The notes under the pieces: model-generated | The model's database searches: none | Told to the model about the DNA's origin: nothing | Seen by the model: only the letters and a program-made list of their open reading frames with translations | Position numbers and translations under genes: made by a program | Shown: one piece after another, positions 1-64,000 of the stretch | Position numbering within the stretch: position 1 is the stretch's first letter | How the letters are laid out: every line of letters begins with the position of its first letter | NCBI GenBank assembly: GCA_965204335.1 | Contig: OZ241982.1 | Location: 2,815,956-2,879,955 of the forward strand | Reading direction: 5' to 3' | Length of the DNA: 64,000 nucleotides | DNA from: Dehalococcoidia bacterium | GTDB lineage: Bacteria > Chloroflexota > Dehalococcoidia > Bin125

Positions 1-171
1 CGGCTGCTGGATGTTGCCGCTGATCGAGGCTCCCGAGGGCGCGTTGGCGGCGCCGGCCTGGGCGGTCGGCAGGCGGTCGTCTCGACCGCGCTGACCACGC
101 CGACCCTGCGGCCGCGCCGCCCGTTGGGCCCGATTTGTGCCGCCTCGTCCTCGTCTTGAACCGCGTGCCAT
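1..171 (-). CDS. Partial CDS with Arg/Gly-rich N-terminus (MARGSRRGRGGTNRAQ...), runs off the window; function unknown
   Basis: ATG at 171 preceded by a GGAGG RBS; open frame to position 1. Confidence 0.6.
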   Translation of the reverse strand, partial: MARGSRRGRGGTNRAQRAARPQGRRGQRGRDDRLPTAQAGAANAPSGASISGNIQQP

Positions 172-246
172 CTGCAACCTCCGACGCTCCACGTACACGT
201 TACGCGCTGTTGCCGAACATCACCAGTCGGCGTAAGCTAGCCGAAC

Positions 247-323
247 GGCCCCGTGGTGTAGCGGCCTAACACGCCACCCTGTCAAGGTGGAGATCGGCGG
301 TTCGAATCCGCTCGGGGTCGCCA
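247..323 (+). tRNA. tRNA-Asp (GTC)
   Basis: Acceptor stem GGCCCCG/CGGGGTC, anticodon arm CCACC-CTGTCAA-GGTGG, GGTTCGAATCC T-arm, discriminator G, encoded CCA. Confidence 0.97.
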
Positions 324-333
324 CCAAAGTGCC

Positions 334-1398
334 CTAGTACCCGAAGCCAAAGCCCAGCCTAATCTGGCTCTTTTCCAGATCGGCTCGCCCGGCGAACCAT
401 AGCTCATCATCTCGCTCTCTGGCGTCGAAGCAGCCGTAAACCTCGACATGGTCTGTGTAGCGCCAGTGCACTTCGTCGTCATCAGGGCTCTGCACTCTCG
501 CAAACTCGGTCACAACCAGACCGAGGTGCGAAGGTTCTCGCCGCGGCAGCCAAATGATGACAACCCTGTTCTCGTCAACCTGGAAGGCATCCATCAGCTC
601 ATACATCGGAAACTCCCACGGTCCCTCGACATGAGCGATGTCGAAGGGAATCGTGGACTCTTCGCTCAAGCCAGTTGTGAGCAGGTGTTCGTATCGCCAC
701 TGGAAGTAACGCGCGTCCGGATCTGCGCAGTCGGGCAGGATCACGCTCAAGATGTCGGTCGCAATCTGCAACACCGTTAGATCGTCGATTCTCAGATCCA
801 TCAGAGAGACAAGCGGCTGCCGCGAGAGCAGTTCGGAGGATTCCGACTGCGTTGTTGACCGCCTCTCTGGCTCCCACTGCTCTGGCGGATCGGACACCTC
901 GTAGTCATCTGCCAGATCGAGCGGGTTGCCCTCAGAATCGCAGGGATAGGTCGATCGACGCTCTGCGATCACCCAGTGATCCTGCCACCCGGTCGTGAAA
1001 ACGGAAAGAACGAGGGTCCTCTCGACAATCAAGTAGTCGCCGTCGCGGTTCGGGAACTCTGGGCTGGAAGAGCGGAGTATCAGGTAGGGACTGGAGACGG
1101 TGCGATGCTCGTATTCTTCGATTGGTGGTCCTTCTCGTTCAACGACCTCGACTGCACCAGCAGGCAACTCCCACACATCAACATGCGAGATGTTACGCAT
1201 GCCGCGGAAGTAGTCACTGTGCATAAACGTGCCGCAGAACAGATCCTCTGACGCTCGAGAGGCGTCAATCTGGGAATCCAAAGAGTCCTGAGTCGTCTGC
1301 TCAGCCGCTTGCGGTCGGCGAGCTTGGGCATCCGAATACCCTTCTCCGGATCGCTCGTCCAGCGACTGACATGCCGAGAGCAACACACACAGAGTCAA
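334..1398 (-). CDS. Hypothetical lipoprotein (true start may be upstream, about 1452)
   Basis: 354-aa ORF with LSAC lipobox and acidic composition; no family recognised. Confidence 0.7.
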   Translation of the reverse strand: MTLCVLLSACQSLDERSGEGYSDAQARRPQAAEQTTQDSLDSQIDASRASEDLFCGTFMHSDYFRGMRNISHVDVWELPAGAVEVVEREGPPIEEYEHRTVSSPYLILRSSSPEFPNRDGDYLIVERTLVLSVFTTGWQDHWVIAERRSTYPCDSEGNPLDLADDYEVSDPPEQWEPERRSTTQSESSELLSRQPLVSLMDLRIDDLTVLQIATDILSVILPDCADPDARYFQWRYEHLLTTGLSEESTIPFDIAHVEGPWEFPMYELMDAFQVDENRVVIIWLPRREPSHLGLVVTEFARVQSPDDDEVHWRYTDHVEVYGCFDARERDDELWFAGRADLEKSQIRLGFGFGY

Positions 1399-1441
1399 TG
1401 CGAGCAGTGGTATCCACGCAAGAGAGAAGCGAGTAGACGGT

Positions 1442-4400
1442 CTACCACGTATCGATATAGGGGCGCTTCTTTCCTCGACGCTCGGGCGTTGGCGGGAGGC
1501 GCTTGAGACCGTTGACGATCCATGTCCTCGTCTCCGCCGGGTCGATCACGTCGTCAAGACCGCCGCCGGCCGCGGCGTTAACCGCTTTGGCGTTCTCGTA
1601 GGCTCGGTTGACCATGTTCTCGTAGGTCTCAATCCGTTCTTCGGGATCCTCGATCGCGATCAACTCCTTGCGGTAACCGAGTTTGACCGAGCCTTCGAGG
1701 TTCATCCCGGCGAACTCAGCCGTCGGCCAGCCGACCGTGAAGAATCCGACCAGTGAGCTGGCGCCGCACATCGCCTGGACGCCGAGTCCGTAGGCCTTGC
1801 GCACGACGACGCCGAACAGCGGCACGCTGAGGTTGGCGCCCGTGTTGAACATGCGGGCGCAGTGGCGCACGAGCGCAGTGGCCTCGACGTCCGGTCCGAC
1901 CATCATGCCGGGGCAGTCCATCAGGCTGAGCACGGGAATGTCGAAGGCGTCGCAGAGCTGGAGGAAGCGCGCGCCCTTGTCCGAGCCGTCCGAGTCGATC
2001 GCGCCGGCGAGGTGGTGCGGATTGTTGGCGATCACCCCGATCGGATGCCCCTCGACGCGGATGAAGGCGGTGATAATCCCGATGCCGAACTTCTCGCGGA
2101 TCTCAAGGACCGAGCCCTCATCGGCGATCGTGTCGATGATCTCCTTCATGTCATAGAGGCGCAGCCGGTTCTCGGGCACGATGTGCCGCAGCCGGCGCTG
2201 GTCGGGCGCGGTCCACTCCTTGACCGGACCCTGGAAGTAGCTGAGGTACTGCTTGGCGACCTCGGTCGCTTCCTCCTCGTCCTTGCAGAGGATGTCGACG
2301 ACGCCGTTGGGCACCTGGAACGACATCGGTCCGACTTCCTCGGGCGTGTAGATGCCGAGTCCGCCGCCTTCGATCATCGCCGGGCCGCCCATCGCCACGG
2401 TCGAGCCCTCGGTCGCGATGATCACGTCGCAGCAGGCCAGCAGCGCCGTGTTGCCGGCGAAGCATCGACCGTTGGTCACGCCGACCAGCGGGACGAGTCC
2501 GGAGAGCTTGGAGAACTGGGTGAAGGTGTAGGTGTCGAAGGCGACGCCCGGTCCGGTGCGGTCGTCGCCGGGCCGTCCGCCGCCGCCCTCGGTGTAGAAC
2601 ACGATCGGGAACTGGAAGCGGCGCGCCATCTCAAACATGCGGTCCTGCTTGTAGTGGTTGCGGCCGCCCTGGGTGCCGGCGAGCACGGTGTAGTCGTAGT
2701 GCACAACGATCGCGCGCGCGTCGCGCTCGTCCTCGAACAGGTCCCCGTTGATCGTCGCCGTGCCGGCCAGCAGACCGTCGGCGGGGGTGTTTTCGCGGAG
2801 CTGCTCGTCGGTGTTGCGCTGATGTTGGCGCGCGACGATCAGCGGCCAGTACTCCTGGAACGAGCCGGGATCGACGAGTTGCTCAATGTTCTCGCGGGGC
2901 ATGCGGTAGCCGCGCCCGCGCCGCTTGCCGACCGCGATCGGTCGATTCTCGTCCAGCGTGTAGGCGTGGCGTTCGTAGTTCTCCTGCAGGTCGGGGCGGA
3001 TGAAGTCGGGGTCGATCAGCTCGCCGCCGCCGACGGCTTCAACGGAGACCTCGGCCTCGAGGATGAAGACCAGCGGGAATCCTTCGCGGATCACGTCGCC
3101 GATGGAGCAGGCCACCCCCTTGACGATGCCGTCGCGGTCGGCCTGGATGACATGTTCCATCTTCATCGCTTCCATCGCGACGAGGTCCTGCCCCTTCCGC
3201 ACCTCCTGCCCGTCCTCCACCATGATCGAAACGATCGTGCCCTGGATCGGCGCGGGCAACCCAATCGAGCCTTCGGGACCGGTCAGGTCAGGCGCTTCTT
3301 CCTCAACGACCTGGATCGACTGCTCCTGCTTGACGCGCTGGTCGTGCTCGAAGAGCGCCAGCGGGTCGCGGGAGTCGACGCGCGCGCCGGCGAAGCCGGT
3401 ATCGGCGGTCGGCGCTTCGGTGGAGAGATAGCGGATCCGCTGCGCGCCGTTGGTCGAAGCCAGCTCGGCCATCTGCTCGTCGACCCAGCGCGTATGGACT
3501 CGGCCCTCGGCCAAGTCTTCATGCTCGAGCACGTTGGTCAGGAAGGGGATGTTCGACGCGACGCCCTCGATCCGAAACTCGGACAGCGCGCGCAGCGAAC
3601 GCGTGACCGCGTCCGCAAACGTCGGCGTCGGAGAATGCGCGATCACCTTGGCCAGCAGCGAGTCGAACGCTGTGGAGGTCTGATAGCCCACGTAACCGAA
3701 GCCGTCGGTGCGAACGCCTGGTCCCGACGGCGCTTCGTATGCCTTGAGCGTGCCTGAGGCCGGACGAACCGAACCGTCCGGGGTCAGCGTTTCCATGTTG
3801 ACCCGGGTCTGGATGGCGAATCCGCGAGGTCGCAGCCATGAGGGATCGTCGAGGCCGAGTTCGGCAATCGTCGAGCCCTGCGCCGCGCGCAGTTGAGACT
3901 GGACCAGGTCGACGCCAGTGACCTGCTCAGTCACGGTGTGCTCGACCTGGAGTCGCGCGTTGGCTTCGAGGAAGTAGAACCGGTCATCGGATCTGTCGGA
4001 CGCGTCGAGCAGAAACTCGAAGGTGCCGAGCGACGAGTAGCCCACATCGCGAGCGATGCGCACGGCCGCTTCGACGATGGCTTCGCGGGTTGATGCTTCG
4101 AGGTGGGGCGCCGGCGCAATCTCGACGATCTTCTGGAATCGCCGCTGGACTGAGCATTCCCGCTCCCAGAGATGCCCAACGCCGCCGTGCAGGTCTCCGA
4201 TGACCTGAACTTCGATGTGCCGAGCGCGGGGAATCAGTTGCTCGACGTAGAGCGCGCCAGAGCCGAAGGACATGTGCGCCTCCGAGACGCAGCGCTCCCA
4301 GGCGGCTTCCAGGTCGTCGATCTTCGTGACGGCCCGTGAACCGCGTCCGCCGCCTCCGGCGACCGCTTTCAGCATGATCGCCGCGTCGTCGCCCAGCGAC

Positions 4401-4864
4401 TCAAAGAACTCCAGGGCCTCTTGCAGGTTGACCGCTTCGTCCGAGCCCTCGATCACGGCCACGCCCGCCTCGCGGGCCGCCTGACGGGCGCGGACCTTGT
4501 CGCCGAACAGGTCGAGCAGATGCGGCGTCGGTCCGACGAAGGTGATGCCTGCGTCGCGGCAGGCGCGGGCGAAGTCCGCAGACTCGGCGAGGAATCCGTA
4601 GCCGGGATGCACCGCGTCGCACCCGGTGGACTGGGCAGCCGCGATCAGACCGTCGATGTTCAGGTAGGCCGGCACGCCGAGCCCGTCAAGCGCCGCCGCC
4701 TCATCGGCCGCGTGCACGTGCAGCGACTTCGCGTCGTCCGTCGAGTAGACCGCGACCGTTGCGATCCCAAGGTCGGATGCCGCTCGCGCGACCCGGATCG
4801 CGATTTCGCCGCGATTGGCGATCAGCAACTTGGAAACGGGAGACACAGAACCACTCGGCGGCAT
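1442..4864 (-). CDS. Single-chain biotin-dependent acyl-CoA carboxylase (BC-BCCP-CT)
   Basis: LIANRGEIA, HPGYGFLAE, RECSVQRR, RLQVEH biotin carboxylase motifs; EAMKME biotinylation site; C-terminal carboxyltransferase domain. Confidence 0.93.
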   Translation of the reverse strand: MPPSGSVSPVSKLLIANRGEIAIRVARAASDLGIATVAVYSTDDAKSLHVHAADEAAALDGLGVPAYLNIDGLIAAAQSTGCDAVHPGYGFLAESADFARACRDAGITFVGPTPHLLDLFGDKVRARQAAREAGVAVIEGSDEAVNLQEALEFFESLGDDAAIMLKAVAGGGGRGSRAVTKIDDLEAAWERCVSEAHMSFGSGALYVEQLIPRARHIEVQVIGDLHGGVGHLWERECSVQRRFQKIVEIAPAPHLEASTREAIVEAAVRIARDVGYSSLGTFEFLLDASDRSDDRFYFLEANARLQVEHTVTEQVTGVDLVQSQLRAAQGSTIAELGLDDPSWLRPRGFAIQTRVNMETLTPDGSVRPASGTLKAYEAPSGPGVRTDGFGYVGYQTSTAFDSLLAKVIAHSPTPTFADAVTRSLRALSEFRIEGVASNIPFLTNVLEHEDLAEGRVHTRWVDEQMAELASTNGAQRIRYLSTEAPTADTGFAGARVDSRDPLALFEHDQRVKQEQSIQVVEEEAPDLTGPEGSIGLPAPIQGTIVSIMVEDGQEVRKGQDLVAMEAMKMEHVIQADRDGIVKGVACSIGDVIREGFPLVFILEAEVSVEAVGGGELIDPDFIRPDLQENYERHAYTLDENRPIAVGKRRGRGYRMPRENIEQLVDPGSFQEYWPLIVARQHQRNTDEQLRENTPADGLLAGTATINGDLFEDERDARAIVVHYDYTVLAGTQGGRNHYKQDRMFEMARRFQFPIVFYTEGGGGRPGDDRTGPGVAFDTYTFTQFSKLSGLVPLVGVTNGRCFAGNTALLACCDVIIATEGSTVAMGGPAMIEGGGLGIYTPEEVGPMSFQVPNGVVDILCKDEEEATEVAKQYLSYFQGPVKEWTAPDQRRLRHIVPENRLRLYDMKEIIDTIADEGSVLEIREKFGIGIITAFIRVEGHPIGVIANNPHHLAGAIDSDGSDKGARFLQLCDAFDIPVLSLMDCPGMMVGPDVEATALVRHCARMFNTGANLSVPLFGVVVRKAYGLGVQAMCGASSLVGFFTVGWPTAEFAGMNLEGSVKLGYRKELIAIEDPEERIETYENMVNRAYENAKAVNAAAGGGLDDVIDPAETRTWIVNGLKRLPPTPERRGKKRPYIDTW

Positions 4865-4925
4865 ACGTCACTCCAACTTCAATCGGGACGAAACGGAGAC
4901 GGACACATCGACTGTGGCAACGATA

Positions 4926-7451
4926 TCAGCGAGCCTCTGCCTTCCGTGAGACGACGTCATCCATCGTTCCGCTGATGCCGCGCTCGACCAGCGATCGATA
5001 CTCAGCTTCCGTCATGCCCAACTCCTCGGCAAACACTTCAAACGAGTGCTCGCCGACGCACGGAGACGGCCGCAGCTCTCGATCTTCGGAGCCGCTGAAT
5101 CGCCAGGGCGCGCCGGGCAGCCAGGATTCGCCGACCTCGGGATGGTCAACCGACTGGATGAACCCGCTGGCCAGGTAGTTTGGATCGGGCTCCGAGAACT
5201 GCTCGTAGGGCCGCGCGACTCGCGCGGCGTCGATCCCGGCGGCGATCAAGCGCTGTTCGACTTCTACGGAATCCCGACCGGAGGTCCACGTTGTGAGGAT
5301 CTCGTCCAACGGCTGCTCGTTGGCCTTGCGCGACGCGGCGCTCGCGAATCGGGAGTCCTGAGACAGCTCCGGCCGGCCGATTTCGCGGCACAACGCTTGC
5401 CACTCCGAGTCCGAACCGACCGAAATCGCCACCCACTCGTCCTCGCCGGCGCACGCATAGACCTGATGCGGAGCGCGCTGCCGGTCATGATTGCCGATTG
5501 GGACGGGCAACCGGCGCGTGGCGTCGTACTCGGTGATCGCGTCCCCGACGACGACGCCCATCGCCTCAAGCATGGCAACGTCGATTCGTTGCGGTCCGCC
5601 GACGCGCTCTCGCCGGGCCAATGCGGCGATGATCGCGGCCGCCATCGAGTACCCGGAGATCGAATCCGGATAGAGCCCGCCGGTGTTCATGCCGGGATCG
5701 CCCTCGTATCCGTGAATCGATGAGAGACCGGACATCGGTTCGGTGGTCGCGCCGTTGGCCGGGTAGGCGGAGAACGGACCGGTGACGCCATAGCCGGAGA
5801 TTGACGCCAGAATCACGTCCGGCCGCTGGTCGGCAAGCGACTCCAGCGTGATTCCCCACCCCTCGAGCACGCCGGGACGGAAGTTCTCGCAGATGATGTC
5901 GAAGTTCGGCATCATCCGCCAGAAGATCTCTTTGCCTTCAGCAGTGCCGAGATCGAGCGTGATCCCGCGCTTGTTCAGGTTGACCGCGTTGTACACACCC
6001 TGCAGGTTGACCGGATGTTGCGTCTTCGAGTCGTCGCGAATCGCATCCGGCACCCATGGCCGCAGCAAGCGCCAGATGTCGACCCGCCGCAGCGCCTCGA
6101 TCTGAACCACGTCCGCGCCCAGGAAGGCCAGCAGTTCGGTCGCGAACGTCCCGCTCCAGGCCTGGGTGAACGTGAGGATGCGGATCCCGTCCAGCGGGCC
6201 GCGCGTGGGAGAAGGGAAGATTCGCTCTCCCCCTGCTCCGCCGCCGACACCGTCGCGCGCTGCCTCCCACTCTCCCCCCGCGGAGCGGGGGGAGATGTCA
6301 CGGAGTGACAGCGGGGGGCGCCCTCCGTTTGACGCCGAACCCAACCTCGGCGCCGGCGACTTCAGCGACCAACTCGGCGGCGACATCGGATGCGGATCGC
6401 CCGAAGCCCGCACGGTCCGACCGTCCAACTCCGTCTCAACGATGAAACCCCGAGCCTCAAGCTGCTCGTTCTCCACCAGCTCGGGAATCGTCTGCATCAC
6501 GCCCGAAATGCAGCGCAGCTCGGCCAGACGGTGAAAGAGCGGCCACTTCTCCATTTGCGGCAGTTCGCGCGCCACTCCGGCCATGACGGCAGAGAGGTCC
6601 TTGGAGTAGCGGGCATTGCGCGCCTGGAGGTCTTCGCGTGCGCCCTGCTCGGGCAGATTGAAGAGCTCCATCGCCTCAGGCCAGTTGTGCCAGTCGCCGA
6701 AGCCGAAATTCATGCGACCGTCGGCCGCGTCCCAGAGCGGTCCCGGTTCACCCCGCGGCCGACCGCCGGTCGCGCCCCGCGACCAGCCGGTCCCCTGGTA
6801 GATCGCGCCGATGGTCCAGGGATAGACGGTGTGAGTCATCGCCTCCAGCTCGCGGACATCGACCAGCTCCCGGATCTCGGACTCGAATCGACGGTGCAGC
6901 GCGGCGGTTCCCGCGACAAAGGCGGCCAGTCCGCCCATGTAGCCAAACTGGCGCGACGGCAGGGTCAGCGGCGATTCGTCTCGCAGCGCATTCACGTACG
7001 CCCAGCCGCATCGCGCGTTCAGGGTGAGGTTGCCGCCCGGTACCTCGGCGAGCGGACCGTCGAGTCCGAATGGCGTCACCGACAGGTGAACAGCCTCAGG
7101 TCGCATCGAGGAGAGCGGCCATCGGGTCAGAGCTGTAGAGTCGTCGGTCGTGACCACGACATCGGCCGCGGCGATCCAGGGCTCCGCCTCCTGGGGACCG
7201 GAGATCACGGTCGAGCGCTTGTTCCAGTTGACGTAGGCGTGCAGCGCGGAACGCTCGACGCCCGGCTCGTCGTCGAGATACGGCGCTTCGTGCCTGAGTG
7301 GATGGCCGTCGGGCGGCTCCAGCATCACAACCTCAGCGCCGTGGTCGGCAAACAGCCGCCCCGCGAACGCACCCGACATCCGTCGCGACAGGTCGACGAC
7401 AAGGAGGCCTTCGTAGGCGGGAACGACGTCCTCGAACATGAAATCGCTCAC
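4926..7451 (-). CDS. Family III (CaiB/BaiF) CoA transferase, two tandem domains
   Basis: Two CaiB repeats (GAEVVMLE...NWNKRS; GADVVQIE...NLNKRGITLDL, ENFRPG); GTG start at 7451 after an AGGGAG RBS. Confidence 0.9.
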   Translation of the reverse strand: MSDFMFEDVVPAYEGLLVVDLSRRMSGAFAGRLFADHGAEVVMLEPPDGHPLRHEAPYLDDEPGVERSALHAYVNWNKRSTVISGPQEAEPWIAAADVVVTTDDSTALTRWPLSSMRPEAVHLSVTPFGLDGPLAEVPGGNLTLNARCGWAYVNALRDESPLTLPSRQFGYMGGLAAFVAGTAALHRRFESEIRELVDVRELEAMTHTVYPWTIGAIYQGTGWSRGATGGRPRGEPGPLWDAADGRMNFGFGDWHNWPEAMELFNLPEQGAREDLQARNARYSKDLSAVMAGVARELPQMEKWPLFHRLAELRCISGVMQTIPELVENEQLEARGFIVETELDGRTVRASGDPHPMSPPSWSLKSPAPRLGSASNGGRPPLSLRDISPRSAGGEWEAARDGVGGGAGGERIFPSPTRGPLDGIRILTFTQAWSGTFATELLAFLGADVVQIEALRRVDIWRLLRPWVPDAIRDDSKTQHPVNLQGVYNAVNLNKRGITLDLGTAEGKEIFWRMMPNFDIICENFRPGVLEGWGITLESLADQRPDVILASISGYGVTGPFSAYPANGATTEPMSGLSSIHGYEGDPGMNTGGLYPDSISGYSMAAAIIAALARRERVGGPQRIDVAMLEAMGVVVGDAITEYDATRRLPVPIGNHDRQRAPHQVYACAGEDEWVAISVGSDSEWQALCREIGRPELSQDSRFASAASRKANEQPLDEILTTWTSGRDSVEVEQRLIAAGIDAARVARPYEQFSEPDPNYLASGFIQSVDHPEVGESWLPGAPWRFSGSEDRELRPSPCVGEHSFEVFAEELGMTEAEYRSLVERGISGTMDDVVSRKAEAR
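6270..6318 (-). repeat. Family-B palindromic repeat inside the CoA-transferase inter-domain linker
   Basis: CTCTCCCCCCGCGGAGCGGGGGGAGATGTCACGGAGTGACAGCGGGGGG, near-identical to the intergenic copy at 29004-29054. Confidence 0.85.
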
Positions 7452-7484
7452 TGACTCCCTCAATCTTCTATGCCGCCCTCTGAT

Positions 7485-7518
7485 CCCCTCTCCCCCTGGG
7501 AGAGGGTGAGGGTGAGGG
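7485..7518 (-). repeat. Family-A palindromic repeat (consensus CCCTCACCCTAACCCTCTCCC-N-GGGAGAGGG)
   Basis: Matches copies at 23138, 26628, 27892, 62261, 62312. Confidence 0.85.
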
Positions 7519-7602
7519 CCCTCCGAATCCGCGCACACAGCGTCACACTATCTGATACCCGAGCAAAGCTGACTTATCCTCAGCCCACAGGTGGAGGACG
7601 AA

Positions 7603-9129
7603 ATGACGTATGACGACATCATCATCGGTGCTGGTTCGGCCGGAGCCGTGATCGCAGCGCGGCTGTCTGAGGATCCGAATCGCCGGGTGTTGCTGCTTGA
7701 GGCGGGGCCGGACTACACGCGGGTCGAGGACATGCCGCGCGATCTGCTCAAGCCGTGGGTGTCCTGGCGCGACCACGACTGGGGCTTCCAGGCCAACGCC
7801 CGCCACGGCCGCGAGTTCCCCCTGCACCGAGGCAAGGTGATGGGCGGCTCGTCGGCGGTCAACGGCACGATCGCGCTGCGCGGTGTGCCCGGCGATTTCG
7901 AGTCGTGGGTGGCTCTGGGCTGCGACGAATGGGGCTTCGAGGACGTGTTGCCGTACTACCGCCGGCTGGAATCCGACCCTGAGGGCGGAGACTTCCACGG
8001 CCTGTCAGGGCCCGTCCCGATCGAGCGGGAGTCGTCGGACAACTGGCAGCCGCTGCAGCAGGCGTTCTACGACGCCTGCCGCCGGAGCGGCTTCGACGAT
8101 GTCTGGGACCACAATCTGCCCGACGCGACCGGTGTCGGTCCGTGGCCGCGCAATCGCCGGGACGGCAACCGGATCTCGACCAACATCGCCTACCTGCTCG
8201 GTATCCGCGAGCGCGAAAACCTGACGATCCGTCACGGCGTGCTGGTCGACCGGCTCAGATTCGACGACGAATCGGGCGCCCGCGTGAACGGCGTCGTGCT
8301 GAGCGACGGCGAAGAGATCGCCGGCGAGCGGGTTTGCGTGTCGGCCGGTTCAGCGGTTTCGCCGGCGATCCTGCTGCGCAGCGGAATTGGTCCGGCCGAG
8401 AAGCTCTCGCCGCACGGGATCAGGCAGCGCGTTCCGCTGCCTGGAGTCGGCGAGAATCTGATCGACCATTTCGGCACCGGCGTGCAGGCCTTCCCCAGGC
8501 CCGAGGTCGTGCATGACCCGGACGTGGTCACGGAAATCGGCGTGCGCTACACCGCGCCGGGCTCGGATCAGTTCAACGACATGCAGCTCGCGATCTCGAC
8601 CATCTGGGACGAAGACCAGGTGCGCGGCTTGACCGAAGCGCCGCGACAGCACCCGTCGTTCGGGATCGGCGCGGTGATCCAGCGGCCGTTCTCGCGCGGC
8701 TCGGTGACGCTGCGTTCAATCGACCCCTCGGAGCAACCGCAGCTCGATATGAACTACGCCTCGCATCCCGAGGACTTGCGGCGGCTGATGGACGGCGCCC
8801 GGCTGTGCTGGGAGATCATGCATTCCGACGCGATCATGCCGTTCGTCGACCGCGTGATCGCCCCGCGTGCCTCGGTCATGGAATCGGACAACGCGCTGGC
8901 CGATTACATCCGCCGTACCACCTCGACCACCTGGCACATCTGCGGGACGGCGAAGATGGGTCCGTCAACCGATCCGCTGGCCGTCACTGATCAGCGCGGC
9001 CGGGTCCACCAGACCCAGAACCTGAGGGTCGCCGACGCCTCCATCATGCCCGACATCGTCAGTTGCAACACGAACCTCACCGCCATCATGATCGGCGAGC
9101 GGGTCGCGGAGTCTCTCGCTAACGAGTGA
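7603..9129 (+). CDS. GMC oxidoreductase (choline dehydrogenase/MftG-like)
   Basis: GAGSAG, LLLEAG, GKVMGGSSAVNG, GVGENLIDH, WHICGTAKMG, LRVADASIMP, NTN motifs; GGAGG RBS. Confidence 0.92.
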   Translation: MTYDDIIIGAGSAGAVIAARLSEDPNRRVLLLEAGPDYTRVEDMPRDLLKPWVSWRDHDWGFQANARHGREFPLHRGKVMGGSSAVNGTIALRGVPGDFESWVALGCDEWGFEDVLPYYRRLESDPEGGDFHGLSGPVPIERESSDNWQPLQQAFYDACRRSGFDDVWDHNLPDATGVGPWPRNRRDGNRISTNIAYLLGIRERENLTIRHGVLVDRLRFDDESGARVNGVVLSDGEEIAGERVCVSAGSAVSPAILLRSGIGPAEKLSPHGIRQRVPLPGVGENLIDHFGTGVQAFPRPEVVHDPDVVTEIGVRYTAPGSDQFNDMQLAISTIWDEDQVRGLTEAPRQHPSFGIGAVIQRPFSRGSVTLRSIDPSEQPQLDMNYASHPEDLRRLMDGARLCWEIMHSDAIMPFVDRVIAPRASVMESDNALADYIRRTTSTTWHICGTAKMGPSTDPLAVTDQRGRVHQTQNLRVADASIMPDIVSCNTNLTAIMIGERVAESLANE

Positions 9130-9139
9130 CCGTCGGCTC

Positions 9140-10867
9140 TCAACGAAATCCCGACTTCTGGGGGCGCTGGAGCGCCATCGAACGGGCGAGCGGCGCGACG
9201 TCGCGAGCGCCGTTTGCCCACGAGCCGTTTGCCGACGCGCCGTTCCTCGCGATTGCTGCGGCGGTAGCGGTAGCGGGAGCGGGAGCGGACGGTTGCTCGA
9301 CCGGCTTGCCGTCTTCCCACTGCATCTGCGTCTGGCGCTGGCGCTTCGGCACGAGGATCCAGCCGACGACGCCGGAGATCAGCGCGAAGATGATCCCGAA
9401 GCGCATCGTGTCCCGGATCGCCTCGACGAACGACTCGCGCAGGACGAGTTGCGTCGGTCCGAGGACGGCCTGGTCGAGCGTGGGCAGCACCTGCTGCGCT
9501 GCGCCAATCCCGTTGGCGAGGATCTCGACCGAGTCCTCGGCGATGCCAAGCGGCGTGAGTCCCGAGCTCACACCCGAGGAGTACACGGCAGCCGCGAACG
9601 ACCCGAGGATCGCGATCGCCAGCGTGGCGCCGAGTTGGCGTCCCGCGTTGTTGACCGCCGACGCTTTGCCCGCCAGGTCGACCGGCACCGAGGCCATCGC
9701 GGTGTCGGTGGTGGCGGGCATGTGCATCGCGCCGCCGATGCCGAGGAACGCCAGACCCAGTCCAACAATCCAGTACGGCGTATCCACACCGAGAACGAAG
9801 CTGAACAACAGCAGCGCGCCGCCGCCGTGGACGGCCGGAGCCCAGAAGAGCATGAATCGAGGGCCGAGCCTGGGTAACAGCCTGGCCATGATCGGAGCGA
9901 AAATCATCATCGCCAGGGCGAGCGGCATCAGCCGAGCGCCGCTCTCAGAGGCCGACATCCCCTGCACGAGCTGGAAGAACTGGGGCATGTAGAACATCAC
10001 GCCCATCAGGGCGAACATGATGAAGAACATGCCGACCATCGAGCCGGTGAAGTCCCGCTGCTTGAAGAAGGCCATCGGCAGCAACGGTTGATCCGTGCGC
10101 CGCTCGATCACGATGAACAGCAGCGCGGAGACGATCGCGACCGCGAATGAGCCGACGATCAGCGGGTCGGTCCAACCCTTCTGAAGGCCCTCGATGATCG
10201 CGAAGACGATCGCCACCATGGCGATCGTTCCGGTGATCGCGCCGGGCACGTCGAGCCTGGTGTGCTGGAGCGAGCGCGACTCGGGCACGGCGGCCATCCC
10301 GAGCATGCACAGCGCGGCGATCGGCGCAGGTACCCAGAAGACGCCGGCCCAGCCGATCACATCGACGAGGATGCCGCCGACCAGCGGTCCGAACGCCATC
10401 CCGAAGCCCATCGCCCCGGCCCAGATGCCAATCGCCCGGCCGCGCTCTTCTCGCGGGAACACGGCGGTCAGGATCGAGAGCGTCTGGGGGATCACCAGGG
10501 CGCCGCCCAGACCCTGCAGTCCGCGACCGACGATCATGAAGTTGGCGTCGGGCGAGAAGGCCACCGCGATCGAGGCAACGACGAAGATGGCCATGCCGCT
10601 GATCAGGATCTTGCGGCGGCCAAATCGATCGCCGAGCGCGCCGGCCAGCAGCAGCAGCCCGCCGAAGATCACCATGTAGGCGTCGGCGACCCAGAGCGAT
10701 TGCGACTCCGACATCTCGAACGCGCGCTTGATCGCGGGCAGCGCTGTGTTGATGATCGTCGCGTCGAGCTGGACCAGCATCTGGGAGCCGGCCAGGACGA
10801 GCAGGATGACCCAGCGTCGACGCGGCGTGAAACCCGTTGCGCTGTCGCCGGGCGCCTGAGCGGTCAT
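9140..10867 (-). CDS. MFS transporter, DHA2 (EmrB/QacA) family
   Basis: LDATIINTALP, GALGDRFGRRK motif A, about 14 hydrophobic segments. Confidence 0.92.
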   Translation of the reverse strand: MTAQAPGDSATGFTPRRRWVILLVLAGSQMLVQLDATIINTALPAIKRAFEMSESQSLWVADAYMVIFGGLLLLAGALGDRFGRRKILISGMAIFVVASIAVAFSPDANFMIVGRGLQGLGGALVIPQTLSILTAVFPREERGRAIGIWAGAMGFGMAFGPLVGGILVDVIGWAGVFWVPAPIAALCMLGMAAVPESRSLQHTRLDVPGAITGTIAMVAIVFAIIEGLQKGWTDPLIVGSFAVAIVSALLFIVIERRTDQPLLPMAFFKQRDFTGSMVGMFFIMFALMGVMFYMPQFFQLVQGMSASESGARLMPLALAMMIFAPIMARLLPRLGPRFMLFWAPAVHGGGALLLFSFVLGVDTPYWIVGLGLAFLGIGGAMHMPATTDTAMASVPVDLAGKASAVNNAGRQLGATLAIAILGSFAAAVYSSGVSSGLTPLGIAEDSVEILANGIGAAQQVLPTLDQAVLGPTQLVLRESFVEAIRDTMRFGIIFALISGVVGWILVPKRQRQTQMQWEDGKPVEQPSAPAPATATAAAIARNGASANGSWANGARDVAPLARSMALQRPQKSGFR

Positions 10868-11331
10868 GCCATGCGCCAGCGCGGTTGAGCGAGGTCGTCG
10901 CTGGTCTGCTCAAAGACCACGCGCACCCGCGCTCCAATCTCCATCGTTCCCCCCAGCGGGGCATCGACGACCGCGCCCATCAGCTTGATCTCGGGCATGT
11001 CGTCCAGCTCGACGAGCGCGACGAGGTACGGGCCGAACTCGCGCAGGGCCGGGTGCGCAGGGTGCACCACTTCGACCCACGAATAGACCGTGCCCGTGCC
11101 TGCCGACTCTTCCCATTCCATCTCAAAGCTGTAGCAAGCATGACAGTTAAGCTCGGGCGGATACTGGCGCACGTCGCAGTCGGCTTCGGCGCAGCGTTGC
11201 ACGACGAGTCGGCCCTGTGCGGCGGCGGCGAAGTAGCCCGCGTTGGTCGGATCGTCGGGATCCGGCACGGTCATGCCTTCGGGAAAGAACGGTGAATCCA
11301 GGAACTCTGGATTGGGCCTCGAACTCGTCAT
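10864..11331 (-). CDS. DUF35 Zn-ribbon/OB-fold protein (acyl-CoA-binding thiolase partner)
   Basis: QRC...C...YPP...CHAC, GTVYSW, PYLVALVEL. Confidence 0.9.
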   Translation of the reverse strand: MTSSRPNPEFLDSPFFPEGMTVPDPDDPTNAGYFAAAAQGRLVVQRCAEADCDVRQYPPELNCHACYSFEMEWEESAGTGTVYSWVEVVHPAHPALREFGPYLVALVELDDMPEIKLMGAVVDAPLGGTMEIGARVRVVFEQTSDDLAQPRWRMA

Positions 11332-11374
11332 AGCGCGAGGGTAACGCGTTGCCTGCCTAGTAGCCTGACTCGGC

Positions 11375-12397
11375 ATGCGCCGACTGACCGTACTCGCCCT
11401 GCTGCCTCTCGTGATCTGGTTCGGCATTGCCCGGCCGGCCGCGGCGGACGCTCCGCTGTGCGCGCTCTCGACCGACTTTCAACGCGAGGTACTGAACGTT
11501 GACGCCGTCCTCGGCGCCGCCGTCTACGACCTCAAGACCGGAACGATGTGGAGCGGCGGTCACTCGGGGCCGTACGCGTTGCACAGCGTGGTCAAGCCGC
11601 CGATTGCCTGGGCCGTTCTGAGCGACGCCTACGACGAGGGACGCGAACTGACCGAGTTGCAGCGCGACGCCCTGTTCTACATGGTCGCCTGGTCACAGAA
11701 TCCCGATGTCCTGACGTTGCTCTCGATGATCGGTGGTCTGCCCGGCCTGACCGAGTTCTACGAGCGCTGGGGTGTTCCCGAATTGGTCGAACTGACGCAT
11801 CGCAGCCGCTGGGGCGCGAGCCTGGCCGAACCGGTGCACCTCGCGCGTCTGTTCGCCGCCCTGGCAATGTCCGAATCGGTGCCCGACGACGTGCGGGCTG
11901 ACGGCTTCGATCTGCTCCGCGAGGTCGTCGACAACCACCGCTGGGGCGCCACGATTCCGGAGCGCATGCTGCCCGGCTGGGAGTCGCTGATCAAGACCGG
12001 CAACTTCACGATCCCCGAGTCCGAGGACGACGACCCGATTGCGAAGATCAACCCGCGAAACTATCAGGACGCGGCTCTGCTGATTCGCGACTTGCAGCAG
12101 GCGGAGGCGGAAACAGAGGCGGAGGAGGAAGAAGGGGACACCCCGCTCAAGTCGCAGGCCGGCAAGATGCGCGCGCTCGTCCGGATGAACAGCGCCGCCA
12201 TCTGGCTGGGTCCCCCGTGGCTGGGCAGCGAACCGCGTTATGTCGTGACGATCATGCAGGAGAGCTTCATCGGCTGGTCCGGTTCGCGGAAGTTGCAGAA
12301 CCAGATCGGCGAGATGCTCGCCCATGCGATTGTCGAGCGGGAAGCCGGCCGCTGGTCACGGCCGACCAACCATTGCCTCAAGCGCGCGCTGTCCTAG
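11375..12397 (+). CDS. Secreted serine hydrolase, class A beta-lactamase/PBP-like fold
   Basis: Signal peptide; SVVK (SxxK), SQN (SxN) and KTG motifs in order. Confidence 0.78.
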   Translation: MRRLTVLALLPLVIWFGIARPAAADAPLCALSTDFQREVLNVDAVLGAAVYDLKTGTMWSGGHSGPYALHSVVKPPIAWAVLSDAYDEGRELTELQRDALFYMVAWSQNPDVLTLLSMIGGLPGLTEFYERWGVPELVELTHRSRWGASLAEPVHLARLFAALAMSESVPDDVRADGFDLLREVVDNHRWGATIPERMLPGWESLIKTGNFTIPESEDDDPIAKINPRNYQDAALLIRDLQQAEAETEAEEEEGDTPLKSQAGKMRALVRMNSAAIWLGPPWLGSEPRYVVTIMQESFIGWSGSRKLQNQIGEMLAHAIVEREAGRWSRPTNHCLKRALS

Positions 12398-12422
12398 AGC
12401 CGCGCTTGTACAGGCGGTTCAG

Positions 12423-13634
12423 TCAGTTGCGGAAGATCGCCGACGAAATCGGGGCGGAGGCCGGTCCGGCCGCGACGATACAGGTTCGTGCGCCATCAAC
12501 CGGGTTGGGTGAATCGCCGCGTAGCTGCCGGACCGCTTCGAGGGCGAGATTGAATCCGTGGGTGTAGGCCTCGGAGAGGTTGCCTCCCGATGTGTTAATC
12601 GGGAACTCTCCGGCGTGGGGCGCACCCGGTTCGGCGACCTGCCTGTTTTCGAGCCGCCCGCCTTCGCAGAATGGGCCGCCGTCACCAACCTCGCAGAACT
12701 TGTGGTCCTCGAACGAGGTCAGGACCTGGCCGGTGAAGTTCTCGTAGAACTGGCCGCAGTCGATCTCCTCCGGTCCCATGCCGGCGGCCGTGTAGAGGCG
12801 GTCGACCATGGTCGTGTAGTTCGAGCTCATGAAGTCGTCGTGCCAGAAGCCGTCGACGACGTTGCCCTGGCGGTGTCCGGAGCCCTGCACCGACGCCGAC
12901 AGATACACCGGCGTGTCCGTGAAGTCGCGGGCAATCTCGGCGGTGGTCAGGATCATCGCCGCCGCGCCGTCGGTCTCCAGGCAGCAGTCGTAGAGGCGGT
13001 ACGGGTCGGCGATCATCCGAGAGTTCTGGTGGTCGTCGAGCGTGATCGGGCGGCCGTTCATGACGGCGCGCGGGTTGTTCTGGGCGTGCTTGTTCGCGGC
13101 GACGGCGATATGGCCCAGCTGGTCCGAACGGGTGCCGTACTCGTACATGTGTCGCTGCATCTTCATCGCCAGGAACTGCGCCGGCGACATCAGGCCCTGC
13201 GGCACATTGAAGGCGTATTGTCCGCGCAGACGTCCGCCGCGACGGGATTGCCCGAAGCGTCCGAACTCGCCCTGCGCGAGGGCTCGGTAGACCACCACGA
13301 AGTTGGCGTAGCCGGCCACGATCCCTGCCGCCGCGTTGCCGATGGCGGCGCAGACGCCGCCACCGCCTCCGCCGTACACCATCGAAGCGAAGGCGTAGTG
13401 CGGCAGATCGAGTGCGGTTGAGAGCCGATTGGGGTCGTTGCGGTCGGCGGAGTAGGAGGAGAACCCGTCCAGCATCCTCGGCTCAAGCCCGGCATCGGCG
13501 CAGGCGGCGAGGATCGCCTCGAGCGCGAGACGGAATTCCGGACGACCGATCCGCCCGTGCTTGGTGTACTCCGTCTCGCCGACGCCGATCACGGCGACCC
13601 GGTCGCGGATATGGCGGTCATACTCGTAGGCCAT
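12423..13634 (-). CDS. Ltp2/SCP2-type thiolase-family protein
   Basis: AVIGVGET, NPRA, DCCLETDGAAA, YENFT, INTSGGNLSEAY, EAVRQLRG. Confidence 0.9.
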   Translation of the reverse strand: MAYEYDRHIRDRVAVIGVGETEYTKHGRIGRPEFRLALEAILAACADAGLEPRMLDGFSSYSADRNDPNRLSTALDLPHYAFASMVYGGGGGGVCAAIGNAAAGIVAGYANFVVVYRALAQGEFGRFGQSRRGGRLRGQYAFNVPQGLMSPAQFLAMKMQRHMYEYGTRSDQLGHIAVAANKHAQNNPRAVMNGRPITLDDHQNSRMIADPYRLYDCCLETDGAAAMILTTAEIARDFTDTPVYLSASVQGSGHRQGNVVDGFWHDDFMSSNYTTMVDRLYTAAGMGPEEIDCGQFYENFTGQVLTSFEDHKFCEVGDGGPFCEGGRLENRQVAEPGAPHAGEFPINTSGGNLSEAYTHGFNLALEAVRQLRGDSPNPVDGARTCIVAAGPASAPISSAIFRN

Positions 13635-13715
13635 CTCAGCCTCCCTCAATCATGGCAAGGCTAGGTGATCGCAGCGCCTATCCTCGACAGGCCAGCAACA
13701 AGCAAGGAGCCGACA

Positions 13716-15008
13716 ATGTCCGACTTTGCCAATCTTCCTTCCTCCGACCCTGCATCGCTGGGGCTGGACCCGGACCGCCTCGCCCGGGTGGACGCCCGCA
13801 TGGCCCAGGCCGTCGAGAACAGCGAAGTCCCGGGTGTGGTCACGGTGCTGATCCGGCACGGTCACGTCGCGCACGTGTCGTCGCATGGGTACCTCGACGC
13901 CGAGCGGCAGAACCCGTTGCCGATTGACGCGCTGTTCCGCATGTACTCGCAGACCAAGCCGGTCACGGCGGCGTTGACGATGCAACTCCAGGAGGACGGC
14001 GTCTTCTACGTCGACGAGCCGATCACCAAGTGGCTGCCGGAGTTTGAGAATCGTCAAGTGTTGGCCCCCTTCGACCCGCCCAACAAGGTCCGCGGACAGG
14101 GTCTGCTCATGGGTCAGACGGTGCCGATGGTTCGCCAGATCACGATCCGCGATCTGCTCACGATGACTTCCGGTCTGCCCTCGTTCGGCAACATTCCCTC
14201 GGCCATGTTCCCGCTACTCGAGCCGGCCTGGAGCGGGACCGAATTCGGGATCACCAATCCGGGCGTGGTCGACACGTCGGTTTCGGCCGAGACGCGCGTG
14301 CTGCAGATGGCGCAACTGCCCAACGCGCGACAGCCCGGCGCGGCCTGGGAGTACGCCGCCGACTTCGACGTCCTCACCCTGTTGCTGGAGCGGGCGACCG
14401 GGCAGAACCTGGACGAACTGTTCCAGGAGCGCATCTTCGGCCCGCTCGGCGTCGAAGGCTGCGGCTTCTACTGTCCGCCCGAGGACGCCGACCGCCTCGT
14501 CACCAATCACCACTGGTCGGAGGAAGGCGCGCTCAACCCCGTTGAACGTCCGGAGAATTCGCACAAGGTGCGCGAATCGCTGGGTCAGCAGATCTCCGGC
14601 AACGGCCTCTATGGCGGCGTGCTGATGACGCCGGCGGCCTACACCCGATTCGCCGCCATGCTGCTCAACGGAGGCGAGCTCGACGGCCAGCGAGTGCTGG
14701 GTCGCAAGACGATCGAGCTGATGACGGCCAATCACCTCGGCGCGATCTGCGGCACCGAAATCGACCTCACCGGCCCGGGTTTCGGCTTCGGGTTCGGCTA
14801 CGCGGTCCGCGACCGGATCGCGGGGACCGCGTACCCCGGCAGCATCGGCACCTACGGCTGGGGCGGAGCCGCCGGCACCTGGTTCTTCGTCGACCCGGCC
14901 GAGAACCTCGCCGGCCTCTTCTTCACACACGTCTTCATGTACCAGTTCAACCCCGCCGCCTACCTCGAAACCGACTTCGAAAAGGGCGTCTACGAGGCGT
15001 TGATCTAG
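13716..15008 (+). CDS. Serine hydrolase, class C beta-lactamase/EstB-like family
   Basis: FRMYSQTK (SxxK), LLTMTSG, PG..WEY, YGWGGAAGTWFFVDP; AAGGAG RBS. Confidence 0.9.
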   Translation: MSDFANLPSSDPASLGLDPDRLARVDARMAQAVENSEVPGVVTVLIRHGHVAHVSSHGYLDAERQNPLPIDALFRMYSQTKPVTAALTMQLQEDGVFYVDEPITKWLPEFENRQVLAPFDPPNKVRGQGLLMGQTVPMVRQITIRDLLTMTSGLPSFGNIPSAMFPLLEPAWSGTEFGITNPGVVDTSVSAETRVLQMAQLPNARQPGAAWEYAADFDVLTLLLERATGQNLDELFQERIFGPLGVEGCGFYCPPEDADRLVTNHHWSEEGALNPVERPENSHKVRESLGQQISGNGLYGGVLMTPAAYTRFAAMLLNGGELDGQRVLGRKTIELMTANHLGAICGTEIDLTGPGFGFGFGYAVRDRIAGTAYPGSIGTYGWGGAAGTWFFVDPAENLAGLFFTHVFMYQFNPAAYLETDFEKGVYEALI

Positions 15009-15016
15009 ACAAGAGA

Positions 15017-15424
15017 TCATGTCCGGCGCGGCGGCCCAACTAACTCCGGGAAGTAGCTCTCATAGAAGCCGCGATCTCTGGTCAGAAAGGCATCGGCCCT
15101 GAGCGGCGCGTGAGCGCCGATCATGAAGTCGGGCAGGATGCGCGTGCGCGGTCCACCGGCCCGGCGGTACAGCGCCCAGCGGCGTCCGGCTTCCCAGGCG
15201 ACGTCGGAATCGATCTCTGATCGCTGAACGCCCGCGTCTCGTAACGCCTCGTCGAGCCTGGCGCGGTCCCGAAAGTTTGGGACGAGTTCCGCGTAGGTGA
15301 TTGCTGAGGCGATCACCTCGCCGGCCGACAGCGCCGTGGCAATCTGCTCGCGCGACTCCGATTGATTGACGGCGTTGGCGATGAACAGGTCCAGCAGGAC
15401 ATTCGTGTCGACCGCGGTGATCAT
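15017..15424 (-). CDS. vapC: VapC-family PIN-domain toxin
   Basis: AVDTNVLLD, AEL, DFMIGAHA, LTRD. Confidence 0.9.
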   Translation of the reverse strand: MITAVDTNVLLDLFIANAVNQSESREQIATALSAGEVIASAITYAELVPNFRDRARLDEALRDAGVQRSEIDSDVAWEAGRRWALYRRAGGPRTRILPDFMIGAHAPLRADAFLTRDRGFYESYFPELVGPPRRT

Positions 15425-15657
15425 CTACCGCGGATTTCCTCGATGTAGGCATCCACATCGTTTGGCGCAACGCCTGGAATATCGAATCCTTGCAGGATGC
15501 CGGTCACCTCGTCGAGCTGTTCCTCAATCGAGGCGCTCTTGCGGATGAGGATGCCGTCTTCGGTCCCGGAGATCTCCACCTCAACCCCGCATTCGAGCCC
15601 GAAGCGGTCGCGCAGTTCCTCTGGGATCGTGACCTGGCCCTGCTCAGTGACTCGCAT
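15421..15657 (-). CDS. AbrB/MazE/SpoVT-family antitoxin
   Basis: RVTEQGQVTIPEELRDRFGL; 4-nt overlap with vapC; GGAG RBS. Confidence 0.88.
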   Translation of the reverse strand: MRVTEQGQVTIPEELRDRFGLECGVEVEISGTEDGILIRKSASIEEQLDEVTGILQGFDIPGVAPNDVDAYIEEIRGR

Positions 15658-15814
15658 GACTCGCTCCGCTGTCTCAATGCCGACGCATCGTTCAGCGTAC
15701 CGGGAAGTCGGCGACCGCGATGGGGTGCCAGGCGATGGCATTGGTTGCGAAGGTGTCACCCCGGCAGGTGCGGGAGTCTTCGGGAGGGAGACCAGTCAAA
15801 GGGCGCATATTGGC

Positions 15815-16987
15815 TCAGTCCCCAATCGACCGAACGGGGAAGTCCCTGGCCGGGTGGGCTTTGAGGACCTCCTCGTCCAGGTCGATACCCAGCCCCGGGG
15901 CCGTGGGCAGGGTGATGTGGCTGTCTTCGACCTCGAAGGCGGGGCTGGCGGCCTCCTGGCCCCAGGGTTCGAAGTTGACGAAGTACTCGGTGATGATGAA
16001 GTTGGGCATCGTGGCGGCGGCGTTGAGCGTGGAGGCGAGCGCGACGGTCGTGGAGTTGTAGTTGTGCGGCGCGACGGCGACGAAGTAGATCTCGGCCATG
16101 GCGGCGATCTCGGTCAGTTCCTTGATCCCGCCGACGTTGGCGACGTCGGGGTTGATGATGTCGGCGGCGCGCTGCTCAAAGGCCTCGCGGAATTCGAACT
16201 TGGTGTACAACTCCTCGCCGGTGACGGTGGGGATGTTGATCTGCGCTGTCGCGGCGGCGAGCGCGGTCATGTTCTCGGCCCAGACCGGTTCTTCGAACCA
16301 GAACGGTTCGTACTCCTCGACCATCTGCGAGAGCCGGACGGCGTTGGAGGGGCTGAGCCGGCGGTGGATTTCGAGCAAAACGTCGACCTCGGGACCGACG
16401 GCTTCGCGGACGGCGCGGACACGCTCGGCGGCGAGGCGGAGTTCCTTCATCCCCACGTAGCTGCGCCAGCGGCCGGGGACGGGGTCGAACTTGAGGGCGG
16501 TGAAGCCTCGCTCGACCATCGCCCGGGCCCGGGCCTGGAGTTCTTCGATATCGTCCATCTTCGCCCAGCCGTTGGCGTAGACGCGAAGCCGATCGCGCAC
16601 GGCGCCGCCGAGCAATTGGTGCACGGGCATCCCGGCGCGTTTTCCGGCCAGGTCCCACATCGCCTGTTCGACGCCGGAGACGGCCGAGTAGAGGTCCATC
16701 GCGCCGCGGCGGTTGCCGAAGTCGTTGTAGATGGCGTCGGTCCACGGTTTGATTCGCGCGGCGTCCCAGCCGACGATGTAGCGCCGCATCGCTTCGAGGT
16801 GCGCCACAATCTGGATGTCGCGGTCCGACTGGGTGTAGCACTCGCCCCAGCCGTGCAGCCCGTCGGCGGTTTCGAGGCGGACGAAGCAGAGGTTCTTGCC
16901 GGCGATGTAACGGTCGGGCTGGCCGCTGTCGGGCGTGGTCGGGTGGATCAGGTAGTGGCGCAGGTCGACGATGGTGGAATCGGACAT
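15815..16987 (-). CDS. Mandelate racemase/enolase-superfamily dehydratase (galactonate dehydratase-like)
   Basis: GWGE, AMWDLAGK, YANGW, KFDP, WFEEP, GEE, PD..NVGG, APHN, PGLG. Confidence 0.9.
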   Translation of the reverse strand: MSDSTIVDLRHYLIHPTTPDSGQPDRYIAGKNLCFVRLETADGLHGWGECYTQSDRDIQIVAHLEAMRRYIVGWDAARIKPWTDAIYNDFGNRRGAMDLYSAVSGVEQAMWDLAGKRAGMPVHQLLGGAVRDRLRVYANGWAKMDDIEELQARARAMVERGFTALKFDPVPGRWRSYVGMKELRLAAERVRAVREAVGPEVDVLLEIHRRLSPSNAVRLSQMVEEYEPFWFEEPVWAENMTALAAATAQINIPTVTGEELYTKFEFREAFEQRAADIINPDVANVGGIKELTEIAAMAEIYFVAVAPHNYNSTTVALASTLNAAATMPNFIITEYFVNFEPWGQEAASPAFEVEDSHITLPTAPGLGIDLDEEVLKAHPARDFPVRSIGD

Positions 16988-17057
16988 GGACGTGCTCGCA
17001 ATCGATGATGAGTCGGGTCAAGGCAACGCTCCCACAGTATCGGTGTCCGGCGGGTGA

Positions 17058-18455
17058 TCATCGGCCTCTCCAGCGGGCGTCTCGGCCGACCGGCTGCCGC
17101 ACGATTTCGATTCCCGGCAGCTTGACGGCTTGGGGAACCTCCTGGAGCAGTTCGTGCATGTAGCGGTCGGCGTCGAGCAGATCGTCGTGTCTCTTGACCG
17201 GTTTCGGGCCTCCGCGCGATTCGCCGGCCCAGCGGTACTCCCTCATCCGTTCCGGGAAGCGCTCCAGGTTGGGCGTATAGAACGAGCCCGGCGGATCCGC
17301 CCCCAGGCGATCCTGTACCAACGAGATGCCCCAGGCGACCGATCCGTCTCCGCCCCGACTCGGCACGACGTCGATGCGCCGCCGCCGCTGATGGTCAATC
17401 CAGGCGCTCTGCGAGCGATCGGCGCACCAGCGGATGTGTCCATAGACGCTCTCGCAGCGGCGCTGCCATTGCTCCAGGCGCTGCATCACGCCCTCTCCCC
17501 GTGCCTCGAACTCGTCCAGCCGGATCAGCACATCCGGACCGCACGGCGCATCCGGCCCTGTGATCCCCGCGACGATCCCGGCCGTGTAGTGGGCTTGTTC
17601 GCTGAGCCCACCGAAGTCGAGCCCACCGGCATAGCGGGCGAAGTTCGGCAGCCCCCCCGTCCAGGCATGCAACCGAGGCTCGAAGCTGGAGTAGATCTGT
17701 CCCGCGAACGCGTCGAACCGGCCCTCGATGAACCGCTCCACCCAATCGCCTCGGTGCAGCGCGCGCTGTTGCTCCGCGTAGTTCCCGGGCAGGTACGGGT
17801 TGTCCGCAATCCGCGCCGGCACGAACATCACGCGACCTGCTGCCAGCGCCAGCGACTCCTCATCCAGCTCCCGTCGCACGAACCAGCGCTCGAACCAACC
17901 TGGCCACGGGTTCGAGGCGGCGACGAACCAGCGCTCTTGCTGCGCCGGATGACGTAGTCGGGTCAGCAGCATCTGCGCGGCCTCCTCCGCCACCTCGCCG
18001 CCCTCGTCGACAAACACCGACCCGTACTCCTGTGATCCCAGCCCGGTCCACGCCGAAAGATGCCGAAAGTTGATCGTCGAGCGCGCCGCTCCATCGCTCA
18101 GACTCACCTCGACCTGGTGCGTCGGTGACTCCCGCCGTTCTCGAATCAGGTGCTCCGGACATCGGCGGTAGAACTCCGCCATCGTCGTCGAATGCAAGTC
18201 CGTGTAGTGCTGTCGGGCGACCAGCACATTGTTGCCTGGATGCAACAACGCCGCATCCAGCGCCAACTCCACGATCGCCCTCGTCTTCCCTCCTCCCATC
18301 GCGCCTCCATAGCCGATCAACGACACGCCTGCCGCATCGCCCTCACTCAGCATCGAGTACAACTCCAGCTGTCGGGCCGTCGGGCAAAACTCCCGAGCTT
18401 CATGCAATCCGCCCACACGCCTCATCATCCGCTTCCCCATCAGCGCAACAGCCAT
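17058..18455 (-). CDS. Phage terminase large subunit (PBSX/Terminase_3-like), orphan
   Basis: Walker A YGGAMGGGKT, Walker B VFVDEGGE, RLR, ASNP coupling motif, DNPYL, RNase H-like nuclease GLDFG...ADRS...HDDLLDADRY; GGAGGGAG RBS. Confidence 0.9.
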   Translation of the reverse strand: MAVALMGKRMMRRVGGLHEAREFCPTARQLELYSMLSEGDAAGVSLIGYGGAMGGGKTRAIVELALDAALLHPGNNVLVARQHYTDLHSTTMAEFYRRCPEHLIRERRESPTHQVEVSLSDGAARSTINFRHLSAWTGLGSQEYGSVFVDEGGEVAEEAAQMLLTRLRHPAQQERWFVAASNPWPGWFERWFVRRELDEESLALAAGRVMFVPARIADNPYLPGNYAEQQRALHRGDWVERFIEGRFDAFAGQIYSSFEPRLHAWTGGLPNFARYAGGLDFGGLSEQAHYTAGIVAGITGPDAPCGPDVLIRLDEFEARGEGVMQRLEQWQRRCESVYGHIRWCADRSQSAWIDHQRRRRIDVVPSRGGDGSVAWGISLVQDRLGADPPGSFYTPNLERFPERMREYRWAGESRGGPKPVKRHDDLLDADRYMHELLQEVPQAVKLPGIEIVRQPVGRDARWRGR

Positions 18456-18495
18456 GCCGACTCCCTCCGTTGCCTACAGCTCGACATCTACCTAC

Positions 18496-18509
18496 AGTAC
18501 GTCAGTTCT
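18496..18509. promoter_or_regulatory. Putative LexA box, one mismatch (AGTAC-GTCA-GTTCT)
   Basis: One substitution from AGAAC-N4-GTTCT; about 40 nt upstream of the terL start. Confidence 0.5.
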
Positions 18510-18553
18510 ACTTCCAATGCCCCCACGTGCTCCGTCTACCCCGATACTTCTAC

Positions 18554-18567
18554 AGAACTGATGTTCT
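18554..18567. promoter_or_regulatory. Putative LexA (SOS) box AGAAC-TGAT-GTTCT
   Basis: Perfect GAAC-N4-GTTC palindrome of the Gram-positive/Chloroflexota type; abuts a TACCAT -10-like hexamer at 18570-18575. Confidence 0.72.
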
Positions 18568-18609
18568 CATACCATTGACCTCACCCTGGAGTTACGGAAC
18601 GGACAAGAC

Positions 18610-18966
18610 ATGACCAACCCCACGCCACAGGCCATCCAGCAGCGCTACTGGGAACTCGCCAACAGCCCCAGCGAACGCGGCTACGTCCAGGTTCGGGCCC
18701 TCGACTCACTCTCTCGACTGCTCGATCTCTTCCCCCGGCCAAAGCACACCGCCTTCTTCGCCGTGCCCACGCCCGAGCCCGCGCCACAGCCCCTTGACCC
18801 CTCCGTCCGACCCGCCGACGTGGTCCTGATGAGCGACAAAGACCTCGACGCCCTGATGGTCAGGGAAGAAGCCGATGCCGCCGCGCAGACCGCGGCCAGG
18901 ACCGAATCCGAAGACGACGATGAAGACGACGAACCTTCCAACTCCGACGAAGATGAACCTCCCTAA
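18610..18966 (+). CDS. Small protein resembling an HTH-less terminase small subunit, with acidic tail
   Basis: QVRALDSLSRLLDLF resembles the TerS K-ALELLGK-LGMF helix; MSDKDLDAL resembles TerS C-terminal LSDEEL segments; divergent from terL. Confidence 0.55.
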   Translation: MTNPTPQAIQQRYWELANSPSERGYVQVRALDSLSRLLDLFPRPKHTAFFAVPTPEPAPQPLDPSVRPADVVLMSDKDLDALMVREEADAAAQTAARTESEDDDEDDEPSNSDEDEPP

Positions 18967-19077
18967 TCCCCCGCTCCCCGAGGATCGCGAGCGATCCCCC
19001 CACCCCGACCCGGCGTTTTTTTCTTTCGCCCTCCCCATCCTTCCCGGCACGATCGCGGGGTCAGCGGGGACGGGGAG

Positions 19078-19128
19078 CCCCCCTCTGTCCCGACGGGACA
19101 TCTCCCCCCGCCCGAGGCGGGGGGAGAG
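19078..19128 (+). repeat. Family-B palindromic repeat
   Basis: CCCCCCTCTGTCCCGACGGGACATCTCCCCCCGCCCGAGGCGGGGGGAGAG, between convergent genes. Confidence 0.85.
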
Positions 19129-19141
19129 CGGAAGTGGGCCG

Positions 19142-21022
19142 CTAACGCGAGTAGCCGGGGTCTTCGGATTCGTACTCCTCGGCGTTGGCGCCCATGGCGA
19201 AGAGGAGCTTGGCGAAGTCCTGACCCGCCTGGGTGTCGCGGAGGTCGCGGGGCAGCTCCTCGAACCAGTATGCGATCTCGTCCAGGTGCTCGGCGGCGAG
19301 GTTCATCGTGCCTTCGCTGAGACCGTCCTGGCCGAACCAGCTGTAGCGGTCGGCGGCCAGCGCGACGACCGAACCGAGGTCGAGCAGGGCGTCGTCGCCG
19401 AAGCGGGACACGCCGCTGACCAAGTCGACCTGCTGGCGGTTCGACTCGTCCGCCATCGGGGTCAGCCAGCGCAGCTCGATCTCACCGAGATCGATCACGT
19501 CCTCTCGCAGCGCGTCGGCCGTCAGTTCGACCTCGAAGAACATGGTCGTGGCCGAGCCCATCGGAATCTCGGCGAACTCGCGGCGGTCCTGCTCGAAGTT
19601 GCGGTCCGCGGTGACGCGGTTCTCGTAGCCGACCAGCCGCCAGGCGAGCACCGAGTCGTCGTCCCAGCGCACCTGGGCGCGGGCCTGGTCGGCGAACGGG
19701 ATCGAGAGCGCCAGCCAGTTCTCGCGGCTGAACGTCGAGCGGGCCTGGGCGACGTCCTGGAGGTAGCGGTACCAGCCGTTGCCGTGCTGGGCGAGTTGCT
19801 CGAGCAGCACGTCGTTGTAGTTCTCGATGCCGACGCCGACGGTGATCAGACGCAGCGGATTGGATTCGTCGCGGTCCTCTGCGGTGCGCAGGATGGCGAA
19901 CGGGTCGGTGGCGTCGACGTTGGCGACGCCGTCGGACATGAGGATCACGTAGTTGTAGGCATCGGGCCGGTCGCGGCGGATGTCGTCGGCCAGCTCCACG
20001 CCGAGGTTGAGGCCGGCCTGCACGTTGGTCGAGCCGGTCGGAGCCAGGCGATCGATGATTCGCCGAATGCCGAGGTTGTCCGGGTGCTGATGGCGCTCGC
20101 TGGCCAGGATGTTGTTCGAGAAGAGCACCACCGCGATCCGATCATCGCGGCCGAGCCCCCGGCGAATCGATTCGGCGGCGGCTCGGGCGATCTCGACTCG
20201 ATTGCCCTCACGCATCGAGCCGGACGCGTCGAGCACCAGCGTCACGTTGAGCGGGGTGTTGTCGACGAACTCGGGCGCCTGCGTGGCGATCCGGACCAGG
20301 TGGAGGTCGTCGTGCAGCGGATGCTCGACGATCTCGGTGGTGACGGCGAAGCTGTCGGTCGCGTCGGGCAGTTCGTAGCTGTAGTTGAAGGCATTGATCC
20401 ACTCTTCGGCTCTGACCGACGCCGGTTCGATCCGGTAGCCGGCCTCAACCCAGTTGAGGGCGAGGAAGTACGACGTGCGGTCGACGTCGAGCGAGAACGT
20501 GGACGTGTCGTCGTCGACGGTGTCGCGCCAGCCGGTGGTGGCGTAGTCCTCGAAGTTGGTGGAGCCGGGCAGGGAGCGGCGCGGCGTGCGGCGCTCCTCG
20601 CTGGATCGCTGTTCACGCTGTTCGCGGCGGGAGCGGGAGCTGTCGGACGAGGCCTGCTGAGCCTGTTCCTGCTCCGCGGCCTGCTCGGCCTGTTCTTCTT
20701 CTTCCTCGTACTCGGCAACCGCTTGCTGCTCTTGTTGTTGGGCCCGTTGTTGGGCTTGCTGGGCGACGGCCTGTTGTTCCTGCTGTTGGTAGGCCTCCTC
20801 TTGCTGTTCCTGGTGTTGCACCGCCTGCTGTTGTTGCTGCTCTTGTTGCTCAACCTGTGCCGCAGCCTGTGCGACGCGGGTGGGCTGCTCGCTTTCAGCC
20901 TGTTCCGCGTCGTCGCTGCAGGCGGCGGAGAGCATCGCCGCGGCGACCGCCAGGATGATCAATGGCGGCGCGAGGATGCGAATCCACCTCCGGGTGTTGG
21001 TTCTGGTCTGGCTCTGGTTCAC
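19142..21022 (-). CDS. YfbK-like VWA-domain lipoprotein with Gln/Glu-rich linker
   Basis: AGGAGG + GTG at 21022; LSAAC lipobox; STFSLDVDRTSY, VRAEEWIN, DASGSM MIDAS, SDGVANV, RLVGYENR. Confidence 0.9.
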   Translation of the reverse strand: MNQSQTRTNTRRWIRILAPPLIILAVAAAMLSAACSDDAEQAESEQPTRVAQAAAQVEQQEQQQQQAVQHQEQQEEAYQQQEQQAVAQQAQQRAQQQEQQAVAEYEEEEEQAEQAAEQEQAQQASSDSSRSRREQREQRSSEERRTPRRSLPGSTNFEDYATTGWRDTVDDDTSTFSLDVDRTSYFLALNWVEAGYRIEPASVRAEEWINAFNYSYELPDATDSFAVTTEIVEHPLHDDLHLVRIATQAPEFVDNTPLNVTLVLDASGSMREGNRVEIARAAAESIRRGLGRDDRIAVVLFSNNILASERHQHPDNLGIRRIIDRLAPTGSTNVQAGLNLGVELADDIRRDRPDAYNYVILMSDGVANVDATDPFAILRTAEDRDESNPLRLITVGVGIENYNDVLLEQLAQHGNGWYRYLQDVAQARSTFSRENWLALSIPFADQARAQVRWDDDSVLAWRLVGYENRVTADRNFEQDRREFAEIPMGSATTMFFEVELTADALREDVIDLGEIELRWLTPMADESNRQQVDLVSGVSRFGDDALLDLGSVVALAADRYSWFGQDGLSEGTMNLAAEHLDEIAYWFEELPRDLRDTQAGQDFAKLLFAMGANAEEYESEDPGYSR

Positions 21023-21133
21023 GTGGTCCTCCTGACCGACTGCTTCGGGGCGGCAGATTGACGACCGGCTGTCGCCCCGTTGCAGGGTTAGACGATGTAA
21101 ACCACGCAATAGTTCCCGGAATCGGCGAACGGG

Positions 21134-21190
21134 CCCTCACCCCCCGACTTCTCGGGGGCAGGCTCCTGCCCTCTCCCTCGGGGAGAGGGA
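21134..21190 (+). repeat. Family-A repeat variant with an inserted hairpin
   Basis: CCCTCACCCCCCGACTTCTCGGGGGCA...CCCTCTCCCTCGGGGAGAGGG. Confidence 0.75.
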
Positions 21191-21252
21191 GACGGAGGGG
21201 AGTGCGGCTCGCGTATCATTGGACCAACGGATGAATCTGAAATGAGGGCACA

Positions 21253-22068
21253 ATGGCTAGCGCTCCGACTCGCGTGCATGTGGTGACCGGTGGATTTCCG
21301 CCGGGACAGCACGGCGGGCACGACATGGACTTTGCCCGGCTGCGGCTGCTCGACATGCTGTACTCCGACGGCAACGTCCGCGCGACGACCGGCAACGACT
21401 TCACCGACATGTGGAAGTGGCTGCCCGTCACCGACGTGCTGATCACCTACACGGCCGGTCCCTACGCCGACGACCCGCAGAACGAGATCCTGCGCGACTG
21501 GATCGGCAACGGCGGACACTGGGTCGGCCTGCACGGCACCTCGGGCGGCAAGGCGGCCCGCATCGGCGACGGCAAGCGCGCCATGGTCAAGATGGAGCAC
21601 CACGAGACGCTGGGCGGGTTCTTCATCAACCACCCGCCGATCAAGCGATTCACGGTCGACGTGAAGAGCGTGGACTCGCCGATTCTCGAAGGCCTGCCCG
21701 AGCAGTTCGACGTGATCGACGAGCCGTACATGATCGAGATCACGGACCGTCCCAACACGGACATCCTGCTGACGGCGCCGATCGGCCCGGACAACTATCC
21801 GGACTTCGGCTTCGACTACGAAGAGGACACCGCGCTCGAGGCGGACGGCATCACGCGGGTGTTCGGCTACACGCGCGGGATCGGGGAGGGCGGAGTCTGC
21901 TACATCGCCCTGGGCCACTGCCACTCACCGCTGACCAACTCGCAGCCGTTCGTCGATGAGAACGCTCGCGACGAGAACGGCGACATGCCGAGGACGCTGC
22001 GCTTCACCTGGGAGACCGAGGAGTACGGTCAGTTGCTGACCAACACCCTCAATTGGGCTCGGGGCTGA
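21253..22068 (+). CDS. ThuA-like (class I glutamine amidotransferase-like) domain protein
   Basis: GHD, GGHWVGLHG, LGGFFINHPP, DEPY, G.G.V.YIALGH. Confidence 0.82.
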   Translation: MASAPTRVHVVTGGFPPGQHGGHDMDFARLRLLDMLYSDGNVRATTGNDFTDMWKWLPVTDVLITYTAGPYADDPQNEILRDWIGNGGHWVGLHGTSGGKAARIGDGKRAMVKMEHHETLGGFFINHPPIKRFTVDVKSVDSPILEGLPEQFDVIDEPYMIEITDRPNTDILLTAPIGPDNYPDFGFDYEEDTALEADGITRVFGYTRGIGEGGVCYIALGHCHSPLTNSQPFVDENARDENGDMPRTLRFTWETEEYGQLLTNTLNWARG

Positions 22069-22072
22069 GCGG

Positions 22073-23113
22073 CTATTCGCCGGCGAGGGGCTCGGGGAGC
22101 ACGTCGAGGAGGCCGGTGAAGATGTCGGCTTCTTCGTCGACCGGGGCGGCCTCGACCGGGGCGACCGTATGGCGGACTCGCGGACGTTCGCTGAAGAGGG
22201 CGTTGAAGATTGACTCGGCGTGTTCGATGAATCCGAGCGAGCCGACGCCCTCCACGTAGATCGGTCGGCACTGGGGCAACTCGGCGGCGATCCGCTCGCC
22301 CATCTGAATCGGGTGCGATTCGTCCAGCATTCCGTGCCAGAGCATGACGGGGAAGTCGACGTCTCGCAACTCGAAGCCCCATGGTTCGAGGTGATGACGC
22401 GCCTCGTCGCCGGCGGCCGCCGGGCCCTGGCGGAAGGCCTCGCGCAGGTCCGTGATCCTGTTTGTCCTGGTCGGCTCGGAGCCGAGCACCGCACCGTCGA
22501 CGGGCGGCATGCGTTTGATCTGTTCGGCCACGACACGATCCGGCCGCTTCTGCACGGAGCGGCCGTAGCCGCGCATCCAGAGTGAGGCCAGCCGCTGCGA
22601 CTTGAGGAATAGCGTGTAGATCAGCCGCCACTCGTAGGACATGCCTTCGAGCACTTCGCCGGAATCGATCACACCGAGCCCGGAGATCGAGGCCACACGG
22701 TGCAGTCGTTCAGGCATGAGCAGCGCACACGCGAGGGTATACGGCAGCCCGGCGGAGATGCCGGCGACCGAGAACTTCTCGAATTCCAGGTAATCGGCGA
22801 GCTGGCGCAGATCGGACGGCCAGTCGAGGATTGTGCGTCCCGGCAGCGGATCGGAGTAGCCGAATCCCGGTCGCTCGGGGGCGATCAGGCGGACGCCGGA
22901 GCGGGCCGCGCCTTCGGCCATGACGGCGGCGGCGACCCGGGACGAGGGAAGGCCGTGATGGAAGAAGATCGGATCGCCGGCGGGATCGCCGTACTCGGTC
23001 CAACTCAGGGCTCGACCGTCGGACAGCCGCACCACGCTATGTGGCGGCTCCGGTTCTTTGTCGGTGGCGCGGCTGGAGACCTCGGCGGTTGTCATGTAGT
23101 TGGATCGTATCAC
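22073..23113 (-). CDS. Alpha/beta hydrolase
   Basis: LSDGR.L...EYGDP.G, HHGLPSSR, RPGFGYSD, GISAG nucleophile elbow. Confidence 0.9.
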   Translation of the reverse strand: MIRSNYMTTAEVSSRATDKEPEPPHSVVRLSDGRALSWTEYGDPAGDPIFFHHGLPSSRVAAAVMAEGAARSGVRLIAPERPGFGYSDPLPGRTILDWPSDLRQLADYLEFEKFSVAGISAGLPYTLACALLMPERLHRVASISGLGVIDSGEVLEGMSYEWRLIYTLFLKSQRLASLWMRGYGRSVQKRPDRVVAEQIKRMPPVDGAVLGSEPTRTNRITDLREAFRQGPAAAGDEARHHLEPWGFELRDVDFPVMLWHGMLDESHPIQMGERIAAELPQCRPIYVEGVGSLGFIEHAESIFNALFSERPRVRHTVAPVEAAPVDEEADIFTGLLDVLPEPLAGE

Positions 23114-23137
23114 TCGCGGTGAGCAGGGAGTGGGGAG

Positions 23138-23171
23138 CCCTCACCCTAACCCTCTCCCAGGGGGAGAGGGG
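23138..23171 (+). repeat. Family-A palindromic repeat
   Basis: CCCTCACCCTAACCCTCTCCCAGGGGGAGAGGGG. Confidence 0.9.
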
Positions 23172-23195
23172 ACCAGAGGGAGCGGGGACGGTAGA

Positions 23196-24944
23196 TCAGT
23201 CTGTCGGCTCCGACACGAGCAGTTCGGCTTCGACGTCGTCGGCGAGGTTCTCGATGACCGGGGTCTCGCCGAGGCAACCGTCCTCGACCTGCATGTCGAA
23301 GGCGTCGGCGAAGTAGCGGTAGGACTGGTACTGGTCGCCGTACTTCATGTGACCGGCCGTGTGATGCGCTGCCGAGAGCAGGAGCGTATTGCGCATCTCG
23401 GACGAGGTGCGGCGGTAGTCCTCGAGCATGCAGAGGCCGATCTCCTGGTTGTGCGGATCGTTGCCCTGCTTGGCGATCCCGTCGGCCAGGGTCTCGACCA
23501 GGGGCGCGTCGTCGTAGCCCTGCTTGAGGTAGTTCTCGACCCAGAACACGGATTGCTCGGTGTCGAGCGCGAGCATCGCCTCGTTGAGTTCGCCGAGCAG
23601 CTTGCCCTGCGACATCGGCGGCGCGTCCTCGTCCATCGAGTAGCCGGCGAAGTAGGTGGCGGCGCCGCGGGTCTTGTTGCCCTTGGAGTTGGTCACCCAG
23701 TGCGCGCACTGATTGATGAAGTTGGCGGCGATGAAGAGCAGCTTGGTCTTGTGCGGGTGGTCGAAGTTCTCGTAGAACCAGCCGAGCATGTTGGTGTACT
23801 CGTAGCCGTGCTGCGGCATCGAGAAGTTGGCCGGCAGGCCGCATTCGAGCACCACGCGAGCGGCGGCGATCTGGATCGCGTCGAGAATCGACCTGGGCGA
23901 TCGCCCGGCCTTGAGCAGCGCGACGATGTCCTCGATGTAGGACTCCTCGGGCTCACGGATGATCGAGCGGATCAGACCCTCGGCCTCGGGCGGCGAGAGC
24001 GGGATCTGGTTGGCGAAGAGTTCGATGTCGCGGGTCGAGGTCTGGGTCGCATTGAGCGAGGAGGCAGGCGGCTCCTCTTCGAGGTGGTACATCATGATCT
24101 GGCAGGCGGACTCGAAGAGCGAGTACCAGCGCGGGCCGACGGCGATGTCGGGCACCCCGGCGTAGAGCACGTGGTGGGCATTGTCCCAGCCGATTGCGCG
24201 CCCGAGCTGGATTGTCGAGCGTGCGCGGAAGGACTTGTGGCCCGTCGTGTAGGAGCGGTTCCAGAACATCCGATCCTGGACGTCGATCAGGCCGGCGAAC
24301 ATGAGCTGACCAAGGAGTGCTTCGCGGCGCTCCGGGAACTTGTCCCAGAGGCCGAGGAAGAGCGCGTATTCCTCGTTGACCTGTCCGTACTGGACGAGCG
24401 TGAGCCAGTCGTTGAGGCCTTCTTCGAGCGAGCCGTCGTAATCCGCCGGCTCCTGGTCGTCCCAGTGAGCGGCGGGCGGGGCCGGACCGTCGGGGTACTT
24501 CTCGGGATCGTAGGTGCGGCGCGAGTAATGTCCGGGCATCCTGCCCTTGAGCTGGTTCCAGATATCGAGGCCGGTGGGCACGTACCAGGCGGTCTGGCTG
24601 AGCGGCAGATGACGCATCTCCTCGGAGACCATGTTCTGCAGACCCAGCGTCGCCCGTGACGAAAGCAGGCAGTGGTCGTTATTGACGAAGCGCACGATTC
24701 CGGCGTCGATCCGCTGGTGATAGGGCACATGCGTGTACGGAGCGTGGGCGCGGATCGTCTCGGAGAGGATCTCCGTGGTCGGACGTCCGTCGCGGATCAG
24801 GTCAAAGGCCTGATGCAGGGCTGAGGTGTTGTCCCGTCCCACGATCGTCTCGCGGTAGCGGTCGTAGGCGGCGGCCGTCTTGCGATCCATGTAGGCGGGA
24901 GACGACCCGCTGTCGCCGGTACCGGATGTCTTGTGCAGGCCCAT
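23196..24944 (-). CDS. Hypothetical, probably helical protein with four spaced His motifs
   Basis: Long ORF with strong host codon bias; GGAG RBS before ATG at 24944 (alternative start 24890). Confidence 0.8.
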   Translation of the reverse strand: MGLHKTSGTGDSGSSPAYMDRKTAAAYDRYRETIVGRDNTSALHQAFDLIRDGRPTTEILSETIRAHAPYTHVPYHQRIDAGIVRFVNNDHCLLSSRATLGLQNMVSEEMRHLPLSQTAWYVPTGLDIWNQLKGRMPGHYSRRTYDPEKYPDGPAPPAAHWDDQEPADYDGSLEEGLNDWLTLVQYGQVNEEYALFLGLWDKFPERREALLGQLMFAGLIDVQDRMFWNRSYTTGHKSFRARSTIQLGRAIGWDNAHHVLYAGVPDIAVGPRWYSLFESACQIMMYHLEEEPPASSLNATQTSTRDIELFANQIPLSPPEAEGLIRSIIREPEESYIEDIVALLKAGRSPRSILDAIQIAAARVVLECGLPANFSMPQHGYEYTNMLGWFYENFDHPHKTKLLFIAANFINQCAHWVTNSKGNKTRGAATYFAGYSMDEDAPPMSQGKLLGELNEAMLALDTEQSVFWVENYLKQGYDDAPLVETLADGIAKQGNDPHNQEIGLCMLEDYRRTSSEMRNTLLLSAAHHTAGHMKYGDQYQSYRYFADAFDMQVEDGCLGETPVIENLADDVEAELLVSEPTD

Positions 24945-25224
24945 AGAGCGCTCCAGGCACTGAGTACGGAATTGCTGAAGTTGTTGCGCAGTATAGCGAG
25001 GGGTTGTCTGGCGGCCTCGGGCTGGATCGGGGAGCCCCTCTCCGCCACCAGCCTTCGCCGGGGGAGAGGGGTGTGTGGCGGCGGTCGGACGAATGGCCGG
25101 AAAACGTACGCACACGTACTCAATTTCCAGCCGTGCATGTCCTATATTGCCCTTGTAGAGCAAACGCGCGGGCTTGACCGATTTTACGTACCCGCGCACG
25201 GACGTTTCTGGAGAGGTGCCTCAC

Positions 25225-26622
25225 ATGTCTGACGACCAACGAGCGCTGGTCGCCCATCTGATGCGTCGCGCCGGCGCCGGCGTGACGCCCACCGAGCTGG
25301 ACGAACTGGCCAAGCGGCCGTACGCCGAGATTGTCGAGCAATTGATCAATCCGGCCCTGGCCGAGGACGAGGACGACCTCGTCTTCCGCTACTTCCCGGC
25401 GCTGGCCAACTCGGACACGCCGTGGCCCTGGAGCGGCCGCTGGATCTACTGGATGGTGAACTCGGACTCGCCGCTGCGCGAGAAGATGGCGCTGTTCTGG
25501 CACCACGTCTTCGCGACGGCCTGGTTCAAGTCGGAGCACGGACCATCGATGCCGGTCCACATCCAGATGTTCCGCGAGCACGGCCTGGCCAACATGCGCG
25601 TGCTGTTGACCGAACTCTCGCGCGATCCGTTAATGATCTTCTGGCTGGACAACAGCGAGTCGGTCGTGGGCGCGCCGAACGAGAACTACGGGCGCGAGCT
25701 GCTTGAACTGTTCTCGATGGGCGTGGGCAACTACACCGAGGACGACATCAAGGCGGCCGCCTACAGTTTCACCGGCTGGACCTTCGAGCAGCCGATTCCG
25801 CTGTACCCGCACGGCGGGTACCCGGCGCGCTTCGTCTACCGCGACGACCTGCATGACCACTCCGACAAGGAGTTCCTCGGCCACAAGGGCAACTTCAACG
25901 GCGAGGACATCATCGACATCATCGTCCAACAGCCGGCAACCGGCCGCTTCATTGGACGACACCTCTACAACTTCTTCGTCAAGGACGAGCCGGGCGTTTC
26001 GGCCTGGTCCGTGACCGACCCGGGCAACCCGGAGGCCGTGGCGGAACTGGCTTCCGCCTTTGCCGAATCGAACGGCGATCTGCGGGCCGTGATGCGCGTG
26101 CTGCTCAACGCCGAGTGGTTCAAGGAGGCGCGCTACGAGCGAGTCAAGTGTCCGGCCGAGTGGGTTGCCGGCGCATACAAACTGTCCGGCAAGCTCGGCG
26201 TCCCGCAGCCTGAAATGTGGAATCTGCACATGACGATGGGCGCGATGGGCCAGAGCCTGATGGACCCGCCCTCGGTCGAAGGCTGGCACACCGGCAAGGA
26301 ATGGATCGACGGCGGCACGCTGATGGAGCGGATCAACTTCGCCTCCAAGCTGGTCTCCGATCCGTCCACACCGGGCGTGCAGGAGCTGGTTAGCCGCCTG
26401 CAGGAGATCGGGGCGAGCAGTCCCGAGGAGCTGGTTGACGCCACGCTCGACTTCGCCGGACCGCTGGAGGTCTCGGACAACACGCGCGCGGCGCTGCTGG
26501 AGGCGGCGTCATCGGGCGGCGATCTCTCGTTCGACGGCGACGAGGCGGTCGAGGAAGCCGGCCAGCGGGCGGCGCAGGCGCTGCGCCTGGTAATCGCTTC
26601 GCCGGAGTACCAGTTCGCGTAG
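25225..26622 (+). CDS. DUF1800 family protein
   Basis: HL.RRAG.G, LREKMALFWH.VFAT, PNENYGRELLELFSMG, YTEDD, FTGW, PPSVEGW, SPEYQ. Confidence 0.92.
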   Translation: MSDDQRALVAHLMRRAGAGVTPTELDELAKRPYAEIVEQLINPALAEDEDDLVFRYFPALANSDTPWPWSGRWIYWMVNSDSPLREKMALFWHHVFATAWFKSEHGPSMPVHIQMFREHGLANMRVLLTELSRDPLMIFWLDNSESVVGAPNENYGRELLELFSMGVGNYTEDDIKAAAYSFTGWTFEQPIPLYPHGGYPARFVYRDDLHDHSDKEFLGHKGNFNGEDIIDIIVQQPATGRFIGRHLYNFFVKDEPGVSAWSVTDPGNPEAVAELASAFAESNGDLRAVMRVLLNAEWFKEARYERVKCPAEWVAGAYKLSGKLGVPQPEMWNLHMTMGAMGQSLMDPPSVEGWHTGKEWIDGGTLMERINFASKLVSDPSTPGVQELVSRLQEIGASSPEELVDATLDFAGPLEVSDNTRAALLEAASSGGDLSFDGDEAVEEAGQRAAQALRLVIASPEYQFA

Positions 26623-26627
26623 GCGGA

Positions 26628-26695
26628 CCCTCACCCTAACCCTCTCCCAGAGGGAGAGGGGACCGGATGGCCCTCTTCCGGAAGGAGAGGGGACC
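26628..26695 (+). repeat. Family-A repeat plus degenerate tandem copy
   Basis: CCCTCACCCTAACCCTCTCCCAGAGGGAGAGGGGACC followed by CCCTCTTCCGGAAGGAGAGGGGACC. Confidence 0.85.
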
Positions 26696-26723
26696 AAAGC
26701 AAGCAACGGAACGGAACAAATCA

Positions 26724-27887
26724 ATGAGCGGCAACGGACACAGCGAGAAGAAGGACCCCGTCCTGGTCATCGTCCAGCTTTCGGGAGGCAACGACTTCAT
26801 GAACACCCTGGTCCCGTACACCCAGGGCCACTACTACGACGCGCGACCGCTGGTCGGCGTTCCCCAGGACGAGGTCATGCCGATCAACGACGAGCTGGGC
26901 TTCAACCCGGCCGCCGAGCGCATGAAGAAGATGTACGACAACGGCGACGTCGCCGTGATCCAGGGTGTCGGATATCCGAACGCTTCACGCTCGCACTTCC
27001 GCGGCATGGACATCATGCACACGTGCGAGCCGGACCGGATCTCGACCGAGGGCTGGGTGGCGAAGCTGATCCAGCGGCTCGACCCGGACTCGGAGAATCC
27101 GCTGACCGGAATCAACATCGGCCGCGGCCTGCCGCGCGCGATGGCGATGGCGGGCGTGACGGCGACCTCGGTCGGCGACCTCGACAACTACGGCCTGATG
27201 CCCGACATCCAGGCGGAGGAGGATCGCAACCGCGATCTGGAGATCTTCAAGCGGATGTACACGCCGGCGATCGGCGCGGGCATGGTCATGGACTATCTGC
27301 GCCAGACCGGGATCGACTCGCTGGCCGGCGCCGACATGCTGGCTCCGGTTCCGGGCATGTACGAATCATCGGTCGAGTACGGCTCGAACCCGATCGCGAA
27401 GGCGCTGCGCGACGTGGCTCGAATCCACACCGCAGGCCTGGGCGCTCGGGTCTTCTACACCAACCACATCGGCTACGACACGCACTCTCACCAGCCGCCG
27501 GTTCACCCCGGCCTGTTGCGCGACATGACCGGCGCGCTGGACGACTTCCTGACCGACCTGCGCGAGCACGACGCGGCCGAAGAGGTCGCGGTTCTCGTCT
27601 TCACCGAGTTCGGGCGGCGGATGAAGGACAACGGCTCGGGCACCGACCACGGTTCCGGCGGCGGCTCGTTCATCATCGGCGAGCACGTCGAGGGCGGTCT
27701 CTACGCCGAATATCCGTCGGTCGACCCGAAGGACTGGCTCAACGGCGAGGACCTGCAGCACACGGTCGACTTCCGCGGCATCTACGGCACGATGCTCGAG
27801 CAATGGATGGGCGTCGAGCCGGAGGAGATCGTGGTCGGCGAATTTGAACAGGTGCACCCGTTCAAGCAGACGATGCTGTCGAACTAA
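26724..27887 (+). CDS. DUF1501 family protein (no Tat signal)
   Basis: LVIVQLSGGND.MN, VGYPN.SRSHF, GYDTH, TEFGRR..NGSGTDHG, VDFR. Confidence 0.92.
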   Translation: MSGNGHSEKKDPVLVIVQLSGGNDFMNTLVPYTQGHYYDARPLVGVPQDEVMPINDELGFNPAAERMKKMYDNGDVAVIQGVGYPNASRSHFRGMDIMHTCEPDRISTEGWVAKLIQRLDPDSENPLTGINIGRGLPRAMAMAGVTATSVGDLDNYGLMPDIQAEEDRNRDLEIFKRMYTPAIGAGMVMDYLRQTGIDSLAGADMLAPVPGMYESSVEYGSNPIAKALRDVARIHTAGLGARVFYTNHIGYDTHSHQPPVHPGLLRDMTGALDDFLTDLREHDAAEEVAVLVFTEFGRRMKDNGSGTDHGSGGGSFIIGEHVEGGLYAEYPSVDPKDWLNGEDLQHTVDFRGIYGTMLEQWMGVEPEEIVVGEFEQVHPFKQTMLSN

Positions 27888-27891
27888 GGGG

Positions 27892-27924
27892 CCCTCACCC
27901 TAGCCCTCTCCCACAGGGAGAGGG
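27892..27924 (+). repeat. Family-A palindromic repeat
   Basis: CCCTCACCCTAGCCCTCTCCCACAGGGAGAGGG. Confidence 0.88.
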
Positions 27925-27970
27925 GATCGGAGCAATCTCCTCCCAGGTGACGGTAGATAGAGGAGCGACT

Positions 27971-28993
27971 ATGGCTTTTCCACACGCAATGCTGCGCTGC
28001 GGCTACCCGTATGAGCGCGTGCTCGGCATGCGGCGCGTGACCACGTTCCCGGTCGACATCGCGGTCGGCGACGATCGGATCTACGTGGTCGGCCGGACCG
28101 AGTTGGGCGTCGGCGGGAACATTCGCATGGTCTCGCTGAAGTACGACGACGAGCTGGGCGACGACCTGACCCATGGCGACCTGGGCACGATGGCCGACAC
28201 CGGGCACCTCTGGCCGGTCGGGTTGCTGCGCAGCGACGACCGCAACCTGCACGTCCTCGATGAAGGCAACCACAACATCACGACGTACTCGCCCGATGGC
28301 GAGAAGCTGAATGAGTGGGGCGAGCACGGATCGGAACCGGGACAACTTGACCGGCCGTCGGGCTTCGCCTTCGACAGCGATGGCAACGTCTGGGTCGTTG
28401 ACACGCAGAACCACCGGATCCAGCAGTTTTCGTCCGACGGCGAATACATCGGCGGGTTTGGCGAGTTCGGCGACGGTCCCGGACAGTTCAACATGCCCTG
28501 GGGCATCACCTTCGACGCTGAGGGCGCCATCTACATCTCCGACTGGCGCAACGATCGGGTGCAGAAGCTGAGCTCGTCGGGCGAGCACATCATGGACTTC
28601 GGCACCCGACCGGGCTACGAGGTCGTGCGCCCCTGCGGTGTTGCGGTCGACGAGCACGGGGACCTCTACGTGGCCGAGCGCAACAAGCACCGCGTTGTGA
28701 TGTACGACCACCGTGGCCGCTACGTGGAATCGTTCCACGGCGCGGCGACGTTGGGCCGGATGGGCCGCGAGTACATCCGCGCCAACCAGAAGACGCTGCG
28801 TCTGCGTGAGATGACCTCGCTGGAAGAGCAGAAGCTGCTGCGCTTCCCGCAGGGCGTCCGCTATCACGAGGGACGGCTGTACATCTGCGACTTCGGCAGC
28901 CACCGGGTCCAGATCTTCAAGAAGGACGCGGAAGCGCTGTCCGAGAATCAGATCATGGCCGAGCTACGGGCGCCGACACTGTCGACCACCTAG
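27971..28993 (+). CDS. NHL-repeat beta-propeller protein
   Basis: Repeated P.G.A.D..G..YV.D..N.R.Q units; AGGAG RBS. Confidence 0.9.
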   Translation: MAFPHAMLRCGYPYERVLGMRRVTTFPVDIAVGDDRIYVVGRTELGVGGNIRMVSLKYDDELGDDLTHGDLGTMADTGHLWPVGLLRSDDRNLHVLDEGNHNITTYSPDGEKLNEWGEHGSEPGQLDRPSGFAFDSDGNVWVVDTQNHRIQQFSSDGEYIGGFGEFGDGPGQFNMPWGITFDAEGAIYISDWRNDRVQKLSSSGEHIMDFGTRPGYEVVRPCGVAVDEHGDLYVAERNKHRVVMYDHRGRYVESFHGAATLGRMGREYIRANQKTLRLREMTSLEEQKLLRFPQGVRYHEGRLYICDFGSHRVQIFKKDAEALSENQIMAELRAPTLSTT

Positions 28994-29003
28994 TCGCCGA
29001 CTT

Positions 29004-29054
29004 CCCTCTCCCCCCGCGGCGCGGGGGGAGATGTCACGGCGTGACAGAGGGGGG
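29004..29054 (-). repeat. Family-B palindromic repeat
   Basis: CCCTCTCCCCCCGCGGCGCGGGGGGAGATGTCACGGCGTGACAGAGGGGGG. Confidence 0.88.
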
Positions 29055-29061
29055 TCCACAG

Positions 29062-29400
29062 ATGCCGATGGTCTTCGGTTTCGCCGAGCATCGCCGTCAG
29101 CAGCTCGAGGCGGAGTTCCTGCGCATTGCAGGGTCCATGCGTCAGCTCGGGGCCGAGCGCTTCTGGCTGACCGGCGATCTCGCGCGGAACCAGGTCGGAC
29201 CCGACTCCGAACTTGAGCTGCTGATCATCCACCAGACCGAGCGCCCCTTCCGTCACCGCTCCGATTTCTTCCAGACGCACTTGAGGCCGCAGGTCGGAAC
29301 GTCGTTCATCGTCTACACGCCGGACGAGTTCGAGGAACTCTGCGAAACGGATCGGGTGATCGTCGAAGCGACCCGCCTCAGCGATGAGGTGATCGTGTGA
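29062..29400 (+). CDS. Minimal nucleotidyltransferase (MNT)-like protein with degenerate catalytic motif
   Basis: LTGDLARNQVGPDSELELLII aligns with LFGS.ARG....DSDIDLLVI; C-terminal VYTPDEF. Confidence 0.75.
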   Translation: MPMVFGFAEHRRQQLEAEFLRIAGSMRQLGAERFWLTGDLARNQVGPDSELELLIIHQTERPFRHRSDFFQTHLRPQVGTSFIVYTPDEFEELCETDRVIVEATRLSDEVIV

Positions 29401-29807
29401 GTGCGCGATCGGAGTCCGAGCGTTGGATCGCACAGGCGCGTCACGATCTGGAGGCGGCCGAACACGCCGCCGCCGGAGACTTCCACGCGCTGGCCTGCTT
29501 CCTCTGTCAGCAGGCCGGCGAAAAGGCGGTGGCCGGCTACCTGTTCGCTCGGGGCGCCGACCACGTCTGGGGACATGCGCTCGCGGACCTCTGCGAGGAC
29601 GCGATGCAGTTGGACTCCTCGTTCGACGTGATCAAGACGGTGGGGATGTTGCTGGACAAGTATCACCACCCGACTCGCTACCCGACCGGCCTCCCGGGCG
29701 GCGTCCCGCACGATGTCTACGACGAAGTCGATTCCGGTCGCGCGCTGGAGATCGCGCGCGACGTCGTTCAGTTCGTCTCGACCAAGCTGAGTTCGCTCGA
29801 ACCGTGA
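29397..29807 (+). CDS. HEPN domain protein
   Basis: W..QA..DL, ACF.CQQAGEKA, WGH.L..L, LDKY..PTRYP. Confidence 0.88.
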   Translation: MSARSESERWIAQARHDLEAAEHAAAGDFHALACFLCQQAGEKAVAGYLFARGADHVWGHALADLCEDAMQLDSSFDVIKTVGMLLDKYHHPTRYPTGLPGGVPHDVYDEVDSGRALEIARDVVQFVSTKLSSLEP

Positions 29808-30097
29808 TCCAGTTCCGACACGTCCGATTGAACGAGTACCACTGCGCCATGCTGGCGGATCTCATGGCTTGGCAGGATCCCCCGGAATCGAGAACGGTCG
29901 TGGTGGAGGATGCCATCGCCGAGGACGGACTCGTGTTTCGACCGGCCCTGCGGCGCCGGGGATACCACCCCGGGGTGCTGGCCAAGCTGGCGGAGCACGG
30001 CCTCGTCGATCTGACCCATCTTGACGAGTCCGCGTACCGGGTGTACGTCACGCCGGTGGGACGCGACTGCTACGACGACATGTGCGGTTTGACCTGA
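29804..30097 (+). CDS. Small hypothetical protein, possibly winged helix (about 97 aa)
   Basis: GTGA overlap with the HEPN stop; L..L.EHGLVD....VTP.GR pattern. Confidence 0.55.
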   Translation: MIQFRHVRLNEYHCAMLADLMAWQDPPESRTVVVEDAIAEDGLVFRPALRRRGYHPGVLAKLAEHGLVDLTHLDESAYRVYVTPVGRDCYDDMCGLT

Positions 30098-30102
30098 CCC
30101 CG

Positions 30103-31041
30103 ATGGCGGCGAGACGATCGGAACCCGAACTGCCTCGTCCGCTTTCGCCCCAGCGGCTGGGCGCGATCCGCAAGCGCCTGCTGGCCTGGTACGACGAGAA
30201 CGAGCAACCGTTCCCATGGCGGAACGCCCGCGATCCATACGCGGCGTTGGTGGCGGCGGTCGCGGCTCAACAGACGCAGATGTCGCGGGTGCTACAAATC
30301 TACGATCGTTGGATGTCGGCGTTTCCGACCATCCAGGATCTCGCGGCGGCCACCGACAGCGACGCGATTCGCGTGTGGGGGCGGGCGGGGTATCCACGGC
30401 GAGCGGTATATCTGCATCGCACCGCCGTACTGGTTTGCGAACAGTATGACGGCGAGCTTCCCGCGGACCGGACGTTGCTTGAAGCCTTGCCGGGCGTGGG
30501 GCCGTTTACTGCGGCGATCGTGCTGAACTTTGGACACAACATGGACGTGGCGGCGGTCGACACCAACATCGTCCGCGTTCTGGGACGCGTGTTGTTTGGA
30601 CATTTGCAACCTGCGAACGATACGCCGGCGGCTCACATCCGTTGGGCCGCGGAACGACTACTACCAGATAGCCAGGCGACGCGTTGGAATCCTGCGCTGA
30701 TGGATTTTGGCGCATCGATCTGCGCGCCGAAGCCCAGGTGTCGGCTATGTCCCGTATCAACGCTGTGCGTAGCGGGTGCGAGGTTCGCGGAGGGACAAGA
30801 GGCGCAGGCCGTCAGGGCTCAGCCCACCTTCACGGGCTCCCAACGCGAGCTGCGCGGCAAGATTCTGTCATTGTTGCGAGAGTCGGACGAGCCACTCATA
30901 CGAACAGCGGTGATCGAAACCGTTGCCGCGCAGGCGGGCGTCAAACAATCTCGCGTTCTCTTATCGGAACGAACCTTAATCGAGGACGGACTGATCCGGC
31001 GCATCGATCATAAGCTCAGTCTCGGATCGGGTGATGCTTGA
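30103..31041 (+). CDS. mutY: MutY-like HhH-GPD DNA glycosylase (catalytic Glu apparently replaced)
   Basis: WY.....PWR..RDPY, QQTQ, FPT...LA, W...GY.RRA, LPGVGPFTA, VDTN, ALMDFG, four-Cys Fe-S motif. Confidence 0.82.
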   Translation: MAARRSEPELPRPLSPQRLGAIRKRLLAWYDENEQPFPWRNARDPYAALVAAVAAQQTQMSRVLQIYDRWMSAFPTIQDLAAATDSDAIRVWGRAGYPRRAVYLHRTAVLVCEQYDGELPADRTLLEALPGVGPFTAAIVLNFGHNMDVAAVDTNIVRVLGRVLFGHLQPANDTPAAHIRWAAERLLPDSQATRWNPALMDFGASICAPKPRCRLCPVSTLCVAGARFAEGQEAQAVRAQPTFTGSQRELRGKILSLLRESDEPLIRTAVIETVAAQAGVKQSRVLLSERTLIEDGLIRRIDHKLSLGSGDA

Positions 31042-31128
31042 CGTGTGCATTTCGCGGCTGCATATACTAAGGTCACAGTTGGAATGCGGCTGGGGCCATG
31101 CTCAAGTCAAGTCCAGAGCATCCATTTG

Positions 31129-31143
31129 GCATTGAGTCAATGC
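31129..31143. promoter_or_regulatory. 15-bp inverted repeat GCATTGA-G-TCAATGC, candidate operator
   Basis: Perfect 7-bp arms directly upstream of the RBS of the 31160 gene. Confidence 0.45.
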
Positions 31144-31159
31144 GAGAGGAAGAGCGAAC

Positions 31160-31672
31160 ATGGCTGACACATTTGCGGATCAACTGCGATCCGAACTCAC
31201 GGGAATCCAATCAGAGATTGACCGCCTGGAAAACAAGCGACGTCTGATCCAGGAGCTGTTGAGCAGCGAATCCTCCGGGGCGGCCGCCGCTGCGCAGGCG
31301 CCGAAGGCGACGCGACGTCGCGCCGCTCGCCGCGGAACGGGCGGTCCCAGGCGCACGCGACGTCCGCGCGGCCTGATCACCGGCAAGGTCCGTGAGTTCC
31401 TCGGCCAGCAGTCCGATCCGGTGCACGCCACCGAGATCCTTGCCTTCCTCGAGAAGAACGATGCGGCTCCCCAGTCGGCGAAGCCGATGCCGACGTTGCA
31501 GTCGACCCTGCAGCGAATGAAGGAAATGGGCGAGATCGAGAACAAGGGTCGCAACCGCTGGTCGCTGCTCTCCAGCGGCGGCTCGAGCGCCGCTCCGGCC
31601 GCGCGGTCTGATGCGCCGCCGGTGGTCACGTCGACCACGACCTTCGGGACGCGCCCACCCGGCATCCAGTAG
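31160..31672 (+). CDS. Hypothetical DNA-binding protein (coiled coil, Arg-rich linker, winged helix)
   Basis: GAGGA RBS; heptad-like N-terminus; TRRRAARRG..PRRTRRPRG; C-terminal L..M...GEI...GRNRW. Confidence 0.7.
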   Translation: MADTFADQLRSELTGIQSEIDRLENKRRLIQELLSSESSGAAAAAQAPKATRRRAARRGTGGPRRTRRPRGLITGKVREFLGQQSDPVHATEILAFLEKNDAAPQSAKPMPTLQSTLQRMKEMGEIENKGRNRWSLLSSGGSSAAPAARSDAPPVVTSTTTFGTRPPGIQ

Positions 31673-31764
31673 CGCGGTAGCATACGTTCAAGCATCGGCG
31701 CCATCGTCATCGTTGTTTGCCCGGCGAGACGTGACGTCCACGCGCTCTGAAGGGTGAGTACTCC

Positions 31765-32085
31765 ATGCTGTTTGAGCTTCGTCAGTACACGATCAACGAG
31801 GGACGCCGCGAGGATTTCGTCCGCCTGATGGAAGAACAGATCATTCCCTTTCAGGTGTCGAAGGGCATGACGATCCTGGGTTCGTTTACCTCCGAAGAGG
31901 ATGACAACACGTACATCTGGATTCGCCGCTTCCACTCGGAGGAGGAGCGAGAGCGACTCTACGAGGACGTGTATGGCTCCGACTACTGGAGAGACGAGAT
32001 CGCGCCGCACGTCGCGGAGATGATGAATCGCGACAGCATCTCGGTCCAGCGGTTGGAAGCAACGCCTCGCTCGCCGATTCAATAG
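31765..32085 (+). CDS. NIPSNAP family protein
   Basis: FELRQY....G, G..I.G.F, WIRRF.SEEER, L..TP.SP. Confidence 0.88.
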   Translation: MLFELRQYTINEGRREDFVRLMEEQIIPFQVSKGMTILGSFTSEEDDNTYIWIRRFHSEEERERLYEDVYGSDYWRDEIAPHVAEMMNRDSISVQRLEATPRSPIQ

Positions 32086-32136
32086 TGATTCCCGTCAGTT
32101 TCGCCACCGTGGTGCGGTTCCGCTAAGCGGCGCGCC

Positions 32137-32955
32137 GTGACGACTGGTTCGCCCGATGGGGCATTGTTTACGTGCGACGGCGAACACTACATTCCGACCG
32201 ACCGCGCTCGCGGTCCCTGGTCGCGCGACGCGCTGCACGGAAGTCCCGTCGCCGCTCTGATCGCCCATGGCGTCGAGCAGCGGTTGCGCGCAAACAGACG
32301 TGAGGTTCAGGGCGCGATCGGCGAACTGAGAATCGCCAGGCAAACGATTGATCTCTTCCGACCCGTGCCATTCGGTCGCCTGGACGTCGATGTCGAGCCG
32401 ATTCGCGAAGGCCGCAGGATCGCCGTCTTGCAGACACGGGTGAGCTGCGAGGGAGTGCTGCTCAGCCAGGCCACGACGCTGTGCCTCAGGGGGGACTCCA
32501 GCCTCGGTTCGGTTGGCACCAACCACTCCGACGAAGCGCCGCCCCCGCCCGAGCAGGCGGCGCCCGGCAAGGTCGACCGCGCGGGCAATCGTTGGGTGTC
32601 ATATCCGGGCACGCTCGAAATGCGACACGTGGTTGCGCCGGGCGGGTCGGAGCCGCCCCTGGTCTGGATCCGGGCCGACGCCGCCGTGCTTGCCGACGCG
32701 CCGCTGACGCCGGCCGTCCAGGCGGCGAGCATCGCCGACTTCGTCTCCCCGTTCGCGAACATGCAGCCCGGGCGCAGCGGCTATGTCAACGCCGACATCA
32801 CCCTTCACCTGCATCGTCCGCCGATCGGCGACTGGCACTACCTGCGGATCGTCTCGCGCGGAGCCGCCGACGGCGTGGCGACCGCACAGGCGGTGTTGGG
32901 AGACAGGAACGGCGCCTACGGAGCTTGCTCGGCGTCGAGCCTGATCAATCCCTGA
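32137..32955 (+). CDS. Acyl-CoA thioesterase-like (double hotdog) protein
   Basis: RGPW....HG.P.AAL, D..RPVP, REGRR, NAD.T.HL.R.P.G.W. Confidence 0.88.
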   Translation: MTTGSPDGALFTCDGEHYIPTDRARGPWSRDALHGSPVAALIAHGVEQRLRANRREVQGAIGELRIARQTIDLFRPVPFGRLDVDVEPIREGRRIAVLQTRVSCEGVLLSQATTLCLRGDSSLGSVGTNHSDEAPPPPEQAAPGKVDRAGNRWVSYPGTLEMRHVVAPGGSEPPLVWIRADAAVLADAPLTPAVQAASIADFVSPFANMQPGRSGYVNADITLHLHRPPIGDWHYLRIVSRGAADGVATAQAVLGDRNGAYGACSASSLINP

Positions 32956-33015
32956 AACGCGGCTGGTTGAGCGTCACGGATAGCACGGCACGGTCAAGAT
33001 CGTTAATCTCTACCC

Positions 33016-35061
33016 ATGGCTGGTCGAATCGTTGGAATGATTTCCGTTTTGACCATTGCCGGGGTGATCACTTCGGCAGTGGTCCTGCTCCTTCTCGCCC
33101 TCGATTCGGAAGACGACACCGGACGAAAGTCGGCCGTGGTCTTCGCCGAGGCAGTGGCTCGGTCGTTGCTCGATGCCGACCTGCAGTCTCTCAGCGACGA
33201 GGAGGCCGACGCTCTGATTCGCCTGAACGCGTCCTCTCCCGAAGCCGGGGACGCCGCCATAGAGCTGGACAACATTTGGGTCTTCAATGTGCAAGGGCGC
33301 CTGGCGGCGTCTTCCGAAGGCTCACGGCCCATTGCTCGCACCGAAGTCGAGAGCGCGCGCCTGGCCATGCAGGCGGGCGAAGCAACGGTCATCGAATCGC
33401 TCACCGCCGGACGCTATGCGGGCACCGCGGCGATCCGCGGCGCGGACGGCAATGTCCTGGGCGCGGTCAGGGTCGAGTTCACGAGCGACCACATTGGCAA
33501 TCACTTCAATCTGTACCGCGCTGAGTATCTGATCGGCGTGATCGCGCTGCTCGTGGTCCTGGTGTTAGCCAGTTGGTTCCTGGCCAAACGCCTCGCCCGA
33601 CCGATCGGATTGATGGTGCGCGCGGCTCGCGCCGTTGAAGGCGGACAACAACCGGCGCCGGCGGTCGCCGCATCGCTGCGCAATACCTCGCTGACGCGGG
33701 ACGAGTACGGCGAGTTGGCCGGGGTCTTCCTCGACATGGCGCGAGAGGTCGGCGCGCGGGAAGTCCGACTGAACGCCCTGGTTGAGGAGCGGACCGTTGA
33801 ACTGTCCGAGAAGAACCGGGCGCTCGAGGATGCGCAGCGGGAGATTCGCAACGACCTCGAGATGGCTCACTCCGTGCAGGCAGCCCTGGTGCCGTCCGAC
33901 CTCCCCGAGGATCCACGCGCCGGCGTGGCTGCGTTCATGACGCCGGCGCTCGACGTGGGTGGCGACTTCTACGACGCATTCATCACCGACCACGGACACC
34001 TGGCGTTCGCGATCGCGGACGTATCAGGCAAGGGCGTGGCCTCGGCGTTGATGATGGCGGTCGGACGCGCCCTGTTGCGCAGCGCCGCGAACCAGCATGC
34101 GGATCCGAGCGAAGCGATCGCGGAGACGAATGATCAACTCTGCTCGATGAATCCCAAAGAACTCTTCATCACGGCGTTCTTCGGCGTCATCGACCTGGAG
34201 CTGGGCACGCTGACCTACGTCAATGCCGGGCATGATCCGCCCTATCTCATGCGTCCTGAGGGAGAGCCGGAGATGATTCCCATGACCGGCGGGATCGCGC
34301 TCGGGGTGCTGCCCGAACTGACCTACACCGAAACGACGATTCCGCTCGATGAGGGCGCCTCGATGTTCCTCTACACCGACGGCATCACCGAGGCGGAGGA
34401 TGCGACCGGGCAACAGTTCGGTCGCGACCGGCTGGAGACGAAGCTCGCCAGCATGAACGGGGAAGGCCCGCAGGAGTTGATGGACTCGGTGCTGACCGAC
34501 CTCCGCGCGTTCTCAGGGGGCGCGAAGCAGTTCGATGACATTACTTGCATGGCGCTGCAATTCGTCGGCGGAGCGGCTGCGGAGCCCTTCATCCCGGGTC
34601 GGGGCGAGGCGCACCTGGCGTCCGGCTGGCGGCGGATGGTGGTTCAGCCAACGCTCGAGACCTCGCTGCCCCGAGTGGCGGCGTTCGTCGAGCGGTTCGC
34701 CGAGACCGAAGGTTTCGACCCGATGGAGCTGTACCGGATCAACCTGGCGTTGGACGAGCTGTTCACGAACACGATCGAGCACGGGTTCCCCGGTCGGGAG
34801 CAAGAGGCGGACATCGCGATCGCCATGCGCCGGGAAGGCGACACGGTTGTCGTTCGCTACGAGGACAACGGTCCCGAGTTCAATCCGCTGCAGGCGACCG
34901 AGCAGGACACGGAGCTCGATCTGCTCGAGCGACCGATTGGAGGCCTCGGCTTGCAGCTGATCGCCTCGACGTTTGATGCGGTAAACTACGAGCGAACAGA
35001 CGACCGTAATGTGACGACGCTGAGACAATCGCGTGAGTCATCTACGGACGAGTCCGAATAG
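33016..35061 (+). CDS. Membrane-bound HAMP + SpoIIE/PP2C phosphatase fused to an RsbW-type HATPase kinase domain
   Basis: Two TM segments; DEYGEL; VGGDFYD, IADVSGKG, NAGH, LYTDGITEA, DDIT; ELFTNTIEHG, DNGPEFNP, GGLGL. Confidence 0.92.
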   Translation: MAGRIVGMISVLTIAGVITSAVVLLLLALDSEDDTGRKSAVVFAEAVARSLLDADLQSLSDEEADALIRLNASSPEAGDAAIELDNIWVFNVQGRLAASSEGSRPIARTEVESARLAMQAGEATVIESLTAGRYAGTAAIRGADGNVLGAVRVEFTSDHIGNHFNLYRAEYLIGVIALLVVLVLASWFLAKRLARPIGLMVRAARAVEGGQQPAPAVAASLRNTSLTRDEYGELAGVFLDMAREVGAREVRLNALVEERTVELSEKNRALEDAQREIRNDLEMAHSVQAALVPSDLPEDPRAGVAAFMTPALDVGGDFYDAFITDHGHLAFAIADVSGKGVASALMMAVGRALLRSAANQHADPSEAIAETNDQLCSMNPKELFITAFFGVIDLELGTLTYVNAGHDPPYLMRPEGEPEMIPMTGGIALGVLPELTYTETTIPLDEGASMFLYTDGITEAEDATGQQFGRDRLETKLASMNGEGPQELMDSVLTDLRAFSGGAKQFDDITCMALQFVGGAAAEPFIPGRGEAHLASGWRRMVVQPTLETSLPRVAAFVERFAETEGFDPMELYRINLALDELFTNTIEHGFPGREQEADIAIAMRREGDTVVVRYEDNGPEFNPLQATEQDTELDLLERPIGGLGLQLIASTFDAVNYERTDDRNVTTLRQSRESSTDESE

Positions 35062-35097
35062 GCATGTCCACAAGCGGCGCCAAAGAGGAGACGACCA

Positions 35098-35433
35098 ATG
35101 GTTGACCTGTACCCGGAATACGACGACAGCGTGTTGGTGCTGAACCCCCTGGGCCGCATTGACGGGACGAACGCGAAGGCGTTCGAAGAGGCGCTGCTCG
35201 GTCGAATCGACGCGGGTGACAATCAGATCTTGATGAACTTCGAGGGGATCAACTACATCTCCTCGGCCGGGCTGAGGGTCCTCCTGATGGCCGCCAAGCG
35301 GACGAGTCAGTCAGCCGGGCAGCTCGCGCTTTGCGCCGTGCAGGACCACATCCAGGAGGTCTTCAAGTTCTCCGGGTTCGCCGAGATCATTCCGATCCAC
35401 GACGACCGTCCCGCCGCGCTGAATACTTTCTAG
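35098..35433 (+). CDS. STAS-domain anti-sigma factor antagonist (RsbV/SpoIIAA-like)
   Basis: GRID, YISSAGLRVLL phosphoacceptor motif. Confidence 0.92.
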   Translation: MVDLYPEYDDSVLVLNPLGRIDGTNAKAFEEALLGRIDAGDNQILMNFEGINYISSAGLRVLLMAAKRTSQSAGQLALCAVQDHIQEVFKFSGFAEIIPIHDDRPAALNTF

Positions 35434-35532
35434 CCGTACATTCCTGACAGCACACGCCGCCTGATCGCGGCCCGCTGCCGCTGCTGGCGGGCGGGCGCTG
35501 CGCTCAGGCGGCGCGGCGTGTCTGCGGTCGGG

Positions 35533-36915
35533 TTAGAGACCCAGTTCGGACTCGAGGCGCGCGATCGAGCGCGAGATGCGGTTGACGAGTTCGTCCGCCT
35601 CTTCCAGGTTGGTGGTCAGCGGCGGTGCGAAGGGAACCGAAGCACCAGCGCGAGCCAGCACGCCCTCGTCCCGCATGTACTGGGTCATGCGGGCCTGCAC
35701 GTTGTCGGCTTCCTCGAAGTCCTCGCCGGTCAGCGGATCCTTCTTCAGCTCGATCACGTGCATCAGGCCGATGCCGCGGGTCTGGTGGATGGTGCGATGC
35801 TGCTCGCGCAACTGGACGAGGCGTGAGCGCACATGCTCGCCGACTCGGGCCGAGTTCTCGACGAGGCCTTCGCGCTCGATGATGTTCAGATTGCCGAGCG
35901 CCACCGCGCAGGAGACCGGGTTCGCGCCCCAGGTGATGCCGCCGATCGTGCCGTCCTTGCCCGCCTCTTCGAACGTCCTCGCGATCTCGTCGCTGACCAG
36001 CGTGGCCGCGATCGGGGAGTAGCCGGATGAGATCTGCTTGGCTGTGGTCATGATGTCGGGCTGGACGCCGAAGTGGTCCATGCCGAACCACTTGCCGGTT
36101 CGGCCGAAGCCGTTGATGACTTCATCCGCGATCAGGACGATGTCGTGCCTGTCGCAGATTTCTCGCAGGGTCTGCCAGTACTTCCGGTCGGGGACGTAGC
36201 TGCCGTTGGCGGTAGAGATTGGCTCGGCGATCATGGCCGCGACCGTGTCGGGGCCGGCGGCGGAGACGACATCCTCAATCGTGCGGGCGCAGAAGACGTC
36301 GCACTCGGGGAAGGTCTTCTCGTAGGGGCAGCGGTCGCAGTTGACGCCGGGCACGTGGAGCGAGCCGGGCACCAGCGGCTCATACGGCGCGCGCATCGAA
36401 TAGGTGGCGGCGTTGACCGAGAGCGCGCCGGCGGTCTGTCCGTGGTAGGAACCGATCCGTGAGATCACCTTGAACTTGCCCGCGTTGCCGCGGATTCGGT
36501 GGTACTGCTTGGCAATCTTGAGAGCGGTCTCGACGGCTTCGGATCCGCCGTTGACGAAGACCGCCTTGCGGATGTTCGAGGGGGTCAGCTCGAAGAGCTT
36601 GGAGGCCAGACCGACGGCCGGCTCGGAGGCGTAGGCGAAGGTGTTCTGGTAGGCGAGCCGCGACATCTGTTCGTGGGCGATGTCGGCGAGTTCGGTGCGA
36701 CCGTGGCCGACCGCGTTCAGCCAGAGACCGGACATCGCGTCGATGTACTCACGTCCCTGGTCGTCGTGCAGGAAGATCCCTTCGCCCTTCCGGATCACCA
36801 GGAGGCCGTCGTCGGCCGCGAGGTCGGCGTGCGACTGGGTGGGGATCCAGAGGTGATCCAACGATTGCTGGCGCAGTGCTGCTTGGGTCGGCGTGGTCAT
36901 CGAAGGTCCTGTCAT
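35533..36915 (-). CDS. Class III PLP-dependent aminotransferase
   Basis: YIDAMSGLW, GGSEAVE, SYHG, IADEVINGFGRTG, PDIMTTAKQ. Confidence 0.93.
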   Translation of the reverse strand: MTGPSMTTPTQAALRQQSLDHLWIPTQSHADLAADDGLLVIRKGEGIFLHDDQGREYIDAMSGLWLNAVGHGRTELADIAHEQMSRLAYQNTFAYASEPAVGLASKLFELTPSNIRKAVFVNGGSEAVETALKIAKQYHRIRGNAGKFKVISRIGSYHGQTAGALSVNAATYSMRAPYEPLVPGSLHVPGVNCDRCPYEKTFPECDVFCARTIEDVVSAAGPDTVAAMIAEPISTANGSYVPDRKYWQTLREICDRHDIVLIADEVINGFGRTGKWFGMDHFGVQPDIMTTAKQISSGYSPIAATLVSDEIARTFEEAGKDGTIGGITWGANPVSCAVALGNLNIIEREGLVENSARVGEHVRSRLVQLREQHRTIHQTRGIGLMHVIELKKDPLTGEDFEEADNVQARMTQYMRDEGVLARAGASVPFAPPLTTNLEEADELVNRISRSIARLESELGL

Positions 36916-36998
36916 GCCATGGGTTGTGAGGACAGGATAGGCGCTGGGATCAAGATGCGTTCGAGCCGGAGGCGTGTTGCGGCGGCGACCTACGGGAG

Positions 36999-37046
36999 CC
37001 CCCCTCTGCCTGCGGCATCTCCCCCCGCTGCGCGGGGGGAGAGGGG
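36999..37046 (+). repeat. Family-B palindromic repeat
   Basis: CCCCCCTCTGCCTGCGGCATCTCCCCCCGCTGCGCGGGGGGAGAGGGG. Confidence 0.88.
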
Positions 37047-37058
37047 GAGGGACGGGCC

Positions 37059-37664
37059 TCAGCGTTGGGCGGAGGTTGGGGCGCCTCGGGCTCGGAGGTC
37101 GTAGGCCATGACGACGAGGTCCCGGAGGCGGCCGCTTCGGTCCATGACCCAGCCGGGGAGGGTGGCGACGGCCTGGAAGCCGAGAGATTCGAACACGGCC
37201 TGGGCGCTGAGCTGGTCGTGCGTCATGCGGGCGGAGATGCGCTCGAGACCGATCGAGTCCGCAATCGCGAAGATTTCCTCGGCCAGGAAGCGGCCCAGAC
37301 CCTGGCCGCGGATCTGGGAGTTCACCGTGACGCGAATCTCGCCCATGTGGTCGGTCCAGCCGGCCTCGTTATGGACCAGCGACGCCTCGCCGACGATGTC
37401 GCCGCTGTCGACGGCGAGCACGGTGGTGGTGCGGTGTTCGGCGATGTTCTCCAGCCAGCGATCAACGACGCCTTCGTTGGTAATGTCCCAGGGCAGATAG
37501 AGCAGATCGTCCCGCGACAGCGACCTGGCGAATGCGAGAAAACGCGCCTTATCGGCTGGACCCATCAGGCGCATGTCGATCTCGCGGCCTCCACGCAGGG
37601 TGGCGCGACTGGGGTATCGCCGAGCAATCAGGGCGGCCTGGCGGGCGGATGCTTCAGTAGTCAT
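37059..37664 (-). CDS. GNAT family N-acetyltransferase
   Basis: RGQGLG acetyl-CoA motif, FESLGF. Confidence 0.88.
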   Translation of the reverse strand: MTTEASARQAALIARRYPSRATLRGGREIDMRLMGPADKARFLAFARSLSRDDLLYLPWDITNEGVVDRWLENIAEHRTTTVLAVDSGDIVGEASLVHNEAGWTDHMGEIRVTVNSQIRGQGLGRFLAEEIFAIADSIGLERISARMTHDQLSAQAVFESLGFQAVATLPGWVMDRSGRLRDLVVMAYDLRARGAPTSAQR

Positions 37665-37796
37665 CGTTGTTCTCCCGTTCCCTGTCCCAACGCGTCAATG
37701 GTCAATCAATGTTATGTGGGCGATCGCGTGCGCGCAGAGTATCACTGCGCCAGCGCTGTCGATTACAACGATGCTAAGAAATCGTATGGGACGACG

Positions 37797-38348
37797 TCAG
37801 CCCGACGGCGGCCGCCAACGAGTCGTTTTGGGTTGTAATCGAGCGCCTCGGTCGGCGGCCGAGTCCGCTTCGATCGTAACATCGTCGCCCGGGTACATCG
37901 TTCCCTGTCGGACGACGCGTGCGTAGAGCCGCGAGCGGCCCGGGTGCGTCGCCTGGTTGATTCGGTTGAAGTCGCCGTCGCGGAAGCTCTGGGCGATGAT
38001 GCGGCAGGGAGCGGCGTACGAGGTGATCTCCACGATCACCTGCTCGCCCAGGTGGACGCGCGAGCCGGGGACGAGTTTCTTCCAGTCGATCCCGCGGATG
38101 GTCACGTTCTCGCCGGTGGTACCGGGACCGATCTGGTGGCCCTCGGCGCGCAGGTTGTCGAGGATCTCGGCGGAGAACAGGCAGACGGCGCGCTCCGTCC
38201 CGCCGTGGTGCCGTCGGTCGCGCTGGCGATCCTGGGTGAGCCCGTACTCGTTGACGACGGCTTCGGGCACGGCGCGCTTGGGCACGCCGCCGGGTGAGAC
38301 GTTGAGCTGTTCGATTCGACCGTTGGTCCGGGGTGTCAGTTTGGCCAT
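37797..38348 (-). CDS. MOSC domain protein (YiiM-like)
   Basis: GGVPK, HHGG.ERAV, GEN.T..G, PC, YARV...G....GD. Confidence 0.9.
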   Translation of the reverse strand: MAKLTPRTNGRIEQLNVSPGGVPKRAVPEAVVNEYGLTQDRQRDRRHHGGTERAVCLFSAEILDNLRAEGHQIGPGTTGENVTIRGIDWKKLVPGSRVHLGEQVIVEITSYAAPCRIIAQSFRDGDFNRINQATHPGRSRLYARVVRQGTMYPGDDVTIEADSAADRGARLQPKTTRWRPPSG

Positions 38349-38429
38349 GTCGCTCTCCGCCCTGGTTCCGCAACTGGCACAATTCTAGGGCTTGCTGCGC
38401 GTAGCAGGTCGATCGCGCGAGCGGGGATG

Positions 38430-38473
38430 CCCCCCTCTGCCTGCGGCATCTCCCCCCGCTCCGCGGGGGGCGA
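38430..38473 (+). repeat. Family-B palindromic repeat
   Basis: First ~31 nt identical to the 36999 copy. Confidence 0.85.
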
Positions 38474-38499
38474 GTGGAAACGGAGGATTGCGGGCGGGC

Positions 38500-40140
38500 T
38501 CAAGTACGCCAGTGGGCGATCATGCCGTCGACGTAGAGGACTCGGAGGGCGGTCAGGAGGCCGGGGCGGAGTTGGGCTTGCTGCTGTTCGGGGACACCTT
38601 CGAGCAGGTCGTCGATCAGGGCGCGGACGGTGCGCTCTCCGTCGATGCGCGTGGCGAGCGCCGCGATCAGCATGGAGATCGGCGCGCCTTGCGGTCGGGT
38701 CGGAGAGGAGATCACGGCGCCCCACTCGAACTGTCCATCCCCGATGACCGGCTTGCGAGCCAGGGAGACGCCGGCGGCGAGCGTCGGGACGGCATCGAGC
38801 ATGGGACTGCGATCGGGCCAGGCGGCGTCGATGATTCCGGCCATTTCGTCGTCACGCCGGGCGCGCTGCTGTTCGACCTCGGCGACGCCTTCGACGAAAT
38901 CGGCCGGGGCTTCTCCGCGCTCGAGCACGACCCGCTCGTAGCCCTGGGGCGGCTGTCCGGCGACGGCGGCGATAAAGGCTTCGCGCGGCGAAACGTCGTC
39001 GGAAGTGTTGACGATGCGGCGCGCCTCCCAGAAGTAGGAGTCGGAGGTGCGGTTGGAGGCGTAGAAGAGGGCGGCCATCTCGCGGAACTGGTGGTACTGC
39101 TGCATGTAGAGCTGGGTGTAGACCTCGGCGGCCGGCTCGCGCATCTCGGGTTCGCGGAGCGCAGAGGTGACGTATGCGGAGGCGAGAACCGCCGACGACA
39201 AGGCCAGATGCACGCCGGAGGAGAAGAGCGGGTCGATGAAGCAGGCGGCGTCGCCGACGAGGATGTAGCCGTCGCCGACCAGCCGTTGCGAGGTATAGGA
39301 CCAGTCGCGGATTATCCGCGGCTCGTCGATCATTTCGGCGCGCCCGAGCATCTCCGCCGTCCGACCGGTCAATGACAGTTGACGGCGGTAGAACTCCTCG
39401 GTCGGCATGTCAGTGAGCTTCGCGCCGCCCCAGGCGGAATCGACCACGACACCGACCGACATGACGTCCTCGGGCAGCGGAATGGCCCAGGACCAGCCGT
39501 GCTCGTAGGCCTCGATGAAGATGTTGCCGGCGTCGGGCTCGGGCAGGCGCTCGGCGCCGCGGAAGTAGCTGTAGACGGCGAGGTTGCGGAAGAACTCGTC
39601 GTTGACGCGCAGGTCGAGACGTCGGGAGAGGAAGCCGTTCTGGCCGCTGGCGTCAACAATCCAGTCGCACTCGAACGTCTGTGACTCGCCATCCGTGGAT
39701 TCGACCGTCACGGACGTGCCGGCGTCCTGGTCCAACCCGACGTCGACGACGCGGCAACCCTCGTGAACGGAGACGCCGTTGCGTTCGGCGTTGCGCAGCA
39801 GCATCTGATCGAAGGTCGGGCGCCAGACCTGGTATGCGTGCGGATAGCTGGCGTTGGTCTCGGCGAAGTGCCAGGACCAGGGCTCGGGGTCGCGTCCCCA
39901 GACCATCGTGGCGCCGTACTTGGGGGTGAAGCCGGCGGCTTCGATTTCGTCGATCACACCGAGGTTCTCGAGGATCGGGATCGAGGCGGGGAGGAGAGAC
40001 TCGCCGACGTGTTCGCGGGGGAAGACCTCGCGCTCGAAGAGGGTGACGTCGAAGCCCTGTCGGGCGAGGAGAGTGGCGGCGGTTGAGCCGCCGGGGCCGC
40101 CGCCGATGACGATGATTGATGCGCCGGGTTCATCAGCCAT
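38500..40140 (-). CDS. FAD-dependent halogenase with C-terminal wHTH/PqqD-like domain
   Basis: GGGPGG, FPR.HVGESL, FTPKYG (catalytic Lys position), DASG, WSWAIP (WxWxIP), GDAACFIDPLFSSGV. Confidence 0.9.
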   Translation of the reverse strand: MADEPGASIIVIGGGPGGSTAATLLARQGFDVTLFEREVFPREHVGESLLPASIPILENLGVIDEIEAAGFTPKYGATMVWGRDPEPWSWHFAETNASYPHAYQVWRPTFDQMLLRNAERNGVSVHEGCRVVDVGLDQDAGTSVTVESTDGESQTFECDWIVDASGQNGFLSRRLDLRVNDEFFRNLAVYSYFRGAERLPEPDAGNIFIEAYEHGWSWAIPLPEDVMSVGVVVDSAWGGAKLTDMPTEEFYRRQLSLTGRTAEMLGRAEMIDEPRIIRDWSYTSQRLVGDGYILVGDAACFIDPLFSSGVHLALSSAVLASAYVTSALREPEMREPAAEVYTQLYMQQYHQFREMAALFYASNRTSDSYFWEARRIVNTSDDVSPREAFIAAVAGQPPQGYERVVLERGEAPADFVEGVAEVEQQRARRDDEMAGIIDAAWPDRSPMLDAVPTLAAGVSLARKPVIGDGQFEWGAVISSPTRPQGAPISMLIAALATRIDGERTVRALIDDLLEGVPEQQQAQLRPGLLTALRVLYVDGMIAHWRT

Positions 40141-41224
40141 TGAGCGCAGCGTACTCGCGAATGCAGGCGTCCAACTCGGCGCCCATCGGCTTGGCGAACA
40201 GCGCGGCGCCTCGCAGCGTGATCTCGAGCGGCTCTGCGTCGGGCGTCCGGACCTTGACGATCAGCTCCTCCGATTCGCGCAGCGCATCGATGAAACGCAG
40301 ATTCTCGCTCGCGGAGGGCGGCTGCAACCTGTCGTAGTTAGCGTCCCAGACCGCAGTGCCGACGTTGTCGGCACCGCCTGTCCATGACACGGTCGCCCAA
40401 CTGGCAATTGAGGCGTCATCCCGGCCATGTGCATGGCCGGTGTCGTCCCAGAAGCCGCCAAGCGTCGCAACGGCGTAGACCTCGCCCTGGGCTTCGCGGA
40501 TCCAGACCGGCGCGTCGTCGTCGGTCCATCCCGTCGGTCCACACGTGACCAGGAGACTGTGGTCAGTGGACGGATCAACCTCGATCAACGTGATGCTGTG
40601 CCGGTTCGAGTCCGGGATCCAGTAGGCGTAGGCGGCGTGATATTCACCGATGCGCTGTTCGATTGCTTCCGCGCTGCACTCGTCGATCGCGAACTGTGTC
40701 GGAGTGCTGAACAGTGTCGCGAGATCGAAGCGCACGCTGAGCTGTTGTTCGCCGTCCTTGGTACCGATCAGTTCGGCCGTCCCGGCGTTGCGCAACTCCT
40801 GCAAGAGAGCGGCTTCAATGTCTGGGTCGGTGGTGACGACTGAGGCCGGCTGGGTGGCTCTGCTCAAGGTCCAGGCGCCGCCGTCCCATTCCTTACCATC
40901 GATACGCCACGACCAGTCGAACCCCCAGAGTCCGTCGGCTTCGCCCGGCTGCGCGTCGATGTTGATTCCCGCGTGCCCGTCGCCGTGATCGCCCTCAGGA
41001 TTATCCGCTTCGGTGAGACATAGCACGCGCAGGAATGATCCGGTCTGGTCGCCGGCGACGATGGCTCCGGCGTGCCAGCGATCGGCCTCGTCGTTGTAGA
41101 CGATGGCGGCGGTGACATGGTCGGGCAGACGAGCGGTCGATTCCCGGCTGCAGGCTGTGACGTTGACAATCAGGCCGACGAGAACAGTGAGGGCAGCGAG
41201 AATGGAGCGGGGAGTGGAAATGAT
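40133..41224 (-). CDS. Hypothetical lipoprotein with two similar domains (probable ATC start)
   Basis: VTAC lipobox after a hydrophobic stretch; AGGAGG 7 nt before ATC at 41224; stop overlaps the halogenase start. Confidence 0.65.
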   Translation of the reverse strand: MISTPRSILAALTVLVGLIVNVTACSRESTARLPDHVTAAIVYNDEADRWHAGAIVAGDQTGSFLRVLCLTEADNPEGDHGDGHAGINIDAQPGEADGLWGFDWSWRIDGKEWDGGAWTLSRATQPASVVTTDPDIEAALLQELRNAGTAELIGTKDGEQQLSVRFDLATLFSTPTQFAIDECSAEAIEQRIGEYHAAYAYWIPDSNRHSITLIEVDPSTDHSLLVTCGPTGWTDDDAPVWIREAQGEVYAVATLGGFWDDTGHAHGRDDASIASWATVSWTGGADNVGTAVWDANYDRLQPPSASENLRFIDALRESEELIVKVRTPDAEPLEITLRGAALFAKPMGAELDACIREYAALNG

Positions 41225-41316
41225 GCCGACGCCTCCTCGTTGATGGTATGCATATCGAGGCGGGGTGCGCGGACGAGCGGGCCCCGAATGAATCGGGGAC
41301 CGTGGAGTGCGGGGAG

Positions 41317-41409
41317 CCCCCTCTGCCTTCGGCATCTCCCCCCGCTTGCGCGGGGGGAGAGGGGAAAGGGAAGACCGACATACCACCTGGTGCGCGGGGG
41401 GAGAGGGGA
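41317..41409 (+). repeat. Family-B repeat plus partial second copy
   Basis: CCCCCTCTGCCTTCGGCATCTCCCCCCGCTTGCGCGGGGGGAGAGGGG, then TGCGCGGGGGGAGAGGGGA. Confidence 0.85.
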
Positions 41410-41465
41410 AGGCGAGAGACCCGCGCCGGGTCGCGGGTCTCTGTTGGACAAACGGGTTGCGGGGA

Positions 41466-42761
41466 CTAGTCGCCGGGGAAGGCGGCTCCGGAGCCGGTGT
41501 TGACCTCGAACGCTCCCTTGAGGTCGAGTTCCTTGCCCATTTCGCGGACGGCTGGGATGACTTCCTCGCCGAAGAGGCGGAGGGAGCGCATCGCGTCGTC
41601 GTGGTTCATGGCGCCGTCGCCGTCCCAGAAGAAGATGTTGCCGGGGCGTAGCTCTTCGAGGACGTGGCGGATCTTGGGGATCACGGTCTGCGGCGTACCC
41701 GTGATGATCGAGTACTTGTTGACCTGCTCCTCGTAGGTGCCGAAGGCGTCGGCGTCGCGCTTGTCCTGCTCGGCTTCCTTCTCGGCCAGAGCAGCCTGTT
41801 GCTCCTGCTGGCGCCCGCGCGCGGCGGCGGCGAAGGTACTGACGGTCGGCAGAAGCTGGGTGCGCGAGGTCAGGCCGGGCAGGTTCTGCAGGTTGCTGCG
41901 GACGGTGCCCTGGTTGCCCTCGAGGAACGGGTTGGCCGGGCCGCTGATGTACTTGCGGCCGGCTTCCTCGGCCAGTTCCTCGGTCTCGTCGACGTGGACC
42001 TTGAAGAGGTATCCGTGATGCTCGGTCGAAGCCTCGTAGCCGTTCTCCTGGGCGACCTCGTCGTAGTAGTCGAACGACTTCTTGGTCGGCTCAATCTCGG
42101 TGGCGAGCATGACGTAGGGGTAGCGATGCTCGGCGCACCACTTGACGGTGTTGCGCGACATCACGCCGGGGATCCAGATCTGCGGGTGCGGGTCCTGGTA
42201 CGGGCGCGCCCAGGGGTTGACGTAGCGGTACTGGTAGTGCTCGCCTTCCCAGCGGAAGGGGCCGGGCGTCGACCAGGCCTTGACGACGAAGTCGTGGGCT
42301 TCCTGGAAGCGCTCCCAGTTGAAGGGCGCCTGCGAGTTGTGGGCGACCGACTCACGGCCCGTGCCGCGGACCCAGCCGCTGACCAGGCGGCCGCGCGAGA
42401 TCATGTCGATCTCGGCCAGCTCTTCCGCCAGCCACAGCGGGTCTTCCCAGATCGGGAGGACGTTGCCGAGCAGGACGATCTTGGCTCGCTTGGTGATCCG
42501 CGCGAGGATCGCCGCTTCGACGTTCATCACGCCGCCCATGCAGAAGGGCGTGGAGTGATGCTCGTTGAGCATCAGGCCGTCGAAGCCCATCTCTTCGGCG
42601 TAGACCTTCTCGTCGAGATAGCGGTTGTAGAGCTCGGCGCCGATCCGGGGATCGTAGTCTCCGTTGGTCATCCCGAGGTCTTCGATTTCGCGCCCGGTCG
42701 CACCGACCCAGCCCGACTCGAAGTCCTGGTAGGGACGTTCCGTGAAATAGCCAATGAACAT
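41466..42761 (-). CDS. Luciferase-like (LLM class) flavin-dependent monooxygenase
   Basis: AEEMGFDGLMLNEHH, PLWLAEELAEIDMISRGR, P.QDPHPQIW, SLRLFGEEVIP. Confidence 0.93.
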   Translation of the reverse strand: MFIGYFTERPYQDFESGWVGATGREIEDLGMTNGDYDPRIGAELYNRYLDEKVYAEEMGFDGLMLNEHHSTPFCMGGVMNVEAAILARITKRAKIVLLGNVLPIWEDPLWLAEELAEIDMISRGRLVSGWVRGTGRESVAHNSQAPFNWERFQEAHDFVVKAWSTPGPFRWEGEHYQYRYVNPWARPYQDPHPQIWIPGVMSRNTVKWCAEHRYPYVMLATEIEPTKKSFDYYDEVAQENGYEASTEHHGYLFKVHVDETEELAEEAGRKYISGPANPFLEGNQGTVRSNLQNLPGLTSRTQLLPTVSTFAAAARGRQQEQQAALAEKEAEQDKRDADAFGTYEEQVNKYSIITGTPQTVIPKIRHVLEELRPGNIFFWDGDGAMNHDDAMRSLRLFGEEVIPAVREMGKELDLKGAFEVNTGSGAAFPGD

Positions 42762-42871
42762 CGTTGCGGTTCCTGTTCCTTCCGGCCCGAGGTGTGGTCG
42801 CCCGGGCCGGTTGTACGTTCCTCAAGATGATACGTGACGAACCGTCGTCACGTATCAGCCGTTCGCGCTTG

Positions 42872-43672
42872 CTACGAGCCGATATGCGCAGCCACAGCGT
42901 CGGCCGCGGCCTGCGGATTCTCCAGTTCGACGAGATGACCGAGTCCGTCCAGCACCTGGATCCTGCTGTTGGGCAGGCTGGCGTCGTAGACCTCGGCCAC
43001 ACCGAGCGGGACGACGCGGTCGTTCTCGCCCCAGAGCAGCAGGGTCGGCGTCTCCAGCTCGGTGAGCAAATGCGGCAGCTGGCGGTTGAACATCCACGGC
43101 TTCCAGGTGAGCCGCGCGGTCATTTCGCGCGAGAAGTCCCAGAGCTCCTTCAGTTCCGGCGCCGCTTCGTCGCCGAAGATCTCGGCGTACGCCTCGTCGG
43201 AGGAGAAACCGAGCTTCACGTACTCCTCGAACTCGTAGAAGATCACGTCGGCGATCTCGCCCTCTTCGGGCTGAACGCCGGCCGCGCCGATCAGGGTCAG
43301 GCTGTCGAGTCCGTGCAGGTGCATGGTGGCGAGCTCGGCCGCGACCCAGCCGCCGAAGCCCATGCCGACGAGGTTCGCGTCGCTGTCGATGCCCATCTTG
43401 TGAATGGCGCTGTGCAGCATGATCGCGATGTCGCGCGGATGACGGGCCCAGGCGGGGCGCTCGGACTGCCCGTAACCGGGCATGTCGATGGCGGTCACGG
43501 TGTGGTTTTCGGCCAGCAGGTCGTAGAACGGAATCCAACCGGGACCGGTGGAGTGGTGTAGGACGACGATGTTGGGCCCGCTGCCATCCTGGAGCGCATT
43601 GATCTTGAGGCCCGAGACTTCGACGGCGATCTGCGAATGCGACTCGACTGGGGTGTCGGTTTCTGTGGTCAT
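42872..43672 (-). CDS. Alpha/beta hydrolase fold protein (Gly at the nucleophile position)
   Basis: D.PGYG.S, LVGMGFGGW, PTLLLWGE.D.VVP, GH. Confidence 0.88.
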   Translation of the reverse strand: MTTETDTPVESHSQIAVEVSGLKINALQDGSGPNIVVLHHSTGPGWIPFYDLLAENHTVTAIDMPGYGQSERPAWARHPRDIAIMLHSAIHKMGIDSDANLVGMGFGGWVAAELATMHLHGLDSLTLIGAAGVQPEEGEIADVIFYEFEEYVKLGFSSDEAYAEIFGDEAAPELKELWDFSREMTARLTWKPWMFNRQLPHLLTELETPTLLLWGENDRVVPLGVAEVYDASLPNSRIQVLDGLGHLVELENPQAAADAVAAHIGS

Positions 43673-43865
43673 ACACGTACTCCTGGCGGTGTTTCCGGCG
43701 ACATTGATTCGGCTCGGAAGGGGGGTGTCGGCATTCCGCCCGCCATTCGGGCGGAGGAACTAGTTAGGCGCAGGCTAAGCGCCAATCGCGTCAGCGGCAA
43801 CCGAAACGATCGAAGGCGACCGGCGCGGCCTGGCAAACTTCGGCCGGTCGTAGCATTGCACCATC

Positions 43866-46800
43866 ATGCTCGGACTCCTCCGCCTGCTCAGGCTCGCCGC
43901 CCTTCGCGAACTGCGAGGAGGCTGGCTGTTGATGTTCGGCGCGGCGTCGCTGCTGATCATCGCGGCGGCGCTGGTCGCCCTGCCGCTGGTCTTTCGAGCG
44001 GCGTCCGCCGACCTCGCGCTTCGCGAGCTGATTGAACAGTCCCCGCGCGGGGCGACGTTCGCCGACCACTCCCGCGCCTTTCGTCCGGCCACGGCCGAAG
44101 ACTTCGATCGGATCGAGCGGGAAGCGGCCGAAGTCCGCGAGCGGCATCTTGAACGGTTCCCCGGCCTGGTCGGCGACACGCGGCGGATCATGGAGACGTC
44201 CGAGGCCTTCGCCGGGTTTACGCGTCTCGACAACGGCCTGAACGAGTCGCTGCCCGCCTACCTGATGTCGTTCGAGCGACTCCAGTCGAACGCGCGCCTG
44301 ATCCGCGGCGAGTGGGCGAGTTCCTCCGATGAAGTGGTGATCGGCTCGCGCCTGGCCGAGCAGCTCAGCGTCGACGTAGGCAGTGCGATCAGCTTCAGCG
44401 ACGAGATGCAGTTCGAGATCAGCGGCGTGATCGAGCCGGTCGTGGCGGACGTGAGCCGAGTGCTGGCGTTCCACTACACCGATGTCTGGTTCGAGTTGCA
44501 GTTCGATATCACGCTGGGCGGCGCCGAAGAACCCTACTTTGGCCTGTTTGGCGAGCGCGACGCGCTCGAGCGTCTCGGCGCCCCGGTGACCCACCGCATG
44601 AGGACCGAACTCCACACCGAGGCGCTCAACTCGGACCAGATTGATGACGTGATCGAGTCGCTGAGCGCATGGCAGCAACAGCTCAGCCGTCTGGAGAGCG
44701 GCGCCGCCGGCACGTTGCTGCTGGGCACGCTGCAGTCGTTCGTGCGGCAAGCGCAATTCTCGGCGGGTCAGTCGTTGCTGGCCGGCTTGCAGATCGCCGC
44801 CGTGGCGATGTTTGGCGTGGCTCTGGTCGGTCGGGTGATGGCGCAGCGGACCCGGGTTGACCGGGAGCGGTTGGCCGCTCGCGGGGCGAAGCCGTGGCAG
44901 CAGGCCGGAGCGCAAGCCATGCTGGGCGGAGTGGCGGCGCTACCGGCGGCGATCCTGGGCGCGCCGCTGGCCGCGTTCGCGTTGAGTCATGCCGGGCGAC
45001 TGGAGGCGGTGGCGCGCGTCTCGGGCGGCGAGCCGTTCGACACGCGCCTGACAACGGAGGCCTGGGGACTGGCGATCGCCGGTGCGGTGATCGCCTGGAT
45101 CGCATTCGCCGCGCCGGCCTGGTTCGACGCCCGGCAGCGGTCGAATGAGCGGGTTGCGCAGGGACGCCCGCAGCGGCAGTCGCTGGTCCAGCGAGCCTGG
45201 CTCGACGTGGCGCTGCTGGCGCTGGCCACGGTGCTGTTCCTGCAGTTTGAGACGGAGGCATCCGGCGGCGCGCTGGCCGCGTTCGAGTCGGGCGGGATCA
45301 ATCCGGTGCTGATGCTCAGTCCGGGCCTGCTGCTGCTCGGCGCGGCGCTGACGATCATGCGGCTGGCGCCGCGAGTGTGGGGGATCGCGGCGGCGTTGCT
45401 CTCACGATCTCCAATCCCGTCGTGGCTCTACCTGGGCGTGCTCAGTGTCGCTCGCAATCCGACCGGTCCGATGCTGCTCACGGCGTTGGTGGCATTCATC
45501 ACCGCCGTGGGACTGATTTCGGCCACGTATGCGTCGACGATCCGCACCGTCGAGCGGTCTCGGATTGAGTACGAGGTCGGCTCCGACCTGCGCGGCGTGT
45601 CGATCGGCGGCAACCTGTCCAACTCGACGGTTGGACGGGTCACGGAGCCGCTTCAGAGCCGTCAGGGGATCACGGCGGCAGCGGCCTACCGCGGGATCGG
45701 ATCGATCGGCGGCGACCGCGAGGGCAGCCGCGTCGTGCTGCTGGCGCTGCAGACCGGCCGCCTGTCGGAGATTGTCTCGCTGGACGAGCACTTGCTGGGC
45801 ACGTCCTCGGAGGAACTCCTGGCTGCGATCGAGCGCGAGCCGGGGCGGGCCGGGCAGGAGCTGCCGGAAGGCGCGGAGGCGCTGACGCTCCGGGTGCGCA
45901 GCGATCCCGGCAACAGCAATCTCGAACTGGCGGCGCGGGTGCTCGATGCCCGCGGACAGGTTCACATGCGGCCGTTTCGGACGAGTACCGCGTCGGTCGT
46001 CGACGGGGACTGGAACACGTTTCGCGCGCCGCTCGGCGGACTGGAGCAGCCGCTGCGGATCGCCGCGATCATCCTGCGTCCCCAGGCGCGGGTCGTGCGC
46101 GCGCCGACCGGGACGCTCTACCTCGACGACCTGAACGCCCTGGTCGGGGACCGGCCGGTCACGGTTGATGCGTTCGATACGGATGGACCCTGGTTGCCGG
46201 CTTCGGGGGGCGCGGGCGAGGATCGGATTCGGTTCGAGGGCGGCGGGCTGCGCTATCACTGGTCGCAACTGGCGGCCAGCGACGAACGGATCATTGTCCG
46301 CGAGTCGCCGAACCTGCCCGTCAATGCGGCGATGGACCGGACCTCGATGGAGACCGCCGACCTGAATGTCGGCGACATTGTGCCGATCCAGGTCAGCAAT
46401 GCCAGTATTCCGGTCAGGATTACAACCGCCGTCGACTACTTTCCGACGCTCAATCCGGCGCAGGGCGGTTTCCTGATCGCGGATCTGCTGGCGCTGCGTG
46501 GAGCGGCGTTGGTCGCGGCGGTGCAGGCGGTCCTGCCGATCACCGAGGTCTGGACCGAGACCGAGACCAACGCGGGCCGTCTGATCGCCGCCGAACTGTT
46601 GGACGACGTCTACCTGTCCAGCGCGGTGCTCGATGCGGAGGCGACGATTGAAGCGGCGGAAGAGGATCCGTTTCGCTCCGGCGGCGCGGCTGCGTTGTTC
46701 GTGGTCGGCTTCATCGGACTGCTGATCGTGGGCTCGGCGGCGCTGATCTTCACGCTCGCCGCCGCGGGCGGGGAGCGGGCGCGAGAGTTTGCCCTGATGC

Positions 46801-47108
46801 GGACGGTCGGCGCGGGTCGCGCCGGGATGACCGCACAGGCGGCTGTTGAGGTCGGTCTGGTACTCGCCGCCGGCGTGGCGCTGGGCTTTGGCCTGGGACG
46901 CGCCGTGGCCGGCGCGTTGCTCGCCTTCCTCGACGTCACGACGGAAGGAGTTGCGGCTGCGCCTCCGACCGTGCTCTCCGTCGACTGGGTGCTGGCCGGG
47001 ATTGGCGTGGGCGTGATCGCGGCTTGCGCGGTACTCGGCACGACCGCCATCTCCCGCTGGGCGACCGGACGCGAAGCGGCGCCGCTGTTGCGTGAGGGCG
47101 CGGACTGA
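43866..47108 (+). CDS. FtsX/MacB-like ABC transporter permease
   Basis: Two permease repeats (LAARGA; RAREFALMRTVGA) with large extracytoplasmic domains. Confidence 0.85.
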   Translation: MLGLLRLLRLAALRELRGGWLLMFGAASLLIIAAALVALPLVFRAASADLALRELIEQSPRGATFADHSRAFRPATAEDFDRIEREAAEVRERHLERFPGLVGDTRRIMETSEAFAGFTRLDNGLNESLPAYLMSFERLQSNARLIRGEWASSSDEVVIGSRLAEQLSVDVGSAISFSDEMQFEISGVIEPVVADVSRVLAFHYTDVWFELQFDITLGGAEEPYFGLFGERDALERLGAPVTHRMRTELHTEALNSDQIDDVIESLSAWQQQLSRLESGAAGTLLLGTLQSFVRQAQFSAGQSLLAGLQIAAVAMFGVALVGRVMAQRTRVDRERLAARGAKPWQQAGAQAMLGGVAALPAAILGAPLAAFALSHAGRLEAVARVSGGEPFDTRLTTEAWGLAIAGAVIAWIAFAAPAWFDARQRSNERVAQGRPQRQSLVQRAWLDVALLALATVLFLQFETEASGGALAAFESGGINPVLMLSPGLLLLGAALTIMRLAPRVWGIAAALLSRSPIPSWLYLGVLSVARNPTGPMLLTALVAFITAVGLISATYASTIRTVERSRIEYEVGSDLRGVSIGGNLSNSTVGRVTEPLQSRQGITAAAAYRGIGSIGGDREGSRVVLLALQTGRLSEIVSLDEHLLGTSSEELLAAIEREPGRAGQELPEGAEALTLRVRSDPGNSNLELAARVLDARGQVHMRPFRTSTASVVDGDWNTFRAPLGGLEQPLRIAAIILRPQARVVRAPTGTLYLDDLNALVGDRPVTVDAFDTDGPWLPASGGAGEDRIRFEGGGLRYHWSQLAASDERIIVRESPNLPVNAAMDRTSMETADLNVGDIVPIQVSNASIPVRITTAVDYFPTLNPAQGGFLIADLLALRGAALVAAVQAVLPITEVWTETETNAGRLIAAELLDDVYLSSAVLDAEATIEAAEEDPFRSGGAAALFVVGFIGLLIVGSAALIFTLAAAGGERAREFALMRTVGAGRAGMTAQAAVEVGLVLAAGVALGFGLGRAVAGALLAFLDVTTEGVAAAPPTVLSVDWVLAGIGVGVIAACAVLGTTAISRWATGREAAPLLREGAD

Positions 47109-50100
47109 TGTCGCAGCAGCCCACCACTCCAGGCCCGACTCGACGCGGTGAGACGGCAGGCGAGCTGGCCAGACTCGCGCTGCGCCGCATTGCGTCAGCG
47201 CCGAAACTCTCGGCGGTGCTCCTGATCGGCGCGCTGTTGGCGGTCGGCCTCGCGAGCAGCGCCCCGATCTTCATCGAAGCGGTGCGCGACCTTGGACTTC
47301 GGCAGACGCTGGCCGACGCCGATCCTGCATCGCTGGATCTGCGCTTCAACCAGGCCAATCTGACGGCAGACGAGAATTCGGTCGGCGACGTGGAGTCGCT
47401 GATCAATCAGGAGGTTGGGAACGCCGCGTCGGAGTTGATCGTTGGCACGATGACCGCACTGCGAACCGGCGGTTACGTCCTGCGAACCGAGGATCAGCCG
47501 TTCGATCCGCCGGACGCCGATCACGCCACCTTCGTTGCGCAGAGCGACATTGCCGATCTCTCAGAAATCGTCGCCGGCCGGGCCCCGGAGGAATCGAACC
47601 GCGCGTCGGGGGTGCTGGAGGTGATGCTCGAACGCGAACAGGCGCGGGACTTCGGCCTTGAACCTGGAGACGAACGGCTGGCGCAGCCGTTCTGGCTGGG
47701 GACCGAGCATGAGACCCGGATCCGGGTCGTGGGCATCATCGAGCCGTCGACCGACGGGAGACGCTGGTCGACGCTCGATCCGCTCTTCCTGCCGATCGCG
47801 GCGCTGGACACCGAGTTGCGCTTCTGGACGACGCGGGAGGGGATTCTCGGTTTACTCGCGGACCAATCGCCCACCCTGCGGCTGTCCTTACTCCAGCGAT
47901 TCCGCACCGACCTGCACGGCGCGTCGGCGGCCGAAGCGTCGGCGGCGGCGGACGCGCTGGAGCAAATGACCCGCCGGATCTCGCAGTCCGTCGACGGAAT
48001 CCAGCAGGAGACGGAACTGGTCGACACGCTGGTCGGCTTCAGCCGCCGCTTCCAGTTCGCGCAGTCGACGTTGCTGATGATCGTGTTGCAGCTGGTCGGG
48101 GCGGTGTTGGTCTATGCGGTCGTGGCGGCGGCGATGCTTGCCGAACAGCGCACCGAAGACACGGCCTGGCTCCGCTCGCGAGGCGCCCGGCAGCGCGACG
48201 TGGCGGTGCTGCACATCGTTGAGGCCGCCATCCTGACGGCGCCGGCGATTGTCCTGGGACCGTTGATCGGGATGGGTCTGGTCAGCCTGTTGGGCTTCGT
48301 GCCGCCGTTCGACGACGCGTTGGCCGAAACCGGAGCCGGAGCGTTCCTGCCGGTGTCGTTGCCCATCGAGGCGTGGTACCTGGCGCTCGGCGCGGGAGCG
48401 CTGGCGCTGCTGGCGCAGGCCGTGCCGACCTATCGGGCAACCCGCCAGACGATGGTCACGACCCGCCGCGAGCGCGGCCGGCCGCCCGCATCCTGGACGC
48501 AGCGCGCCTTAATCGATGCAGCCGTGGCGGCGCTGGGGGCGCTATTGATCTTCGAGTTGCAATGGGCGGGTGATCCGATCGATTCGCCGCTGGTCGGCGA
48601 GACGCGACTGGACTGGTTGGCGGTCGCGACGCCGACGGTGCTGCTGTTCGTCGTCGGGCTGATCGTGCTGCGGCTGTTCCCTCCGGCGATGCGCCTGCTC
48701 GCCCGGCTGGCGTCGCCGTGGCGTTCTCTCACCCTGCTCATGGGCGCCTGGTACCTGGGGCGGACGCCGACGCACTACGCCCGCACGGTGCTGCTGTTGA
48801 CGATCGCAGGAGCGCTGGCCGTGTTTGCCGCTTCGTTCCGGACGACGCTCGACACGTCGTACGACGATCGGTCGCTGCATGCCGTCGGAGCATCGGTGCG
48901 CCTGGAAGAGCCGCATTCGGAGGCGGTCCCGTTTGAAGCGATCGAGGACATGACGGGACAATCGGTGGCTCGCGTCAAGCGGATCGCGGGGTCGTTCGAC
49001 GGGGATGAGGAGTCGGGGAGACTGGAGATCACCGCGCTCGATGCGGAGGTGGTGGCGGGGCAACTGAGGGATCGGGAGGCGGAGTGGGCGCTGCCGCCTG
49101 AAGAACTCGCTGCAATCGCCAGGTCTCCGAGTGGTTCCGCGAACGACGGCGTGGGTGCGACCATCGATGGCTTCGGCGGTCTGCTGCGCCTGCGGGTCGA
49201 CATCTTGGCGATCGAGCAGGAGACCGCGATCGGGATCAAGCTGCTCGACGCGAACGAGCGCTACTGGTGGTACACGATCGACGTCCTGTCTCCGAAGCCG
49301 CAGGACGGCGAGGCGTCGGCGCTGACGCTGTCCGCCCGCTTGACCGATGAGCCGGACGCCTATCTGCCGCTGGAAGGCGCGCGAATCGTGCAATCGGCGA
49401 GTCGCTTCCGACCCGGCGTGATCGAACGGCCGGTCGCTCCGCTGACCCTGATATCGCTCGACGTCGCCTTAACCCGGGCGCGGGGTGAGATCGTGCTGCA
49501 CGACCTCACGTACGAGGAGGTTGGCGAGGTCCGCCGGCTTGCGGACTTCTCCTCCGGCGAGTGGGAGGCAACGCCGCTGGAGGTCGGCGAACCACCGCTG
49601 GACTTCTTTGCGATCGAGGAGTCGGGCGCCCGCTATCGATGGAACGCCATTCCGTCGTCCCTGCGCGGGGTCAGATACGTGGGCGACCGCGAGCCGCTGC
49701 CGGCCTTGCTGTCGGTCGAGGCGATGAGCCAGGGCCGCTTGCAGGTCGGCGAGACGGTACGCATCCGCGTCGGCCCCACGCCGATGCGTTTCTACGTCGC
49801 GGGTCAGTTCGAGACGTTCCCGGCCTACGACCCGCAGCGCGATGAGCCGCTGGTGCTGATCGACCGGGCGGCGCTGACGGAACGCTTCTTCAGCAGCGCG
49901 GCGGCCGGCGTGGCGTTGGCGGTCAGCGATGAACTCTGGGTGTCCGCCCCATTGAGCCGGTGGTCGCAACTGCTGACCGATCAGGAGTTTCCGCTCGAGG
50001 GTCCGGGCATCACCACGATTGAGAGCGCCCGGGAGGAACTGGCGGCCGACCCCTTGATCGTCGCCTCGTGGAACGGGGTGTTCATCGGCGCGCTGGCCGC

Positions 50101-50488
50101 GGTGGCGATCGCCTCGGCGTTTGGGCTGGTGGTGCTGACGGCGGTGACGGCGCAGGCGCGCCGCGTCGAGTTCGCCGTCTGCCAGAGCGTCGGCATGAGC
50201 ATGCGTCAGATCCTGGGCCTGATCGCGCTGGAGCAACTGATCATCATCGCGATCGGGCTGGGCGCGGGCCTGATCGTCGGCACCCAGGCCGGCGCGGTGC
50301 TGCTGGACTTCTTCGCTTTGACTCCCGACGGACGCGACGTCGTGCCGCCGCTGCAGTTCATCATCGAGTGGCCGGGAGTAGGCGTACTCTTCGGAGCGCT
50401 GGCGGCGTTGTTCGCCCTGAATCTCGGCGCGTTCCTGTGGTTCCTGCGCCGGATCGAGCTGCACGGCGCACTTCGGCTGGCGGCCTAG
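47108..50488 (+). CDS. FtsX/MacB-like ABC transporter permease (paralog)
   Basis: LRSRGA; RRVEFAVCQSVG; TGATG overlap with the upstream paralog. Confidence 0.85.
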   Translation: MSQQPTTPGPTRRGETAGELARLALRRIASAPKLSAVLLIGALLAVGLASSAPIFIEAVRDLGLRQTLADADPASLDLRFNQANLTADENSVGDVESLINQEVGNAASELIVGTMTALRTGGYVLRTEDQPFDPPDADHATFVAQSDIADLSEIVAGRAPEESNRASGVLEVMLEREQARDFGLEPGDERLAQPFWLGTEHETRIRVVGIIEPSTDGRRWSTLDPLFLPIAALDTELRFWTTREGILGLLADQSPTLRLSLLQRFRTDLHGASAAEASAAADALEQMTRRISQSVDGIQQETELVDTLVGFSRRFQFAQSTLLMIVLQLVGAVLVYAVVAAAMLAEQRTEDTAWLRSRGARQRDVAVLHIVEAAILTAPAIVLGPLIGMGLVSLLGFVPPFDDALAETGAGAFLPVSLPIEAWYLALGAGALALLAQAVPTYRATRQTMVTTRRERGRPPASWTQRALIDAAVAALGALLIFELQWAGDPIDSPLVGETRLDWLAVATPTVLLFVVGLIVLRLFPPAMRLLARLASPWRSLTLLMGAWYLGRTPTHYARTVLLLTIAGALAVFAASFRTTLDTSYDDRSLHAVGASVRLEEPHSEAVPFEAIEDMTGQSVARVKRIAGSFDGDEESGRLEITALDAEVVAGQLRDREAEWALPPEELAAIARSPSGSANDGVGATIDGFGGLLRLRVDILAIEQETAIGIKLLDANERYWWYTIDVLSPKPQDGEASALTLSARLTDEPDAYLPLEGARIVQSASRFRPGVIERPVAPLTLISLDVALTRARGEIVLHDLTYEEVGEVRRLADFSSGEWEATPLEVGEPPLDFFAIEESGARYRWNAIPSSLRGVRYVGDREPLPALLSVEAMSQGRLQVGETVRIRVGPTPMRFYVAGQFETFPAYDPQRDEPLVLIDRAALTERFFSSAAAGVALAVSDELWVSAPLSRWSQLLTDQEFPLEGPGITTIESAREELAADPLIVASWNGVFIGALAAVAIASAFGLVVLTAVTAQARRVEFAVCQSVGMSMRQILGLIALEQLIIIAIGLGAGLIVGTQAGAVLLDFFALTPDGRDVVPPLQFIIEWPGVGVLFGALAALFALNLGAFLWFLRRIELHGALRLAA

Positions 50489-50491
50489 CCG

Positions 50492-51061
50492 CTAGCCAAG
50501 GCGGAAGGGCGGGTAGCGGTCGGTGATCAGCAGGAAGGCGTAGGCCTCGACCCGGAGGATCCAGCGCTCGACGTTGAGCATGAACGTGAAGAGTGGCCGA
50601 GGATAGGTCCCGCTAAGGATGATTGCGAGCCAGGAGATCAGTACGACGATGTTCTGGATGGCGACCAGGACCCAGATCATGGTGTAGTGCGGAACAGCCA
50701 GGAGCCACTTGAACAGCGGCATCCATCGGCTGAGTCGGGCGGCGTCGGGATACTCAAGATCAAGCCGGACCGACTGCTCTTCATCGGTGGAGGGATACTG
50801 GTCGGTCATCAGGTTGAGGTAGGCGTAGACGCGATTGCGGAAGCGGGCAGCCTCGAGATTGAAGTCGAACCACCAGCGCGGATACTTGCGGCGGACCAGC
50901 AGCATCAGGGCGACGGGCGTACAGAGCATCGGCGGAAGGAACCAGAGCAGGATGACGACGGGGATCGCGAGAATCGGGCGCAGCAGCGTGGAGATGCGGT
51001 TGAGCGATTGGGGGTACTCGATATCCAGACGGGCCGGGTAGTCGTCGGCGGTGCGTTGCAT
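50492..51061 (-). CDS. DUF4389 membrane protein
   Basis: Duplicated R..LAIP / YPR..F.F / AY..L.TD.YPPF units. Confidence 0.88.
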   Translation of the reverse strand: MQRTADDYPARLDIEYPQSLNRISTLLRPILAIPVVILLWFLPPMLCTPVALMLLVRRKYPRWWFDFNLEAARFRNRVYAYLNLMTDQYPSTDEEQSVRLDLEYPDAARLSRWMPLFKWLLAVPHYTMIWVLVAIQNIVVLISWLAIILSGTYPRPLFTFMLNVERWILRVEAYAFLLITDRYPPFRLG

Positions 51062-51142
51062 GGCGAAGCTCCCTGAATGAATCGAATGGGCGGGACCGGT
51101 GAGGCGAGCCTATCGATGATGCCGCTTAGGAGCGATCAAGGT

Positions 51143-51634
51143 TCAGGGAGCGATGCCGAGCGTGCGCTGGATCTGGCGGACGTGGAAGAGCTGGTGATCG
51201 GCCGCCGTCAGCGCGATCGTGCGCAGCGACATGTCCAGCACGTCGCCGTCGAGTTCGATGTTGGCCGGTTCTCGAAGCTGATCTGCCGACAGGTCGGAGA
51301 GCAGGCGCTCGGTGTCCTCGCGCACGCTGGTCAGAGCCCAACGCAGTTCGGGCAGCAGCGCCTGGGACTCGGTGTCGGGCAGATTGACGCCGCCGACGGG
51401 CGGGATCGGGAGTTGCGGCGCAACCTCGCGGCGGAGCAGCATGAGCTGTGGATGCAACCAGCGCTCGGAGTGGACGACGTGCAGCAGGATTTCGCGGACG
51501 GACCATTCGGCCGGTCCGAGGCGTTCGTCGAGGCGGTCGTCGGCGCAGGCGTCCAGCAGAGCTCGCAGCTCCTCGAAGTTCTGCGCGAGCGCGGCCTCGA
51601 TATCGACGGGGACGTTTACAAAATCAGCGATGAT
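51143..51634 (-). CDS. DinB-family protein (probable ATC start at 51634 or 51631)
   Basis: Frame extends upstream of the tracked ORF to include EWSVREILLHVVHSE; C-terminal DHQLFH..QI; GAGGT RBS-like sequence. Confidence 0.75.
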   Translation of the reverse strand: MIADFVNVPVDIEAALAQNFEELRALLDACADDRLDERLGPAEWSVREILLHVVHSERWLHPQLMLLRREVAPQLPIPPVGGVNLPDTESQALLPELRWALTSVREDTERLLSDLSADQLREPANIELDGDVLDMSLRTIALTAADHQLFHVRQIQRTLGIAP

Positions 51635-51741
51635 GTTTACCTCAACCTGTTCCCGCCCCGTGAGGCATTGTCACACAGTGTCAGACAACCGCGGCGGCGG
51701 GACAACTCACTGAACAGCGAACGCAGGGAGCGGCCGACTTC

Positions 51742-52626
51742 ATGGCCCGAGTTCGTGAGATTCCTTCCCGCGCTGAGCAGCTCGCGCTCGAACCCACGGT
51801 TTCGACGGAGCATCGCGCCGAACTCGCGAAGGGCGCGGCCGAGTGGGACGCCAAGCAGTTCTTCGACGCGCACGAAACCTGGGAAGAGATCTGGCAGGTT
51901 GAGCGCCGCTCGATCCGCAGCTTCTACCAGGGCCTGATCCTGCTGGCCGCCGGTCTGCACCACTGGACCGGCACGCACCGTCCTCGCGGGGTGCGGATCA
52001 AACTGTCATCCGGTATTGAACGCCTGGCGCCGTTTGCGCCGTCGTATCTGGGGGTAGACGTGTCGACGACGATCGTGGATGCGGCGGCCCTGCTCCGCCA
52101 GGCGCCTGCCGATCCGGCCGTGTTGGCGGACACGCCGCTGGATACGTTCCCGCCGTTCCGTTGGGCTGTGACGGACGGCGGCACGCTCGGAGCCCTGCGC
52201 GTGCGGCGACTGCGCGCGGCGGCGCAGTTGCCCACGCGCGGCTCCGAGCTGTCCTCGGGACTGGACCTGTATGCGGATCTGTCGGAGTTGGGCGGTTCGC
52301 TCAACCTTACGCAGATGCCGCAACCGGTCCCGACCGGCATCGCCTGCGCGCCGCCGCCGGGCTTCGAGATCCAGATTCGTCCCCGCTCCGGTCTGACCCG
52401 GCGCGGGGTCGAGATCGGCTGGGGAACGGTCGACGCCGACTATCGCGGGGAACTGCTGGTCTCGATGTCGCTGCGCGGTCCGTCGGGGCGCGGATACCGG
52501 ATCGAGCACGGCGATCGGATCGCGCAACTCGTGGTCGCGCCGGTGGCGTTGACGCCGGTGGAAGAAGTCGATGAACTCGATGAGACGACTCGCGGGGCGG
52601 CCGGCTTCGGGTCGACGGGCCGCTGA
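51742..52626 (+). CDS. dut: DUF309-dUTPase fusion
   Basis: N-terminal FFDAHETWEEIW...QGLI.LAA..HH (DUF309); C-terminal dUTPase motifs GLDL, RSG, GTVDADYRGE, RIAQL, RGAAGFGSTG. Confidence 0.9.
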   Translation: MARVREIPSRAEQLALEPTVSTEHRAELAKGAAEWDAKQFFDAHETWEEIWQVERRSIRSFYQGLILLAAGLHHWTGTHRPRGVRIKLSSGIERLAPFAPSYLGVDVSTTIVDAAALLRQAPADPAVLADTPLDTFPPFRWAVTDGGTLGALRVRRLRAAAQLPTRGSELSSGLDLYADLSELGGSLNLTQMPQPVPTGIACAPPPGFEIQIRPRSGLTRRGVEIGWGTVDADYRGELLVSMSLRGPSGRGYRIEHGDRIAQLVVAPVALTPVEEVDELDETTRGAAGFGSTGR

Positions 52627-52629
52627 ACC

Positions 52630-53001
52630 GTGACGATCGCGGCGATCGCCTCGATTGCGCTCGGCGGCGCAGCCGGCTCCGCGCTGCGTTATGTGATCAA
52701 CCGCTGGATTGGTCAACCGGACGGACTGCCGCTGGGCATCCTGGTCGTCAACCTCAGCGGGACGCTGGTGCTGGGCCTCGTGGCGACGCTGTTCCTCGAG
52801 CGGCTCGGGGTTTCCGACAACATGCGCCTGGCGATCACGGTGGGGTTGCTGGGCGGGTTCACGACCTTCTCAACGGTCTGGCTCGACACGCTGCATCTGC
52901 TCAACGGAGGCCGCTGGGCCTGGGCGTTGACCAATCTGCTGGTGTCCGCCGTGGGCGGACTCGCCGCCGCCTGGCTGGGCCAACAGCTCGCCCGGCTGTA
53001 G
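52630..53001 (+). CDS. fluC: Fluoride channel FluC/CrcB
   Basis: GGAAGSALRY, PLG.L.VN..G, G.LGGFTTFST. Confidence 0.93.
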   Translation: MTIAAIASIALGGAAGSALRYVINRWIGQPDGLPLGILVVNLSGTLVLGLVATLFLERLGVSDNMRLAITVGLLGGFTTFSTVWLDTLHLLNGGRWAWALTNLLVSAVGGLAAAWLGQQLARL

Positions 53002-53110
53002 GACGGCTGAATCCTCTCTCCCGTTGCGGACTTGCGCACAACTCTGTTCTGGAAGCGGGAGCGGGAACGGATAGGCTGGAACTGATTGAGTTGGGATTGG
53101 GGTTGGTCAG

Positions 53111-53422
53111 GTGATTGCGCTGATTGACGAGCACCTGGAGGAAGTCTCGGAGTTGTGCCGGCGATACCAGGTGGCGCGCCTCGACCTGTTTGGCTCGGCG
53201 GCTACGGACGCGTTTGACCCGGCGTCCAGCGACCTCGACTTTATCGTCGCTTACCGAACCGACGCCGACCCGGATCCCTGGTTTCGCAAGCACCTGGAAC
53301 TGGAGGCGGCGCTGGCCGAACTCTTCGACCGGCCCGTCGATCTCGTGATCGAGCAGCGGTTCAGGAATCCCTATTTCGCGGAGGCGGTCGAGCAAACCCG
53401 GACCCGGCTCTATGCCGCCTAG
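53111..53422 (+). CDS. MNT nucleotidyltransferase antitoxin (MntA-like)
   Basis: LFGSA......SSDLDF, L..LF.RPVDLV, NPYF. Confidence 0.9.
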   Translation: MIALIDEHLEEVSELCRRYQVARLDLFGSAATDAFDPASSDLDFIVAYRTDADPDPWFRKHLELEAALAELFDRPVDLVIEQRFRNPYFAEAVEQTRTRLYAA

Positions 53423-53753
53423 GTCGAAGAGGTACCTCCAGGACATCCTCGACGCCGCCCAACTGATCCGGCGATTCACCGACGGCAAGACCCTGGCCGA
53501 GTACGAGTCGGATGTCCTGGTCCGTTCGGCGGTGGAGCGTCAGTTCACGATCCTCTGCGAGGCGATGACGCAACTCTCTTCCAGCGACGGATCGTTGGCC
53601 GAGCAGATCTCGGACCATGAGTCGATCATCGGGATGCGGATCGTGCTCGTCCACCGATACGGCGACCTCGACAATCGCCGAGTGTGGAGCACGATCACGC
53701 TCAGCCTCCCGGTTCTGATCCAGGAAGTCGGATCGCTCCTGGAGAGAGCGTGA
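53412..53753 (+). CDS. HepT-like (DUF86) HEPN RNase toxin
   Basis: YL.DI..A, AVER...I..EA, GMRIVLVHRY (Rx4HxY). Confidence 0.9.
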   Translation: MPPRSKRYLQDILDAAQLIRRFTDGKTLAEYESDVLVRSAVERQFTILCEAMTQLSSSDGSLAEQISDHESIIGMRIVLVHRYGDLDNRRVWSTITLSLPVLIQEVGSLLERA

Positions 53754-53767
53754 AACCCGGCGGAAGG

Positions 53768-53837
53768 CCCTCGCCTCCCGCCTGCGCGGGGGCAAGCTCC
53801 AACCTTCTCCCTCGGGGAGAAGGGACCGGAGGGGAGG
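53768..53837. repeat. Composite palindromic repeats (CCCGCCTGCGCGGG core plus family-A variant)
   Basis: Core is the reverse complement of the 63255-63268 core; followed by CCTTCTCCCTCGGGGAGAAGG hairpin. Confidence 0.65.
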
Positions 53838-53914
53838 TTGTGCGGGTGCGCGAGACGCAATAGAACCAGAATGTGTATAGAGTGGCTACAGGCGACGGGG
53901 CGGTTGTGTCACTG

Positions 53915-55321
53915 ATGTCCCAAATTCGTACGCATCGTCGACGGCGTGCCGTCGGGTTCGTCGGTCTGTTTGCCATCCTCCTGCTTTGCTCGTTCATCCT
54001 CTCGGCCTGTGGACTGTTCGGCGGAGACGATGAGCAGCCGGACATCGTCGAGCGGCCCGACACGGCCGCCCAGACCACGCAGACCAGCGAGCCCGCGGCG
54101 ACAGCCACCACGACCCAGTCGGACTCGCAGGACCAACAAGCCGATCAGCCGACCGAGGCCGTCCAGGTCACGACGTCGCCGTCGGAAGAGGACGAACAGG
54201 CTCAGGAAGAGGCCGTCGCCGAGGTCGAACAGCAGGAGACCGACCCCAGCATCTACATCGTGCAACCCGGCGACACGCTGGCGCAGATCGCGAATCGATT
54301 CAACGTTCGAATCGACGATCTGATCACGCTGAACGGGATTCAGGACCCGGACGTCCTGCGCGTGGGTCAGGAACTCAGGATTCCCGGCCAGGAACCGACA
54401 GCCGCCGACACGGACGACTCAGAGCAGCAGCAGGCGGCGCAGGAGCAGCAGGACCAACAGGAAGAGGAAGAGGACGAAGATCAGATCGAACCGCCGAGCG
54501 TCGAGCTGCCGACCGTTGCTGTCCCGGCGGCCACGCCGACACAGGTCTCGTACACGCAGTTCCCCCAGCCGGGACCCGAGCAAACCAGCGACACGATTCC
54601 AGATCCGCCGACCAACTTCTTGCAGTACGGCGCGGCAGCCTTGCCCTGGTTGCACGGCATCAACGAAATCGGACCGATCATCGAGCTGTTCAAGGCCTGG
54701 CCGATGCCGCCGCTGGCTGTCGGCCATGACCGCGTCTTCCTGGTCGACACGAACGCCAACGGCGAGTTCTCGGCCGCGATCGTCTACACGGATCCGAACT
54801 CCTTCGGAGCGGCCGTCCCGTTCTCGAACCTGGTTGTCTACGACCCGGTGCCCGGAAACCCGTTGAAGTACCGGATCGCGTACGACCACGCGCTCAGTTA
54901 CGCCCGCGAGGTCCAGGGATTACAGCAACTGATCGATGTTGACGTCACCGGCGACGCGATTCGCGATCTGACGTTCCGCGAAATCACCTGCGACGAGTCG
55001 GGCTGCGTCAGCAGCTTCTACGTGCTGTCGTCGACCGGCGACGGCTATCGGACCGTGACCGGCGCGGCGGCGCAGGTTGGCGCGGTCTCGGGAATTGACA
55101 TCGTCGATCGCACCGGCGACGGAGTGCCCGACATCGTGGTCCAGGGAGTGGCCATGGACGAGTCGGTGGCATCGCGCTACACCTTCGTGTTCACGGCCCA
55201 GGGCGACAGCCTCGTCGAGGCGCTGCGGGTCTCGCTCGACGGCGGCGCGGAGGAGGAGGCGGACACTGCCGAGACCGAAGATGACGACGAGCAGGAAGAG
55301 GACTCGCTCGAAGAGGAGTAG
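53915..55321 (+). CDS. LysM-domain lipoprotein with acidic linkers and DxxGDG-type repeats
   Basis: LSAC lipobox; YIVQPGDTL..IA.RF......L..LNGI..P..L.VGQ.L.IP; DVTGDAIRD, DRTGDGVPD. Confidence 0.88.
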   Translation: MSQIRTHRRRRAVGFVGLFAILLLCSFILSACGLFGGDDEQPDIVERPDTAAQTTQTSEPAATATTTQSDSQDQQADQPTEAVQVTTSPSEEDEQAQEEAVAEVEQQETDPSIYIVQPGDTLAQIANRFNVRIDDLITLNGIQDPDVLRVGQELRIPGQEPTAADTDDSEQQQAAQEQQDQQEEEEDEDQIEPPSVELPTVAVPAATPTQVSYTQFPQPGPEQTSDTIPDPPTNFLQYGAAALPWLHGINEIGPIIELFKAWPMPPLAVGHDRVFLVDTNANGEFSAAIVYTDPNSFGAAVPFSNLVVYDPVPGNPLKYRIAYDHALSYAREVQGLQQLIDVDVTGDAIRDLTFREITCDESGCVSSFYVLSSTGDGYRTVTGAAAQVGAVSGIDIVDRTGDGVPDIVVQGVAMDESVASRYTFVFTAQGDSLVEALRVSLDGGAEEEADTAETEDDDEQEEDSLEEE

Positions 55322-55463
55322 CCGCACGTGTCCCCGCCTGAGCCGCCCGTACTCCCTGATTGCCCCCTGCCAGTCGGAGTCATAGTCTCAGACGGGTAGC
55401 CCCCGCAGTCCGAGCATGGTTCGACACGTGTGCGCCGGCTGCGTCGAGCGGGTGTGGTAGCCG

Positions 55464-57563
55464 ATGTCCCTCGTCAGCCGACCGTCCAGACGCTTCGGAA
55501 CCCGGTCGGCCCATCTCTTCTGGCGTCTGCCGCTGGTCGGTCGAGTTCGCGTCCCGCGCAACCTGGCGCCGCTGCTGCTGGCGGTCGCGGTCGGACTCGC
55601 GGCGGGATTCGCAGCGGTCGCGCTCACGGCCGTCGTCGACGGTTTGACGATGGTCTTCGACGAGTTGACCGCGCTGCTCGACGATCTGGCTGGCGGCTGG
55701 ACGCTCATGCTGGTGCCGGCGATCGCCGCCATTCCGGTGGCGTTCGTCGTCTCGCGCGTCGCCTCGGAATCGCAGGGCGCCGGAGTGCCCTATGTGATGG
55801 TTGCGGTCGAGCGCGCCGGCGGGTTTGTCCGGCCGATCATCGCGCCGGCCAAGCTGGTCGCGACCGGATTCACGCTCGGAGGCGGCGGCGCGGCCGGACG
55901 TGAGGGTCCCATCGTTCTGATTGCAGCGTCCCTGGCCTCGACGATCGGTCGCCTGACCCGGCAGCCCTCGGACATGCTGGTGCTGATGGTCGCGGCCGCG
56001 GCGGCGGGCGGCATCTCGGCGACCTTCCACACGCCGATCGCCGGCACGTTCTTCGCGCTGGAGGTGGTGCTGCGCCGGTTCAACGTGCGCAATTTTACGA
56101 TCGTGGTCGTCGCCGCGGTCGTCGCCAACATTGTCGCCGTCGCGTTCTACGGCGACTCCACCGGCCTCGACCTGTCCGACTTCGACATCAACAGCAGTTG
56201 GGAACTGTTCCTGCATGCCATTGTCGGCATCTCGGCGGCGATCGCCGGGATCCTGTTCGTGCGAACCCGTTTCTTCACCGAGGACGTGTTCGAGTTCCTC
56301 GGCGTGTCGATGTCGGTTCGGCCGATTCTCGGCCTGTTCGGTGTGGGCGTGCTGGCGTTGATCGAGTCGAACATCCTTGGCTCCGGACTCGACCAGATCC
56401 GCATTTTCGCCGAGGGCGAGACGGCCGTCTCGACGCTGGCGATCCTGATGGTGCTCAAGTTGATCGCCGCCTCGCTCACGATTGGGTCGGGCGCGTCCGG
56501 CGGCGCGTTCGCTCCGTTGTTGTTCGTCGGCGCAACGTTGGGCGCGCTGATGGGGGCCGGGTTCGAGTCGGCGCTGCCGAGCATCGTCGGACCGACCGGC
56601 ACGTATGTCGTCGTGGGCATGGCGGCGGTCTTCGCCGCCGCTGCGCGCGCGCCGCTGACGTCGCTGTTCATCGTCTTCGAGCTCAGCGGATACTCCCTGA
56701 TCCTGCCGCTGATGACGGCCGTTGCGCTCGCCGCGGCGCTGGCCCAGTTACTGACTCGCGACACGATCTACAACGTCCGTCTGCGCCGGGCGGGACTCGA
56801 TGTGCAGGAGGAATCCGCGCCCTCGCCGCTGGACGATCTCACCGTCGCCACAACGATGCGCACGGACACGCCGATCGTCTCGAGGCTGGCGACGATCGAA
56901 GACCTGGCCAACGCCATGAGTCAGTCGCGAGGCAACGTGGTCGCGGTCGCCGACCAGCGCAACCGGTTCATCGGACTGGTCACGGCGACCGACGTGGCCT
57001 CGGCGGTCGAACGCGGCGAGATGAACCGACGGGCGTTCGACCTCGCGGTCGTGGCGCCGGTCTTCGTTCACCCCGACGACAACCTGCGCTACGCGCTCTC
57101 GGTGCTGGTCGAGCACGACGTTCGCCAGTTGCCGGTGGTCGCACGGGAGGACGAGTCGCGCTTGATGGGCATGCTGACGCAACGCGACGTGCTGAGAGAA
57201 GTCGCCCAGCCGAGCGACCGCGACGCAGGTCAGCGGACCGCGCCGGCGCCGGTCCGCCGACTGGTCGGCGCGATCGAGATCGAGGCGCGAGTCGAACCCG
57301 GCTCGCAGGCCGAATCGAGCATGGTCTCGCAATTGCCGCTGCCCGAAGCCTCGGTGATCACCGCGATTCACCGGCGCGGCGAGATCGTCATTCCCAGAGG
57401 CAACGTGAAGCTGCTGGCGAACGACCTCGCGATCGTGCTGTCCGTGCCGCCCGAGGAAGCGACGGTGCGCGCGCTGTTCATCAATCACTCCACGCAGTCG
57501 CGCAACAACTGGTGGTTCCTGCCCCACGCTCCATCCTCACCCGACGACGAGTCGCGGAGTTGA
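55464..57563 (+). CDS. ClC-family chloride channel/transporter with CBS pair and TrkA-C domain
   Basis: GAGVP, GREGP, GASGGAFAP, TIY; two CBS repeats; I.R.G...IPRG. Confidence 0.92.
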   Translation: MSLVSRPSRRFGTRSAHLFWRLPLVGRVRVPRNLAPLLLAVAVGLAAGFAAVALTAVVDGLTMVFDELTALLDDLAGGWTLMLVPAIAAIPVAFVVSRVASESQGAGVPYVMVAVERAGGFVRPIIAPAKLVATGFTLGGGGAAGREGPIVLIAASLASTIGRLTRQPSDMLVLMVAAAAAGGISATFHTPIAGTFFALEVVLRRFNVRNFTIVVVAAVVANIVAVAFYGDSTGLDLSDFDINSSWELFLHAIVGISAAIAGILFVRTRFFTEDVFEFLGVSMSVRPILGLFGVGVLALIESNILGSGLDQIRIFAEGETAVSTLAILMVLKLIAASLTIGSGASGGAFAPLLFVGATLGALMGAGFESALPSIVGPTGTYVVVGMAAVFAAAARAPLTSLFIVFELSGYSLILPLMTAVALAAALAQLLTRDTIYNVRLRRAGLDVQEESAPSPLDDLTVATTMRTDTPIVSRLATIEDLANAMSQSRGNVVAVADQRNRFIGLVTATDVASAVERGEMNRRAFDLAVVAPVFVHPDDNLRYALSVLVEHDVRQLPVVAREDESRLMGMLTQRDVLREVAQPSDRDAGQRTAPAPVRRLVGAIEIEARVEPGSQAESSMVSQLPLPEASVITAIHRRGEIVIPRGNVKLLANDLAIVLSVPPEEATVRALFINHSTQSRNNWWFLPHAPSSPDDESRS

Positions 57564-57612
57564 GCGCTCGCAGGCGAGCCTGCCAATCGGCGGGGAGCCT
57601 AGAATCCGTTGC

Positions 57613-58023
57613 ATGGCGCGACTGTTCACGCTCTCCCAGGCCCGACGGTCCCTGCCGGAGATTGCCGCCGTGGTGACCGTGATGCGCAAACGGGCGCTGC
57701 GGCTCGACGAACTCTCGGCCCTCTCGGCCTCGATGAGTCGCACGATGAGCGCGGACGGCGACGCGGTGGTCAATGAAGACTCGGAGATTCGGGCGGAGAT
57801 CTCGAAGCTGGAGGGGCAGATTGCGACCCTGCTCGAGCACATCCAGCGCCAGGGGGTGGAGGTCAAAGACATCAGGCGCGGCCTGATCGACTGGCGGGCG
57901 GAGCGGGACGGCCGCGAGGTCTACCTGTGCTGGCAGTACGGCGAGCGGACGGTGAGCTGGTGGCACGAACTGGCCGACGGGTTCGCCGGTCGCCAGCCGA
58001 TCGTCGCCTCCGAGTGGACCTGA
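57613..58023 (+). CDS. DUF2203 family protein
   Basis: FT...A...LP, GVEVKD...GLID, VYLCW..GE.....WH....GFAGR. Confidence 0.9.
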   Translation: MARLFTLSQARRSLPEIAAVVTVMRKRALRLDELSALSASMSRTMSADGDAVVNEDSEIRAEISKLEGQIATLLEHIQRQGVEVKDIRRGLIDWRAERDGREVYLCWQYGERTVSWWHELADGFAGRQPIVASEWT

Positions 58024-58033
58024 GGCGGCACCC

Positions 58034-58807
58034 ATGCCTCACCACCGAACGCTGGCGCCGCCGCTGCGGCCGGGCGGCGAGCTGCCGGTCATCCATCGGG
58101 AGCTGCAAGGGCACTACGACGCCCTCTACGACCTGCTCCTGCACGGACGCGCGCCGCGCGAGGCCCGGCCGGTCCTCGATGTGGGAACCGGCGACGGGCT
58201 CGCCCTGGCGGCCATCACGATGGGCACACCGCTTCACGGCGTTGCGATCGACGCGGCTTCACCCGGACACTGGCTGGGGCCGGACGAGTGGAGCGTCGTG
58301 CGCGCCGACGCCCAGCGGCTGCCCTTCGCCGATCGGAGCTTCAACTCGGCGCTGATGGTCGATGTGTTCGAGTGGCTGCGACATCCGGCGGCCACACTGG
58401 GCGAGATTGCGCGGGTGACGGGCGGCCCGATCCTGCTGGTACAGACCGACTGGGAAGGGCTCTGGTTCCAGGTCGACGAGGCGGAGAACGGCCGCGACCT
58501 GGTCCGCGCGTACACCAAGGGCGCGCCCGAGAATCTGCGCGGCAGGATTCGGGCTGGCGGCGAGGAGGCGGGCCTGTCCGTCGAAGCGATCTCAAACGTC
58601 ACGATCAGCACCGACAGCCTGCAGCCGGGCACGCTGGCCTGGGACACGCTGGAATCGATCCGGCGCTACCTGGTGCTGGAATCGGCCCAGATCCGGGCCC
58701 GCCGATTCGACGACTGGCGTCGCGAGCTGCAACACGCGGAGTCCGAGGGTCAGTTCGCGATGCTGGTCAGGAGGGTCGTCGCGCTGCTCAACCGAAACGG
58801 CGGCTAA
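58034..58807 (+). CDS. Class I SAM-dependent methyltransferase
   Basis: VLDVGTGDG, ADAQRLPFADRSF, TDW. Confidence 0.88.
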   Translation: MPHHRTLAPPLRPGGELPVIHRELQGHYDALYDLLLHGRAPREARPVLDVGTGDGLALAAITMGTPLHGVAIDAASPGHWLGPDEWSVVRADAQRLPFADRSFNSALMVDVFEWLRHPAATLGEIARVTGGPILLVQTDWEGLWFQVDEAENGRDLVRAYTKGAPENLRGRIRAGGEEAGLSVEAISNVTISTDSLQPGTLAWDTLESIRRYLVLESAQIRARRFDDWRRELQHAESEGQFAMLVRRVVALLNRNGG

Positions 58808-58811
58808 CGGA

Positions 58812-59711
58812 TCAGCGGCGCTTCCGCGACGATCCGTGGGTGTGGCCCGCGCGGTGCTCGTGCTCGTCCATGTGGAGTTGCATCTCATCGGCGAGGCGCA
58901 GCGTGTGGTGCTCGTGCGGTTCCTCGTCGTCGCCATGAACGTCGCCGCGGGAGAAGATCGCCAGTTCGCGCCCGAAGGTGCGGCGCAACACGCTCTCGGT
59001 CAGGACCTCGGTGGGAACGCCCTGAGCCACGATCCCGCCTTCGGCGGTATTGACGCAGATCACCTCGGAATAGTGCTCGATCACGGTTGACAGGTCGTGC
59101 GTCGTCATGATTACCGATGTGCCGAGTTCCGTGAGCTCGCAGAGCACGTCGAAGAGCTGGTCGTCCGAGACCGCGTCAAGCGCAGCGGAGGGTTCGTCGA
59201 GCAGCAGGATCCTGGGCTGCCGCGCCAACGCCCGTGCGATCAGGGCGCGCTTGCGCTGCCCGCCGGAGAGCTCCTGGATCTGCCGCTCCTGCAGGTCCTG
59301 CACATCCATCATCTCCAGCGCACGGTCGACGGCGATGCGATCATCCTGCGAACGGATCAGGCGGCCGATGCGGCGCGTCCAACTGAATTGGTAGCGGCCC
59401 ATTTCGACGAGTTCACGGACGGTGATCGGAAAGCGCCAATCGACGTTGCTGACCTGCGGCATGTAGCCCAGGAATGCTCGCGCCTCGGTCGGCGACTGGC
59501 CGCCGACCGTGACTTCCCCGTCCGAGGGCGTCAGCAGTCCGGCGATCGTCTTGAGCAACGTGCTCTTGCCCGAACCGTTGCCCCCGATGATGCCGGTAAA
59601 GACGCCGCCGGGGATGGTCAGCGACAGGTGCTCAAACACCTGAAGGTCCCGATAGCCCACCGTGACATCGCGCAGCGCCACGTCGGCGCCGGTCACTCGA
59701 GCAATCGTCAT
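58812..59711 (-). CDS. Metal ABC transporter ATP-binding protein (ZnuC/MntA-like) with His-rich tail
   Basis: GGNGSGKST, GYMPQ...DWRFPITV, LSGGQ, LLLDEP, HD; tail HEHH...HEHRAGHTH. Confidence 0.9.
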   Translation of the reverse strand: MTIARVTGADVALRDVTVGYRDLQVFEHLSLTIPGGVFTGIIGGNGSGKSTLLKTIAGLLTPSDGEVTVGGQSPTEARAFLGYMPQVSNVDWRFPITVRELVEMGRYQFSWTRRIGRLIRSQDDRIAVDRALEMMDVQDLQERQIQELSGGQRKRALIARALARQPRILLLDEPSAALDAVSDDQLFDVLCELTELGTSVIMTTHDLSTVIEHYSEVICVNTAEGGIVAQGVPTEVLTESVLRRTFGRELAIFSRGDVHGDDEEPHEHHTLRLADEMQLHMDEHEHRAGHTHGSSRKRR

Positions 59712-59769
59712 TTCGCTTCCCGACCAGGCGGCGCACAGTCGATGGCGGCTCGCTGATAGCCTCAATTAC

Positions 59770-60666
59770 ATGCCAAGCGTAGTTGATGCGACCGACACTG
59801 AACTCGATCTTGAACGTCCGGCGCGCGAGATCGTCTCGCTTGTCCCGTCGTTTACCGAGCTGATCTGCTCGATGCGGCTCGGATCGCGGCTGGTCGGCGT
59901 GACCAGGTTCTGCGTCGAGCCGGCCGAAGTCACGAATGCGATTCGCAAGGTCGGCGGGACCAAGAACCCGGATGTCGAGCGAATCATCGGGCTCAACCCG
60001 CAACTCGTACTCGCCAATCGCGAGGAGAACAACGAGGAGGATGTCGCCGAGCTGCGCAAGGCCGGGCTCAACGTGTATGTCGGCGACGTGCGCACCGCCG
60101 AAGAGGCGAAAGATGAGATCGAGAAGGTGGCCCAGCTTGTCGGTGGGATCACGCTGAAGATCGGGGATCGGCTCGATGAGGCGCTGGAGGAACAGCGTCA
60201 CGTCCAGCGGCTGAGACCGCGCGTTCGCGCGGCGGCGTTGATCTGGCGCAATCCCTACATGGCCGCTTCGGGCGACACCTACATCGGCGACCTGCTCCGC
60301 GTGTGCGGGGCGATCAACGTCTGCGAGGAGTCGACGCGCGGGCGCTATCCGCGTCTGCAGTTGACCGAATTGATTGATCTGGATCCCGACGTCATGCTGC
60401 TGCCCTCCGAGCCGTATCGATTCCGCGAGCGGCACGCCGAGGAACTGCTCGCCCAGCACGGCATGTCGGCGGCGCGCAACGGGCACGTGTATCTCTGCGA
60501 CGGTCAGAACCTGACCTGGTGGGGCGTGCGAACGGCGGCCGCGATCAGCGAGGTCTCGGGTCTGCTGGACCGGGCGCGAGCCGGCTGGCAGGCCGAGGCG
60601 GCAATGGTCCCCGAGCTGCCGCCGGGATTGAATCTGAATGTGACCCAACAGGATGTGGTCGAGTAG
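59770..60666 (+). CDS. Helical-backbone metal receptor (BtuF-like) without signal peptide
   Basis: IVSLVPSFTE, VGVTRFC, VGGTKNPD, NREEN, SEPYRF, DG..L.WWG.R. Confidence 0.88.
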   Translation: MPSVVDATDTELDLERPAREIVSLVPSFTELICSMRLGSRLVGVTRFCVEPAEVTNAIRKVGGTKNPDVERIIGLNPQLVLANREENNEEDVAELRKAGLNVYVGDVRTAEEAKDEIEKVAQLVGGITLKIGDRLDEALEEQRHVQRLRPRVRAAALIWRNPYMAASGDTYIGDLLRVCGAINVCEESTRGRYPRLQLTELIDLDPDVMLLPSEPYRFRERHAEELLAQHGMSAARNGHVYLCDGQNLTWWGVRTAAAISEVSGLLDRARAGWQAEAAMVPELPPGLNLNVTQQDVVE

Positions 60667-60674
60667 AGAACTGG

Positions 60675-61505
60675 CTACAGCGGTCGACCGCTATCGAGCA
60701 TCAGGGCTCTGGCGGCGATCTGGGCGGCGAGGACGGCGGCGGTGGTGAGGTAGAGCAGGCCGGTCGCGGCCATCATCGAGCGCATCCGGGCGGTCGTCCA
60801 GGCCATCCAACCAAACAACAGCGTCAGACCGAATCCGATCACGATTCGCAACCAGAAGGTGGGGTCGCTGCTCAGCGAACGGTCTCGGCCACCGACCGGA
60901 TCGTCGATCGAGACCGCCAGCGCCACGCCGAAAAGCACGGCCTGTACCACGACGACGACGAGAAAGGCCGTGGTGATCTCGACCAGCGGCCGGGCCGGGA
61001 GTCGCGGCGTCACGAGGTACCAGTGCCCGAGCGCCAGCCCGACCGCCGAGAGGCCCAGCGCCAGTGCGCCGAAGCTCAGGCTGAGCGCCGTGAGCGCCTC
61101 GGGTGAGCCGGCGAGCGTGACGGCCATGAGTCCCAGGGCAGCCAGCGAGAGGCCGCTCAGCGCCCATCCGATCCGCCGCGCCCAGGCGTCGCGGTCGGTG
61201 TAGAGCGCGACGTTGTGCAGGACGGAGACGGCGGTCAGCGCGGCGAGCACCCAGACGAGGACATCCCGCGGACCGGAGCGAACGGCGAAGCCTTCGACCA
61301 GGTCGCCCTCGAGCGTGAACGCGGTCCAGAACGCGAGACCCAGCACGATCGGGACCATGATCGTCGTGGCGCGGACGAAGCCGGGCGTCGCCTGACCGCG
61401 CAGATGCACGGCGTGCATCACGAGCGCGCCGCCGACGCCCAACTCCAGCAGCAGGAGCAACAGCGTGTACGGCAATGCTCCCGAAGCCACCACGGAATCC
61501 GTCAC
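60675..61505 (-). CDS. Polytopic membrane protein, function unknown
   Basis: About 8 hydrophobic segments; LGHWYL..P and ATGLLY motifs. Confidence 0.78.
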   Translation of the reverse strand: MTDSVVASGALPYTLLLLLLELGVGGALVMHAVHLRGQATPGFVRATTIMVPIVLGLAFWTAFTLEGDLVEGFAVRSGPRDVLVWVLAALTAVSVLHNVALYTDRDAWARRIGWALSGLSLAALGLMAVTLAGSPEALTALSLSFGALALGLSAVGLALGHWYLVTPRLPARPLVEITTAFLVVVVVQAVLFGVALAVSIDDPVGGRDRSLSSDPTFWLRIVIGFGLTLLFGWMAWTTARMRSMMAATGLLYLTTAAVLAAQIAARALMLDSGRPL

Positions 61506-61511
61506 CGCCGA

Positions 61512-61724
61512 CTACGACCCCAGCTTTAAGAGCAGGACCGTGCGCCGCAGACCCTCGTCGCCGATTTCCACCTGCACGCTGAGCACGCGGTAGCGATCAT
61601 CGCGTCCGCCGCGGCGGAAGCGCAGGATGTCGCCCTTGCTCCACGGGTAGTCCGTCTCCAACGTGTCGAGCAGCACTTCGCGCCGCTCGGTGAAGGTGTC
61701 CGACTCCCAGAACTCCGTCAGCAT
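61512..61724 (-). CDS. Small hypothetical protein (70 aa)
   Basis: GGGAGG RBS; fits operon spacing with the downstream membrane gene. Confidence 0.65.
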   Translation of the reverse strand: MLTEFWESDTFTERREVLLDTLETDYPWSKGDILRFRRGGRDDRYRVLSVQVEIGDEGLRRTVLLLKLGS

Positions 61725-61811
61725 CGCAACCCTCCCGCGACAGACGTACCGACCTATCGTAGCCCACGGTCTCCCCTCGACTGAGGCGCTCCATGTGCCA
61801 GAATGTCGGGC

Positions 61812-62288
61812 ATGAGCGACAGCGAAACCTCCCGACGCTGGTTGATGAAGGCGCTACGCGAGGCGTCCAGCGAAATGCACGAGCTGATGATGCGCGCCCT
61901 GCGCAGGTCGATGCCGGACGCGGAGGCGCTGATCGAACGCGCCTGGCGACATGAGACGATCGCGGCGTGGCAACTCGGACATCTACTCTTCCAGGATGTC
62001 GACGACCTGCCACTGCACGACTACGAGTGGCTGGAGCAGGTCAGCGTGCCGGACTGTTACGAGCAGCTTCGCGAGTGGTACCACACGCGCGAGCAGATCT
62101 CGGGCGTGCTGTACATGATCTCGCCGTTCGAGTGGGAGCAGACGGCCAATCATCGGTTCCAGGGGGAGCTGAGCGTGGAGTCGATCGCCCGCTCGATGCA
62201 TCAGACGGATCTGGAGATCCTGAACACGCTGCGGGCGCAGCAGGAGATGGACGACGCTCGCTCTCCCTCTGGGAGAGGGCTGGGGTGA
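61812..62288 (+). CDS. DinB-like four-helix-bundle protein (degenerate)
   Basis: W.Q.A.H...GELSV..IA...HQ.D..I pattern; last codons and stop supplied by a family-A repeat. Confidence 0.6.
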   Translation: MSDSETSRRWLMKALREASSEMHELMMRALRRSMPDAEALIERAWRHETIAAWQLGHLLFQDVDDLPLHDYEWLEQVSVPDCYEQLREWYHTREQISGVLYMISPFEWEQTANHRFQGELSVESIARSMHQTDLEILNTLRAQQEMDDARSPSGRGLG

Positions 62289-62343
62289 GGGTCCGGCCGG
62301 GCTACGGAGGGCCCTCACCCTCACCCTCTCCGTCGGGGAGAGT
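62261..62343. repeat. Inverted pair of family-A repeats (BIME-like)
   Basis: Minus copy 62261-62291 and plus copy 62312-62343 between convergent genes. Confidence 0.82.
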
Positions 62344-62358
62344 GGATCGGACGCGGAA

Positions 62359-63237
62359 TCAATGGACGGACCAGCCCAGCGCCGAGGCCACCTCCGACGC
62401 GGCGCGGGCGAAGTTCATCGTGTAGATGTGCAGGCCCGGGGCTCCGCGATCGAGCAGTTCTCGGCCCAGATTGACCGCGACTTCAACGCCGATTTCTCTC
62501 CGCTCAGCGGCGGTCGAGGCTTGTTCCAGTCGTTCTCGGATGGCGGTTGGAAACTCGGTGGCGTTGAGCGCGGACATGCGCTCGATGCCCTGGACGTTGG
62601 TCGGCGGCATGATGCCGGCGATGACCGGGGTTTGTACTCCTCGGGCGTCAAGCTGCTCGACGAACTGCTCGTAGTACTCGGCCCGGTAGAAGAACTGGGT
62701 GATGGCGAAGTCGGCCCGGGCGAGCTTCTTCGACTGATGGGCGAGGTCGGCCTCAACCGACGCGGCCATCGGGTGGCCTTCGGGATGGGCGGCGACACCG
62801 ATATCCCAGTCGGCTCGTTCGCGGATGAAATCGGCCAGTTCGGCGGCGGTCTCGAAGGCATGGACCCCCCCCTCGCCGGAGGGGGGGAGCGGGGAGGTGG
62901 ATTGCGGGAGGTCGCCGCGAAGGGCGAGGATGTTCTCGACGTTGTCGGACTGGTAGTCCTTGATGATGGCGGCGATTTCGTCGCGGGAGTGCGCGACGCA
63001 GGTGAGGTGGGGCATGGCCTCGACGTGGAAGTCGTCGCGGATGGTCTGGACCCAGTCTCGAGTCGGCCCTCGGGTCGTTCCGCCGGCGCCGTAGGTGACG
63101 GACATGAACTGGGGACGGTGTCGGGAGAGGCGGGTGAGGGTCCGGGTCAGGCGTTCGGCCCCGGCGTCGTCGCGGGGCGCGGAGAATTCGAAGGACAACG
63201 TTTGGCCCGCATCAAGCAGTTGCGTGATGCGGGCCAT
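62359..63237 (-). CDS. metF: 5,10-methylenetetrahydrofolate reductase
   Basis: SFEF..P, SVTYGAGG, PHLTC, ILALRGD, A.HPEGHP, ITQFF, GLHIYTMN. Confidence 0.95.
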   Translation of the reverse strand: MARITQLLDAGQTLSFEFSAPRDDAGAERLTRTLTRLSRHRPQFMSVTYGAGGTTRGPTRDWVQTIRDDFHVEAMPHLTCVAHSRDEIAAIIKDYQSDNVENILALRGDLPQSTSPLPPSGEGGVHAFETAAELADFIRERADWDIGVAAHPEGHPMAASVEADLAHQSKKLARADFAITQFFYRAEYYEQFVEQLDARGVQTPVIAGIMPPTNVQGIERMSALNATEFPTAIRERLEQASTAAERREIGVEVAVNLGRELLDRGAPGLHIYTMNFARAASEVASALGWSVH

Positions 63238-63247
63238 TCGCACTCAC

Positions 63248-63289
63248 CGTCATTCCCGCGCAGGCGGGAATCCACCCGCGAAGCGGGAA
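63248..63289 (+). repeat. dRS3/REP-like palindrome CGTCATTCCCGCGCAGGCGGGAATCC plus partial second copy
   Basis: ATTCCC-N8-GGGAAT core followed by CCCGCGAAGCGGGAA. Confidence 0.8.
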
Positions 63290-63305
63290 CTCTGAGCTTG
63301 GAAAT

Positions 63306-63689
63306 CTAGATGCAGGAGCGGGCTTGCGAAGCGCCTTCGCCGCCGGCCGTGTCAAAGCTCGATCCGCAGGCGCAGGAGTGCGACGCGTTCGGATTCGAGA
63401 TCGAGAAGCCCTGCTTCATCACGTCGTCGATATAGTCGACGCGCGAGCCGGCGATCAGCGGAGCCGATTCCTCATCGACGAGGAAGCGGACGCCGTTCTT
63501 CTCGATGACCTGGTCGCCGGTTTCGGCGTCCATGGCGAGGGCCATGCCGTACTGGTAGCCGGAGCAGCCGCCGCCGACCACGAAGACGCGCAGCGCGCCC
63601 TCGGCGAAACCCTTGTCCACAAGCAGGGACTTGGCCTTCTCCGCGGCCAGGTCCGACACATCGAGCATTTCAGTCATCTGAAAGACCAT
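63306..63689 (-). CDS. erpA: A-type Fe-S carrier protein (ErpA/IscA/HesB)
   Basis: LRVFVVGGGCSGYQY, NPNA..SCACGSSF. Confidence 0.92.
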   Translation of the reverse strand: MVFQMTEMLDVSDLAAEKAKSLLVDKGFAEGALRVFVVGGGCSGYQYGMALAMDAETGDQVIEKNGVRFLVDEESAPLIAGSRVDYIDDVMKQGFSISNPNASHSCACGSSFDTAGGEGASQARSCI

Positions 63690-63807
63690 CGCGACAGTCC
63701 TCTCAACAGAATGAGTTCACGTCTGAGTGTAGCCGACGTCCACCCTGCCTCGCCAGTGTGCCGCCATCGGCGCCAACGTGGACAGGCTACTCCGTTACTC
63801 TGACCTC

Positions 63808-64000
63808 ATGGAACGTGCATACTTCGACCATGCGGCGACGACGCCTCTGGACCCTCGGGTTCTGGAGGCGATGGTTCCGGCTCTGCAGTACGGCTGGGGG
63901 AACCCTTCCGGGATCTACCGCGAAGCCCAGTACGCAGCAGGCCTGTTGGACCGGGCCCGGGACGATATCGCCGGCGTGTTGGAGTGTTCGCCCTCGGAGG
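63808..64000 (+). CDS. iscS: Cysteine desulfurase (IscS/NifS family), 5' part only
   Basis: MERAYFDHAATTPLDPRVLEAM...WGNPSG; runs off the window. Confidence 0.88.
   Translation, partial: MERAYFDHAATTPLDPRVLEAMVPALQYGWGNPSGIYREAQYAAGLLDRARDDIAGVLECSPSE

Follow-up and report, generated by a model that had tools for sequence, protein, structure and literature searches.

A phage-derived terminase pair resident in the chromosomes of a Chloroflexota family

A two-gene terminase module, made up of a large-terminase gene (terL) and a small gene whose product is here termed TerS′, has its origin in a tailed phage, was captured before the genera sampled from one Chloroflexota family diverged, is maintained by purifying selection, and has multiplied to several intergenic sites within the genus. 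Large terminases are treated as hallmarks of tailed viruses, and prophages and viral contigs are called by them. The terS′–terL pair studied here, intact and under selection, has long been resident in cellular chromosomes, in several copies and with virion genes undetected, which is a caution against equating TerL matches with viruses. The literature searched held nothing relevant on orphan, standalone or solitary terminases or on terminase domestication in Chloroflexota. In the window, by which we mean the whole 64,000-nt stretch of DNA analysed, the first-pass annotation had described an orphan pair in a non-phage neighbourhood; the pair does lie among non-phage genes, but it is not unique, because the source genome, a single 3.15-Mb contig, carries three full TerL copies.

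Copies, descent and selection

The window copy of terL (copy A; 17058..18455, minus strand) encodes a large terminase of 465 aa, in which an ATPase makes up the N-terminal part and an RNase-H-like nuclease the C-terminal part, and a Shine–Dalgarno sequence (GGAGGGAG) stands 6 nt 5′ of its ATG. As first reported, the partner gene (18610..18966, plus strand) is divergent from it; the product is an A-type TerS′ of 118 aa, whose helical core at the N terminus is followed by a variable linker and an acidic tail that has DEDEPP as its last residues. The flanking genes, both on the minus strand, were also correctly read: in Pfam the sugar-acid dehydratase on the terL side (15815–16987) matches the MR_MLE enolase superfamily, and the YfbK-like gene on the small-gene side (19142–21109) matches vWF_A, VWA and YfbK_C. 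Rfam gave zero matches between 16800 and 19400, and no RNA sequencing runs containing the locus were listed.

The three full TerL copies of the genome are 57–64 per cent identical, and each is accompanied by a small gene and set amid metabolic genes (CoA-transferases, DUF885, thioredoxins, PhoU, ABC ATPases and similar); ten neighbours of copy B matched nothing in PHROG. Besides these copies the genome carries at least three small genes that stand alone, together with two 5′ remnants. All 32 TerL copies found in 19 genomes are intact and all are adjoined by a homologue of the small gene, which is co-oriented in 27 cases and divergent in five, and the number of modules per genome ranges from 0 to 5 or more. 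Estimates of dN/dS are 0.10–0.37 for terL (14 pairs, some with dS of 0.04–0.4) and 0.15–0.60 for the small gene (10 pairs). For the window copy they are 0.19–0.22 for terL against its nearest relatives and 0.18–0.27 for the small gene against its three closest relatives, and given this constraint and the presence of homologues beside all 32 TerL copies, the 118-aa ORF is a real gene.

The TerL family was detected in 10 of the 13 genomes from one taxonomic family and in none of 237 others from the class. In a TerL tree rooted with three viral outgroups the copies do not nest among phages: those of other genera (g16, g14) are basal, and a single clade takes in every copy from the genus (support 99). 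One site, the B site, in which the order DUF885, TerS′, TerL, CoA-transferase is common to the genus, is syntenic across genera, as a CoA-transferase also adjoins the copy in a g14 genome; core B-site orthologues are 80–84 per cent identical, compared with 78–89 per cent for flanking genes. A host-retained module had been proposed at the outset, with synteny and dN/dS across relatives and a TerL phylogeny as its checks, and the module proves to be present in relatives, restricted to the family and under purifying rather than neutral evolution. The genes are phage-derived, as they would be if each copy were an independent remnant of a decayed prophage. That explanation is nevertheless contradicted by the results and we regard it as very improbable: all 32 copies are intact, dN/dS is well below 1, it is always these two genes that occur together and never another phage gene, and the family is monophyletic and far from phages.

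The two proteins and their control region

The claim of an intact large terminase was borne out by family-model matches and a complete motif set. TerL matches Pfam Terminase_3 (7.7e-11, 42.4 bits, cut-off 23.2), Pfam Terminase_6N (3.5e-7, 30.6 bits, cut-off 22) and the PHROG 'terminase large subunit' family phrog_2 (8.9e-25). It scores 36.4 bits against the NCBIfam equivalog for PBSX-family TerL (TIGR01547), under the cut-off of 105, and is thus distantly related to that equivalog rather than a member. The motifs comprise GYGGAMGGGKT, D150/E151 and AASNP, which are Walker A, Walker B and the coupling motif, followed by GGLDFGG (D280), CADRS (D346) and DDLLDADRY (D424–D430), in which D280, D346 and D424/D425/D428/D430 presumably form the nuclease active site by analogy with other terminases. 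The ATPase and nuclease motifs, including these six residues, are invariant in all 32 TerL copies of the family. Among solved chains, those nearest to it in sequence are 5oe8 and 5oea, which are annotated 'large subunit terminase' (E 2e-11), with the nuclease half matched. The best cultured-phage TerL is 24–28 per cent identical and the nearest viral TerL, on the best IMG/VR contig, 41–45 per cent; that contig carries a canonical TerS. TerL and four small proteins drew no match among the anti-phage defence models of PADLOC.

The module belongs to the same protein families as pac-type phage terminases, in which TerS is of the Terminase_2 type and TerL of the Terminase_3 (PBSX) type, as on IMG/VR contig L086 (TerL identity 41–45 per cent), and the overlapping terS-then-terL order of these phage systems is matched by 27 of 32 modules. 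In L086 the TerS keeps its N-terminal domain (190 aa, phrog_51) and large morphogenesis ORFs follow the pair, whereas the cellular modules have a TerS′ of 60–140 aa with an acidic tail and stand among metabolic neighbours.

The identity of the small protein is best approached through the B-type copies. A profile of five B-type small proteins gave 44 matches at E≤1e-3 in 1.84 billion representatives, and among the 29 aligned matches outside the top family members 20 are Pfam Terminase_2 (PF03592) and none belongs to any other family. In full-length Terminase_2 proteins the match begins beyond the first 60–90 residues, and hhalign pairs the B-type profile with residues 112–153 of the TerS on the nearest viral contig (probability 82 per cent, E 1.1e-5). 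The small proteins start at the segment that aligns to these residues; the N-terminal part is absent. The initial description of a TerS lacking the helix-turn-helix is in keeping with this, and the alignments support the reading of the small protein as a putative Terminase_2 small terminase without a DNA-binding domain.

For the A-type protein of the window the link to TerS is indirect and weak: the protein itself had no match in Pfam, PHROG, NCBIfam or PADLOC, and its connection to Terminase_2 runs through the family alignment in which it was placed (A1), which hhalign aligned with a viral TerS at E 1.2e-3 across 18 columns. PF03592 matched none of the 29 small proteins themselves at E≤10, phrog_51 matched one of the 29 (E 0.17), and searches of all 29 against Pfam and PHROG returned scattered chance matches only. 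The A1 profile found nothing meaningful among PDB sequences. The ESM Atlas offered leads only: at 0.94 these were small clusters of viral hypothetical sequences, and at 0.87 a cluster in which Terminase_2 accounts for 21 per cent. A shared feature of the small proteins is the tail, which in 23 of 29 ends in acidic-x-acidic-(P/V/Y)-(P/L/H).

The divergent region between the two window genes (18456..18609) contains two GAAC-N4-GTTC boxes, one per gene. The first (GTACGTCAGTTC, 18497..18508) has one mismatch and lies 42 nt from the terL start codon. The second (GAACTGATGTTC, 18555..18566) is perfect, is followed by a −10-like element (CATACCAT), and lies 55 nt 5′ of the small-gene ATG, where it is a predicted LexA operator. 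A strict consensus scan for sigma-70 promoters and terminators over 16900–19250, control region included, returned zero sites. Upstream of the small genes a box with at most one mismatch occurs in 25 of 29 cases and a perfect box in nine, against a background in random 140-nt genome windows of 5.2 per cent and 0.19 per cent, respectively, and at least two boxes in the layout of the window control region are found in four of the five divergent modules. GAAC-N4-GTTC is the LexA motif of B. subtilis and Gram-positives (PMC3323433), and lexA itself has a perfect box upstream in 19 of 24 genomes from the family; given boxes upstream of both the small genes and lexA, SOS control is predicted.

The arrangement, in which GAAC-N4-GTTC stands beside a −10-like element and recurs upstream of lexA, resembles that of the prophage and SOS genes regulated by LexA in Gram-positive-type (Cheo box) organisms (PMC3323433). 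Unlike in the Cheo-box organisms, the regulon is undefined in the lineage studied here and similar motifs precede non-SOS genes. Box-like motifs also stand before rplI, nrdJ, an ABC ATPase gene and a radical-SAM gene, and the genes downstream of other such motifs are mostly not SOS genes. Perfect boxes number 47 genome-wide, which is no enrichment over the 11–46 seen for eight of nine four-base control palindromes (the ninth, GATC-N4-GATC, occurs 184 times), and recA has imperfect boxes only. The LexA assignment therefore rests on conservation and not on a defined regulon. The stress-induced DNA-cutting ATPase that had been listed among possible roles gains support from what appears to be a LexA-type box.

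Virion genes and possible roles

A six-frame search of the whole genome gave no match to Phage_portal, SPP1_portal, Phage_portal_2, Phage_capsid, Phage_cap_E or PhageMin_Tail, which amount to three portal families, two capsid families and one tape-measure family; because these six do not span all capsid and portal folds, divergent structural genes could escape. None of 24 high-quality genomes of the genus had an HK97 capsid or portal match. TerL apart, no ORF of the three nearest viral contigs had a tblastn match in the genome, and no contiguous phage genes adjoin the terminase, the neighbours being metabolic at all three copies of the single-contig genome. The first-pass statements that the 64 kb hold no portal, capsid, tail or integrase gene agree with these searches, the three tyrosine recombinases found in the genome all lying outside the window, and the contiguous prophage that a better assembly might have placed beside the module is not there. 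Prophages appear rare in the genus. A low-GC island at 2.603–2.664 Mb was weighed as a prophage candidate; judged by its ORF starts, it would be a serine-recombinase, Dnd-like and IS island.

The packaging motor of a dispersed particle resembling a gene transfer agent (GTA), with structural genes elsewhere in the genome and too divergent for the models used, had been offered as one reading and is weakened by the result for the 24 genomes. There is some reason to entertain it. The Rhodobacter capsulatus GTA (RcGTA; gp1 TerS, gp2 TerL) and the module are both host-resident and phage-derived with TerL intact, and the TerS of both starts at the oligomerisation region without the helix-turn-helix at the N terminus, a loss that is proposed as a hallmark of GTA terminases and as the cause of sequence-independent packaging (PMC6854486). 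Long vertical inheritance under purifying selection, which is also found here, would suit a GTA. However, the RcGTA terminase genes lie inside a structural cluster with portal and capsid genes, and host-encoded capsid, portal and tail genes were not found by the models used in the genome or, for capsid and portal, in the genus, with divergent folds possible. The module, unlike RcGTA, is multi-copy and site-changing and has a Terminase_2-type TerS; several diverged terminase paralogues are unexpected for a single particle, and the neighbouring ORFs of the nearest viral contigs yielded no homologues. We consider a dispersed particle distinctly unlikely.

The explanation that we prefer, tentatively and with real reservation, is that of a chromosomal TerS′/TerL module that is induced by the SOS response, acts on DNA without sequence specificity and probably uses capsids supplied in trans. 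TerL would be a fully functional large terminase and TerS′ a small terminase minus the N-terminal DNA-binding domain. Both genes would stand behind lexA-type GAAC-N4-GTTC operators, from which LexA repression and switch-on by DNA damage are proposed. A TerS′ ring may form via the retained oligomerisation core, and the acidic C-terminal tail may recruit or regulate TerL. Because the sequence-reading domain is lost, the holoenzyme would cut and translocate DNA whatever its sequence, as has been suggested for the terminase of GTAs. The most speculative step follows from the failure to detect a capsid or portal gene in either the genome or the genus: the motor would most probably dock on procapsids that an infecting or induced phage supplies in trans, and these, once filled with host DNA, would both spoil the phage burst and move host DNA, modules included, between cells. 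No helper phage was identified and prophages appear rare in the genus, which counts against the trans-capsid step. Small genes also occur solo, with no TerL, so that the small protein can evidently persist alone, which a pure packaging role does not predict. The single stable copy of g14 and g16 weighs against this explanation too, as it resembles a housekeeping gene more than a hijacker. If the module does act on capsids supplied in trans, it would be a phage parasite or defence of a new and minimal kind, and it would also drive gene transfer in a lineage that is abundant and uncultured.

Phage satellites that divert or block helper packaging are close analogues of such a system. PICIs, cf-PICIs and PLEs are reported to be chromosomal, to carry terminase-related genes and to exploit or inhibit helper packaging, and they have integrase, replication and excision functions and are packaged as units. 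The module, by contrast, consists of two genes with no recombinase nearby, no excision signature and family-level vertical descent, and in place of the integrase, replication and regulatory modules of a 10–15-kb PICI-like island there are 2.1 kb, with recombinases elsewhere. A bolder version of the trans-capsid explanation, which we hold to be doubtful, is a terminase-only device for countering phages and transferring genes, in which TerL and a sequence-blind TerS ring, both under LexA control, would seize the procapsids of infecting or induced phages, load them with host DNA, abort the phage and yield transducing particles. Such particles could carry modules into new cells by flank homology, diverged paralogues (three in the genome) could match different phage portals, and the solo acidic-tailed small proteins might serve as decoys tying up phage or resident terminases. 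Were it true, the modules would form a class of their own among phage parasites or defence systems, capsid-less and non-excising, and maintained by a whole bacterial family.

The same evidence may also be read without any capsid, with TerS′/TerL acting for the cell's own use as an SOS-induced, ATP-driven nuclease and translocase in the processing or degradation of damaged DNA, in abortive or altruistic fragmentation of the chromosome, or in DNA export. The lack of capsid, portal and tape-measure matches in the genome or genus, the LexA-type box and the evolution of B-site orthologues at the rate of flanking housekeeping genes are all consistent with such a role, as is the single B-type copy stably retained in other genera. 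Against it, a full translocase-plus-nuclease architecture with a TerS ring is known to work only on a portal, three to five diversified copies per genome are unusual for a repair enzyme, and no precedent was found in the literature searched. This role is open to considerable doubt; it would be the first cellular use of a packaging motor. With or without capsids, the pair is compact enough to serve for studying the role of a small terminase that has lost its DNA-reading domain.

Insertion and exchange between sites

The window copy is a lineage-specific insertion of 2.1 kb (17006..19142, covering both genes) between the VWA and sugar-acid dehydratase genes, and most close relatives are without it. 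The site is empty in at least nine close relatives; in the genomes G012 and G031 the VWA stop is separated from the MR_MLE start by 66 and 53 nt, respectively, with a terminator-like hairpin between. One contig of sequencing run X1 also joins 17003 to 19139, weakly (side 30). The initial picture of a single orphan does not hold, as the module belongs to a multi-copy, site-changing family, and the window copy itself is missing from these relatives. Module copies group by genome and not by site, and in one genome (G005) two copies share 94.9 per cent nucleotide identity across a tract of exactly 2064 bp made up of the small gene and terL; copies have been homogenised or exchanged within genomes.

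These observations invite the view that the module is a selfish mobile element of two genes, for which the RNase-H-like nuclease and ATPase of TerL would serve as the mobility enzyme and which would insert beside hairpin-forming REP or terminator sequences. Presence and absence vary at conserved sites, near-identical copies occupy different sites of one genome with identity ending exactly at the module borders, 5′ remnants occur, the copy number is variable, and insertions replace terminator hairpins and abut REP-like palindromes. However, neither terminal inverted repeats nor target duplications were seen at the borders of the youngest duplicate, the G005 pair (older copies have diverged too far for a judgement). 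The same handful of sites recurs from one species to the next and copies cluster by genome, a pattern for which gene conversion between old paralogues is an equally good explanation. Inheritance of the B lineage looks vertical. To our knowledge no terminase transposes DNA, and a mobile element of this kind seems unlikely.

At the edge of the window insertion, directly before the stop codon of the VWA gene, lies a REP-like palindromic repeat (19071..19140). It was rejected as a marker of element ends, as it has more than 130 matches genome-wide (134 by BLAST) and is not specific to the module. The repeat folds to a 12-bp G+C hairpin (z −2.79).

The terminase pair of the window and its paralogues

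The window's terL gene (copy A; 17058-18455, minus strand) is an open reading frame encoding a large terminase (TerL) of 465 aa, with a ribosome-binding site, GGAGGGAG, 6 nt 5' of its ATG. The protein matches Terminase_3 and Terminase_6N of Pfam above their cut-offs and phrog_2, 'terminase large subunit', of PHROG at 8.9e-25; its match to the PBSX-type NCBIfam model falls below that model's cut-off. The partner small gene (18610-18966, plus strand) is divergent from terL, and its 118-aa product had zero matches among the Pfam, PHROG, NCBIfam and PADLOC models. By Pfam, an enolase-superfamily (MR_MLE) dehydratase gene lies 3' of terL and co-oriented with it, a vWF_A/VWA/YfbK_C gene lies 5', and further neighbours include a VapB/VapC-like pair (MazE_antitoxin and PIN domains) and a beta-lactamase-fold gene; base composition in the region is ordinary. 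The first-pass annotation had described this locus correctly in its TerL, its flanks and its divergent partner. It had also taken the pair for a lone orphan, a claim that fell when a six-frame search of the genome (G000, a single contig, C1, of 3,151,661 bp, 96.6% complete) returned three full TerL copies. In the VapB/VapC-like toxin-antitoxin pair (15017-15759), two genes from terL, the MazE_antitoxin-fold gene overlaps the PIN-domain gene, and no VapB/VapC match was found at the corresponding position in the 23 relatives' loci examined.

Copy B (3,007,489-3,008,871, minus strand) is 64% identical to copy A, and copy C (1,131,194-1,132,765, plus strand), which carries an additional in-frame segment, is ∼57-63% identical to it. 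No phage genes were found around any of the three. Copy B neighbours two CoA-transferases, DUF885 and DsbA-like thioredoxins, with no PHROG match among ten neighbours, and copy C neighbours PhoU, two ABC ATPases, a beta-eliminating lyase and a MobA-like transferase. A small gene adjoins each TerL copy, and the small proteins of A and C have in common an acidic C-terminus with an EDEPP end. Two remnants (781,672-782,310 and 1,861,053-1,861,790; 86% and 94% nucleotide identity to copy C) each consist of an intact small gene and approximately the first 45 codons of terL; both stop at the same point, just 5' of the Walker A motif. An HMM of the small proteins also identified three solo paralogues (336422-336748, 688146-688466 and 992555-992884) and two weaker matches (2248612-2250828 and 832859-833422). 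The solo proteins are 106-109 aa long with a mutual identity of ∼65%, an N-terminus reading MPNPYH.RA.IDRLWR and a C-terminus reading EDDDPL/W, and their genes have a module-like GAAC-N4-GT.C box upstream and no neighbouring TerL.

Residence and intactness of the TerL family

The module formed by the two genes is phage-derived, has long been resident in one bacterial family, and is kept intact under purifying selection. A TerL search of 5.8 billion proteins yielded 207 relatives among 8000 scored candidates; the best 120 of the 207 all have E<1e-150 and 50-84% identity, and the named proteins among those 120 are all from Chloroflexota MAGs. Many relatives lie on megabase contigs, several per contig. 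Within the genus, 17 of the 18 other genomes searched have TerL copies, each with 1 to 5 or more. Of 251 genomes drawn from the class, 13 others belong to the same taxonomic family, and TerL copies are present in 10 of these (by genus, g1 7/8, g14 2/2, g16 1/1, g15 0/1 and g17 0/1). In the 71 other families of the class, represented by 237 genomes, none was found, nor in 12 genomes from 12 other families. The nearest phage TerL in 50,697 phage records is 24-28% identical, and the nearest in 2.9 million IMG/VR contigs reaches 41% identity to copy A and 45% to copy B, with a canonical 190-aa small terminase (TerS; phrog_51, 5.8e-30) directly 5' of its TerL. A tree of 38 cellular TerL copies, rooted by three viral sequences on very long branches that leave the root position approximate, places g16 and g14 as basal and unites all copies of the genus with a support of 99. 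With the terms used, no description of stand-alone chromosomal terS-terL modules was found in the open-access literature.

The nearest viral contig (L086, 47 kb) has, at 9283-21321, a canonical Terminase_2-like TerS followed by TerL and then by large ORFs of 735, 698 and >1319 aa, these last with zero PHROG matches. Its GC content of 65-69% resembles that of the host genus, and the contig is a candidate for a phage of this lineage.

All 32 full TerL copies, taken from 19 genomes, are open reading frames. Their alignment has 171 invariant columns, among them Walker A (GYGGAMGGGK), Walker B (D150/E151), AASNP, D280, D346 and the DDLLDADRY block. By the Nei-Gojobori method, 14 TerL pairs, including young ones (dS 0.04-0.39) where saturation is no issue, have a dN/dS of 0.10-0.37, and 10 pairs of small genes have 0.15-0.60. 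A surface loop that separates the ATPase half from the nuclease half, at residues 300-308 in copy A, is extended in 15 of the 32 copies by 13-74 residues that resemble translated REP or MITE repeats, such as SPLSPRERAGVRA, and the extra loop DNA of copy C (G000:C1:1132175-1132267) matches the genome's REP-like repeat at 92%. These insertions are always in frame, an additional pointer to an intact TerL protein under selection. Decayed prophages are excluded by the evidence.

The partner protein and its upstream box

A homologous small ORF adjoins 32 of 32 TerL copies by iterated HMM. It lies upstream and co-oriented in 27 modules, usually overlapping the terL start, and is divergent in the other five, so the window shows the minority form, which recurs in three other genomes (G011, G008 twice, and G018). 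In the 29 aligned small proteins, a helical segment at the N-terminus (consensus NGPAYVQ..A...LAR..GLF) is joined by a variable linker to an acidic tail, which ends in acidic-x-acidic-(P/V/Y)-(P/L/H) in 23; five proteins of a second subfamily (B-type; the window's protein is A-type) read TRLRAWELLGR.IGLF...GGAPVVRLTP instead. No family member is matched directly by a TerS model of Pfam or PHROG. By profile alignment, the B-type proteins correspond to residues 112-153 of the viral TerS (probability 82%, E 1.1e-5), and the family as a whole corresponds to the same helix at E 1.2e-3. Among 1.84 billion representatives, the B-type profile has 44 matches at E<=1e-3; once short family members and three long multi-stretch proteins are left out, Pfam Terminase_2 accounts for 20 of 29 aligned matches and other families for none. 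The match begins 60-90 residues into the Terminase_2 proteins, past the stretch in which such TerS proteins have their helix-turn-helix domain.

Judged by these alignments, the partner family is a small terminase without a DNA-binding domain (TerS'). The earlier reading of the partner as a TerS lacking its helix-turn-helix is borne out for the B-type by the profile matches to Terminase_2, and for the window's A-type protein kinship to TerS is suggested indirectly, by way of the family alignment. The small terminase of the Rhodobacter capsulatus gene transfer agent has the same architecture, beginning at the oligomerisation region without a DNA-binding domain and binding DNA non-specifically (PMC6854486). 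Speculatively, the acidic, proline-containing tails (DEDEPP, DDDPL/W) might be likened loosely to the C-terminal tips of SSB. G000 has four SSB paralogues (C1:734717, 2487306, 2487838 and 2682218), with tails ending in DLPFE or GDQPF.

A box reading (A)GAAC-N4-GT(T/A)C lies approximately 55 nt 5' of the small genes, and a -10-like element, TATAC/AAT, comes after it. The box is present with at most one mismatch in 25 of 29 upstream regions and perfectly in nine (background in random 140-nt windows of G000, 5.2% and 0.19%), counts that measure conservation rather than providing an independent test, as the regions are homologous. At least two boxes, one toward each gene, occur in four of five divergent modules, those of the window being at 18497-18508 and 18555-18566. 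In B. subtilis and Gram-positive bacteria, the motif of LexA is GAAC-N4-GTTC (PMC3323433). Of 24 genomes from 10 genera of this taxonomic family, 19 have a perfect box, usually GAACACACGTTC, no more than 330 nt 5' of the LexA DNA-binding domain. A Chloroflexota LexA also uses GAAC-N4-GTTC.

SOS control of the modules is probable. Against it stand the lack of genome-wide enrichment of perfect boxes in G000, the imperfect boxes of recA, and the box-like motifs 5' of rplI, nrdJ, dnaE and the genes of an ABC ATPase and a radical-SAM protein. Box-like palindromes followed by TATAG/TATA (G000:C1:743733, 2259935, 1825784, 690572 and others) precede rplI and genes for a class II ribonucleotide reductase, an ABC ATPase and a radical-SAM protein, and would reflect either a broad regulon or a second factor with a similar site.

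Insertion, movement and possible function

The window copy is a lineage-specific 2.1-kb insertion (∼17006-19142) ending in a REP-like hairpin element. MR_MLE is 89-96% identical across 22 full-length matches in other genomes of the genus. In 24 VWA/MR_MLE loci, TerL occurs only in G000 and one congener (G035), at a mutual identity of just 58%. VWA abuts MR_MLE in nine genomes, 87-135 nt apart, with a terminator-like hairpin between them in both empty-site loci read (n=2); in three genomes REP-like repeats form part of a 650-750-nt insert, two loci have a 58%-identical VWA paralogue 328 nt off, and eight are uninformative. The closest relatives of copy A (69-76% identical) belong to other species and occupy sites B, C and F and one unique site. 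Copy A with its MR_MLE junction is also present, at ∼98% identity, on contigs from two other studies, and one contig of sequencing run X1 joins 17003 to 19139, the empty form, with weak support. The REP-like repeat (19071-19140) is ∼60-70 nt, G+C-rich and palindromic, with a 12-bp hairpin (z -2.79) and 134 BLAST matches genome-wide. Its copies flank many genes, including sites adjoining modules.

The module is multi-copy and site-changing in this genus. Clustering the flanking ORFs of 30 loci, with tblastn checks, defined recurrent sites. Site B, where TerS' and TerL stand between DUF885 on one side and, on the other, one to four 94-aa genes followed by a CoA-transferase, is shared by 17 or more genomes of the genus; site D occurs in five, site C in four, and sites A, E and F in two each, and five sites are unique. 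A CoA-transferase fragment also adjoins a TerL copy in one g14 genome. Copy B shares 80-84% identity with the core B-site TerLs, a range similar to that of the flanking genes (DUF885 78-83%, CoA-transferase 79-89%), as expected of vertical descent, and one clade holds 11 of 12 B-site copies. The 94-aa protein (G000:C1:3007194-3007478, or L005:9194-9478 in the copy B region) has a single C-terminal transmembrane helix and zero Pfam, PHROG, NCBIfam or PADLOC matches. Its gene, convergent to terL, occurs as 1-4 tandem diverged copies per genome, including at the B sites of relatives, and may be part of the ancestral module or a mere neighbour.

TerL copies outside site B group by genome rather than by site. 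In one other genome (G005), copies at sites C and D share 94.9% identity over exactly 2064 bp, from ∼516 bp 5' of terL to 36 bp beyond its stop codon, and no inverted repeats or target duplications were seen at the borders. Recent movement and gene conversion between resident paralogues fit these patterns equally. In one main rival explanation, the module is a selfish element whose TerL serves its own movement. The three tyrosine recombinases of G000 all lie far from modules.

Six-frame searches of G000 with Phage_portal, SPP1_portal, Phage_portal_2, Phage_capsid, Phage_cap_E and PhageMin_Tail gave no match, positive controls matching every time, and the ORFs besides TerL of the three nearest viral contigs had no tblastn match there. 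Of 26 genomes of the genus, one had a match to the capsid model and two had a match to the portal model, and none of the 24 high-quality ones had either. These six models do not span every capsid lineage and do not prove absence, and a gene transfer agent whose structural genes escaped detection is a second main rival. The sole strong pair of portal (6.5e-44) and HK97 capsid (1.8e-28) in the 26 genomes, G007:C209:147-3538, lies on a short contig from a fragmented MAG whose contamination is 5%, and either a phage of this genus or an artefact of binning may account for it.

A mechanism with moderate support would have LexA repress the module and DNA damage induce it, with TerS' acting as an oligomeric regulator without sequence recognition, the loss of which would let the enzyme act on any DNA. 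More speculatively, the motor would use the procapsids of infecting or induced phages to package host DNA. Packaging into procapsids supplied in trans would explain why both translocase and nuclease are retained, why the paralogues have diversified, with variable C-terminal tails, and how different species came to have the module at shared sites through flank homology. The third main rival is a damage-induced nuclease and translocase working independently of any capsid. Elsewhere in G000, a 60-kb low-GC island (C1:2603000-2664000; 57-62% vs 65.8% GC) contains ORFs resembling a large serine recombinase and IS transposases and, by their first residues, DndB/DndC and cysteine desulfurase.

Follow-up and report, generated by a model that had tools for sequence, protein, structure and literature searches.

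Two divergent genes and the spacer between them

The window, by which we mean the whole 64-kb stretch of DNA that was analysed, belongs to a genome assembled as one contig (3.15 Mb, 65.8% GC) and holds two divergently oriented genes, a terL-like gene and a small gene, separated by a spacer of 154 bp (18456-18609). The features of the locus, from left to right, are:

17000-17057, no strand: left insertion junction, from the start of the MR/MLE gene to the terL stop, placed by comparison with 12 empty sites and by the end of the repeat unit
17058-18455, minus strand: terL-like gene, 465 aa, ATPase and nuclease intact
18494-18499, minus strand: predicted -10 element of terL, TACTGT, overlapping the GTAC half of box 2
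18496-18509, no strand: box 2, AGTACGTCAGTTCT, predicted LexA-type operator adjoining terL, read from the sequence
18554-18567, no strand: box 1, AGAACTGATGTTCT, predicted LexA-type operator in the small-gene promoter, read from the sequence
18570-18580, plus strand: -10-like TACCAT (18570-18575) and the conserved TGACC after it, matching the family promoter consensus
18610-18966, plus strand: small gene, 118 aa, TerS-like, with an acidic C-terminal tail and without an N-terminal helix-turn-helix (HTH)
18967-19141, no strand: right flank of the insertion, where a T-run follows the small gene and REP-like GC-rich hairpins occur

The divergent layout is no assembly artefact, because contigs from runs of three studies span the 5' end of terL, the spacer and the small gene (covering 17151-19103, 18129-19108, 17788-19106 and 18237-18990); the best-covering run among the sources of these contigs may be the source sample. 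No variant lies inside the spacer among the contig variants listed. One contig joint skips 17187-19072, with 30 nt on one of its sides.

Direct reading of the spacer bore out most of what the first-pass annotation had described there, namely a perfect palindrome at box 1 and, upstream of terL, a one-mismatch version at box 2, lying 58 bp apart (measured start to start) and each preceded by CTAC (18550-18553 and 18492-18495, respectively). The TACCAT hexamer, which had been said to abut box 1, is near it but not strictly abutting, with two bases (CA) between the 14-mer and the hexamer. A scan of both strands of 18300-19200 for the strict sigma-70 consensus returned no promoter, and no -35 element was evident; an Rfam search of 16900-19300 gave nothing beyond a chance-level snoRNA match (E 0.18).

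Functionally, the large gene is identified by homology as a terminase large subunit (TerL) in which the motifs of the N-terminal ATPase and of the C-terminal RNase H-like nuclease are intact. Its product matches the Pfam families Terminase_3 (7.7e-11) and Terminase_6N (3.5e-7), the viral family phrog_2 (8.9e-25) and, over the nuclease domain, the large terminase of PDB 5oe8 (E 0.0069), with LDFG, CADRS and LDADRY aligned. Across an alignment of 37 sequences that includes three viral relatives, the Walker A motif (G48-K57, GYGGAxGGGK), the Walker B glutamate E151, D280, D346 and D424/425/428/430 are invariant and the D150/E151 pair is conserved, and the acidic nuclease residues D280, D346 and D428/D430 align to those of 5oe8. 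By the measure of dN/dS, which ranges from 0.09 to 0.66 in 34 close pairs and is below 0.3 in most, the terL family is under purifying selection. Evolutionarily, the viral relatives of this TerL in IMG/VR are 37-45% identical to it, and the TerL proteins of cultured phages at most 27% identical to cassette TerL. A TerL subtype of ~520 aa, found in many relatives and in another copy of this genome (G000:C1:1131194-1132765), aligns to the window TerL as two separate segments interrupted near residue 300, as would be expected if extra sequence had been inserted between its ATPase and nuclease domains.

Searches of Pfam, PHROG, NCBIfam and PADLOC assigned the small protein to no family. In the IMG/VR relatives, a phrog_51 small terminase (TerS) gene lies upstream of terL, and an hhalign comparison of 33 cassette small proteins with four viral phrog_51 TerS gave a probability of 62% (E 7.6e-5) over 42 columns. 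The match was restricted to template columns 66-110, the central helix region of viral TerS, and nothing in the cassette proteins aligned to columns 1-65, which hold the N-terminal HTH DNA-binding part. The best PDB match of the small protein is the Pam5 small terminase (E 0.089), and its Atlas cluster carries Terminase_2 in 21% of members (score 0.87). Thus, there is modest support for a TerS-like small gene, and the earlier description of the locus as a terminase pair holds for the intact TerL but is weaker for its partner, a TerS-like protein devoid of the N-terminal DNA-binding domain.

The LexA motif of the genus and its predicted regulon

A motif of the GAAC-N4-GTTC type is reportedly used by the LexA of Dehalococcoides, and the first-pass annotation had presumed the same for the present lineage. 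This presumption was confirmed at the lexA promoters of this genome and of its genus, where 24 of 30 loci carry a perfect GAAC-N4-GTTC at one conserved place upstream of the gene and the remaining six carry a one-mismatch box at the same place, with a box spacer that varies freely among the 30 loci. Four of these six variants read GTAC-N4-GTTC and so have the same GTAC half-site as box 2. The genome studied here has one lexA gene; one other genome of the genus (G023) has two full-length lexA matches.

The imuB promoters of the genus (27 loci), which lead into imuB and then a dnaE2-like polymerase gene, tell a similar story, with a perfect box in 19 and a one-mismatch box in five, three of the latter being GAAC-N4-GTAC. 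The imuB box usually lies 2 nt ahead of a -10-like hexamer, a geometry that box 1 matches, and the imuB promoters of two relatives read CTACAGAAC, as in the window. Separately, in-frame TGA (or TAG) codons occur near the 5' end of the imuB matches of several relatives (L166, L168, L169, L172, L179 and others), which may only reflect a match running upstream of the true start.

We scored the 3.15-Mb genome with a symmetrised position weight matrix that rests on these two operons only, its input being the 36 distinct sites found in the lexA and imuB promoters of the genus. Box 1 scored 19.85 bits and ranked first in the genome, and box 2 scored 16.87 bits and ranked eighth, where 12 sites in all reach at least 16 bits; nowhere else in the genome do two sites of at least 12 bits fall within 100 nt. 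An initial approach that combined a strict GAAC-N4-GTTC scan (47 sites) with Pfam annotation of the neighbouring genes gave no clean regulon and was dropped in favour of this comparative matrix. Other genes of this genome (G000:C1) with a scored site upstream are:

YifB/ComM-like ATPase gene: 18.5 bits, box at G000:C1:2005623
Rv2578c/SplB-like radical SAM gene: 16.0 bits, box at G000:C1:690570
ogt: 14.9 bits, box at G000:C1:2982438
lexA: 14.4 bits
recA (G000:C1:2811129-2812115, ~4 kb before the start of the window): 12.0 bits, GCAC-N4-GTTC

No site was found upstream of uvrA or dinB, where the best scores were -4.8 and -5.2, respectively. Scoring against the genome's own SOS promoters, as had been proposed in the first pass, was thus favourable for the two boxes themselves but less so for the wider regulon, given the weak recA site and the absence of one at uvrA. 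Since uvrA and dinB lack a site, recA reaches only 12.0 bits and the matrix derives from two operons, the LexA regulon looks small and is thinly defined. Candidate SOS genes of the lineage are the YifB/ComM-like ATPase gene, ogt and the Rv2578c/SplB-like radical SAM gene; its predicted SOS regulon comprises lexA and imuB-dnaE2 and, probably, YifB/ComM, ogt, the SplB-like radical SAM gene and the terminase cassettes described below.

A multi-copy family of two-gene cassettes

The pair had been described as an orphan, and in this the annotation was not borne out: it is one copy of a multi-copy family of two-gene cassettes. Of the 36 other genomes of the genus, 33 carry TerL, frequently as several copies. 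The protein occurs in four of the ten genera of the family, which is the sole family of its order (33/36, 8/9, 2/2 and 1/1 genomes); the 16 genomes searched in the six remaining genera gave no match, and 24 genomes from other families of the class gave one weak match. This genome itself holds two further full pairs and one remnant that consists of the small gene alone, all among housekeeping genes.

The neighbours of the window copy are MR/MLE, PIN/MazE, beta-lactamase-family, VWA and ThuA genes, and no phage genes were found among the neighbours of the copies in this genome. Two genes away from the cassette, on the minus strand, a MazE/AbrB-type antitoxin gene (15421-15759) leads into a PIN-domain gene (15017-15424), and the two probably form a toxin-antitoxin pair. 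Genome-wide searches for PF05065, PF04860 and PF05133 found no capsid or portal protein, and the ~700-aa protein that follows terL in the viral relatives had no match either, with the proviso that very divergent virion genes could have escaped these searches. PADLOC assigned no defence family to six cassette proteins. A decaying prophage remnant was considered and rejected, with the lack of phage neighbours, the dN/dS range of the 34 pairs and the recurrence of the two genes in four genera all against it.

Genomically, the window copy is an insertion, because its flanking VWA and MR/MLE genes adjoin, only 86-258 bp apart and in the order ThuA-VWA-MR/MLE, in 12 other genomes. One genome carries a co-directional cassette at this same VWA-MR/MLE site, and three genomes carry there a solo small gene with a box. 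Solo TerS-like genes that keep a LexA-type box and lack terL occur at G000:C1:781754-782333 and at loci L201, L205 and L209, the last three with the box just downstream of TACAAT, and a 63-aa stub of terL follows one solo TerS-like gene. At ~23 loci (for example L093, L099, L112, L137 and L156, and the copy of this genome at G000:C1:3005836-3009199) an orthologous CoA-transferase family III gene, ~85% identical, lies downstream of terL while the cassette subtypes differ, which looks like a second hot spot where cassette variants are exchanged.

In another genome, five copies (L123, L128, L130, L132 and L133) are 88-96% identical, which points to a recent multiplication within that genome. The repeat unit begins ~60 nt ahead of the box, ends just past the terL stop and contains the two genes only, and these five loci show no integrase or transposase and are flanked by REP-like hairpins. 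The right half-site of the box is lost in all five (GAACACCCATCC), and these copies may have escaped LexA. The REP-like element is a GC-rich double hairpin with the core CCCCCCTCTGTC...GACATCTCCCC next to CCCCCCGCC...GGCGGGGGG; it borders many cassette copies, has 45 mostly intergenic copies in the genome and occurs in the window at 19078, in the right flank, and at 29025. Taken as a family, to judge from these genomic comparisons, the cassettes persist and multiply in one Dehalococcoidia family and are exchanged at chromosomal hot spots.

Boxes and promoters across the cassette family

With the lexA/imuB matrix, which is independent of the cassettes, a site of at least 12 bits was found in 39 of 75 cassette upstream regions versus 3 of 65 controls taken from downstream of terL, counts that overstate independence because the loci are related. 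A promoter model (box, 1-3 nt, TAnnAT, CGAYC) was found in 63 of the 75 regions, and an alignment of 58 distinct family promoters contains 18 perfect boxes, 31 with one mismatch and nine with more than one, both the model and the alignment having been seeded with the motif. Within this alignment the half-sites are strongly conserved (G98 A76 A97 C98 and G90 T98 T64 C91, in per cent), the box spacer reaches only 38-64%, and the -10 consensus is T91 A88.. A88 T97, followed by CGAYC or CAAC. At the same time, 26 of the 75 upstream regions score below 10 bits, three of them at truncated loci; LexA control, as predicted from these sites, is not universal in the cassette family. Two boxes of at least 9 bits within 100 nt occur in 11 of 72 cassette upstream regions (L135, L158, L115, L126, L129, L147, L163 and others), in some of which the boxes stand on both sides of the -10 element.

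The viral relatives carry their TerS gene directly upstream of terL and in the same direction, whereas in the window copy the small gene is adjacent but divergent. A profile search of 74 loci found the small gene pointing the same way as terL in 58, divergent in ten and absent in six, and the idea that the divergent layout is a one-off inversion was dropped once the ten such loci were found. On the terL side, all ten carry GAAC-N4-GTAC read toward terL, its GTAC overlapping a -10-like TAC(T/G)(G/A)T, an element that was read by eye in the ten loci and confirmed by script in six; the terL-side box reaches at least 12 bits in seven of the ten. On the small-gene side, a box of at least 11 bits and a TACCAT-type -10 are kept in nine of the ten. 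The one base by which box 2 departs from the palindrome, together with part of its CTAC prefix, is thus accounted for, because the GTAC half overlaps the -10-like TACTGT facing terL.

Evolutionarily, a quick TerL tree puts the ten divergent loci in at least five separate places among the co-directional ones, so the promoter-terS module has been flipped or swapped repeatedly; no convincing inverted repeats were found flanking an invertible promoter-terS segment. The closest relative that shares this layout, whose TerL is 72-73% identical, retains box 2; its box 1 has decayed, although the skeleton of the adjoining -10 can still be recognised. The conservation at related loci that the first-pass annotation had called for was therefore found at the level of the family (39/75 regions versus 3/65 controls), but not for box 1 in the nearest ortholog. 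Taken together, none of the in silico checks that it had put forward as possible grounds for refutation went against the LexA reading.

Proposed regulation and alternative explanations

We posit that boxes 1 and 2 are operators of the host LexA within a bidirectional SOS promoter. Box 1 would act from 2-3 nt upstream of the TACCAT -10 that reads into the small TerS-like gene, and box 2, which reads GAAC-N4-GTAC on the other strand, would overlap the TACTGT -10 that reads into terL. In the undamaged cell, LexA bound at both boxes would keep both genes shut, and upon DNA damage the RecA-stimulated self-cleavage of LexA would release them together. We consider it quite probable that LexA represses both promoters and that damage releases them jointly. 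Binding by LexA, the two -10 elements and the co-induction are what we infer here; the identity of the motif with that of lexA and imuB, the genome ranks, the conservation of the two-box arrangement and the intact terL come directly from the sequence and its comparison.

The alternative that survives best is that the boxes are relics of an ancestral temperate phage or element that was itself under LexA control, and that one or both no longer regulate anything here; box 2, for instance, might belong to a duplicated and now defunct copy of the family promoter, with terL silent or read from elsewhere. The flanks of the two boxes do resemble direct copies (CTACAG...GTTCT), a decayed copy of the family -10 and of CAATCCC lies downstream of box 2 on the plus strand, in the ortholog as well, and boxes have decayed in several copies of the cassette. 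The score of box 2 is nevertheless still high, the GTAC/TACnnT overlap facing terL recurs in all ten divergent loci despite their scattered positions in the TerL tree, and terL is intact in a family under purifying selection, so that we regard relics as an unlikely explanation.

Less probable still is that the palindromes are bound by another regulator, or that they are structural parts of a promoter, packaging or recombination site. Such a role would fit boxes that always accompany the cassette promoter and a cassette that moves or is exchanged by an unknown route, but lexA and imuB-dnaE2 carry this motif across the genus, with identical variants and an identical distance to the -10. This genome was found to have a single lexA gene, and the cassette lacks any recognisable DNA-binding regulator, its small protein being without the TerS HTH. 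A chance origin of two GAAC-N4-GTTC-like words, in a spacer of lower GC than its surroundings, could draw on the fact that the bare GWAC-N4-GTTC pattern is unenriched in the window (three matches, representing two sites with the palindrome counted on both strands, against a shuffle mean of 2.44, and three or more matches in 39 of 100 shuffles), but is effectively refuted by both of these sites falling inside the one 154-bp spacer as the first- and eighth-ranked boxes and the only close pair of a 3.15-Mb genome, and by their conservation at related loci.

If the two boxes are indeed LexA operators, what the cassette does upon induction can be framed in several ways. By analogy with operon I of the staphylococcal pathogenicity island (SaPI) SaPIbov1, the cassette may possibly be satellite-like, triggered through the SOS response by damage or by phage replication, and load DNA into, or compete for, the procapsids of a helper phage; we favour this reading, tentatively. 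More speculative, and in our estimate rather unlikely as a whole, is the broader proposal that SOS-wired, terminase-only cassettes (an HTH-less TerS plus a full TerL) represent a new kind of minimal element that, upon DNA damage or phage attack, hijacks the procapsids of a helper phage to package host or cassette DNA, and would then be the smallest known satellite or a driver of lateral transduction, or that blocks the packaging of such a phage as a defence. Alternatively, the cassette may encode a damage-response enzyme that the host has domesticated, or be a selfish element whose mobility depends on TerL.

Comparison with known systems

The core palindrome is that of the LexA operators of Firmicutes and Actinobacteria (the 'Cheo box'), found here at lexA and imuB-dnaE2. 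The lineage differs from those systems in that its operators accept, or make use of, a GTAC half-site at places where this half-site also begins a -10 element, and in the small size of the regulon recovered, with a weak site at recA and none at uvrA or dinB. As far as it could be consulted, the text of PMC3323433 describes GAAC-N4-GTTC for the LexA of Bacillus subtilis and Mycobacterium tuberculosis. The present data thus give a defined, if predicted, SOS regulon for a Dehalococcoidia lineage, and what would be a clean example of an operator half-site (GTAC) doubling as the start of a -10 element.

Among mobile elements, phage satellites (PICI, cf-PICI, PLE and P4-like) resemble the cassettes in being chromosomal and carrying packaging genes, and the known satellites rely on the virion parts of a helper. 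To our knowledge, all described satellite classes carry integration and regulation modules, whereas we found no bare terminase pair among the described classes; integrase, att, replication and repressor modules of the PICI/SaPI kind are absent from the cassette, which consists of two genes only between housekeeping flanks. Gene transfer agents (GTAs) offer another likeness, as a host-regulated terminase that would package non-phage DNA, but GTAs have head, portal and tail genes, and none was found here in the searches for PF05065, PF04860, PF05133 and the protein that follows terL in the viral relatives. In Bacillus phage GIL01, host LexA binds SOS boxes in phage promoters, according to the part of PMC4551915 that we could consult; GIL01 differs in being a complete phage in which LexA acts on early promoters together with a phage co-factor, and no stand-alone terminase is controlled. 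Our literature search found nothing on LexA-controlled terminases in Chloroflexi or on orphan terminases.

If LexA does gate the cassettes, DNA damage would switch on a DNA-cutting and DNA-pumping enzyme several times per genome in these uncultured bacteria, which would bear on DNA exchange, phage resistance or damage processing in such genomes, and the locus would open onto an undescribed family of SOS-wired, terminase-only cassettes.

The closest parallel lies with the SaPIs, which are ~15-kb islands with integrase, replication, repressor and capsid-remodelling genes that borrow the TerL of their helper. The cassette differs from them in its size of ~2 kb, in having an HTH-less TerS-like gene and its own full TerL only, in lacking an integrase, and in occurring as several copies per genome in Chloroflexota. 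The likeness is in the control: operon I of SaPIbov1 includes a homologue of terS and reportedly comes under LexA control via AGAACTTAAGTTCG, so that a terS-type gene outside a phage stands directly under an SOS box of the GAAC-N4-GTTC type and the host SOS response turns on packaging functions (PMC11442139, as far as its text was available). As far as we found, no other packaging gene outside a phage is known to be controlled by LexA. In the distant phylum Chloroflexota, the same LexA logic would now govern a far smaller unit, equipped with a motor and a nuclease of its own and no shell.
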